Below are positions 1 to 64,000 of a stretch of 64,000 nt of DNA, one piece after another; position 1 is the first letter of the stretch, and every line of letters starts with the position of its first letter. A program made the position numbers and the translations under genes. Under the pieces are notes generated by a model. The model did not search any database, had not been told where the DNA came from, and saw only the letters and a list, made by a program, of their open reading frames with translations. This DNA comes from Euprymna scolopes (taxonomy: Eukaryota), in NCBI GenBank assembly GCA_053919585.1, contig CM132786.1; one strand, written 5' to 3'.

Positions 1-11599: not shown

Positions 11600-12060
11600 T
11601 CTTGGCTACAGCAGGTTAATAACAGGTATCTGTGATATTAAGCAGAAAAGTAAAGAAAGAACTAAAAGAAAAATAAATCTATACAAATAATAAATGCTAC
11701 CGTAGCCAATAAAAGATAATTTTATATCTGCCTGGATCATTTGTTTTGGTTTTCAAGTAGTTTTATTGCTCTTTATTTAATCTCAAATTTTAACATGGGG
11801 ATGATGGGGTGTTTATAGTACGCTGGGAAAATTCCAAACAAGCTTGCTTCTTCCAAAAAAGATACCGCCATTTTTTTTTCAAATCCGCTAAAATAAAATG
11901 GATTTTTGAGATTGAAAACCAAAATAAATGAGCCAGGTAGGTATAAACTTAACTTTTATTAGCTACGGTAACATTTATTTCTTGTATGTATTTTTTCGTT
12001 AGTTTTTTTGTTGGCTTATCTGATCTTAAAGTTTCAGTTTTATTGCCTGTGAAAAGTGAT
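11600..12060. mobile_element. MITE-like long inverted repeat
   Basis: 11685-11756 (AATAAATGCTACCGTAGCCAATAAAAG...TTTTGGTTTTCAA) is inverted at 11912-11987, with weaker similarity outward. Ends are approximate. Confidence 0.7.
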
Positions 12061-13029
12061 AACGTACACCCTAACATAACTGTTATAGCTTAATATAGTT
12101 TTTATTTTTTTTATATCCTACCAGTTATTTATCTAAAAAATAAAAATAAATAAAAATTATAGAATTTCATAAAGATTTGTACTTATAAATAAAATATATT
12201 CTGTGTGCGAGTTTGTTCCCCATCGTCTTTGAAACACCTGAGTCGAATTGTTACTGTGTATGGCAATATTCGTAGATAGTTTTTTTTTGTTTTGTTTTTT
12301 GTTTTTTTGGAGAGGGAAATGCCACCGATTACTATTCGTAATCGTATAAAAAACAGTCCTATTTTGCCCCATGGTAATACCTTTATACAAGCCAACATCG
12401 CATGTGCATTGGAGAGTTTTATCACCGAAATAATCAATATGTTCCTTGATAAGAGAGGGGCGTCTTTTTCTTCTTCTTTTTTAGGGCATAATTGATCCAC
12501 GATACTTGACTATTGCATTTTAAATTATAGTTCAAGTCATCATATAAAAATAATCTTATATACGGTCTAAGATAGTCCACAACACATTTTAGCCTAAGTC
12601 ACTGCGGATATTCACGTGAAGCTTCCTTCGGATTAATCGCGATGGCTACCCCGGTAGATCAGGCAATCAATCGAGTTAATGAAAACTGGGCGATTTCCTC
12701 GATTCCGATGACAAATGCATTTGATGTGTGGAGCATTTGTTGATTGTCATTCAAGCCCGGGCAACTCTAGATACATTTGTTAATACATTTAATAAATGTA
12801 ATATGCATTCAATAAAACAGTCACACTATAACGACAATAAATCCAAATTTCTGATCATATATAAAGAATACGGATTATATTTAAAAAAAAAAAAAAAGCT
12901 AAGTGATTTGCTGTCATGGAAGATGACCCGAAACTCACGTTTCATTAGCAGCCTTCCCGATGTGTATAACACAACTATTTTTCCCGTATGTATAATATTG
13001 AAAACACATGTTTGTTTCGTTTAACCTCT

Positions 13030-13188
13030 CTTAACAGTTACTCCACTTGCCCCTGATCCCTCTGTTATAATTCTAAGTGTTTAGAAGTGTTAAACCAAAG
13101 GGAACCAACTATTAGTTTTCTAGTCTTTTGCATGAATCGTTCTCGAATTGAACCCGGCCTCCTTGCCTATCAGCAAACGCTCCTACCT
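13030..13188 (-). mobile_element. Decayed tRNA-derived SINE
   Basis: Minus strand GGTAGGAGCGTTTGCTGATAGGCAAGGAGGCCGGGTTCAATTC (tRNA-like with B box), followed by TCATGCAAAAGACT.... From memory this resembles a conserved metazoan (Meta-type) SINE core, which is unverified. Confidence 0.55.
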
Positions 13189-13944
13189 TTATATCCATTT
13201 GTTTTTTTTAAATAACGCAATTAAAATCTGATTTATGTTTTGTAAAAAAAAATTACTGTAATGGAAAGTAATGTTTAGTACAAATCAGAAACAATCGATA
13301 ATATACTCTTCCGTTTAAGTGTGTTCATGCTCTTATATTTATTTTCTGTAATTTAGAAACGTTTTTATCATGTGGGATTCATCTTTTTTTGTTGTTGTTT
13401 AAAATGACTCCATTCAAAACGACACAACTCACGGCGATTCGCCATCGTTATTTCGAAACCGAATCTCCTTAGTGAAATAGCAAAAACGAATATTTAATAT
13501 AACTTTAAAAAGCGTGTTTTTATACAAAGTCACATTTGACTTATTGTAATATATTTCTATTGGGCAATACCAATCGAATCGACATGCGTTGTAGGTTTAA
13601 AGTGAAATTCCATTTATTTTCAATAATTTACCGCTTGTCACGTTGAACATTCTAGACAAGCAACCAATATAAATAAACTAGTAATATCAATAACAGCGTA
13701 TGTGCTCTTGTCTAAGGTAATGCATTTTTAAATTGAGAATATTATTTTTCAATTATGAGGATAAAATATGACCGAGATCTATAGAGAAACGATATTGCCA
13801 CCTAACTTTAACAAGAAATTGTCATTATAAAATCACAACCAGGGGCTTTGCTTTCGTCCTTAATGTGCCTAAAGTCGTACTTTCTTTCCATGAATAGTTT
13901 CCTTCAATCTGTATAAAATTATCACAGGACTGCTTTCCAGCAGA

Positions 13945-14545
13945 TTTTTTTACATAGGCATCACCTCTTATCAAGGCCAAGAGGCAACTCCAGCATAAGG
14001 GTTAAAGAGTGTACAGTAGAAAATGGACACCATAGTAATTGTTAGTAATAGAAATTCAGTAAATTTGTTAACTTATATGAAACGGCTCGTCAAAAAGTTG
14101 TTTACGTTAGACTTGAAGACTACCATATTGTAGTCAGCTGGAAAGCTGGAAAACGGAAGACAATTTCATAGGCGTGCAGTTCTAAGAAATAATCTTTGCT
14201 CATGGAATCTACGTTTAGGTTTAGTCACAGATAAAGAGTGGGTAGAATTAGTGATAGTGTTTTCTGCTAAACGGGTGTTTCTTTTGAAAGTGTGACGAGG
14301 GGGGGCCATAGATTGGAGCCTAGCTGAGCACTTGTCACAAAAATAATGATAAAGCAGCATCTCTTCTGTGAGAAAGACGTTGCAGGGAAGAGAAAAGCAC
14401 ACCCCCTACGAGGCCAAGAAGTCCATTCTGAACTCTATCAAGGCTGGATAAGTCATTTCCAGAAGCTCCTGCCCAAATATGGCAACAGTATTTCATCACT
14501 GGACGTACCTGGCTCTCACATAGATAGATTATACCTCTTATAATA
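13945..14545 (-). mobile_element. 5'-truncated CR1/L2-group (Daphne-like) LINE, ORF2 C-terminus + 3' UTR + poly(A)
   Basis: Frameshifted translation SQVRPVMKYCCHIWAGAS..LSSLDRVQ..LSHRRDAA..KCS..RTARL*NCLP..FPADYN..FKSNVN is a typical post-RT region. The T-tract at 13945 is the poly(A). Confidence 0.9.
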
Positions 14546-14822
14546 CATGTTAATAATCTCCTGTCACAAATAGCTGTCATCTATTTTATATTTCTTTTAG
14601 GCTGTTTTACTGTCAATTCTGCTTTTCTCAGAAACTACTGGTCTATTCGGCTACAATTTCGCATAGCCATTTGCTCTAAGGTGCAGTGAATAAAGTATTA
14701 TATCTATTTGGTGCACAATAATAGATTAATTAGTAGTATGTAATGCAAAATAGTCGGACAAATGTATGTGTATTCAACCCTCAATTTGTAATAAAGCTCT
14801 CATTTTTAGTAACAAGAAACCC

Positions 14823-15220
14823 CTATATTTCTATAAAAGTGAATGCGTGTGTACATTTCCCCAATCAATAACTGTCAATTTTAAGTCTACAGATTCGAAA
14901 TTTGATATACAGGGTACTGTGATTGGGGAAAATCGTTGTTCGGTTTTCGGTTATAAATTCCACTGTTATGGGGTCAAAGTTCGACGATTTGACCTTTGAG
15001 AACTATACCAAACCCCTCCCACAATGTTGGGTCTAAACACTCGAAAATGTAGATATAAGTTCCTTGGACATGGGTCTCATTTAATAACTGGATTTGAGCC
15101 CCAACCGATAAATGTTAAGGGTTCATAATAGGAGTCAAAGTTTAAAAAATTGACAGCTTTTTTTTTTTTTTCTCAACATGCACCCCCAAACACCCGGGCA
15201 ACGCCGGGATGAAATGCTAG
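14823..15220 (+). mobile_element. Non-autonomous Helitron family H1
   Basis: CTATATTTCTATAAAAGTGAATG start, 3' hairpin CCCGGGCAACGCCGGG then CTAG|T. Confidence 0.88.
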
Positions 15221-16669
15221 TCTTGAAAATAATTATTTTGTATTCTGACTATTAGTTATTTTATTCAACTTACAACTAACAATCTCAGCATTTCGTTAGC
15301 TATTAACATTAGGTTGTTTTCACTTTGGATGTGTCGTGACTTTTATAGAATATGCAACGAGTTATCATCGGCATATTCTGGACAGTTACGTAAATCGCCA
15401 GTAGGTGTGGAGGATTTTTATTTTTACTGCAAACGACTGACAATTTTGAAAACGCTTATAGTTAACAATTAATGAGAAAATATATTAGTACAGACATCGT
15501 AAGGAAGCTTTAATGGTGAAGAAATTTGTTCAGTTTACGATGAAATGTTCACATTACTTCGAAAATCATTTGAAGCCTGGTTTTTTAAACTATCGTGTAC
15601 CTTCATATCGGCTGCTGCGATGTCACTTACGAAACATGTCGCCACATTGTAGCGGTTTACATTATCTGTGAAAATTGCCGCGGATAACATAGTTCGTATT
15701 CCGCCTAATTCTTTAATTTCATACTGCAAGTAAAGCGGAATATTTTGTTGTAGAGTAATTTAAATAGAAATACAATTTTAGACAATGGAATTTTTTAAAA
15801 ATATTTTTAATTTTTAAATCTATTACAGATTCATATTTTGTTTTTGATTTTCAAATTTTAATGTTTCTTAAAAGATTTCGAGACATAATGTTAGTCTTTC
15901 TGATAATTTATTTTTAGTGCAAATTAAATGTAACACAATTTTTTTTTCACAGTGAATGTTTTTTTTTTGTTTTAAGATGTTCGGAAATTACATTCGGTAC
16001 ACAATTTTATTTCGATGTCTTAAAGTTGTCAAAATATTTTATAATTTTATTTGATATTTCCTTTTCCCACTTATACATTTTGATATGGGAAAAAACTATA
16101 GTATATTCTGCGAATATAAAATTGTCAATAGTTTGTAAAACTAGAAAATACTTAGTTATATTTTCATTTATCGATGCCTGTATAATCTATAATGCATTTG
16201 TGTCGTTGATGTGTTTGCTTCTTTCTTGACATAAACGCTCTCGGGAGTCGATATTCATAAATAGGTTTATTTAAAGATCCAGAACGGTCACAGAAAGCAT
16301 AACTGTGAAGAGACTATTTAAAAGTGAAAACACATGGATTTCGTATGGATCAGATGATCGTATTTTTGCATGTTTGTCCTATATCCTTTTTAGGAACACG
16401 GACCGCGTGCAGGTTGCCAACATTTTAATTGAAAATGTTTATTTGGACAGAAGTGGATTCGGAGTTGACACATTTAGGTTTTCAGTTCGTTCCATTAAGC
16501 AGTAAACCACACTCGATAATTTGGGAAATGATAGAGATCCCTAAATATGTATAATAAACACTGTATTAGCAAATATTTGCTTCTGTTACAATGATCCTGG
16601 CAAGACAACAATTTTTCTTTTTTTTTTTTTTTTTTAAGCATATATATAAAAAGTGATTTTATCCCTGTA

Positions 16670-16762
16670 AGGAACGGTCTCTACCAAACTCCTTTTTCAT
16701 TTTTGTCTAGATAATTGTCACTGGTTGTATAAAGTATTTGGACTCGTGAAACAAGATTGATT
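16670..16762. repeat. Unclassified dispersed repeat (copy of 6290-6382)
   Basis: Direct nucleotide similarity. Confidence 0.6.
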
Positions 16763-17314
16763 ATGTCTCTAGGTTGTACAAACAGGTGCTACAGGGGAAA
16801 ATTAACGATTTGAACTTGACAGGCGTAAATCTAATTAAAAACTCTTGTGCGCAAGAGAGTCAAAACTATTAGTTTATGTCCTATGTTGAAAAAATCCTGA
16901 AATAACGCATCGAAAGATGTGATGTATTTATGTGTATTAATATTTAATTAAACAATAGTACGTTACATTTTACAAAAACTAATTCATATGATTTTAAATT
17001 GGGCTGTAAAATACAAAATCTCTTAAACATTAGAAATAGACCAATAACTTAATCTGTAGTTCTTTCAATCATGTTTGTATTACTCTCGTCCCCATCCTCA
17101 TATATTGCACTTTTTTCCATCTCTACGTCTCTCTTATCTTTCGCACGTTAGTGATTGCATCACACTAATGAAAGCATTTGTCAAAATAGCTGGTCCTCAC
17201 ACGCGCTTAGAGATAACAAGGATTTTCATAAAGATATACTTTAACCACAGTGGATTTCTTTACAAAAGTATTGCTTATTTAGGTTTCAGTTATTTTATTT
17301 TACTTTATGGAGAA

Positions 17315-17720
17315 CTAGCATTTCAGCCCGGCGTTGCCCAGGTGGTTGGAGGTGTATGCTGAACAAAGAAAAAAAAACGGTCATTTTTTTTAAACTTTGA
17401 CCCCTATTATGACTCCCTTAACATTTTTTGTTTAGGGCTCAAATCAAGTTAAGTTAGATCCATGTGCACGGAATCTATATCTAAAATTTAAAGTGTCTAG
17501 ACCCAAAATGTGGGAGGAGTTTCGTAGAGTTCTCAAAGGTCAAATCGTTGAATGTTGACCCCTTAACAGCAAAATTTCTGGCCGAAAATCGATCATATAG
17601 ATTTTCCTAAATCTCAGTACCCTGTATATCAAATTTTGCGTCTGTAGACTGCAAATTGACAGTTATTGCGAAGGAAAATGCGCGCAGACACACAGACAAG
17701 TTCACTTTTATAGATATATA
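17315..17720 (-). mobile_element. Non-autonomous Helitron family H1
   Basis: A|CTAG...CCCGGCGTTGCCCAGG, H1 body, TTCACTTTTATAGATATA. Confidence 0.88.
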
Positions 17721-18039
17721 ATTGTGCGGCCAGCAACTTCAGGTGAAGTTTTAAGAGGTGACGCAGAGAATTTGTGATAACATTCACGCATAATGCCTAA
17801 TACATTTGTCTTAACTGACATTCTTCAGAAATAAAATAATTACGATTGCAAATGAAATCTCTACACAAAAAATTCATTAAACTTATCTATTAAAAGAAAC
17901 AGCAAAAGTTATTAATCATACTAAAGCTAAAGTAATTATAATTTCTCCTTTTTTTATTTTTCTTTCCTTTGAAGATTGTAATGCTGGGTATGAGACAGCC
18001 AAACACGGTGCTAACGTTGCGCTGCTTTTTACTGAAACC

Positions 18040-18700
18040 AACCGAAAGCTCATTTTAGTATCCTCGATGTTCCCTTAAGTGCAAGTGTGTGGATCGCTTT
18101 TGCACTTGGTTCACCAAGATTATTAGTTAGATATGATGCCATGTCCTTCTTCCTAAGTCCTGTGCCAGCAATAATAACTGTAATGATTGGTATCTCCTTA
18201 AGACTTCAGTTTCTTTTCATATCATACATGAGACCTTAGTATTTGGTCTGTTTCTCTCTTTCAGCTCTGTTAAGACCGCCATCATTAGGGGCACTCACTT
18301 TAACCAAGGTTGTTACTTTTTCTGACTTCTACCATATAACTATGTCAGGATTCACGGTAGCATTTTTAATGTAGGTGGCTATGGGGATTTCATGGTCGTA
18401 ATGTATGGTATACAAGTCATTTCCAACTGTTCTTCAGGTTGATGTTCCCAGGATTTGCTGCTACATTGGATGTTTATTTTTTTCCAGATGGTCCAGTGGA
18501 GGTACTTAATTACTCCGTCATGTCTCATTGTATAATAGTCATCCCCTAAAAGAACCTTGCAACCTGATACTAGATGAGTCACACTTTCCAATTTCGTGTG
18601 GCAGAATCTACATTTGTTGTCATTAGTGAAACCTGCCATCTTCTTCTATGGATGCTTTTGCTTGTACTTCCTAATACCAAATTCATGCGAAAATATAGCT
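18040..18700 (-). mobile_element. R4/Dong-like (R2-group) non-LTR retrotransposon relic: CCHC knuckle + restriction-like endonuclease
   Basis: KCRFCHTKLESVTHLVSGC...YTMRHDGV..YLHW...WEHQPE, then after a frameshift NPDIVIW...VKVSAPND...EREKQTKY, giving the CCHC, RHD, PD and KxxKY motifs. It contains stops. Confidence 0.88.
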
Positions 18701-18711
18701 TAGTTTAGGGA

Positions 18712-19240
18712 TTTTTTTTTTACATAGGCGTCACCACTTATCAAGACCGATCGGCAACTCAGGGATAAGGGTTAAAGAGTGTAGAGTAGTCAAAAGGACA
18801 ATATAGTAATCAATAGTAATGGAAGTTCGGTAAATTCGTTAACTTAAGTGGAACGGCTCATCAGAAACTTGTTCACGTTGGACTTGAAGACAACCATATT
18901 ATAGAAAGCTGGAAAGCAGGAAAACGGAAGACAATTCCACAGGCGTGCAGTTCTAAGAAAGAAGCTTTGATCATGGAATCTATGTTTAGGTTTAGGCACA
19001 GATAAAGAGTGGGGAAAATTATTGATAATGTTTTCAGCTAGTCTAGTGTTTCTTGTGAAAGTTTGGCGAGGGGGGGCATAGATTGAAGCTCAGTCGAACA
19101 CTTTCCATGAAAATAACGATAAAGCAGATACAAACTCGCAACATCTCTTCTGTGAGATAGAGGTTGCAGCGAAGAGAAAAGGACATCTTCCGCCAGGCCA
19201 CGAAGTCTATTTTGAACCCTATCAAGGCAGGACAAGTCTT
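18712..19240 (-). mobile_element. 5'-truncated CR1/L2-group LINE (same family as 13945)
   Basis: LSCLDRVQNRLRGLAEDVLFSSLQPLSHRRDVASLYLLYRYFHGKCSTELQSM, with the same 3' UTR and poly(A). Confidence 0.9.
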
Positions 19241-20248
19241 GATTACTGTTTGCAAGCATAATATTTATAGATATTTGAACCGTAAACTCTACTTAACTTA
19301 AAATAAGTCTCGCATTTCTCATATCAGTACATATTTATTCATATTTATATTTATTCGACACAATAACTTCATCGATTGAATAACCTTTATATTTGTTTCT
19401 ATGTATTTAGTGATATTACACTTTTTTAGTGATTTTTTTATATAAATGACGCTAGAAAGTAAAACAAACATAACTCATTACGTCTTTTCTGTACAGTGAA
19501 TTATTATATTCTAGTTATGTAAAAACAACATATGAACAGAAATGTCTAATAATAAGTGATTTTGATCCAACGAGCTAGGGGTATGTTTTAATAATTGGAT
19601 GAAAATGTTTATGAAATGTAGAGCTAGTACAAACATATGTTTCCGGCTATAAGTAGTTCAAATTGATTTATAGTATGTGTAAGTAATATATAGGAAACTA
19701 AGAATATAATACTCGGATTCTTGTTCGAAGCCGGTTAAATCTTAAATCATTATGAATCAGCACATAAAAATTTTGATTCTGTTTTGGGCAAGGGTTTTGC
19801 GCGATCACTTTTTCTTAAAATCATATACAGAAATAAATGATAGCAGCCAACGCTCATAATGAAAAACAGTGTGAGAAAATAGACTAAACTAAGCACATGA
19901 AATATGCCTCGGATGGTAGATTGATTATTATTGCTACAAATACAAAATCTCACCTATTATCAGATCCTAGTGTTACCAGATCAGGTTGTCCGAAAAGGAA
20001 ATTCCTGAATGTAACGCACCGCACATCATTGTTATTGTTTTTACCATTTTCTCTCGTAGAACTTTATCATATTCTGCAAGGCCAAATACAAGAACACCCC
20101 TCTCCCCTTTCTCCGTCTCCCTTTTTTTCTTTATTTCTTTTCTTCCTTTCCTACTTCTCAACTGGCCTTCTGAACCAAAACGCACCTAATAATAATACTG
20201 AATAACAATTTGAAAATAAAAGCAACTAGATTGGCTTAGCAATAGTTA

Positions 20249-20500
20249 TTGCCCTGTCGGCTGACGCTATAGAATTCGCCGATTGCGCCTCTGCAGAGGG
20301 TAAAAGCCCGTCAATGAGACAACCTGTTATGCCCTGGGCGGCAGCCCTTGATATCTGGGGACGGGACCCTGGTGGCTGCGCAGCTGATGACTTTGGAAAT
20401 AAAAGGTCATTAATTGAAACATTCCACTTTGGCCCTTACTTGGCCAAGACCGGAAGTCGGAGAAGCTCGATCCAATCCATCGGCTGATCATACCAGTTCT
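20249..20500 (+). mobile_element. GC-rich SINE-like element
   Basis: GC-rich island starting with hairpin TCGGC...GCCGA (TGCCCTGTCGGCTGACGCTATAGAATTCGCCGATTGCGCCTCTGCAGAGGG). It resembles SINE heads from memory, and there is only one copy here. Confidence 0.4.
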
Positions 20501-21893
20501 ACTATATACAACCCATACTAAAACCTAAAACTAACAATTCTTTCAAAATTCAAAAAAAGAATATCGCAAAATCTGAACCTTAAATTAGGAACGAAACTAC
20601 ATGATGGCACTTTATTGGTAGAACTAAAAGGCAAGGATGTCGAATTATTACTCAATATAGAAAAGTTTTGAAAGTAGGTATATATGTTCTTGTATCTTTG
20701 GATTTTATGTCTGGATTTTCGGTTTATGTGGTAATAAAACTCAAGTGCACTTATAATGTTAGGCCTTGTAAGGTGTTAACTTTGTCAAAATCGCTTGTTG
20801 CTTCTTTCATCGGATTGTTTATATCATCGATGACATTTCAATACAAAACTTATTTAGAAGAACGTTCATGCACATAAAGTTCCTTCGTGTGAAATCTCAT
20901 GAAATCCCGCTGTTTTCGAGTCCATAGGGAACAGTAAAACACAGTCTCTTTTATATAGTAGAAAATAGATGAGATAAGGATATTCTGTTTATTCACGATG
21001 TATTAAGATGTGTATACAAAGGCACACAGCAGCTTTAGAATAGCATATATTGTCTGGTTTCTTTCATAACTGTCTTGTGTATACGAAGCCATGATAGGTA
21101 GATATGTGGCACAAGCTGTTACTTATGCAATACTCTCCCCTCCACCTCAGTTAATCTAGGAAAAAGACAAGCGCCGATATACATGGTTGGAGCGGCGTCA
21201 TAGCACTTGCCAAACGGTTTCCGAATACAGCCTCGAAATGTCTTCCAGATTCGGAATTCATATCTTATGCTATTTGATATGCCTCAACCAGTAAGAATTT
21301 TTCTTACAAACAGCAATGTTAATGTGCGTCTGTCCTAAAAATAAGTGATTTTTATCTGCGTTCTCGCCAGACTGTACTTGAATTAATCTGTTAAATGTTG
21401 GGAAATGAAAAATTAGATAAAACATTTAATGACTCTCTATACCGACAGAGAGATAATTAAATTAACCAGAAGAGATACACCTCTCAATTTACTGACACGT
21501 ATACCAATAATTAATGCGTGTGCATTTCCTAGCGAGGAAATGCGGATTTGTCTAGGAGAAATGACTCTCAAAATTAAGTGTTGAGATATTATTTACCACA
21601 TACGTTTTTAATTTATACAGATGTATTTTTCATTTTGTTTTGCTTTCTAATTAAATGGTATTCTCGTATAAAGTTGTAGGATGGAGGTTTCGATTTTCTG
21701 TTTGATAACGTAATAATGATGAAGACTCTTGTTGGGATTTTCTCATTCTGACTTTGTATTGTGTGGATGTTTAATACTTATGTCTGCGTTGATTGTTACT
21801 TTTCACCAATGATTTAAAATAAAATTGTAGACAAACTATATAGGACTTTTCTATATGGCATCATTTAAAAGCAATGACTTTATTATAAATAAT

Positions 21894-22157
21894 AAAAATG
21901 CGAGCATGAAAAGTAATATGATCCAGCTTAAACATGGAAAAGTAAAGGACTAGTTGTTTAAATGGAAAAAGAAAGACAACCTATTTTAGTAAAGAATAAA
22001 TTTATAACTTAAAATATTGCAGCATTAAGAATTGATTATATAATGTTATAAATTGAATTTAAAAAGAATATTCTTAATGCTGCAATATTTTTAACAACTA
22101 TTCATTTACTTTTCCATGTTTAAGTTTAACCATATTACTTTTCATGTTCGCATTTTT
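21894..22157. mobile_element. Foldback MITE with long TIRs
   Basis: AAAAATGCGAGCATGAAAAGTAATATG...CTTAAACATGGAAAAGTAAA and AAAATATTGCAGCATTAAGAAT are both inverted on the right, with an extra ~45-bp segment in the left arm. Confidence 0.8.
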
Positions 22158-23602
22158 CTATTGTAATCCATCATTTTTCCAATAGATTAACTCGGTCTTT
22201 TTTTTTTTGTTGCCCCCATAAACACATGTAATAACAATAACGTTTGGTTTCAATAATTCCCCCCAATTATCTCCCTTTCATGCTTTCATTCGTTCTGTTT
22301 TACTTGTTACTTCTATTTCCGCGACAGCAGTGAATTAGTAGCAAATAATCGTTGAGGCGACGTGCTTGCTATGGAAACAAGTTATAAAAAGCGTCGTTCA
22401 CCTCCTTAGATCGTTTTACGATATTGAACACCAGAATAGTCATCAGAACTTTTGTTTTACTTAGCCAAAATTGAAAATTTATGTTCACAATATTGCCGAG
22501 AAGGTGATCCATAAACTGTTATAATTGTTTGAAATTTGCTCGAAAAATGAGTGATCGGTGAAACTTTATAGCATTTTTAAATGACTAAAACTGACATTTA
22601 ACCATATATCCACGAACACTACCGTGCTTGAATGATATACACTTTATAAATGATTTCATATACATATCTTATATATTTTATACAGGCACTCACGATATTA
22701 GGCTATATAAGGTGTTAACTCCCCTCAAAAACGCCTGTCTCTTTTTTGTCGGCTTTTTCGATTATCGATACTTATCGAAGATATTCTACTTAGAGGCACT
22801 GCCAGATACACCATGTAAACTTATGGCTTAGTCCAGTTTCGCAGTTCATAGGAACGACCTGATTTTTAAGGAAATAGTTCATTTAGTAATGTATAAAAAA
22901 GATCCCATAAAACTATCTTTAATGTGCTTACCAGTTTTCATCTATTGCCGCAACAATCATACATTGCTTAATTTCTCACATCTAAATTAAAATATATCTG
23001 GATAAAAATTCTCATCCATGTATCTGTGAGCTTGCATTTTACACATCATCCCAGTTCGTATGCCACGCTTAACTTATGCAAATACGGCAGTTTTACTGAT
23101 GAATATCAATGATACGTTCTTTCCGTTAGTTTACCAAGCATAATATTCAAATCACATTTCCGCTGGTCTGTCACAAATATTACTGAAATATCATCAGTAG
23201 TGGTCTGTCATGCTTCAGCTTTACGAGTGCCGTAATCGGCAAACGTTCAGCTTGTACGTCCGACCCCTCCCCTAAACTATCATCCCTTTTTTTACGCTAT
23301 GCCAACTTAAATAAACTGCTTCTGGAAAGATATTCGGTAAATTCCAAAATGCATACCTGACAGAAATATTATTAAATACCAGCTATTTCGACGTGTGTTA
23401 CTTAAACATCCCATCTTAAAACGCTTTGGGAGAGGAAAAAGAGAAACGTAAAACAACGAAAAGAAAATGATCTATTACCTTCATCCAAAGAATGAACATG
23501 GTTGCTGCCAATACCACTGACAATCCGTTGGCATCAGTTTTAATGCTAAAGAGTGATTTTTCATTCTTGTATGTTATTACAAAAAAGCAGGTTTCTTATA
23601 TT

Positions 23603-23639
<37 letters not shown>

Positions 23640-24958
23640 ATCCTTTAAAGCATATATTTACAGTTTTATAAGGGTTCGAATTATAAAACATTTAAGCTTT
23701 TTAAAAACTGGTAAAGGTTATAGCCCGTTTATTTACAATGGATGCTTTCTGTCAAATTGCTAGCTGAATACGGTTAGATTTTTATTCATTTCTTCAATAT
23801 TTCTTTACTAATTACAGTCTGTGTTACAAACGGATCCCAAAAAACTTAGTTCGCTTCATCTTATAACAATTGTTCAGAAAAAAATTCAATCATGCTCGCC
23901 TATTTTCCGATAAAAAGTGAAACAGACGGACTAAAAGTAAATAGATATCTAAATTTCCTGTTAATCGCAAATCATAGAAAAGACTTTGCTAGTCTGTCCA
24001 TTTTATTGCTATTTTCATCTTTATTGTTTCACTGAACTCTAATATATAGTCCCGTCTCTATTAAGACATCCACAAATAAATCTCGTGAAGCTAAAACCAA
24101 AGGGAATTGTTTTCTTCTAAGTTCTATCCACTTAAAAATAAAAAAAGAAGAAAAACTGTGCCAAAAGCTAAACCATGTTTCCTTCTTAGAATTGTCTGTT
24201 TGTGGAATACAATACTGTGAGGCTGCTTCTCAAGTCCAATATAAAAATGATTCTTTTACACCCGTTTTCTTAAATAATCAAAGTGTGCCTTTTTTCAGCA
24301 CCTCGTAATTCGCGTTTCTCTAATTTTCTCCTTTATTTCTTACATTTCATGAGCGACAACGGGAAAGAATTGCTGTTTACTTAGTCGAATCTCTACAGGT
24401 AACACTTGTTGTTTGCTAGTTTGTCTTTTACCTTGAACTAGCATTTTATTGTTTAGCTCATTATATCCAGTGCCTTTATATTGTGCCCTGAGCGATGTTC
24501 ATTAAAAAAAACAACAACAAACAAATTCTATCTGACCATTTTCCTTTCCATTACTGTGTTTTCTTTTCAATCGCTTGACTCTCGTTTAACAATTATCCTC
24601 AATTGGTCGTCGGGACTTCATGAGTGGTTACACCTCCATAATGTATCGAAGTGTTTGTGTACGGAATGCATATTTACCCAGAACGGATATTCTTAGATGC
24701 TTTAATTTCGTCTGCGCTGTCACTGATTAAAACATCATATCCGACTAAACGTAACACTTTATTTTAAAATCGTATTCATAAATTGTTCTCTTTTATCTAG
24801 ATCACGTTTTCGCCATGCGCATTTAATCAATGCCAACCCTAATACAAAACTAACCAAAGAACATTTTGTAAGTAAAACAATGAGCTACCTCATCTTTACT
24901 TTGTAGTATTACGTTTAAACTAAAAAGGGCCGAATGCTATATTCATTTTTCATATCTA

Positions 24959-25365
24959 CTAGCATTTTAGCCCGGCGTTGCCTGGGTCTCTCGAGGTGTA
25001 TGTTGAGAAAAAACGGTCAATTTTTTAAAACTTTGACTCCTATTATGGCTCCTTCACATTTGTTTTGGGTTCAAATCCAGTTATTAAGTTAGATCCATGT
25101 CCAAGGAACCGCTATCTAAAATGTCAAGTGTTTAGACCCAAAAATTGGCGGATGAATTTGGTAGAGTTCTCAAACGTCAAATCATTAAACTCTGTCACCT
25201 TAACAGCCAAATTTCTGGCCGAAAAAGTTACAAAGATTTTCCCAAATCTCAGTACCCTGTATATCAAATTTCGAGTCTGTAGACTGAAAATTGACAGTTA
25301 TTGCGTAGGAAAATGTACACAGACACACACACACACATACACGTTCAATTTTATAGATGTATATA
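24959..25365 (-). mobile_element. Non-autonomous Helitron family H1
   Basis: A|CTAGCATTTTAGCCCGGCGTTGCCTGGG and H1 body. The 109-aa ORF here is incidental. Confidence 0.88.
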
Positions 25366-26637
25366 TTACAATAAATGAAATAGTTTTAAATTAAAAAAAA
25401 TGTAAATTTATTGATTGTGAAATAGAACTCATCTCAATAATGAATTGCAATTAAATAATATATAAGAATTTGTAGTTGACAATTTCTTACTTATAGTAAG
25501 ATCTAGATTACAGTAATCGAATATCGTGCCCGTTTTATGTGTATAATAATGCGCCAAATAATCCCATGCTCGTACGTACGTTATCTTTCATACTCGTTTA
25601 AAAGAAGATCGTCGATCGGCGTTGACGGTGATCGGTGATATATCTAATTTCACAAAGATAAACGATTTCGACTTTACCAGTTTTAAAATAAATTGTTCCA
25701 AAATCAACTTGAAACCTATCGTCGAAAATGTACTTGTAAATAAATATATGTAAAAATCTGAAATTCGTTTTATTGATTTGAATGTATCTCTGGCGATACT
25801 TTTTTACAAGAAAACATTTCTAATATATTTAATATATTGTTATTAATTACTCTGTTTAGTTTTAAGATAAACCTTGACGAAACCGATGAAGTTTAAGCTA
25901 TACCTTTGAGGTCATATCTAGAACGAAAATTATGTAATGAATATTATCTAAATTAGAGAACGAATCTAGACATATTCCTTAGCAGGAGGTTTATACTTTG
26001 TTTATAATCTTCATAAGGAGATATATAGTTTAAACAAAAGTCTTCTATTCTTAGAATCATTTTTACCCTCCTTCGACCTAGTATTTTTAGTGTACATGAA
26101 AATACAGTGTAACTCAGATATAAAAGACCCGAATAGACGAAAAACGGATATAAGAGATTTTTCTAGTCTCCCAAAAGAGCCTGCGTTAATGTACAACTTA
26201 ACCCGAATATAAGAGATATGATAGGCATGTAAAATTATTTTATATGCGGGTTACACAGTATTTACTATTGCAATTGAATAATATTTAATTTTGATTAGAC
26301 CAGGTAAAATTATTAGAAATAAGGAAATAGGGGGTTAGATTATTTTTGTGTTTTTTTTTAAATAAAAAAAAAACACAACTGTTAATAAAGTGCTTGGAGT
26401 ATGAATGTGCAGGCGCTTTCATTGATAGCGGTAAAGTCTGGGTGCGGCTCATTATAATTATACCTTTTCCTCTCAATCAAAGCAAAGTACATCATCGAGC
26501 GGAACCGCAAAAGGGGCAGCATTGTGTAAAAATAACAACATAGGATGGAAAAGGTAATACAGTGCTAAAGGATAGATAAAAAAAAGGATCACGTGCGTAT
26601 GTTTGTGTGCATATAGATTTGTGTGAATATATAAATA

Positions 26638-27663
26638 TCTATATATAAAAATTCTTATGCCTGTCTGGTTGTTTGTTCACAAGCTGATTAATATATACAA
26701 AACTCTATTACTTTATCATATTATTCATTCGTATATATGCTATGATTAATTCCAAATATAAGATTAATGAGGTGACGTCATTTGCATATTACGTAAAGGA
26801 AAATCGACTTTATTAAATAGCGGTGTATTAGTTATTGTTTATAGTGAGAGAATTATTTTAAGTGTTCTATTTAAGTTTTTTTTTTACTTAAATTTGATTT
26901 ATATTGATAACATATCCAATTTAATTTATTTTACCAACATCGATTTTTTTTTATGAATCGGTATAAGTTTGGGCACGAACGTTGTTCTTTTTGTTTTTGT
27001 TTTCTTGTTCGGTAGATATTAAAACTAAAAACATTCAAGCATTATTTTTGGAATTCATGTAAATAAAATAATTTCCATGATTTCGCAATTTACGTTGCGG
27101 TCCAATGAATTTTTATTTTAAAATAAACAAACAATTCAATTCAACTACGATTCTTTATTTAAAACAAAAACTTTCATTTACGTTTTTGTACCAGTTTTTT
27201 TTTTCTTCACATTTTTTTCTTCTTTTAATAACGCAATAAATCATAACTCATCATTTTTATAACAAACATTCGGTTAACACCAATTTTACTTTGGTATTTT
27301 TGAAACTAAATTATTTACAGTTTGTTTTCGTTGCAACAGACTGTAGACAAATCTTTCTAGACTGGGGTAGCATAAAAGAAATTCGCCTAAAATGGAATAT
27401 AGTCATAAAAAGGTGCTCAATATCCGTAAAATAGCTTCTCTTCGTATCCCTTCTGCCAAAATATCTGGAGTTTGTCACGTACTTCTTTTTGCGGGGGGGG
27501 GTATATTTTCGTGTCTTCATTCGTTCTTTTATTTTTGAAATTTTTGTTGGGGTAACTATGGAGTCAACATATAATAATGAAAAACTGCTCAATATTCTTT
27601 ATATAGCAAGTGTGGCGAAACCGAACTTCATGTCGACCCTGGCAACGCTGAGTATCCATGCTA

Positions 27664-27664
<1 letters not shown>
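26638..27664 (+). mobile_element. Non-autonomous Helitron (distinct body)
   Basis: A|TCTATATATAAAAATTC...GTCTGGTTGTTTGTTC start, decayed hairpin CCCTGGCAACGCTGAG and CTAG|T end. The pairing of the two ends is inferred. Confidence 0.65.
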
Positions 27665-27706
<42 letters not shown>

Positions 27707-27876
27707 GTAATAAGAGAAAACGTCGGAATTAACGAAAATATTGATAACAAACTTTTCCAGGTAAAATTAGAAATATAGAGAAGTATATTTATAAAACAAC
27801 CTTATCCAGATTTAACACGCTTAATATCAGTGATAGAGCCTAGTATAATTAAGGCGGCAAGATATAGAATTATATT

Positions 27877-27960
27877 TATTAGGTTTGTACAGAAATGATG
27901 ACGTTTTTTGACTTAAAGTTGAACGTCAAAAACTGACATTATTTTTGCAGCAACCTAATA
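27877..27960. mobile_element. ~80-bp MADE1-like mariner MITE
   Basis: TA-TTAGGTTTGTACAGAAATGATGACGTTTTTTGAC...GTCAAAAACTGACATTATTTTTGCAGCAACCTAA-TA: two mariner-type TIRs almost abutting, with TA TSD. Confidence 0.8.
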
Positions 27961-28309
27961 CAATATTTTATTCAAAACAAGGAATACGATATAAATGTGA
28001 AAAAATTCCTTATTCTATGGAGTTTCTAAGATATGGTCTTTTCCTCAAAAGGAAAAAAACGTAAGCCAAAGAAATAGATAATGTATTTTTGCTGGTTAGC
28101 GTAATTTTTTCTGTACACTTTCATTTTCTTTCAAAAACTCCTTCCTCTTCCGTTTTAAAAATTTGCGCTCACCAGCAAAATATATTTTATATGTATATTT
28201 CTTTTGCTAACATTTTTTCCTTTAAAGAGAAAAGCCTATCTTTGAAACTCCATAGAATAGGAGTTTTTTTTCACATTTATCTCCTATTCCGGATTTTGAA
28301 TAAATATTG
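27961..28309. mobile_element. TA-flanked MITE with ~85-bp TIRs
   Basis: CAATATTT...ATAAATGTGAAAAAA..CCTTATTCTATGGAGTTTC is inverted at GAAACTCCATAGAATAGG...TTCACATTTAT...AAATATTG, with TA on both sides. Confidence 0.8.
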
Positions 28310-30782
28310 TAAATATAATTCTACAATATCTTTACGTCATTTACTAATATGTATATACACTCGTGTGTGCATATATGTGCGTGTGTTTATGTGGGTTGAT
28401 ATATAATGAAAAAAGTAGACGTACTGTAGTAATAGTATTAGCGTTTCTGTCAAGGTTTGGATTTTACAAAAAGTAGCGGGGGCGAGAAAAAAGGACGGCG
28501 GCGATGGAGTAGGTGTAACGGAGTTAATAAATTCTTGGGAAAGAACAGCGAAGAAAGATCGGTAAAGGAAGTGCGAGCTTAGCAAAGAGCATAAGAAAAT
28601 AAGAGGAACAAGCGTGGAATGTTGGCAGATGGAAACGGAGTAATTCTTTGCGATCTTCTCCTGATGAGCACGCCACACTGCGTATGCCTGTGCGCTAGAT
28701 TGTGACGATATGTCTTGTCTAGTCTTGTTCCCGGCTGAGGGTGGGAACCGTCGCAACAACTCAAATAGGAGAGAGGTAGGAATGTACGTGTGATCGTGTG
28801 CCTGTATCCGTTTACTACCCAAGGGTAGATACAGGTATGCGCTTCAGTGTATGTGTCATTTCAAATATGCCGATAACACAGGCGTTGTTGGGTGTGAATG
28901 GGGAGAAAAATGAAGAAAAAGTTAACGGTGGTTTGATTTGCTATGCTCGCTTGGAACAAAAGTTCCCCAATAGATTTAAAGGTTAAGCAAATCGTGGGAA
29001 CTTTTATGAACTTGTTTCTTTACTGCTTCTAAAGTAACTAACATTTACTGGATTAATAATCATAATTTAAGGTTATTGAAAATGTCGCACTTTCTAAATT
29101 GCATAAATTAATATAAATATGGATGCCTTTTTAAACTAAGATGTTATCGCTCATGAAGCAGCCGAGGGAACTTGAGGACATGATGAAAGGCAATAGCTGA
29201 AACAATGTAGGATTAAATTATTAAAAAGGACTGATCAACAAGAATTTCTTTACATTGGGTTTGAAAATTATTATATTTAGGTAATGTGGGAAGAATCCAC
29301 GCGATATATTACAACAGTAACAGTTCTAGGAAATAAACTATGCTCATGCAATTTCCGTTGAGTCTTAGCCACAGATATAGAGAAAGACGAATTGTTGATA
29401 GACCCTGTAACTAACCGAGTGTGTTGCAAACGTTTTACACGGAGGGGGTGGGCATGTATTGAAACTCAGTCGATCACCTGCCATACACATGATAGATTAT
29501 GGGTAAATTCGCAAGATTTTTAGGCAAGAGTATTAAGGAGTAGAAATGGCCATTACCCACCGAATTGTTTAATCGTTATAAAAATGTTATCTGTCTGTGC
29601 ATGGGTAAGATATTTGGTTAACCTTAATTAGTTAATATTATATTAGTTAATTAGTTCATATTACAATTAATACACACTATCGTTGAGAAAAAAACAATTT
29701 ATGATTCTGGTATATAAAAAGTCTAATCTATAAAGACTGTTGGGACTGGAAATCTCCAGACTTCGATCGCCAATATTCAGTTTCACAAGCTTAACTATTT
29801 CGACCTGTAAATAGATTTTAAAACATTAACAACAAAGAAATAGATTTGTTTCGAGATATTAAATTGAATATAAGTGATAATAAAAACTAAATTAATAGAT
29901 ATGCATAATAGCGTTAAAGATTATTTTAATAGCGTCCAATTTCACTTTATTTACTTATTATATACATTATTATAAGCTTTACACAAACGAGATCGGAAGG
30001 AGCCTATATTTGTATCTCGGTCTTTCCAGAAGACAAGTTATCATGTAAACGCCTTACATCAAGAGCCTTTACACGGTGTCGGGGGAAATTTTCATAAAAT
30101 AAATTAAGTTCCGGTATTTAATGAATCAGTATTGTAAAATGCCGTGAAGCTTGGCAAAATATAGTTGTGGTTCAGATTACCGTACATGGATTTTTAATTT
30201 TTAATCAAATGTTACCATTTTAAGCGGTAAGGAAATAACAAATTGAAATTAGGCATATATCAAGAATAGTCTCGAAAGCCTCTATTTATGGGTAACTCCT
30301 TACCTTCCTTCAGTGTCCGAATATAACATATCTGTTATATTTTGCAGCCATTAGAGAGATGCCTAGATGAATGGGATTTGAAGAGCTAGGTTTAACATTA
30401 ATTACCTATAATTAACATATTATTCTTAAAGCATAATAACGAGTAACAGCAAAGTCAACTAGTACGCAATTGTGTTCACGTAAAAACAGGAAACTCTAAA
30501 CATCCGGCTGAATAGAAAATAAGATAAGAGACGAAATTATTATCGTGCCAAAAGAAGTATTGCCACATGCCAACCGAAGAAAATGTTGTTCATTTTGGGA
30601 GACAACGACGCAGGTGATGCCGCCTGATGCTAAACCGCTCGGGAGAATGTCATCCTGTTCTACGGTGATAACCGAATATCCAAAGCATAACGTTTCCCCA
30701 GTAGAATTTCTTTACTTTTCGCAGACGGATGAGAAGTGTTCATAAAATAAAGAAAAGAAAAAAAGGTTACACACATGCGCAC

Positions 30783-30817
<35 letters not shown>

Positions 30818-30894
30818 ATTTGTGTGTATATTCATGCATCGTATAAATAATATAATTCGTTCAAAAAGTATTATAAAAACATGCTACTATCTTG

Positions 30895-31005
30895 TACTAG
30901 GTTCAGACTCTGGGGTTCTAGTTTCGAATCCTGCTCTGTTCAACCAAGGCTGAGGTATCGTAAACGACTGAATACTATCCGTTGGTGGTCTACATAAATA
31001 AAACA
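30895..31005 (+). mobile_element. Decayed SINE fragment
   Basis: B-box-like GTTTCGAATCC followed by a short body and an A-rich tail. Confidence 0.3.
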
Positions 31006-32084
31006 ATAAGATTGTAGTATGTGTGTCTGTAACAATATTTAGCCGATACCTATTTTTACTACTATTTTCCGTAATATGTGTAACACTGAAATTAATAAGA
31101 AATAGTAATCATAAACCAATGATGAGTCATAAAAAGTAAAATACTGGCTTGGACGGATAACTAACGCGTACATAAATATTTCAGTAAGTTAAAATGCAAA
31201 ATGTGCATTTCGACTTGCGGACATAGTTCTATTAGTTTTGCGCACGCACAAATTAATACATAGCTTTAAGTGGTTTAATCAAACTTTTTTTTTTTTGGTT
31301 TATCCATCGATAGATCAAACTATTAGTACGGTTTGAACTCTAGACCCGACTAATCATTGACACAATTATATTTTAATATCGGTCATCGTGAAAGAAGTGT
31401 TGTATACCAAGAATTAATTTACGACTATGGAGCATTCAATCTTCGTATGGGAAAAAACTACAAGTAATAAAATAGAAACTTCTAACAAATTTATTTGACG
31501 ATACACAGTTCAGAGGGATCTTTGATCTAATTATGTTGGGATAAATATTTTTTATTCATACGGAATTAATTAAAATTGTAAAAGGACAAGAGAAAAGTAT
31601 TCTTCCATATATTTCGAACATTCTGAAGATTTTCTTTAACTTTAAATTATTTGTAATCAGATAGACAATTTAAGATACTATTTAGCCTCCCTTTCTTTTA
31701 ACATGAGATTAAACTAAATGCTATACTGATCCGCTTATAAAAGTAAAGACAGGTGTTAATAAAGGAACGGTTTTTATATGCGTACGTAAATTCCTTTGGT
31801 TCGAAAATTCACTTTTTATAATATTTATCGTGATATTCATGAGAAATATACTTAATTTATTTAAATTTCTAATGAAGAACACAACGTTTTAGGATGGTTG
31901 ATATAAATCTGCTGATAAATATTTGCTCAGAATAAACATACTCGCGCTATAAAAATAGTATTTATTACATATAACTAAGAATACTAACAACTATATCCGA
32001 TACATTGTCGAATATGTTTGCTGTATAGACATCTATATAGACATAATTTGATGGCGATTAAACAATAATAAAAGATCCTGATTT

Positions 32085-32224
32085 GGCTATGACAACAGAA
32101 TATTCTCATTGTTTTATTCTTATTGTATATATCCGACACAGTTAATCAACCAAGAACCACATCACTCCATATAAAGGCATATAAGATATAAACAATGAAG
32201 ATTATATGCCGTTGTCTTAGCGCT
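32085..32224. mobile_element. MITE family M1, copy 2
   Basis: GGCTATGACAACAGAATATTCTC...TTGTCTTAGCG with the shared core TATATATCCGACACAGTT. Confidence 0.75.
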
Positions 32225-32763
32225 AGTCATCATTAACCAAATTATATAAACTACAATCTGTCATATTCTATTTACTTATTTTCAAACTTTAAATGTTTCT
32301 CAATCTCGGACACCTGAGCGAAATTTCCAACTGATATTTTTTGTTACTGCATGGATAAATTGTCCTCAAACTCTAATCTATGAGGTAGGCAGTTTAATTC
32401 ATTTTTAAATTTAAATTCTATGGACTACTGTTTTCATCTGAGATGTCATTATCTGAGCAAAGGTTTCATATGATTTAATCTCAACATCAATTACAACTGA
32501 GCAGAGAGCAAGAAAATAATATGATTTAAGTTACTGTCTTCTTCTTTCAAAAATACAATTATGAATCAACACTTTAGAATTTCGTATGCATTTCAATGTT
32601 CGGCAAGATGCAGCTGAATGTTCGAGGTTATCTCGAGTGAAGCGTAAGAATAACATCCAAGATAAGAACAGTAGTTCGATTAAACAAAATGTCGAAACAT
32701 GTTCTCAATTATCGCCCGAAGTGAGGTTTGGATCTTCCACCTCTAAAAGACAATCACTTACAA

Positions 32764-33255
32764 TTTTCTTTTTACAAATGAGTCGCCACTTATCAATTCC
32801 CGGAAGCCATTTTATAAAGGATGAGTGTACAGTGGCTAAAGGGTCCATGTCGTAGTAATCATTAGTAATGGAAATTTCATAAATCGAATTACGGGATGGC
32901 TCCTCGTGAATTTGTTCATGTTGGACTTGAAGACAGCCCTCTTATAGTTAGTGTGAAAGCAGGAAAACGGAACGGATTCACAGGCGTGCATTTCTAATAG
33001 AAGCGTTGTTCATGGAATCTACGTTTAGGTTTAGGTACCGTTAAAGAGTGAGGGCTATCATTGAAAGTTGTTTCACTTAGACGAGCGTTTTCGTGAAAGT
33101 CAGGAGAGGGGGATCGTAGATTGTAGCTCAGACGAGTCCTTTCCATAAAAACGAAGATAAAGCAGACAGACGCCTCTATGTGGAGAGGCTACAGGGAAGA
33201 TAAAGGAATTCGCCCACTAAGTTACAAAGTGTACTGTGAACCCTGTCTAAGAAGG
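32764..33255 (-). mobile_element. 5'-truncated CR1/L2-group LINE (older copy)
   Basis: Collinear with the 13945 and 18712 copies (GGACTTGAAGAC, CAGGCGTGCA, CATGGAATCTACGTTTAGGTTTAG, GATAAAGCAGA). Confidence 0.85.
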
Positions 33256-34025
33256 ATACATTTTATAATCAGTAGTCATGAGTCATTCCTACGTAATTTA
33301 CTCCCAAAAGATAGTTTAGGCAACTATAAACATACTTTGTCAGAAAGTAAACCTGTTTATTTTGTGTAAATTTCATCGGCATACTATATTTCTATAGTTG
33401 CTCTATATGCAAGAGAAAGAAATACGGATAGAATTACACATGTTTTCATTTTATTGCCTTGGTGTAACATAATTCGTTTTGGATTTTGCGTAATCACATT
33501 TACATTTCTAAGTCATAATTGCAAAGTTTTGACAGAATCATTAGTTAGTCGTTTTTGGACCCGGATATCTTGATTTTGTTCTAAACTCCGTTGATCTTGA
33601 GTTCACGGATTATAATTGATTTGCGATTAACATTTAAGCCGGCTTGTTTCTGACTTGAATACTGAACAGTGCCGTTTCTTTAAATATGGCTAACTCGTGG
33701 AAGATTGTAATATTTATATGCTAATGCGATGTCCTAGTTAAATCAATGGTATTAATAAATTTACCATCATGTTGGTCACGAATATGAAACTCCAGCTTAC
33801 AAAACAAGTTAAAGCAATTTGCATTATTTGGATTATTCGGTCTACTGTACTCTTCACAGCGTTTCGATGGCTTAAACTTCGGGTGCCTACGGTTAAATAA
33901 TGTAATTTGTTGTGATATTTACAAATCACGCTTTGTTTCTATACAAAGCCACCTTATACTATGTATCAATATATGGATATATATTTAAGTGATAGAAATA
34001 ATCTCTTATATATATTTATATATAT

Positions 34026-34172
34026 AAACGAATTTCTTAAAGGGGCTGTCATAATTATTTTTTTACTATAATAAATACCTACAGACACTAATGTTTCATC
34101 CTTTCAGGGATCTTCCACTGTGGTAGGTGTCACGATTAACACCAGTCGAAAGATTCGAACTCGGCAACACGA

Positions 34173-34213
<41 letters not shown>

Positions 34214-34238
34214 CATCCCCTTTAAGAAACTCGTTTCT
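34026..34238 (-). mobile_element. tRNA-headed hammerhead element, 5'-truncated copy B with inverted tail duplication
   Basis: Minus strand: GAGTTCGAATC B box...CCTACCACAGTGGAAGA-TCCCTGAAAGGA-T-GAAA-CATTAGTG-TC-TGTAGG...ATGACAGCCCCTTTAAGAAATTCGTTT. The last ~27 bp recur inverted at 34210-34237 beyond a (TA)n. Confidence 0.72.
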
Positions 34239-34380
34239 TATCGTTGAGCACTTTCAGTTGAATTAAGTGGGTCAATTTAGCTCTCATGTATAGACCATCG
34301 TATAACGATTAGATTACTGTCTGACTGACGTAAAGAACATTTAAAATTAAAAAAATGTTTAACTTCAACGTTATTTTACG

Positions 34381-34555
34381 CGGTTAATGGTAACCGAATG
34401 GTTACGATCTTTGCTAATCGAGCCAGAGATGCCTCGTGTTGCAGAGTTCGAATCGTTCGACTGGTATTAATCGTGACACCCTGCACTAGGATTCCCGAAA
34501 GGTTGAAACACTAGTGTCTGCAGGTATTTAATTATTATAGTAAAAAAATGATTAT
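34381..34555 (+). mobile_element. tRNA-Ser(GCU)-like headed hammerhead element, copy C
   Basis: A-box-like TAACCGAATGG, anticodon-loop-like TGCTAATC, long variable region and B box GAGTTCGAATC, then CCTGCA-CTAGGA-TTCCCGAAAGGT-T-GAAA-CACTAGTG-TC-TGCAGG with a perfect stem I. Confidence 0.72.
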
Positions 34556-35842
34556 TTAATACCGAATCCGGTCATTTAAATAAGTTTGTCGTTTCTTTCA
34601 TTATATAAACTCGATAAACTTTTCAAACATATAATAAATAAACCATTTGAATTGTGTATAAGATTTCGTACGGGATCACCATTTCGTTTCGTCAGCCATG
34701 ATCAATAAGAAGTTTTATATAATGCATTATTGTACTTTTAGCATCTCTCGCTTTCTGGATTGAACCGTCAATCTCCAAAAGATCGTGACTGCCTACTGAT
34801 TATAAATGTGCCCATTTATATTTTCTATGCTATATGTCCTAGTAAATTAAACGCCTTTGATCTTTGAAGATATCATAGTATTAATGGGTGTTACATGGGA
34901 TAAACCGCATGCAAACGAAGGTGCATGTCTATTATATCATACAAAATAGCAGGAAATGATGTAAATCCCACAATTATATAATTCATTTATTTATATTTCG
35001 GTCAGACATTCTCTGACGTCACGTGTTATGTTTTGTACAAGGTTATTCAAATTGAAACATTCTTACCTAATTAATTTGGTTAATATAAGCTTCGAATATT
35101 TCTGTCTATGAGAGTCTACCGTTAATAGTAGTAGCTCATAACATATTTCCAATCAATGTACTTTCGTACGCATAAAGACTTCGCAATAATATCAGGTTTG
35201 GATAGAATAGATAGCGAATTTTAATGCGCGATCATAAGAAAGTAAACATTAAAGATAGCCAAAGATTGTATTTATCGATAGCCCATTTACTTACAAACCA
35301 TTTTATTCTGAGAAGGAAAAATTTAAATCATAACAATAACATAAAGCAGATACAATGTGTTTTTTTTTTATTTGAAAGAAAATATTTAGCTGACAGTATT
35401 TTAAGATATAATAATGTAAAGATTGTTTTTAATTTTTTCAGTTTTCAGTAAAGACAGGTTGATTTTTTTGTAACACTGGAGTTGTAAATATTTTTACAGG
35501 AAATGAAATATTTTAATGCGCCCAGGTGTATTCTATCGAATCGTTTACATTCCACTATATTATTCAGCGATTAGACGCATAATCCTAACTTAAATGATAA
35601 AGTTAGTTACGGTTAACGTTAGTTGTAAGTTAACATATTGGAAGAATAGCGACAAACTGTGCTTGATCTCTTTAACGTCTTTACGTTAAGGTATCATTGG
35701 AAACAGGATATCAGGAAATTATTGAGAAAGCAAGAGCGTTGAATTTCCATTGGTGTCAGCTAGTTTTCAATAAATTAGAATATGTATTCTTGAGATGGTA
35801 TATAACTGTAGATGTCTATTCGATACCCAAGCAAGTATAGTG

Positions 35843-35895
35843 TCCCAAATCGAAAATAGTTATGTCAATTCCCAAATCGAAATAGTTATGTTAAT
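35843..35895. repeat. 27-bp tandem duplication
   Basis: TCCCAAATCGAAA(A)TAGTTATGT.AAT x2. Confidence 0.9.
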
Positions 35896-36560
35896 ACCTT
35901 ATATAGAGTTGAAAGATATATATTAGTGGTGTGTATATTTATAAAAGCTTTATTTGCTGCATACATGCATACATGTTTTGCGGTGTCTCATTTTAGAACC
36001 ATTGCCTCATCAAGCCGTGGTGTCAACTCGAGACAAAATACAATGCATATAAAGTTCTTTGTATAAAAATTAGTTTTATTCAATTTAAATTATACTCGAA
36101 AGGAATAACCTTCGGTAGAATGTTGTCAGAAAAGTAATACAAAAAAGTATGGGATGGGGTGATGGGAATTGGTTTGTGCGTGTGTTGCCCGGTTATTAAT
36201 TAGAAACATGTTTCAATTTCTAATGAAAAATCGCTCAAGTTGGTCTGTATATCTATATATCATTAGGAATTCTTAAATCTGATAATAGCGACACTTAATG
36301 TCAAGAGTTTTAGACATCAGTCATTTCTACGTGATCAATAGCAAAAGTTAAACAGAGAAGAATTAATAGTAGCCAATAATGTTTGTGTAAATCAACCTAC
36401 AATGCGCACGCGTTTTTCATTAATCGAGCACTTTGTGATTAAACCAATAGTGTCAGTAAATTTACATCTAGGAAAATAAAACTATACGTGTATCTTATTT
36501 AGTGGTAACAAAAAGATGCTTATATCATGGGAAATTCAATTTTGACTCTCTCTCTCTCTC

Positions 36561-37286
36561 TCACATATATAAAGCTTAACGTCTGTCTGTGTGTGTAGGT
36601 CTGTCACGAATAGGCTCCTATATGGTAGACTAATATAGAAAAATGATCACATATAATGATAGATGTATCGAGACACAGGAGTGCGTATATTTGACCTGGC
36701 ATAATGATGATTCATTAAAATTGTGGGGTCTGCGTACGCGCCTCGTCCACAAAGTATGGACATCAAAATTTAAGAACAAACGTTTACAAGTTTTTTTTTT
36801 TTATATAAATATACATAAGAATACTTTGATAAGTATGTTTTAACTTAAATAGGGATGGTATAATACAATTGTGGGGTCTTCGTTCGCGCCTGGCCTTCAT
36901 AGACTGGAAATAGGCACAAACTTTAATAAAGACTTTTCATATCTATATGCGTAAGTATACTTTGATAATTATGTTTCAGTTTGAAGAAATATGGTATAAT
37001 AAAATTATGGGGTGTTCGTTCGCGCCTGCCCTTCATAGAATGGAAATATGTCACAAAGTTTAACAAGTTTTTTTTAATATAGATCCACAGAATGGTATAA
37101 TAAATGATGGTGTTTATGTATTTTATTTTTACTTTCAACATATTTTGCTTTGGTTTTGATACCCCCAAATTCGAAGCTATCTATTTACAACCCTTCCTTT
37201 TCATAACCTATCATGCTTTCATAAAACAGAGTCCATTTTCTGTAGGCTGTTTTTTTAACCCAGTCAACGACGGGTACTTTTGCTAG
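36561..37286 (+). mobile_element. Non-autonomous Helitron with three internal ~140-bp repeats
   Basis: TCACATATATAAAGC...(GTCT)(GT)n start. AATT.TGGGGT...CGT.CGCGCCT recurs at ~36719, 36867 and 37003. Ends with hairpin CCCAGTCAACGACGGG and CTAG|T. Confidence 0.8.
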
Positions 37287-37295
37287 TATATATAT

Positions 37296-37337
<42 letters not shown>

Positions 37338-37639
37338 ATATATATATGTGTGTATAAAGAGAGTAAAAGATATTAAAATAAATCCAATTCTGAATTGTAT
37401 ACGGGATTACTAAATAGCAGTCCGGTATTCATTTCCATGGTTTAAAAATATAAATTCCCAGAAAACGTGATAATAATGAATTATAAATTATGTAGGCTTT
37501 CTTTTGTCTATGTGCGATGTTTTGTCTAAAATGTTAGAATAAATTACTGGGAAATGGATATAAGCTAAACCAATGAAGTATAGGTAGACTTTGCAGATAC
37601 GCACAGCTCTCTCTCCACGCGCGCGCGCACACACACACG

Positions 37640-37676
<37 letters not shown>

Positions 37677-37809
37677 GTGTTTTTTTTTGTTTTGGTTTTA
37701 GCGATATGTTTTCAATGAATTCAATCATTTACGAAAGTGCATTTTTTACCTAAATGCGAGTTGAGAATAATTTTCCCTTTTAACCAATTTGGAACCCCCA
37801 CATGGGGAG

Positions 37810-37812
<3 letters not shown>

Positions 37813-37864
<52 letters not shown>
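37813..37864. repeat. (TA)n microsatellite (representative of about 20 in the window)
   Basis: Others at ~3799, 4316, 4914, 5897, 6909, 10719, 23603, 27665, 30793, 34176, 37287, 41309, 44036, 46877, 47540, 57161, 58832, 59433 and 60325. Confidence 0.98.
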
Positions 37865-37869
<5 letters not shown>

Positions 37870-39243
37870 TTTAAAATGTAATTATCCACATATATATAAA
37901 TACTTCTATAGGCAGTAGCTTTTAAGGCTTACACGATCTTCATTACATGGAATAAGGATTATTGTCGGTTGAATGCTTCGAGCCAGTTGCAAAGTAACTT
38001 TTAACGAATGTCGAGTGTAATGCGTTTGCTTCGTGTAGCCACACTTATTAGTCTTGAAATAGATGGGAACAATATATGTTTGTTTTATAAACCTGTAGTA
38101 CGAAAATATAACTCAACTTTTATAAACTTTTCCCCCCACATGACTAGCACCAAGCTGATTTCCATGGGCTCGCTTAGCAAATGCTCCCTGTCTGTATACA
38201 TAACTGGGCACAGCCTCCTTGACGGTGTTAAGCTTGTCTTCAAATCCAATGGTTCTTGTCATAAGCTTTCCTATTTGTAATCATTTAATTATTATTAGTA
38301 TTCCTTATCTATTGCTTTACAATCATGCTATCTCATTAAGCATTCACATCGAGTGGTGTTGACTTAAATAAATGGTGGCTCAGTAATAAAAAAAATGTTA
38401 TCAATATCTCCAACGAACGTATTAGTAGTAATAATATCATATACCAATGACAAAGATATACAGGGAAATTCGTTTTATATCTTAAGAGCTCCTCAGACGT
38501 ACTCGCTATAAGTATATTTTAAGATTAATATATAAATGCTGGAACATCAATGCCAAGGAATGTTTTAATACTTAGACACTTTGTACTCTTTAACAACTGT
38601 GGAGTGCGCAGTAGCGTGAACACTTAAGGAAAAGCCGAAACAAAATATAATATAATCTATTAATGAAAATAAAGTTTACAGGATTAAATCTTTTCTCAAA
38701 TAGAAGATTGCTTTCTGGGGGTAACTCTGAATAATCGGTAGATGTTGCTCAAATTCAGATAGACGATTTTCTTGATCAGTTAGACTTATAAATCAGACGT
38801 ATATTAAAGGTTCTCTTTGCAATACTTTACAAGAGAACCAACTAAAGTTATACGTATGCATTAATTACGTCTCTGTAAAACAGGGAAACACGCGTCTAAA
38901 CTAAAAAAACAATTATAGATCCTTAAAGTTCTATATATAAATACTAAAGAAAAATATCACCGTAACAATAATTCGCTATATGTGTATACACGTTACAGCT
39001 GTGATTTATGTATACCGACAGATAATGTGAAATTCTAACAGGATAATTATTGGAGAGTGGATGAAAAAAAAGGAAAAACTGAATAAGATTGAACCCGGTG
39101 CGTGCATTGTATGCATGTATCATTATAAAGAAAGGAATAAAGTATATTTCGTATCTACCATAATACTCCACCCCCGATTTTCTCTAGTTTTTTAATTCCA
39201 AGTAAACAGAAAATAATGTAAATAAAATGTTGGTACTTCGGTA

Positions 39244-40021
39244 GGTTTTCCGTGAGTTTCGCTCGGCAACGCCCGACGGAAACCGTCGGATTATACTGAG
39301 CGAACAGAAGTCAATTAAAAAAAAAATAGAAAGAAAAACAACCTACCGTAACAATTTCATAAATTTTACTGTTTTCTTTATTTTTTATAGCAACTGTTTT
39401 TATTTTCTGTTTTTTTGTTGTTTTTTGTGTAAGGGTTATAAGTTTCCTTTCTTTGAATTAATGAACAAATATATATTTTTTTGTTATGCTTGTGTATGGA
39501 ATGTTATTTTAATATTTTTACGACTTGCCCCAGTGTAGTATAAAACCCCTACATCCCCACATTAAAAAGGTCTTCGGAATAATCACCACAAAGCTCCCCA
39601 TGTTAAGAACGGCATTCGAGATTGGGGCGTTTATATCGAAAGTTGGCCTTAACATGGAGAAGTTTGGAGCTATTTATTCCGAAAGCCGTTCGTAATATGG
39701 CGACGTTGGGGTATTCATGCTACGCTGGGGCAGGTCTTAAAAAGTATCGTTATTTGCGACCTCCTCTCCATGTCCAGCGACCGGTATTCCTGACAAAACA
39801 CGTGGACCATTTCCGGAAACTTAAAAATTCCGACCTGGAAATATTCATTTTCCTTCGTTGTCACAAGAGTTGTTGCTTGAAGAAATGCAATGATACTCTG
39901 CCCTTTTTTCTCTTCTTTTCCTATTTAGACCCTTTCCATTTCATTTTTATTTCTTACAATTTTTACTCTGTATAATCCGCCGTTCGTCGGACGTTGCCGA
40001 ACGAGACTCAGGGAAAACGAG
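39244..40021. mobile_element. Non-autonomous DNA transposon with ~35-bp GC-rich TIRs
   Basis: GTTTTCCGTGAGTTTCGCTCGGCAACGCCCGACG is inverted at CGTCGGACGTTGCCGAACGAGACTCAGGGAAAAC. No transposase was recognised. Confidence 0.7.
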
Positions 40022-40421
40022 CTTTAAACTGCAAAAGTATCAACATGTTTAATCTGTCCTTGGGGCAGATCATACTGGTGACCTGAGAATGTTGATTTCG
40101 CCAAACGTGTACCATTCTCTACAAACGTGTATACAATTGTCATCATAATCTCCGCAAAAATGTATCTTTTAAACCAATTTAGTGCTGATTCCTTTGATGC
40201 TGTTTTTGTGGAGATTGCAAGATATTTGACCATATTGAAAATCTTGAAAAATGTATAAAATATTCTATTACAAGAAAATAAAGATAAAAATGGCAAAAAA
40301 GCAATGTCGGTAACTATTCTATACATTCACCAAAGCCTGTCATAATCACAATTAATAATTAATTAAAGGACATAAACACATAATTTATGTAGTACGCATA
40401 AGAATGAAATCAACCTAAGTA

Positions 40422-40643
40422 CTGCTTTCCGGCTGACTACAATATGGTTGTGTTCAAGTCTAAAGTAAATAAGTTCTTGATGAGCCGTTCCATATAAGTT
40501 ATTAAATTTACCAAATTTTCATTACTAATGATTACTATATTGACCAATTTCTACTGTACACTCTTTAACCCTTATCCTTGAGTGGCCTCTGGGCCTTGAT
40601 AATGTGGTGATGCCTTTGTAAAAAAAAAAAAAAAAAAAAAAAA
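40422..40643 (+). mobile_element. Short 3' end of the CR1/L2-group LINE with long poly(A)
   Basis: Reverse-complement match to 13945-14145, ending in a pure A tract. Confidence 0.9.
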
Positions 40644-40701
40644 GTATTTTAGTTTTCAGATTTATAATGCTTTTAGATCAAGATATTTCTTTTATATTAT
40701 A

Positions 40702-41303
40702 CTTGCGAGGGGTACCCGGCGTTGCCCGGGTGTTTGTAGGTGTGTGTGAAAAAAAACGAAGAAAAACAGGTGCCCGTGAAAAAAAAAACGAAGCCTTGAT
40801 AACGCGCAGTTGAAAAATTGTAAAGTGTAAAAAAAAAAAAAAACAGGTGTGCGTTTTTGATTGACGTGACGGCGATAAGTATTCAGCAGTTAGCATTTTG
40901 TGCGGGACAATTTTTAATGAGGTCAATAAATCGGTTTGTTTGTTTTTAAAAACCCGCTCTCTGTTTATTAGGGGAAAGCTACCGTCTGATATGACGAAGT
41001 CGACATTGACCAAACGTTACTTAGCTCTCTAGAGACTACTGGCTTTCGGTCAGTGATTAGGTTCGAGTTTCGCTTTTTGTTTATACCGAAAACCGAATGT
41101 AACGCGTGCCGATGCGGGAAATGTCGAATAATTAACTGTGTAAAAGTCAATAAAATTAAATAGACAGGCGAGCTCCGTGGTTAAATGTGAGATATTACAA
41201 TTTATAGATGATATAAAAAGTTTTAAGAAGTTGTGAAGCGAGCGCTTCTCTGAAAGAAGCCTTTTGTGGACATCGAGGAAACGCGTACATACATACATTT
41301 TCG

Positions 41304-41363
<60 letters not shown>
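40702..41363 (-). mobile_element. Non-autonomous Helitron: H1-type 3' end on a different body
   Basis: CCCGGCGTTGCCCGGG hairpin with the CTAG decayed to CTTG. The 5' end is TC(TA)n AAAAGCG. Confidence 0.75.
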
Positions 41364-42650
41364 TGTCTTTTAGACATTCTTGTTGTAATCGTGGGTGCAC
41401 TAAGATCAAATATGGCGAGGTCAATTTAGATTCCCAGTTTGGCTTTTCCAGTTCGGCGTTGAGAACGTAATTATAACCATAAGTAAGGTGTCTAATAAAG
41501 TGTTCACATTTTGTGCGAAATAATTGAAAGTTTTTTTGTTTTTTTTAAGTAGTTATGGTTAATTTTCTCATTCTAGCTGAAAAAAACTTTAGGTTTGGGA
41601 TCCAATTAGATAAGGGAACAGCGCTACAAGCATTATGGCACTCATTAAAACACTAATAATTTTTATTATGAAAATCGTTCATAGAACGTATGCAGTCAGT
41701 TTATGTAAGAAGCTAATTTATGCTATTCAAGGTCAAAAACTAAAGATTAGATCAATAGGTTTCTAATTAAAAGCCAACAACTCTTCTCGTTTTGTCAGAA
41801 AACCTTTCTATGAAGCGAGAAAAAAACATGCAAAATTTCGAAAATGTAATACATAGAAACGTTTACTAAAACTGTAATATCCAAAATGCTATGTAGAATG
41901 ATACTTAAGTATAGTATTTTTGTAACAAAGCGTTCATGGGAAAATATAATCAAGAGCTTTACGATAACTGGGTTGAGAGGATATTAGCAGCAGTAGTTGT
42001 AAAAAAAAAGCACATATTCAAATTGGGAAGCTTGCACGACAAGAAAAAGAAAAAATGACCACCACGTGCTAGGGAGAAAAAGCAGTGTGGTTGAAAAAGG
42101 TGGGCGTTTAAATGGGAAGACGAGAACAGGCTGCCTACGGCCGAGCAGAGAAGAAAAATAAAACCCTACATTATTTGGAAAGTAATGGAAATATATGTGC
42201 TTTGTTCTAAAACAGAAAGAAAAGCCGAGTCGTATTAAGTTTTGTTTGCTTGTTCCTTTTTGATGGTGCCGTACAAAGTGGGGGTTCGGAAGAGGTTTGA
42301 ATATTAACGAGCACGGTTCAAGCGTAACAGCCACGTTACATTTCCTTCGATTTTGGTTGATATAAATTGGTTCGTTTTTTTTTTGTTTTTTTTTAGGAGG
42401 CAATACTTACAAGTTATCGGAGGTTTTATATTCCGTACCCCTGTCCTTATTTTTTACAGAACATCGTATATCTCACATCCAAAATAACTCGTTAAAAATT
42501 TAAAAATATGAAAAAAAAATTCCGAATTATGTCAAAAGAATCGCCTACTCAAAATTCGCAAGAAACAGTATACACTTTGGTCGGCTTCCTGATAGTAAAC
42601 TCCATCATATTATAATTGCCAACGCATTTAAGTTTTACAAATATATTAAA

Positions 42651-43057
42651 CTAGCATGGGTGCCCGGCGTTCCCCGGTTGTTTGGAGGTGTATGCTGAGC
42701 AAAAAAAAAAAAAAAGAAAACGGTCAATTTTTTTTTTAATTTGACCCCTATTAGGACCCCTTAACATTTATAGTTTTGGGATCAGATCAAGTTATTAAGA
42801 TAGATCCATGTCCAAGGAACCAATCTAAAATTTAAAGTGTTTAGACACCCCAAAAGTTCTCAAAGGTCAACTCGTTGAACTTTGACTCCTTAACAGCCAA
42901 ATTTCTGGCTTAAAACCGATCACATAGATTTTTCCAAATCTCAGTACTTTGTATATCAAATTTCGAGTTTGTAGACTAAAAACTGACAGTTATTGCCTAG
43001 GGAAATGTACAAGGACAGACAGGCACACATACACATTCACTTTTATAGATATATAGA
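42651..43057 (-). mobile_element. Non-autonomous Helitron family H1
   Basis: A|CTAG, CCCGGCGTTCCCCGG hairpin, H1 body, intact 5' TC (…ATATAGA|T). Confidence 0.9.
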
Positions 43058-44032
43058 TTAGTTAAAGTGCATAAGAGTTTAAAAAACTCCCCTTCTCTAT
43101 GTTAAGTATGTATTTTTTTAAATATTAAAATAATAATAATAATAATAATAATATTTTATCAATGTCAGTGAAGTGGGGATGATTTATACCGCCATTTTAA
43201 AGATTCAACTATTCTGTACTTTCGTCTTATAATTTAGTAAATTCATAAATAAAATTAGAACAGAGCTTTGCAAACCGCGACAGTGAAAGAATCGAATCAG
43301 AATGACATTAATGTTAGGAAGTGATTTTGAACAGGCGCTGTTTACTGTGCACTTCGATTTGAATTTTTATCTAGTTTGGTTCGATAAATAAGCATTGGTA
43401 ATATGTCTACTACGATTTTTATACTTTATTGCTTAACGTATTGTACAACAGTAACAAAGATCAGTTACTGCCATAACATTAAATGTCTACGTTCATAGTT
43501 AGGAATTTCTCTAAGAATAATACACTCAAGAGTTCTGGGCGTAAATAGAAAAATGTTTAAACGAAAAGGAAGCAAAGTCAACTAAGAAAGTGAGGAAGGC
43601 ATTTTTTATCGTGCAAAACATTCATATCATATCCACTTTATTCTCCATCCCATACCCGACATATTTAATGCCGCTTTCGTCTGTTCCCTCATCCCTACAC
43701 ATACGTTCAGACACACTGTTGCATCCCTCCCAGCGTGTCGCCTCTTTATTCCTCATCCGTTACATCCTCATTACCACCCATTGTTAATCCTACGCGTTCG
43801 TTATCTCGCGAACGCCCTCGACTATCCTCTGACCCATTCACAATCAGACAAGACATTGTACAGCTTGCGCCCCCATTCACCAGCGTTGCGAAGACAGTCG
43901 CACCCTCGCTCACAGAAAACAGCTCCACCCGATTTTGTAGCGTTTCCTGCGCTCGCTGTTACTTGACTTCTGCTTACAAACAAAACAAGTGCGAAAAAAC
44001 TGCAGAGCCTCTATAACTTGAGAATATGTGCG

Positions 44033-44072
<40 letters not shown>

Positions 44073-45465
44073 GTGTGTGTGTGAGAGGGGAAAGGAGAGA
44101 GAAAAAGATCTATGTGTGGAAATACTGAGTCATGAAACGACGCAACGGCTCTATATGGATAGTGTTCTCATTTGTTCTCGTATATATTGATTCATACAAA
44201 CGTTATTTGCTCAGATGACTACCGATAACCGAAAAAAAAGACGAGCAATTACTCTTCTGTGGGGAAAATATTTTCTCTTACTTGATTTCGAAGTCTGTTT
44301 TGTACTTTGTTAAGGCGGCACAATGTACTGTCATTTGTACCTCCTGAACAATGCTCTATCGTAATACTATCATGCTTTCATAAATGTAGAGACTTGTCAG
44401 GACTGTGGTAATTTCTGGTACGATAAAAGTATCTAATCATTTCTAGCGACTGTATGTCAGGTCTAGAACGATGCATTCATAAAACTGTAAAACTACGTAT
44501 TGTCAAATGTACAATCTGGTGTGCTAAACGGATTCAAAAATGCAGAATTAAAGCTTAAATAGGCCAAGGATTTTTAATTGTATTGCTAAGAATTTTAGTC
44601 AAAATTTGTTATCCCTAAAAAATTAAAAAAAAAACGTTTTGTGTTTTGAAATATACGTTTAGATTTAATACTATTTGAACAAGTTCGGCTGCGTTTTCGT
44701 CTTCACTTTGGTTAGCACTGCGTTTCTGCCGATATAAACTCCAACCTTCTTTAGGTGAATCGTGTCTTATTCGGAGGCCTGGCAGGGAATTTCAAGGAAA
44801 CACTGTTTTACTACCTGTTGATAGCTTGCTATTGCTCAATTGGCCATGGTCGAGAGGTCATCTCAGGTTATTGGAAATTGAACAGTTGGATTCTCTAACA
44901 CTAAAGTTTGAACCTTTAAACTCTAGAAAATGTCACTTTAAATTATATTTTACTAAGAATCTTAAACGTTACACTACAGGTCCATGTGCATACGTCGGTT
45001 TGCAACTTTCTTTGACAATCTATACTGTATTGTTGAACACTTTTCTAACAGCACTATTAAAGCGGTAGAACAACTGGATCAGGGTATTATCAAATGGTCT
45101 CTTTTCCACATTCGTTGATAGTTGAGTCTTGTTTTTTTAACGTAAGTAGTTTTCAAGGTCTGAAAACTACTCGAGAATAATTATAATTGAATGTACGCTG
45201 GTCACCACGCCAGCAGCGTAGTGATCGTTAGTGGAGGAAATATAATATATAAAAGGCTATATGTCTGTCTGTCTCCATATTTCCAAACTTTATCTCTACC
45301 GAAACTAAACGTCGCAGTCGTTGGTTGCATTTTTATAGACCGTTTTTTTATGGGCCTTAAGCAGATTAAAATAATTTTTAAGGGATCAAAACAGGGTCCA
45401 GCTGGAAAAAAAACGTCATAACTTTTGTTCATCCTACTTAATTACTTTTTAATACAATTTATGTG

Positions 45466-45548
45466 TGTGTCACATTGGTACAGTGGTAACATCACCAGTT
45501 TTGAATGCTACAGTTTTGCTTTCGGTTTCGATTCTAGCTGATGACACC
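45466..45548 (+). pseudogene. tRNA-like relic (possibly Gln-TTG derived)
   Basis: GTGTCA/TGACAC flanking stem, A box TGGTACAGTGG, TTTGAA loop, B-box-like GTTTCGATTC. Confidence 0.45.
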
Positions 45549-45583
45549 TGATATTGTTTTTTTTTAACTTTTGAAATCCCGAC

Positions 45584-45740
45584 TCTATAATATATACGAA
45601 ATCTGGACGAATCATAGTTAAGCGTATTTTACGGGCGGGCCCTCTCCCACCCGCTAATAATATATACGAAAGCTGGACAAATTAAAATATATTTAAGCAT
45701 ATTTTACAACCGAGCAAAGCCGGGCGCCCCCTCCCATAAG
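45584..45740 (+). mobile_element. Head-to-tail pair of ~75-bp mini-Helitrons
   Basis: ATAATATATACGAAA.CTGGAC...TTAAGC.TATTTTAC occurs twice, each followed by a GC hairpin (GCGGG...CCCGC; CCGAGCAAAGCCGG). Confidence 0.6.
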
Positions 45741-45759
45741 TTGGGTATAATTTGATTAT

Positions 45760-46122
45760 TTAAGGGCTCAGAAACAATAACGTTTTTATATTCGACTTGA
45801 AAAAGATAATATTGTAGTCCGCCAGAAAGTAGGTTAACGGAACAGAATTCCACAGGCTGAAGTTGTAGGAAATAAGCTTTGTTCCTAGAATACTTGTTTA
45901 AATTTAGCCAAGGATTGAAAGTGGATTTGGCTGTAGCCAGTCGAGTATTTTTATTGGAAGTTTAACAAATGGAGCAATCATAGTGAAATTTAGACAAGCA
46001 TCTGCCATGAATGATAAAGCAGTGACAGGCTGATAACGTCTCTTCTGTGAGATAAGAGGTTGCAAAAAAGCGAAAAGGGAATTACCTACTAGGTCTCTAA
46101 GCCGGTTTTGAACTTTGTCTTA
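45760..46122 (-). mobile_element. CR1/L2-group LINE fragment (diverged)
   Basis: DKVQNRLRDLVGNSLFAFLQPLISQ(K)RR.. and the LWNSVP..F.ADYN region on the minus strand. Confidence 0.8.
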
Positions 46123-46315
46123 GAAGTGTACGCCTGTGGAACTCTGTTCCGTCAGCCTGTTTCCCACCTGACTACAACTTGGATGTCTTCAAGTCCAACA
46201 TAAACAAATTCCTGATGAATTGACCCCTTAAGAAGACACTTTATCAAATCTCAACATTACTTATCCCCGAGTGGCTTCCGGGCATTGATAAGTGTTGACT
46301 ACCTTTTAAAAAAAA
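46123..46315 (+). mobile_element. CR1/L2-group LINE 3' end
   Basis: RLWNSVPSACFPPDYNLDVFKSNINKFL, then a CTTATC...GATAAG 3' stem-loop and an A tail. Confidence 0.82.
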
Positions 46316-46873
46316 CAAAACAATACGGCCCTCCTTTCCAGATGTGGCTACATCACTACATCCTAGGACGTACTCTAGGTAGAGGATTGAATCTGATCTT
46401 ATTGGCAGAATAATCCAATCATTTTACAACCCTATTTAACTATAAAAAAGTTTTGGTCGCCCCTTCCTCGTTTTCAAGCAGTTCAATGTTTTCCATAGAA
46501 TCCAGGGTGCTTATCGTTCAGAAAGGAGGTCCTTAGAAGTTGGAGATTTCAAATAAGTTGAGAAGCTAAAATCTTGTTAAACGTTATTGATAGGTTTGGC
46601 CGCATATAATGAAAAACATAAAAAAACGTAAAAGAAAATCCACCAAATCTGTACAATCTGCACGTTCTCACGCTGCTATTGATTTCCATAAGTGCTTCTA
46701 ATTCATTCAAACCGCACTGCTGCATATCTTTTTGAACGTTTTTACATCGCTTTTTTATACTCATGTCAGTCACGCTGGACATCTGGCAATAATTACAGTA
46801 GGCATTCGGCTGTAAAATAAATATAGATGATGGAACTACCTCCATTATGATCGGTACTTAGTGCTGACATGAG

Positions 46874-46924
<51 letters not shown>

Positions 46925-47093
46925 GAGAGAGATTTGTATAATCAATACCTTTCTACCGAACCCTCAGCTAACGATCGAATATTTGTATTCTTGCGATTTA
47001 TATAATTAACCATTTAGGAACGAAAATATTTCTTAGTAAAATATTATGGAAAATCGGTCAGATAAACTACATCTTATCGGACGAAACTCGCGT

Positions 47094-47104
47094 CTCTCTG
47101 TTTT

Positions 47105-47170
<66 letters not shown>

Positions 47171-47510
47171 CCGTCTCTATTTATTCTCTTCTCTCTTCTA
47201 CTGTCTTACCCCCTCCCTATTTATCTGCCTTGCTCTATCTCTTTCCTGCCTCTCTTCCCTGCGTTTTCCTTTTCCCTGTCTAGTCTTTACTGTCTCTTTT
47301 CTTTCGAGTCGCCTCTCTCTCTCTCTCATTTCTTGCCCCTGTCTCTCTTTCTCTATCTCCACCCGCTTTGTATTTCATCAAACTCTCATGCTTGTTCCAT
47401 ATGTCTAACGTTTTACTCCTTTGAAGTTTTATTCCCATTTGCCTTATCTCTCTTTATCTCTACCTTCGTGTTTCCGCGTTTTCTTTTTTCTCTTTCTCAC
47501 CCATCTCTTT
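47094..47510. repeat. (CT)n microsatellite and polypyrimidine low-complexity tract
   Basis: Pure (CT)n at ~47108-47167 grading into about 350 bp of C/T-rich sequence. Confidence 0.9.
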
Positions 47511-47535
47511 TGGTGACACCTTACATTTAACCATA

Positions 47536-47589
<54 letters not shown>

Positions 47590-48680
47590 TCCGTTTAATT
47601 TTGTTGATATATAAAATAAAGGAAACTGGCAACTATAAATGACAAATCTGTCATCAATGTAAATGATGTTCCCATTTATTTTCTCGTATTTTCGCAAATA
47701 CGAAAAATAAGAAAACTAAATAATACTTACCGTGAGATAGTTTGATAAGAAGCACGTGTTAGTATCTGATATAACAACACCTCATCGCCGTTTGCGATAA
47801 AAGTTCACCATTTCTTCGTCTTTCTCTGTAAACAAGTAGCTGTGTGTAGAACAGCTTCTGCTTTACCGTAAAATGGTGGTCAGAGAAACTGGAAAAATCT
47901 CTTCCGGGTTTACTATAATTTAATGTTGGTAAAAAGCACAGGGATTTTCGACTGAGCATTGATAAAGAGGCCAGAGTTTAGTAGACAATGTAATAAGTAT
48001 TAGGTTAGAAATATTTTAGGAACCCAGTCTAAATATATGTAGGTATATATTTTTAATGTATTAGATAGCCTTCACGAATTATGGTATTCTATATGTCATA
48101 CACACGGCATACATATCTAATCACATTGTTAAAATGGATCTACGATGCTTCTATTGAGGACACTGCCGCTTATACACAATTACACAAGAGTTTTTTTTAA
48201 AAATAAACTCATGAAATAATCGATTCTTTTAATGCAACGAATATTTATTTTTGTTATTTTACTACGATTCTTACTGTAATTTATAGAATCATTACTATTT
48301 TTTCAGATAAATAAAATATCTAATTTAGCATAGTTTTTTATGTGAATATTTCTGACAAAACATGTCCAAATGTGGTATCTTAAAAGTACTTGGATTTGAT
48401 AGAAAATTTCATATCTAATTTTATTTAAATTTCTCTGGATGCATGCAGAAGGTCACACATTACGTTTATTAGGTACTGTACAAGGATTAATACGCCCTGG
48501 CTAATAAAGATGTCTCGTTATTGAGCGTGAAAACTAACACACTCACATAGGTTAGGGCAATCCCTTGGAAGGTAGACCTCTTGAAACTCAACGAGACAAT
48601 GATTAGACAGAGATGCGAAGGACTTCCGCTTGCACCATCTTGATCAATATGGTATTCTGTTACAATTTACATATATAATT

Positions 48681-48839
48681 GGGGCTATGACAAGAGAATA
48701 TTCTTATTGTTTTGACTCTCAAGTATATATCCGACACAGTTCGAGAACCATATCACTTTATCAAAAACCTATAAGATATCAACTGATATATATACTCGAG
48801 TCAAAATAATGAAAAGAATATTCTCTTGTCATAGACCTA
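48681..48839. mobile_element. MITE family M1, best-preserved copy
   Basis: CTATGACAAGAGAATATTCTT / AAGAATATTCTCTTGTCATAG perfect inverted match, extended by TTTTGACTC/GAGTCAAAA. Confidence 0.88.
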
Positions 48840-49799
48840 TACTTAATGTTTCGACATTCATATAAGGCAAACATATGTGTCTATTTTATATATGTTCCGT
48901 TCTCTTTGATTGTCTGAATATTGATCCGCGTCGTCTTAATTAATAGACTGAATTAATGATTTATTTTCGGATGAGTGAAGTGGTTACATCACAATTCGCG
49001 CTCTAATATAAACTGCCTTATTTCACAGAAGGTGTCGAGTGTATTGATTGCTTTTGAGACGATGGGCGTTCCCTTAATGTCACCACATCCGTGTACTACT
49101 ATAATATATAGCATATTTTAACAACTTCAAACTAGCAAAGTTGATTATGTATCTCATTGAGGAGTTCTGTTGTAGGTTGCATAATCATTATTGAAGATTA
49201 CATTTTTTCGCCAGACTTACATTAGTGATTTCTCTTTGCGTTATTTTCCTTTTTTAAAACCAATATAAAAAATATACGCAATATGTAATTGTAAAGTAAT
49301 TGTATATTGCCTCTTACTGTTTTAGAAAAAAAAGGCTTAATAGACAATCTTCACATGAAAATACGAATAGCAAAACTATATGTGTTGGTTATTGAGATAT
49401 AATTTTATAACCATAAAGTGATATTTAAAAACAGAAAATTATACATATTAACAATCTGTTTCCAATTGCTATTGTTAATCGTGACCACTAATTTATTAAT
49501 CAGCTATGAAGTTCACATTTCATAGTACATAATTATTTGGATCTTCAGCGATATTGTCTGTTTTTGTTTTCTATTTTCCTATTATTGGTTTTGACTAATA
49601 GAAATAGAAACTAAAGAGGAAAAATGAGAGACAGAACATGAATAATCTCACCTCTTAGTATTTTAATCAATATTTGACTAAGAAAATTTATTCGTTGGCG
49701 GAATTCATGAATAACTCTGACATACAAGAAGTATAACTCCCACTGATTTTAAATGAACTTAACAATTAAACTTCAATAAAATGCAAATTGTTTAGTTTC

Positions 49800-50445
49800 A
49801 TTGGATGATCTATAAAAATAGAGTGGACCTGTAAATTCCCCCTTGTCTGTTCGTCTGTCTGCATTTTTCTCAATAACAAAGCCTTGGAATTTTAAAAAAA
49901 TTGCGCAAACATTAAACATATTAGTAAAAACAAGTAAAAAAAACGGATTGTCCGGGAAAACCCTGGTTGCCTTCCTAAGGGTGCCTTTCGGGTTAAAATC
50001 GCAAAAATTGACACTTTCGTGGTTCTTAAAAAAGTTGATGCCTAAGATTTTTTAAAGCTTTCTGAAAAGTTGTAAAAAAACTGATTTCTTTATCATTTTA
50101 CTTGTCTATACTCAGCGATAACTCTTGTGTGTGCCCCATGGGCTCTTATAGGGCTAATCAAACTCTCCAATTTTTAGACTAATTTATCATATTTGTCCAA
50201 AATGTTCTGTATATGTCTATTTAGCAGTTTCCTAAAGTGTTGGACTCAAATTTAAATATGTTAAGGCCTTGGTGGCCTATGGGGCTAAATGGGAGGGACA
50301 AATGATGGACATAGTAATTTATTTTTTGACACGGTGCAGAACTCAAATTTACATATGTTAAGGCCTAAAATTGCACCGTTTGTTCATTTTCAATAGAATT
50401 TATACGTCCCCTAGGGACTTTTGGGACTAAATGGATGGCCTTGCT
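49800..50445 (+). mobile_element. HINE family 2, copy 1
   Basis: Collinear reverse complement of 63360-63975, with a (GTCT)n-like tract near the 5' end and a duplicated ACTCAAATTTA.ATATGTTAAGGCC. Confidence 0.8.
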
Positions 50446-50965
50446 GCATAATAATGATATAAGTTGTATTTTCTTTATATTTCTTGCATATTAAAATTTA
50501 TTTTTTTAAGTAATAATAGTAAAGAGAAAACATCATGCTCCATTATTTCCTACTCGTGCTTTTGTCTTAAATTTCAGCAATGATTGTTATATGTATTTTC
50601 CTCGTACTTTTCGCAATTTCTCTGGCTTTTTCCACTTGCTTTTATTTCCTATGCCAAATACTTCAAGCGAACGGCTGACACCCGCATGCGCAAGAGATAA
50701 CCCGTTTACAATTCGTCGTCTATGCAGAAAAGATGAATGGTTGAAGCCTTAATATTACAGCACTTAACTCTATTTCTCGCTTTCTAAATCTCTCGTTATA
50801 ATTTTATCAGTATCCCAGGAGATCAGTGAAAAAGATTTACACACTTTCCGTCAACTATCGCGCATTTAGTGATATCTTTCCCATTTCCGAATTTCAAAAT
50901 AATATATAAAATAAAAGGAAAATACTAGCGGCTAAAACTCTATTTACAAATAGTACCATTAAATG

Positions 50966-51250
50966 TATGTGTTCGTCCGACGAAACGACAAGGACCATCT
51001 GATCATCCTATAGGGTAGGGTGGGGGGAAGAATCATCATCGGTGAGTACGGATATGGCTGATAAGCCCAATCTCTGCTTGAAAAGTTCTATTGCAGTGGG
51101 AACTCTGAATCATAGATGTCGAGGGTTTCAAAATGTTGTCCTTTCTGCGCTTCTCTGTAGTAACCTTTCGGTAGCTTTCATATTTGCAGGCGCCCTCATG
51201 AACAGCAGCCCGCCACTTGGCTCTATCTAAAGCGGTCTGCTCCCATGATG
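50966..51250 (-). mobile_element. RTE (BovB-like) LINE 3' fragment
   Basis: WEQTALDRAKWRAAVHEGACKYESYRK...HCNRTFQAEIGLISHIRTHR* matches the RTE-BovB ORF C-terminus (W..A.DR..WR plus terminal C2H2-like finger), followed by a short 3' UTR. Confidence 0.85.
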
Positions 51251-51968
51251 ACGGATCTACGTAAAAATATCTCTTGTATCACCCACGTGAAAACAGGAAT
51301 TTACGCAATCCAGTATTAGGAATAGTGCACACATATTTTAAACATGAATAAAAGTGAACGTCTGTTTATGCCTTACGTATGTCTATAAATTCATATGAAC
51401 ACGTTGACATAAAATTTTAATTGACTATATGCATTTTTTTGGTAAAACTAACAAATTATGTAGAAATGTACGCAGTTTATATTCAACTTTCTAAAAAACA
51501 AAATCTTCACATTTAAATCTAGTTTCCAAATTTGTATATAATTTTAATTATTTAAAATTTATTTAAATTTATAGCAATTTAATTTTTTTCAAACCATATT
51601 GTTATTGACAAAATAATTGTCGACTAAATATACATGAGATCAATACGACAAATGTCGTTTAAAGATGTTTTTTTTTATTAATATATTATTTTAGGCGAGA
51701 AAACATTTTTTGGAAAAATTCATATTTTGTTTAAATTTTTGACATTTCTTCATTTGTGTGACAGCGAATTAATCGGCATATTTGCTGAATGAACTCCATA
51801 TAATTTTAATGTACGTGAAATTTGATAGGATGTATAACATGAAATGCCTTTTGAATATTATACAGATGTTGAAGGAAATATATTGAATATTGTTAGCGAT
51901 CGCGGTTTGAGCAGAATGATAAGAAAAGTATTTCTATGGTTTAAGAATAATGTTATGTTTGTTATATA

Positions 51969-52384
51969 TCAATATATATTAAATGATTTTTAGTCTACAT
52001 TTTAAATCTCACGTGTCTATTTAAATGTATGTATATGTGTGTATGTCTGCCAAAAACTTTGACAGAGGCGACGGGTTTTCACGAGATCGGTATTGTTTTG
52101 AAGCTCGGCCCATCGGACGACAAATATCGAAAAAATAGCTAAACCCAATAATTACTTCACCCTCAACTGGTACGTTTTTACGCCGGCATTTTCGACTTTC
52201 ATCCCCCCTTTTCCATTGACTAGCCTTAATTTAAACATTTGTCACTTCCGCCTTGGCGAGGAGTGCAACAGCTGTTTTCACGTACTTTTTCTCCTTCGCG
52301 GTACGTTTCGATCCTGTCTTTTTTTTTTTTTTTTTTTTTGCTTAACTCCTTCAACTATTCAGGCAAAGCCGGGTATTATGCTAG
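51969..52384 (+). mobile_element. Non-autonomous Helitron (distinct body)
   Basis: TCAATATATATTAAATG start (approximate) with a (TATG)/(TG) tract, ending GGCAAAGCCGGGTATTATGCTAG|T. Confidence 0.7.
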
Positions 52385-55300
52385 TATATCAATAAATATT
52401 AGCTCATTCAGAAAAAAACATTTTATAAACAAGCAAAATCATGCGACATCAGGTCGCCATATTGTTTAGATTTTGCTTTTTAAGAAAATCTTGGCATATT
52501 TCAAGCATGTCTTTCTCAAGTTACATGCGTAATACTAATTGTATTTCAACTCTAAATGATTTATTTAATATTTAACAAAAACACCATACAAAGATCGTTC
52601 CTAAATGAAAGTCTCCTATTTTTCCAGCAGAAAAGTGCACGAACTTTGAAGGCGGAAGTGAAACATTTAAAATTGCTTTGCCCCAGACTTTATTTTGACA
52701 TATAATCACCATTCTCTATGCTATTTTTCCAGGAATTTAATAATGCGTTTCTGCTTTTGATGCACGTCCATGAAACGTGTTGCTTTCTAAGCCTCACACC
52801 GTCAATATCTGCATCGGGAAGATGAAACATTTAGGCCATAAATTCATGATTTCAGTTACCATAATAATAAAATTGGCAGTCTCCTCTAATCAATTCAGAC
52901 TGCAAAAAATATAGAAAGCCTACGTTTTGTACAGTCTATTTCTTAGATCATGATTTTATTCTTATAATTATTCTCTCGTTTTACTCTAATCGCGATTTTT
53001 TGACACTTGCCAACATAATTCAATATTATCAAAAATAATATATGCTAAATACTTTTAGATTAAACCCCTTATGTTAGAAAGAAATGAATATCAGGTGTTA
53101 TACATTAACCTTGCAAGTTCGTTTATAACAGAAACGGGGTATTAGGTTATCTTGGAATTTATCTTTTGCGGCAGGTAGAGTGCTTCATATTGCTTTTTTT
53201 AAGTTTACAATATTGATTGCTTGCAATTTGGAATCTTGTATTATGGATTTTCAACAGAACTATTGATATTTATTTCTTTACTTTTTGTCATCTCATGTGT
53301 TTTTCTCTTTTATACCCAGCCGATATTTACTGCAGTGTGAGCATAGAATACATCAATAGCTTTTTAGTGAGACGTCACTTTCGACAGCTGCAAGATGCCT
53401 TGTTTCCTCTACGCATGCGTAGGTGGAAGTGATAGAAGCTCGATACACGAATTAAATGATTGGGGTGCAACGGTGAGGAAAGAAAGGAAAGAGGTGATAC
53501 TGACAAGACATCGTACTTTAAAATACGAACGCCCACAGTTGCACGCGAACTTGAAATATTATGAGAAGCAGCACTTAATGCTTTTATTTTGTTATGCAAT
53601 CATATATCCAATACGTTTATTGTATCAGCAAAAATGTAATAAAGCTCGAATGAGAAACCGCTAGATTGAGTCAATGAACGGGCCTCGAGAAAAAGACTAC
53701 AGATTGAGCGTGGCTGATTGTCTGATTCGGCCAATGGCACGTATGAAGTTCGAAATTTAAAGATGTGGAAGTTCTGAGACAAAGGGTGCGTATATCAGTG
53801 CACGTGTTAATTGCCTGGGATGAAACCACTTAATAAAGTGAGTTAATAATGTCAATTCTATGTTAAAAATAGCAAACAGATAATACATGAATAATATATT
53901 CCAACAAAACAAATAGCAATTTATCGCATTTGTCAAGAATACCCCTCATGAAATGTACTGACAAATGAAAAAAAAGGGAATCAATGGTCAAGAGGCTGCT
54001 GCAATTGAACAAAATGTCAACTGTCATCTTTGCTCACATTTTAAAGACCTACGACTGCTTTTTCAACGTTTCTCAACGTTTCATCCGGGTGTCCAGGTGT
54101 TTTTATGATGCATATCGAATTAAATTGTAAACTCGCGGATGCGGGTATACAAATGCATTAGAAGTGAGGGTAACGATAGGGTGTGAATAGACTATGAGAA
54201 AGAAGACAAAAATCTCGAGTAAGACGAGATAACAATCGTAAAAAACAACAACTTTATATTAATATACCACTGGGCTTAATAATAACATGGCTAAATATTT
54301 ATTGTTTTATTCGGATTTCTGCCTTATTGTTTGATACTCATTTAACCAGCTTCTTTGTTTTGTTGTTGAATTGTTTCCCCCTATTCTTTCTATTCGTTAA
54401 TCATGTATACACGGTAGAGACCATGCTATGTTCGAGATAATCTATACTCCTGTGAATTGTGTGTGTTTTTGTGTATTGATATTCATATTAAACACCCTTT
54501 TTCTATTTATTTTAAAAGAAAATACAACTTTCTTATACATGATGTAATTATCACTAATCCAAAGATAAATTGCAAAAGTAATAAAACTACACGAACTCAT
54601 TAAAAATGTAGACATCCTAAAAACTCGAATGAATACTCTAACAAAATAATTTCATGAATTGCGTAAAACTTTAAAATAGAGTAATTTCACGCTAAATTTT
54701 TATTTGAAATATATCCTCAATCTTAACTTTTAATGCTGTTCGCTTGTTATCGCCTAAAGTGTGTGACCTGCTTATGGTATAGACGGGGTAATATAGCTGA
54801 TAGGTTAATATCTTCTGTTTTATCTTAAGAACTTTCACATTTTTCTTTATATTTCTGTTTTGCCTTCTACTTTCCTGCATATTTCCTACTTTGAATCTTC
54901 TATGAACCAATTATTTTATAATATAACTTAATATATATTCGGTAATTCGTGAAGAATTCTTTTGATGTATAGCATCAAATATTGAAATGTCACAATGGGT
55001 TTATTTTAGTGTATTTTTTGCATATTGCCATTCCCTTGTACAATTTGTCTGATTTTCTTTTTGTAAGAAAGAAACTTTTTAATTTAGAAACATGCCTGTA
55101 CTTGCATCGATTTATGCCGGAAGTGGTCTACACTGCCATCCACAATGTTACTGCAACATCAGAGTGTCCAAGCTAAAATACATTAAAAAATGCGATTGTT
55201 TTTTTTGTTCATTCTCTTTTACAAAACTGAATAGAGTTCTGCAAAATCCTAAACTAAACTAATTTTCCTCTACAAAACGACAAACCAAACCAAACCAAAC

Positions 55301-57158
55301 CAACACCATGATTAAATATTTGAAGATATATAAGAACTTGAAGCATAACTAACTTTTACCAAAATTATCAGATACAACTTTAAATATCCTGAAAACCTTG
55401 ACAGGTTGTAAAACAAATCGGCTCAACTAAACACAATACATATTTGAACATATAAACATCTTAAATTATTAAAACCTTTACCAAGATAAGAGGGTTCGGT
55501 ATTCAATAACCTGAACAGAATTGATATGCCAGAAACAAGGTTTACAGTATATTTCCACTCATCGCACTCTTTCACCAATTTGTAGAACTCTGTGATAATT
55601 TTTCTCTTTTATTTGTCTAACTTTGTGAGGGCTAGACATTGTGTCGAGATCTGTTTTCATCGTTACAAGCGAGGGTTTAAGTTAACCGTCCTTATGCTTT
55701 CATGTTCAGAAATACTATTCTACGTATGAATTAACTTTCATCACATCGCTCAGCTCGACTAAGTAAACAACCTAAAGACAACATGTGTGTAGCAACGCTG
55801 GACTTGGGCATTAGAGTTTGTCTCTAGTAGTAAGCTCTTGGGCAGTCGACGGAAACATGATGTATATATATATGCCTTCAATTCATATAAACAAAGCTTT
55901 AATCAGACAGTTAAAACGTTTACTTAAGATATGCTAACAAAAACACTGCAGAAATCGAGTGCAGAACTAAAAACTTTAAACTATGAGTATTTTAGTTCGA
56001 ATAGCAATGAATAACATTTGTTATTCTTTGTCTCCTTTATTTCGTTCAGTCATAGTATTTACGACTGTGTGCACCAGACTTTTCTTCTTTATAATTAAGT
56101 TGTATAATATTGCAAGTGGGAGCTAAAACCCTAAGAATAAAGTTTAAATTTCATTATTCTATTTTTTTAGATGAGGATTGATAATTTTGATTTTTGGAGC
56201 TACTGTTCTCACCATAGTTGTCATTCCGATAACAGTTCCATCGATATACTAACGCACTTATATATGCGTACAGTCGAATCTGAATATGTACAAGTATTAA
56301 ACCTGAATCTGAATAGACTTATTAAATTATACTTAAACATTAGTAGTTACGCATCTATGAAAGATTGAACATTCAAGGTTAGGAAGATCAATATGAAACT
56401 GAGTAGTATCATACAGCAGGTAAAGCGTTATGTACAGTATATATTCTTTTTATTAAATGTAGAGGGGGCTTGTTGATTCGGACAGAAACCAAACTTCGAA
56501 CAGATGCACTTCAATAACATCCGAAGTTACATTGCCTGAAACCTTCTGAAATTAAATCACAAGATGAGTACAGCTGTCAGAATAATCGAAATTATATAGG
56601 TTTTAACCTTATTGATGTTTTTACACTAAAACAATGTTTTCTCAAAACAATTTCTCGTAAAATATACATTCTGTGTTCTGTACAAAACGTGCCAACAATG
56701 GGGTATTTCTATAAAACTAAATATATCCGCGCGCCCTGGTTTAACGTGGCAAGGGTACTGTAAGGATATGTTATAACATACGAACGTACCTTGTTGACCG
56801 TCTGCCGTGTATATAGATGTGGTTATGCTTTAAAATCTAAAGTATGACCTTAGTGCTAGTTTATTTTGAATGTTCTTTAAGAATAATTAGCTAAGCAGAA
56901 AACGCGAAGTATTTAAGTGTTCTTGTGTAAATATTTTTGTAGCGATGTATATTTAGGAGTGTCAATGTTCAGTAACCTACTGGAAGGAATTACTGTAGCT
57001 TTTACAAGGTTTGAGAGTAAAAATACTTATTTTCGTAAAATATTTGCATAGCACTGGAAATGCTTGCTTTAACAAATAACGTACCAACCATTACTGTTTG
57101 TTTTCTATGACCTCTAAAAATATTCGCACGCTGCCTATCAACTGCTCTTTAATGACCA

Positions 57159-57198
<40 letters not shown>

Positions 57199-57200
<2 letters not shown>

Positions 57201-57897
57201 GAGGTGCGAGTACACATTTTACATTGGTGTAGACTCTTGAAAATTCAGGATGTAATTGCTATACATCTTATAAGATGACTGCCCAATTTTTATGATTACA
57301 GAGTCAAATTAACAGCTACACTAAAAATTGAAAAACACCTTACTAAATCCTGATTGTCACAGCTGGTGACTTTCAAAAAGGCAATCTGCACGTGATGAAA
57401 CTTAAAAATGCCTATATGCAGTACAATTCTGTTTTAAACTTGAGAAAAATGGCACAGAAACGTATCGAATGCTTCAGATTGCTCTTGGAACATCTTGCAT
57501 AAATCTAGCATCAGTTTTTGTGTGGCATAAGAGATTCAATGAAGGCAGAGACTCGAATGAATGGCTAAATAATTTCCTGGATAAGGACCGCCGTGTGTCT
57601 ATAGACAAGTGCAGTTTGATGCTAGTGAGGGGGTTGTACACACAATTATTCGCAAGATGTGAGAGATTTGTGCGAGGTTTGTCCCAAATGTCCTAAGATC
57701 AGAAAGAAAAACGTCATAAATATCAAGACAGTTTCTCACCCTCACTATGGTCCAGGCATTGCTCTCAGACTTTTACTAATTCTCTAACGGTACAAAAAGT
57801 GCATTGCAGCCGGAGGAGATTATTCTGAAAAGGCTCTTGAGTTACATGTGTGTACTATCAATAAAATAACCATACGCAAAAGTCTAGAAAACGATAT
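57199..57897 (+). mobile_element. Internally deleted mariner transposon relic
   Basis: YAVQFCFKLEKNGTETYRMLQIALGTSCINLASVFVWHKRFNEGR (mariner HTH), DKDRRVSI, CARFVPNVL (WVPHEL linker) and C-terminal RYKKCIAAGGDY. The DDD domain is missing. Confidence 0.88.
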
Positions 57898-57902
57898 ATG
57901 TA

Positions 57903-58172
57903 GTTGGTTGGTTGTTTTTGTTTTACGGCATATCAACCTTTTTCAGGTTATTTAATGCCGAATCTAGTTATTTTGAGGAACGATTTTTAATGGAGTATAT
58001 TTTTTTTTAAGTCAGATTCTATACAGCCCATAGTTGGGACCCTAACAGATACTTCCACTCCGGGTTAGAGTGGACCTGGGAGCAATGGCAATTAAAGGGT
58101 GGCTCCACACTCCCCAAGGCCCGCAAGGTGGGGCCTCACCATCGGATATAGTTTTAGGTCATATCCAAGACC
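57903..58172 (-). mobile_element. 5'-truncated SINE with conserved core and (AACC)n tail
   Basis: Minus strand TTGCCATTGCTCCCAGGTCCACTCTAACCCGGAGTGG...TGTTAGGGTCCCA resembles a Nin/Deu-type SINE domain (recalled, not verified), with tail ...GCCGTAAAAC..CAACCAACCAA. Confidence 0.65.
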
Positions 58173-58810
58173 GTTATATATGTAGATTTATACATCTATT
58201 ATTATATGACCAATAACTGTGTGTAAGAGCTTGTTTTCTATGTACTTGTACGGCTTGGCGGATTTTAATTAATTCATCCAAATATACTATATCTTTAAGG
58301 CAGTGTTCTTAGATAGTATATTCGGATTACATCTGATAACTATAAGAAATCGGTAATTGGAAGTCCGATCTTGATCAACAGAAACCCTGATATTACATGT
58401 AAATTTTAGAACTTTTATGACCGGACAATGAGCAGGGCTCGGCGAATAAAATATACAGTAAAATAATTGATAAGCTATGAGGTGCGCTCGAAATGAATAG
58501 GCATAGAGCATAATTCAAATGTAATACTTAACATTTACATTTAACACTTCAAACCATGATATAAAAATAATTTTATAAAGTCATCCGTAAGTTCTCCGCA
58601 GTACAATGTGTTCTTCATCAAGTCCTTGCGCTGAGTCATGTGTAGATTCCTCTCGATGCGCTGCAATGGGTCCATGACTAGAGCATGCAATCAATTTGAT
58701 TAAAAATAAGCGACTTCACATAGTTCAATAGCATTACAAAAACTTGAAAGTGAAACATTCGTTGATCCTAACTTAAGGACGAGTTGAGTGTCCCTGCTCG
58801 TGTAATATAT

Positions 58811-58864
<54 letters not shown>

Positions 58865-58866
<2 letters not shown>

Positions 58867-59397
58867 TTCATTGAAGAACAGAGACAACTCTTGTTTGTTT
58901 CCTTTACAATCCGTTTTTTTTCTTTTTGGCTGCCTAGTGTCCGAACATTCTATATGAGTGTAAAAAAAAAAATGCTGTATTCGCGAACGTTTTCGACCTC
59001 CATTTGTTGTCCTCAGGCGAGTGATAAAAATAATAAAGGATAAAAAATTAAATACTGAGCTGAATGGAAAGACGATTAAAATCGTTTACAATACTTAAAA
59101 GCATTTAAGCGTACCATCCATATAATATTGAGCCTGGTTACTGGTTGACTTTAATACGAATTAACAAGGCATAAAGCATTGGGAGGCGTACATCCGTGAG
59201 ACAGCGTTTTTATTATTATGTCTCGAAATTCCGTGTTGGGGGTGTCATGTGCTGTGAGATGCTGATAAATGGAGCTATAATGGGAAGAAAGATGATTTGT
59301 TAATCGACGAGAGATGTTGGGTCAAGACATGCTAATGTACGTGTTATTGGATTGTAAGAGAAAACAAACAAGAATTGTCTCTACTCCTCAATTAAAC
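58865..59397 (-). mobile_element. Penelope-like element relic: GIY-YIG C-terminus + hammerhead-bearing pLTR + inverted tail
   Basis: Minus strand NNTYISMS*PNISRRLTNHLSSHYSSIYQHL...LPMLYALLIR (YIGxT, RRL..H and LEALLI-like motifs). There is a ~50-bp inverted repeat at 58865-58912 / 59349-59397. Confidence 0.78.
58981..59020 (-). ncRNA. Minimal type-I hammerhead ribozyme motif in the Penelope pLTR
   Basis: TCGC-CTGAGGA-CAACAAATGGAGGTC-GAAA-ACGT-TC-GCGA: intact cores, stem I TCGC/GCGA, palindromic AACGTT stem III, decayed stem II. Confidence 0.7.
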
Positions 59398-59429
59398 GTG
59401 CATAAAGGAGAAAATACTACCCAAGTATA

Positions 59430-59475
<46 letters not shown>

Positions 59476-59994
59476 ACAATGTGTGTAATTTTCTTACATC
59501 ACGAATATATTAAGGAGTAATAAAAGGAGAGGGCGACACCATGCCTATGTTGAGTAGACGTGTGCAAACGTGTAGTTCCTTCGACAAACTCGAGGGTTTA
59601 ACATCTACTCGGAAACAACAATTTTAAATGAAGTAAAATGATCAATTTAATAGTTCATCTGTAATACTATTCGCATATATCATCAATTATATTTTGAACA
59701 TAATTCCGTTTTGACATAAATATCTATGTAACGAATAGATATATAATTATGTGACAGAACAAAACTGCTGGAGATAGCTTGATATACGCCTCTTATAAGC
59801 ATTTGTCCAGTATTTCTATGCCATAGATATGTGGAGGATTTACTTCTATTACACTTAACCGATCATTAAAGTGTTTCTTTTTAATGTGAGTTAGAAAAGT
59901 AAATGTTTGAATTGAAATTACTACTCATGGGAAAAGTAACGCGTTAGAAAATTATTCTCGGAAAATAATTTATGTTCATATTTTTGTCAAACAC

Positions 59995-60159
59995 NNNNNN
60001 NNNNNNNNNNNNNNNNNNNNNNNNNNNNNNNNNNNNNNNNNNNNNNNNNNNNNNNNNNNNNNNNNNNNNNNNNNNNNNNNNNNNNNNNNNNNNNNNNNNN
60101 NNNNNNNNNNNNNNNNNNNNNNNNNNNNNNNNNNNNNNNNNNNNNNNNNNNNNNNNNNN
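59995..60159. other. Assembly gap
   Basis: Run of N. Confidence 1.
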
Positions 60160-61024
60160 TAACCGTTGTCTTTATTGCTTTTTTCTATTTTTATCACAGA
60201 AAATTCAGGTTCAGATATTTGTCAATTTTGGTGCAACTGTTTAAAAAATTATGGTGTAATTACCAAATAACTAAGAAACTAATGTTTACCCGGTAACACT
60301 TATTAATATTTATAAAAATAGAATAATATATATATATATATATATATATACTTCACTTTTACAGCATTATACAATCTGTAATCTGAATGCATATCAAAAT
60401 TAGTTTTATCTCGAACGGGAAAATTGAATGTTTCTGAATTATTACGATGAGAAATATTAATATAAATTTTAATTTTACAGACTGCTGTTAACATATTGCA
60501 TGTTATTCTCACAAGTCCTCGGCAAATGTAACCTCCTACTTCAGGTGTATCTTTTAAATTACTGTTATTGCTGAATGATGGAATGAATAAGAGTTATAAT
60601 AAACTATTCTTTTCATCATTCACCAAAACAAAAAAGCAGTTGTCTAGACAAACCAAAAGAACATTAGTAGTTACAGCGACGGAAACGCTGAAGTAATTAT
60701 ACTTAAGAGGAAAACATTCGTGTAACACTCTAAACAATGAATGGAAAAAATACAATTTAAAACAACAGACTGTGCATGAACCAAAATTGAAATCCAAAAG
60801 TAGTAATTGTTCAAATCAAGAAAAAAGTAAAATTAGCTCCGTATGTCCCAAAAGGTCACACATTGTCTATTATAATGCTACGCTTGATATTGCTTATTAT
60901 TTATTTGTTTATTTATGTTTTATTTTGTAATTGCGAAGTAATTTCGCCGATTCATTAACTGCCTAAAAAGAAAATATATATTAAATAGAAAATAGATTAG
61001 TCGAAATTATTATTACTTCTTTCA

Positions 61025-61105
61025 GCGCTTGTTGGAAAGACATGCACCCAGTTCTGGACACGTATGGACGCGCTGATCGAGGCTGATGGCTGCTACATTT
61101 AATAG
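61025..61105 (+). mobile_element. Tc1/mariner-type transposase C-terminal scrap
   Basis: KTCTQFWTRMDALIEADGCYI** resembles the AC..F..R.EAVIEA.G..IE end of Tc1/mariner transposases. Confidence 0.45.
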
Positions 61106-61246
61106 AGATCAGCTCTATTACATAATAAAGAACCTTGCTAAGACTATATTACGAGCCAACATGGTGGTTGTAGTAAAAACAAAGTAACACGCTATCACAA
61201 AGAAAAAGGGTAGAGTAGTGATGCTTCTTTATTTCTCGAGAAACGT

Positions 61247-61341
61247 AGATTAATCGTAGATACTAAAAGATTAATCGCAGATACTAAAAGATTAATCGTA
61301 GATACTAAAAGAAACGCTGTCACATTTCTTTTAGTATCTAC
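61247..61341. repeat. 3x 21-bp minisatellite plus 17-bp inverted copy
   Basis: AGATTAATCGTAGATACTAAA x3. GTAGATACTAAAAGAAA (61298-61314) is inverted at 61325-61341. Confidence 0.92.
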
Positions 61342-63164
61342 ATAAAATATGCTTGGAATAATATCAAAGTGTATTATAAAATATTAAAGATTATTTCACA
61401 GGTCCTTTAGTTTTCTCTTATGTAGCTTTATATTTTTGATATGATTCTTCTTTGGGTGTGACTTTTGTATTTCCATTTCATATGTGTTCCTAATTATTGA
61501 TAAATGTTGCGCATAAGTTTGACATTAACACTAATGATATAATTACCATTTGTTATTTACGTGATTTGCTGCAATACGACACACTGTACAAGTTATAGCG
61601 ACACCTGACCAAACAAAAATTTATAATGAGTGAAGAAACGACTTCCAAAATGTCATTGATTTCAAATTTCGGTCAATACGAAAATATATGTTGTATTGAA
61701 GTTATTTAGGAAAGACTGTTTGGTTAAAGTATTATGCTGTATCCACTTTCTTTATTATTTTCAAACGTTATAGATTTTCTATACGATTTGTGAAATATGT
61801 CTAATTGAACATAAAATGGACACTATATGAAAGATATGTATTTTACGGAAGATATATCTTAGCTAATTCTGCCACTGAAAAGAGGAATATAAAACTATCC
61901 AGACTAACCATATTAATCAACATTTAAGAGTTCAGAAACTCCCGAAGAGAAGTCCACTTAAGCTCACATGTTGAAGATACCATACTATTTCTACGATAAG
62001 ACAAGTAAACTAGCACTCTGACTTATAATTTAATAAATACAACGATTTAATTTGTGCATTAACTCTTTATTGCAACGTATTAACTTGTTTATTTTTCTTA
62101 TTAAAAACTACCATGGAATGCAACATGTTTGATAATGAAATAAGTTGAAAATGTGATATTTAAATTCAATTCGGCGAAATTTATGTATTAAGACTAAGTG
62201 AGTATTTCATGTAAGTCTTCAGATGCAGTTCCAAAGAAAAATCATTCAATTGTTTCCAAAGTGTGATGGAAACATAATCAATTTTAGTTCTTTGGTCTAT
62301 TTACCTTTCTAGCTACTAATCTATGTAATTGTTTCCTGATTGTTTATTTTTATCTGTAAATTATTGGTCGATGGAATTAACTTTATTAATCGCTGTAATA
62401 ATTCATAATCCGTTAGTATAACGCATCATTCTTCAAGCTTTACTCAAGAGTAACTGAGATTAGACGGCACATATTGTTTCATTTGGCAGCATTTGACATT
62501 TGATGGCGGGTCTTGTATCGAAATACAATTATCCCCGGTCAGCTTCACATTACATGGAAAGCTATTTCCAGTTGACCTTTCATGCATTCAAAATATGTCT
62601 ATTAAATCTTGTTCACTTTCATTGTTTAGATTACTATCGTCACTCTGGTAATTATGTCCACAACTTTGGAGATGTGAGGTAATAAGCTACTAATTGAAAA
62701 TCTCATGATTGTTTAAAACAGGTCCCAACTACTGGTGATAATGACAATGAAGCAAAAATAGTATTAATCTCCGTTAATAATTGATGGAGCAATTTATACC
62801 GTGGACGAAACATGGATTTCCGTTGGAAATGATTCATGCATTCTCAAGTTCAACTATTAAGTTCCGAAGTTCGAGAAATGAACGGAAGGAAGTATGAGGT
62901 TTACTCGGAGGGAAATGGATTTAATATATCACTAAGAGTAAGAAAAGTATTCTGTTTGTTTGCAATCGTCCGTCTCGGGAGACGATATTGGAGAAGTGGG
63001 GTTACATAGCCTGGGCAGGGTGATATGAGAGGATAGCTGTTGCCCTTTTAGCAGTTCGCTTCTTCTCGAAGCTAGAAGATCGCCTTAAATACTATATTTT
63101 CGGATATTCTGTGGAGGTTTATTTCCTAAGCTTTTGTTTTTTTTTTTTTATGGAGTAATCATGC

Positions 63165-63240
63165 AAGGCAACGGGGTTTTGAATCAAACTTACCTTCTCC
63201 TAGGATAGCTTCTATCTAAAGTTGACGAGCCCCACTAGCT
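63165..63240 (-). mobile_element. Possible RTE-type LINE 5' UTR scrap
   Basis: Minus strand ATCCTAGGAGAAGGTAAGTTTGATTCAAAACC resembles the CTAGGAGAAGGAAAACTCTGA.TTCAAACC motif I recall from RTE 5' regions. Confidence 0.35.
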
Positions 63241-63269
63241 TGAAGTGATCGGTTTTAAATTTCCAGATG

Positions 63270-63999
63270 AACAAATGAAGCATGCATGGTCCCCCATGAA
63301 TGCACAGTGAACAAAGCATTAAAAAGTGACTATGTTCAGCGTTTACCTCCCCCTCCGCTCTTTTAGCGCCCAATGTCCGCAAGGGACGTCAAATCCTGGT
63401 GAAAATGAACAAACGGTGAAGTTTTCGGCTTTAACATATGTTAATTTGAGTTCTTCGCCATGCAACAAAAGAAATGACTAATCCACCATTTTACCCCGCC
63501 ATTTAGCCCCAGAAGTCTCCAAGGCCTTAACATATTTAAATTTGAGTTCAGCACTATGCAGAACTGCAGAATAGACATGTACAGAAAATTTTGGACGAAT
63601 ATGGTAAAATAGTCCCCAAAATGGGGTGTTTTTATTAGCCCTAAAAGAGCTCCTTGTGCACACCCAAGAGTTATCGCGAAGTATAGACAAAGAAAATGAT
63701 ATAGAAATCAGTTAGTTAACAATTTTCAGAAAGTTTTATAGATATCCAAGGAATCAATTTTTATTAATAAGCACAAAAGTGTCAATTGTAGCCATTTTAA
63801 TCAGAAATGCACTCCTTGGGGAGGCAAGCAGAATTTTCCCAGAAAATCCGTTCTGTTACTTTTTTTACTCATATCATGTTTAATGTGTATGAAAAATTAA
63901 ACAAAAGTCCAATACGTTGTTATTGAAAATTCGGACAATCGGACGCACTAACAAGGGTGAATTTACAGATTATCCCTCCTTTGTTCGGAGACCAAAAAA
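63270..63999 (-). mobile_element. HINE family 2, near full-length copy
   Basis: Minus strand starts TTTTTTGGTCTCC, has GTCCG repeats, and ends GGGGACCA-TGCATGC..TTGTT (subTIR plus short palindrome). Homologous to 49800-50445. Confidence 0.75.
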
Positions 64000-64000
64000 C

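What the first reader, a model, noticed from the sequence alone, without database searches (positions are those of the whole stretch)
34381..34555. Dispersed family fusing a tRNA-Ser(GCU)-like Pol III head to a dimer-type hammerhead ribozyme (SINE/retrozyme hybrid)
Seen: three homologous ~170-bp copies (2408-2570 +, 34026-34176 -, 34381-34555 +). Each has a tRNA-like region (B box GTTCGAATC in all three; A box in the two full-length copies; TGCTAATC loop in copy C). About 20 nt later comes stemI-[CUnAnGA]-stemII(TCC..GGA)-U-GAAA-CACUAGUG-UC-stemI'. Stem I appears to covary (CCTGCA/TGCAGG in C versus CCTAC../TGTAGG in B). Established: minimal type-I hammerheads with a palindromic stem III occur in Penelope-like elements and retrozymes and cleave as dimers, and Schistosoma Sm-alpha is a precedent for a Pol III promoter plus hammerhead. 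Inference: this is a Pol III-transcribed, self-processing non-autonomous retroelement that may be undescribed in this lineage. Caveat: all three cores are damaged (CTAATGA, CTAGGA, TGGAAGA) and the usual G10.1-C11.1 pair is absent, so activity is only predicted for a consensus or young copy.
Basis: partly seen in the sequence, partly recalled or inferred. Interest (0 to 1): 0.8.

Follow-up and report, generated by a model that had tools for sequence, protein, structure and literature searches.

The report
Hammerhead-ribozyme repeat with tRNA-like promoter boxes
The three sequences are decayed copies of a 345-bp non-coding mobile repeat, present more than 12,000 times in this 5.9-Gb mollusc genome, that joins a tRNA-derived promoter-like segment to a hammerhead ribozyme and inserts the way Penelope-like retroelements do; it is a new example of a design already known from blood flukes, not a new kind of element.

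Summary
Three homologous copies sit at about the stated places, each with a B box and a type I hammerhead layout, and all three ribozyme cores are damaged.

The real unit is 345 bp, not about 170 bp. It has a 172-bp leader, a tRNA-Ser(GCU)-like segment with A and B boxes, a hammerhead and an AT-rich tail.

Younger copies elsewhere carry an intact core. 12,004 exact hammerheads are found genome-wide, and 12,527 have the B box a fixed 31 nt upstream.

Insertions end at one fixed 3' point and are 5'-truncated at variable points. They run on as partial tandems (8,319 unit junctions), sometimes have an inverted truncated partner, and lie in (TA)n microsatellites. These are hallmarks of Penelope-like elements.

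The ribozyme is the most conserved part across subfamilies. Energy calculations favour a dimeric double hammerhead.

Not supported: stem covariation, tRNA folding (no tRNA model hit), and any direct sign of Pol III transcription, cleavage or circles (only contigs were available).

Closest known are the Schistosoma Sm-alpha elements and metazoan non-LTR retrozymes. Verdict: real, and a new member of a known kind. The scan had already flagged this family elsewhere in the same genome, and two follow-ups reached the same class.

The parts
34212..34555 (+). Copy C: one full 345-bp unit (unit positions 1-345), 88.8% identical to a young master copy
   Evidence: blastn of the unit from L016; nhmmer E=3e-95
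34212..34380 (+). Leader ('region X') of copy C. It is the least conserved part of the family and ends in the unit's only T4 run, just before the tRNA-like segment
34381..34468 (+). tRNA-Ser(GCU)-like segment of copy C: A-box-like TAACCGAATGG at 34391-34401, TTGCTAA loop-like motif at 34411-34417, B-box AGTTCGAATCG at 34445-34455
   Evidence: Collinear local alignment to the genome's own tRNA-Ser(GCU), positions 5-70; 0 of 300 shuffles reach the score. No tRNA model hit
34480..34524 (+). Dead hammerhead of copy C. Stem I is 34480-34485 paired with 34519-34524. The core is CTAGGA at 34486-34491 (one base missing from CUGANGA). Helix II is 34492-34504 with one mismatch. GAAA is 34505-34508 and the palindrome CACTAGTG is 34509-34516. 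The would-be cleavage site lies after GTC, between 34518 and 34519
34525..34555 (+). AT-rich tail of copy C, ending at the family's fixed 3' end (...AAAAAAATGATTAT)
34178..34211 (.). (TA)n microsatellite between the inverted copies B and C; this is the family's usual target sequence
34051..34177 (-). Copy B: 5'-truncated unit (unit positions 218-345), 83% identical, inverted head-to-head against copy C. It carries a B box and a broken hammerhead (about 34072-34124)
34026..34050 (-). 25-bp extension after the 3' end of copy B that repeats unit positions 1-25 (Penelope-style tail extension or partial next unit)
   Evidence: 100% over 25 bp; compare PMC8557442
2275..2580 (+). Copy A: member of an older subfamily (about 80% identity among its copies), cut at its 5' side by an N-run at 2147-2274. 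A-box-like at 2417-2427, B box at 2466-2476, hammerhead at 2500-2546 with core CTAATGA at 2506-2512

Best explanation
The three sequences are decayed insertions of a high-copy, non-coding, non-autonomous retroelement of the non-LTR retrozyme / Sm-alpha type.

The unit is 345 bp and has four parts:
- a variable leader (1-172);
- a degenerate tRNA-Ser(GCU)-derived segment that keeps A and B boxes at class-II tRNA spacing (173-263);
- a canonical metazoan type I hammerhead (269-314, cleavage after GUC at 308);
- an AT-rich tail (315-345).

Shown:
- the anatomy and the copy number;
- conservation of the ribozyme across subfamilies;
- an insertion signature matching the one described for Penelope-like elements: a fixed 3' end, variable 5' truncation that continues into further units, inverted truncated partners, short tail extensions and (TA)n targets.

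Inferred mechanism:
1. Tandem copies are transcribed into multimers, most likely from the internal A/B boxes by RNA polymerase III.
2. Two neighbouring ribozymes pair through the palindromic helix III into a double hammerhead and cut out unit-length RNA.
3. A host ligase may circularise that RNA.
4. Multimeric or circular RNA is copied into (TA)n sites by the reverse transcriptase and GIY-YIG endonuclease of a resident Penelope-like element. Priming on the AU-rich tail sets the fixed 3' end.

The copies in this window are dead.
For: Unit and arrays:
- 345-bp tandem period, 99% matches.
- 8,319 unit-to-unit junctions genome-wide, control 0.

Ribozyme:
- Rfam Hammerhead_1 aligns end to end to young copies (25.6-27.6 bits, E about 1e-3).
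- 12,004 exact copies of the 34-nt core-to-cleavage-site string, control 0.
- 25 of 42 sampled copies have an intact core.
- The hammerhead 3' half is 95-97% conserved between old and young subfamilies, against 15-68% in the leader.
- The exact hammerhead 34-mer is 3.4 times commoner than a leader 34-mer allowed 3 mismatches.

Dimer:
- The cofold energy is -29.4 kcal/mol in a double-hammerhead fold with a 10-bp helix III.
- The monomer MFE is -8.0 and is not a hammerhead fold; the hammerhead fold scores -6.3.

tRNA-like segment:
- It aligns collinearly to the genome's own tRNA-Ser(GCU), z 1.6-5.9. It scores above the Thr and Lys controls in 7 of 8 copies; L018a scores 20 against 21.
- 12,215 copies have an A-box-like motif and an exact B box 36-50 nt apart.
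- 12,527 have the B box 31 nt upstream of the core.

Insertion signature:
- The 3' end is at unit 340-345 in nearly all sampled young-family arrays (exactly 345 in most). 5' ends fall at more than 20 different positions and are followed by full units.
- About 28 of 34 arrays are followed by (AT)n.
- Inverted truncated copies occur in the window and in L018 and L012.
- These match the Penelope hallmarks in PMC8557442.

Helper candidates:
- 15,397 GIY-YIG candidates. Many lie in open frames of 804-870 aa, in tandem or inverted pairs about 2.9 kb apart.

Precedent:
- Sm-alpha is tRNA-derived, appears Pol III-transcribed, and has its promoter in the 3' part of the cleaved monomer, so tandems are needed (PMC2770079, PMC6765202).
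Against: - No covariation supports the helices; the support is motif match plus conservation.
- Scores stay below Rfam's gathering threshold of 34 bits.
- The 10.1-11.1 pair is U.U or A-U rather than G-C, which should weaken catalysis.
- No tRNA model recognises the head, and its acceptor and anticodon stems are not kept.
- The head lies mid-unit, so it is not a classical SINE head.
- T4 terminator depletion on the sense strand is not significant (P about 0.3).
- The predicted 345-nt circle is no more stable than shuffles (z = -0.5).
- RNA data were contigs only. They show the sequence in RNA libraries but not transcription start, cleavage or circles.
- No helper element sharing the tail was retrieved. 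One GIY-YIG ORF checked on C1 has no exact family hammerhead within 40 kb.
Confidence: 0.55

Rival explanations
1. Same retrozyme-type element, but the tRNA-like segment is an inert relic or passenger. Transcription comes from read-through or Pol II, as proposed in general for metazoan retrozymes.
For: - The review PMC7761336 states that metazoan retrozymes seem to have no promoters.
- The head is only 47-72% conserved between subfamilies, hardly better than the leader.
- No tRNA fold is kept.
- There is no significant T4 avoidance.
- The family is present in poly(A)-selected libraries.
Against: - A and B boxes at class-II tRNA spacing persist in every subfamily seen and in more than 12,000 copies.
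- The B-box decamer differs from the young unit's at about one base in each old copy read by eye in the alignment.
- Sm-alpha is a precedent for a working Pol III promoter in this position (PMC6765202).
Confidence: 0.35
2. The sequences are not an independent family. They are detached pseudo-LTR pieces of an autonomous Penelope-like element whose own terminal repeat carries the tRNA-like boxes and the hammerhead.
For: - Hammerheads lie in Penelope pseudo-LTRs (PMC4209133).
- Vertebrate retrozymes are related to pLTRs (bioRxiv 10.64898/2026.07.22.740005).
- Abundant GIY-YIG ORFs are present.
Against: - 8,319 junctions join a unit end directly to a unit start with a 345-bp period and no ORF.
- Among the first 100 exact hammerheads listed on C1, none are paired at 2-5 kb.
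- Sampled insertions are 172-1,035 bp long and are flanked by (TA)n on both sides.
Confidence: 0.12
3. It is a classical tRNA-derived SINE mobilised by a LINE, and the hammerhead-like string is a passenger.
For: A/B boxes, high copy number and 5' truncation.
Against: - The head is not at the 5' end.
- There is no poly(A) or LINE-like tail.
- Partial tandems, inverted partners and (TA)n targets are present.
- The hammerhead is the best conserved part.
Confidence: 0.04
4. It is plain satellite DNA spread by DNA-level processes, and the hammerhead resemblance is due to chance.
For: Tandem arrays exist, and no catalysis has been shown.
Against: - Arrays are mostly 1-3 units, on all large contigs, with a fixed 3' end and variable 5' ends.
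- All invariant core positions and three helices are present, and this segment is the conserved one.
Confidence: 0.03

Closest known systems
Schistosoma Sm-alpha / Sj-alpha SINE-like elements
   Same: - A repeat of about 335-345 bp, both dispersed and in tandem.
- A tRNA-derived Pol III-type head on the same strand and upstream of a type I hammerhead. After cleavage the promoter therefore lies in the 3' part of the monomer, and tandems are needed (PMC2770079, PMC6765202).
   Different: - Different phylum.
- The head here resembles tRNA-Ser(GCU) rather than tRNA-Gln(TTG), and it is too degenerate for tRNA finders, whereas Sm-alpha heads are called by tRNAscan-SE.
- The 10.1-11.1 pair here is U.U or A-U.
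- Sequence homology was not tested, so independent assembly is inferred, not shown.
- Cleavage and Pol III use are shown for Sm-alpha but not here.
Metazoan non-LTR retrozymes (coral, mussel, axolotl; Cervera and de la Pena 2020, PMC7229834)
   Same: - A type I hammerhead in AT-rich tandem repeats of 150-450 bp, from dimers upward.
- Thousands of copies and no ORF.
- A weak palindromic helix III.
- A U.U mismatch at the base of helix II, also described for one axolotl ribozyme.
- Proposed mobilisation by Penelope-like elements.
   Different: - Those elements are described as lacking promoters (PMC7761336); this family keeps A and B boxes.
- CircRNA expression is shown there and was untestable here.
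- The predicted circle here is not unusually structured.
Penelope-like elements and their pseudo-LTR hammerheads (PMC4209133, PMC8557442)
   Same: Partial tandems, inverted 5'-truncated partner, short tail extension, (TA)n target bias, and a hammerhead near the 3' end that is expected to act as a dimer.
   Different: - No RT or endonuclease ORF in the unit.
- The ribozyme has the canonical metazoan helix sizes (I 6 bp, II 4 bp, III 3 bp plus a CUAG loop). It does not have the min-HHR form with a long helix II.
Newt satellite 2 and cave-cricket pDo500 hammerhead satellites
   Same: Tandem repeats of about 330 bp whose transcripts are cut by dimer-dependent type I hammerheads.
   Different: According to PMC6765202 those transcripts appear to be made by Pol II, and no tRNA-like module is described. 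Comparison with pDo500 rests on my own knowledge.

Membership tests
Hammerhead ribozyme, type I (Rfam RF00163) | Invariant core CUGANGA ... GAAA ... UH | tested here: met
   Met in young family members: 12,004 exact copies genome-wide and 25 of 42 sampled. Not met in any of the three window copies.
Hammerhead ribozyme, type I (Rfam RF00163) | Three helices in type I order with helix I open | tested here: met
   cmscan aligns model positions 1-45 end to end. Helix cells pair in 89% of copies, against 30-48% in slid registers.
Hammerhead ribozyme, type I (Rfam RF00163) | Score at or above Rfam's gathering threshold (34 bits) | tested here: not met
   20.3-27.6 bits in young and old copies. No hit at all on the window copies.
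Hammerhead ribozyme, type I (Rfam RF00163) | G10.1-C11.1 pair at the base of helix II | tested here: not met
   U.U in most copies and A-U in the youngest arrays.
Hammerhead ribozyme, type I (Rfam RF00163) | Covariation in the helices | tested here: not met
   No excess over shuffles. Power is low because the copies decay neutrally.
Hammerhead ribozyme, type I (Rfam RF00163) | Site-specific self-cleavage | not testable with these tools
   Only contigs of RNA runs were available, so no ends are visible.
Non-LTR retrozyme | Type I hammerhead inside short tandem repeats (150-450 bp) of low GC, without an ORF | tested here: met
   345-bp period; 8,319 junctions; GC 38.8%; no ORF of 130 aa or more near the copies.
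Non-LTR retrozyme | Expression as unit-length linear and circular RNA | tested here: inconclusive
   The sequence occurs in poly(A), oligo-dT and ribo-depleted RNA libraries from several studies. The data are fragmentary contigs, and DNA carry-over cannot be excluded.
Penelope-type insertion (non-autonomous) | Partial tandem with a 5'-truncated upstream copy, and a fixed 3' end | tested here: met
Penelope-type insertion (non-autonomous) | Inverted 5'-truncated copy next to the upstream end; 30-40 bp tail extension | tested here: met
   Window copy B against copy C, with a 25-bp extension at 34026-34050. Also seen in L012 and L018. B and C could equally be two separate events in one microsatellite.
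Penelope-type insertion (non-autonomous) | (TA)n microsatellite target bias | tested here: met
   About 28 of 34 arrays are followed by (AT)n, and about 16 are preceded by it.
Penelope-type insertion (non-autonomous) | A resident autonomous element that shares the terminal sequence | tested here: inconclusive
   Many GIY-YIG ORFs of 804-870 aa are present.
tRNA-derived SINE | A and B boxes at tRNA spacing, and similarity to a specific tRNA | tested here: met
   A box at unit 180-190 and B box at 234-244. The segment aligns collinearly to the genome's own tRNA-Ser(GCU), z up to 5.9. The control panel held only Thr and Lys.
tRNA-derived SINE | Head recognisable as a tRNA or pseudo-tRNA by structure models | tested here: not met
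   ARAGORN finds none. There is no RF00005 hit at E<=10.
tRNA-derived SINE | Head at the 5' end of the element; LINE-type tail | tested here: not met
   The head is at 173-263 of 345. 5' ends are scattered, with only 2 of about 31 at position 173. The tail is AT-rich and lies in (TA)n.
tRNA-derived SINE | Transcription by RNA polymerase III | not testable with these tools
   No raw RNA reads were available. The indirect T4-avoidance test was not significant.

The most novel reading that the evidence does not exclude
The A/B boxes are a working internal Pol III promoter, so this would be a retrozyme that brings its own transcription.
- A tandem of two or more units would make its own multimeric RNA.
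- It would cut that RNA as a double hammerhead and hand it to Penelope machinery.
- The design would have been assembled independently of Schistosoma Sm-alpha, from a different tRNA.
- It would be the main 'missing SINE' of a cephalopod-type genome.
Probability: 0.35. Interest if true: 0.6.

Novelty: new member of a known kind. Interest (0 to 1): 0.42.

Why it matters
- More than 12,000 sequence-intact hammerheads, in short tandems, sit in a mollusc genome of a size and contig count that suggest a decapodiform cephalopod. That makes a large natural system for studying ribozyme-made RNAs.
- The field's reviews say animal retrozymes seem to lack promoters. A family that has kept tRNA-type A and B boxes next to the ribozyme through several subfamily turnovers would give a testable answer to how such elements are transcribed. 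It would also be a second, probably independent, case of the Sm-alpha design.
- Practically, the family probably sits among the 'unclassified' repeats of such genomes, and it marks (TA)n microsatellites as insertion hot spots.
- The window copies themselves are inactive relics.

Tried and rejected
- **Covariation of the hammerhead helices:** none beyond shuffles.
- **tRNA models:** Rfam and ARAGORN give no hit on the window or on young and old copies.
- **Cloverleaf-like stems in the head:** 3-bp stems exist by eye across the subfamily variants listed, but in shifting registers. I do not count them as compensatory.
- **Avoidance of T4 terminators on the sense strand:** 1 run observed against 2.1 expected, P about 0.3.
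- **Unusual stability of the 345-nt circle:** z = -0.5.
- **RNA evidence:** both run searches returned only Logan contigs. Laying four runs gave fragmentary contigs, no ends and no bridging pieces. The depth profile follows the DNA run, so nothing can be said on expression, cleavage or circles.
- **Two insertions that start exactly at the predicted Pol III start (unit 173):** their upstream flanks are unrelated, and two coincident 5' ends among about 31 are expected by chance.
- **A broad tRNA control panel:** the RF00005 search returned one tRNA-Thr cluster only. I did not try another tool for that.
- **Ferbeyre 1998 (PMC108972):** not held. Sm-alpha facts are taken from PMC2770079 and PMC6765202.

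Full report
**What is in the window**

The window is AT-rich eukaryotic DNA (GC about 33%) from contig C4 of a 5.9-Gb assembly.

A profile built from family members finds exactly these three and no others in the 64 kb.

Copy C has:
- an A-box-like TAACCGAATGG at 34391-34401;
- TTGCTAATC at 34411-34419;
- a B box at 34445-34455;
- the string stem I / CTAGGA / helix II / GAAA / CACTAGTG / TC / stem I' at 34480-34524.

Copy A has the same layout at 2417-2546. Copy B has it on the minus strand.

Rfam gives no hammerhead or tRNA hit on them even at E<=10, and ARAGORN finds no tRNA.

**The unit is 345 bp, not about 170 bp**

Searching the genome with copy C gave more than 3,000 first-look candidates. 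The scored hits were 91-95% identical, and several lay 345 bp apart.

Tandem Repeats Finder shows a 345-bp period with 99% matches in L016. Read on the element strand, a unit consists of:
- a 172-bp leader starting GACAGCCCC;
- the tRNA-like segment (A box at unit 180-190, B box at 234-244);
- the hammerhead (269-314);
- an AT-rich tail ending AAAAAAATAATTAT (345).

Mapped back onto the window:
- Copy C is a complete unit at 34212-34555, 88.8% identical.
- Copy B is unit 218-345 at 34177-34051, followed by 25 bp that repeat unit 1-25 (34050-34026).
- Copy A (2275-2580) belongs to an older subfamily whose members are about 80% alike. An N-run at 2147-2274 cuts its 5' side, and I did not fill it.

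**The ribozyme is intact in younger copies and is the conserved heart of the family**

In young copies the sequence reads CCUGCA-CUGAAGA-(A/U)UCC-CGAAA-GGAU-GAAA-CACUAGUG-UC-UGUAGG. Rfam's Hammerhead_1 model aligns to it from position 1 to 45 at 25.6-27.6 bits (E about 1e-3). This is below the gathering score of 34.

Counts:
- 25 of 42 sampled copies keep every invariant core base, and the other 17 carry damage in or beside the core, mostly at one or two positions.
- The exact 34-nt string from CUGANGA to GUC occurs 12,004 times genome-wide, and the reversed control 0 times.
- A 34-mer of the leader occurs only 3,507 times even with three mismatches allowed.

Between old and young subfamilies the 3' half of the hammerhead is 95-97% identical. 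The leader is 15-68% identical and the tRNA-like part 47-72%. That pattern is what selection on the ribozyme in the master copies would give.

The helix sizes are I 6 bp, II 4 bp, and III 3 bp closed by the palindromic loop CUAG. They match the 'canonical' metazoan type I hammerhead described in PMC4209133.

The 10.1-11.1 pair is U.U or A-U rather than G-C. PMC7229834 describes a U.U mismatch at this place for one axolotl retrozyme ribozyme.

**Dimer versus monomer**

| Species | Energy (kcal/mol) | Fold |
|---|---|---|
| 46-nt monomer, minimum free energy | -8.0 | not a hammerhead |
| 46-nt monomer, forced hammerhead fold | -6.3 | hammerhead |
| two copies, cofold | -29.4 | double hammerhead with a 10-bp intermolecular helix III (ACACUAGUGU) |

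**Covariation is not there**

On 42 copies (34 distinct) the hammerhead pairs form in 89.2% of cells, against 89.3% in shuffles. No stem I pair changes on both sides. The only recurrent change is G.U to G-C at one stem I pair, in five sequences including copy C.

This test has little power, because copies decay neutrally after insertion.

**The tRNA-like segment**

The genome's own tRNA-Ser(GCU) was recovered. Hundreds of copies lie in a 213-bp tandem array on C29.

The element's head aligns collinearly with tRNA positions 5-72: A box and D arm, the GCUAAU loop motif, then the B box. Z-scores against dinucleotide shuffles run from 1.6 to 5.9, and 0 of 300 shuffles reach copy C's score. In 7 of 8 copies the score is above the scores against tRNA-Thr and tRNA-Lys; L018a scores 20 against 21.

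The 43-nt gap between the A and B boxes fits a class-II tRNA with a long variable arm (my own knowledge of tRNA numbering).

Genome-wide:
- 12,215 sites have TRGCCGNNNGG followed 36-50 nt later by an exact GGTTCGAATC.
- 12,527 have that B box exactly 20-32 nt (31 in nearly all listed) upstream of CUGANGA-NUCCC on the same strand.

Against a real tRNA-like fold:
- no tRNA model hit in any copy;
- no acceptor stem;
- only short stems, in shifting registers, in the anticodon-like region.

The segment is best described as a decayed tRNA-Ser-related relic that has kept both promoter boxes.

**How it inserts**

In 30 loci fetched around young copies, the element's 3' end falls at unit 340-345 in nearly all arrays of the young family (exactly 345 in most); exceptions are the divergent copies in L018 and L030 and window copies A and B. 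The 5' end falls at more than 20 different positions: 1, 15, 28, 34, 40, 76, 94, 105, 113, 173, 218, 236, 268, 276, 283, 311-319 and others. A truncated first unit is followed directly by one to three complete units.

The end-to-start junction occurs 8,319 times in the genome. About 28 of 34 arrays are followed by (AT)n and about 16 are preceded by it.

Inverted, 5'-truncated copies face full copies in the window (B against C, across 34 bp of (TA)n), in L018 and in L012. Short extensions repeating the unit start follow some 3' ends.

Craig et al. 2021 (PMC8557442) list exactly these features for Penelope-like elements:
- partial tandems forming pseudo-LTRs;
- an adjacent inverted 5'-truncated copy;
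- a 30-40 bp tail extension;
- a bias for (TA)n;
- a hammerhead near the 3' end.

The fixed 3' end at 345 is 37 nt downstream of the cleavage site at 308. The template's 3' end is therefore not set by the ribozyme. I infer that priming of (TA)n target DNA on the AU-rich tail sets it. The same microhomology would explain the clustering of 5' junctions at unit 1 and at 311-319.

Candidate helpers exist. The Pfam GIY-YIG model gives 15,397 first-look candidates, and 150 of 150 scored hits are above the cut-off. Many are identical in score, lie inside open frames of 804-870 aa, and sit in tandem or inverted pairs about 2.9 kb apart.

The link is therefore circumstantial. The one such ORF on C1 within the listed range has no exact family hammerhead within 40 kb.

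**Transcription and processing: inferred only**

Both searches for sequencing runs returned only assembled contigs. The family is present in poly(A), oligo-dT and ribo-depleted RNA libraries of several studies. It also appears under other species labels, and in libraries labelled 'mollusc' and 'invertebrate metagenome', which is my basis for calling the host a mollusc.

The laid contigs are short fragments. They show no ends and no piece bridging a junction by 31 nt, and their depth profile mirrors that of the DNA run. Nothing can be concluded about transcription start, cleavage or circles.

Two indirect tests were negative:
- T4 runs are not significantly avoided.
- The 345-nt circle is not more stable than shuffles.

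**Comparison with what is known**

*Schistosoma Sm-alpha / Sj-alpha.* This family has the same design. It is SINE-like, its head is tRNA-Gln(TTG)-derived, and it carries a hammerhead (PMC2770079). It appears to be Pol III-transcribed. Because the promoter ends up in the 3' part of the cleaved monomer, it needs tandems of at least two units (PMC6765202). Here the promoter-like boxes likewise lie just upstream of the ribozyme, in the 3' half of a monomer cut at 308/309.

*Metazoan non-LTR retrozymes* (PMC7229834). These share the repeat size, low GC, type I ribozyme, copy numbers and suspected Penelope dependence. A 2026 preprint ties vertebrate retrozymes to Penelope pseudo-LTRs (10.64898/2026.07.22.740005). 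The review PMC7761336 states that such elements seem to have no promoter, so the retained A/B boxes are the one feature that goes beyond the retrozyme description.

*Cephalopods.* I found only a count of 235 Rfam hammerhead hits in the giant squid genome (PMC6962438). A statement that decapodiform genomes have almost no annotated SINEs appears in PMC13218726. That this genome is a decapodiform cephalopod is my inference from its size and about 46 large contigs; it is not shown.

**Earlier notes of this scan**

First readers had flagged the family many times on other pieces of this genome. Two follow-ups (s1-279839, s1-244824) called related 321-bp and hairpin forms Penelope-dependent retrozyme-type elements with a tRNA-like module of unproven function. 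My own tests reach the same class independently.

Note s1-275156, on this window, describes the inverted tail duplication that I confirmed. Note s1-295599 claims that a GIY-YIG remnant is directly followed by the module. That lead is untested.

**Verdict**

This is a real, very abundant hammerhead-bearing non-autonomous retroelement. The window's three copies are dead.

| Reading | Probability |
|---|---|
| Class (retrozyme / Sm-alpha type with a Penelope-style insertion signature) | about 0.8 |
| The A/B boxes drive Pol III transcription | about 0.4 |
| The whole stated mechanism | about 0.55 |

It is a new member of a known kind, of moderate interest.

Noticed in passing
window 1667-1804 (+): Partial U2 snRNA match just over Rfam's threshold (47.6 against 46 bits). 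The first 50 nt or so are near-perfect and most of the body is missing. It looks like a truncated U2 pseudogene or retrocopy.
   Followed up: no
window 2147-2274: A 128-base N-run directly abuts the 5' side of copy A, so that copy's leader cannot be read.
   Followed up: no
G000 C29:87.57-87.63 Mb (L031-L036 hold single genes elsewhere): A 33-nt stretch of tRNA-Ser(GCU) has 882 matches with up to 2 mismatches. Most of those listed lie in a head-to-tail array with a 213-bp period, and many array members carry point changes, including in the anticodon.
   Followed up: partly
G000 C11:1.68-2.16 Mb (L037-L066): A huge tRNA-Thr cluster. The 30 overlapping 3-kb loci gave 532 ARAGORN calls of tRNA-Thr(UGU). 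Variants of the same body are read as Thr(AGU), Thr(CGU), Lys(UUU) or Ser(ACU).
   Followed up: no
G000, e.g. C12:14496712-14504984, C13:17111032-17117229, C5:35826174-35829313: Very many GIY-YIG domains (15,397 candidates) with identical scores lie inside open frames of 804-870 aa, arranged in tandem and inverted pairs about 2.9 kb apart. This looks like a young, possibly active Penelope-like family and a candidate helper for the hammerhead repeat.
   Followed up: partly
L012 580-1676, L013 710-1676, L018 1305-2844: Single microsatellites hold several independent insertions of different age and orientation from this family, so (TA)n tracts act as repeated landing sites.
   Followed up: partly
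L030 1027-1255, L018 2845-3073: Apparently strong Rfam E-values for plant microRNA families (MIR7533, MIR2646) fall on dinucleotide microsatellites. They are far below the gathering scores and are low-complexity artefacts.
   Followed up: no
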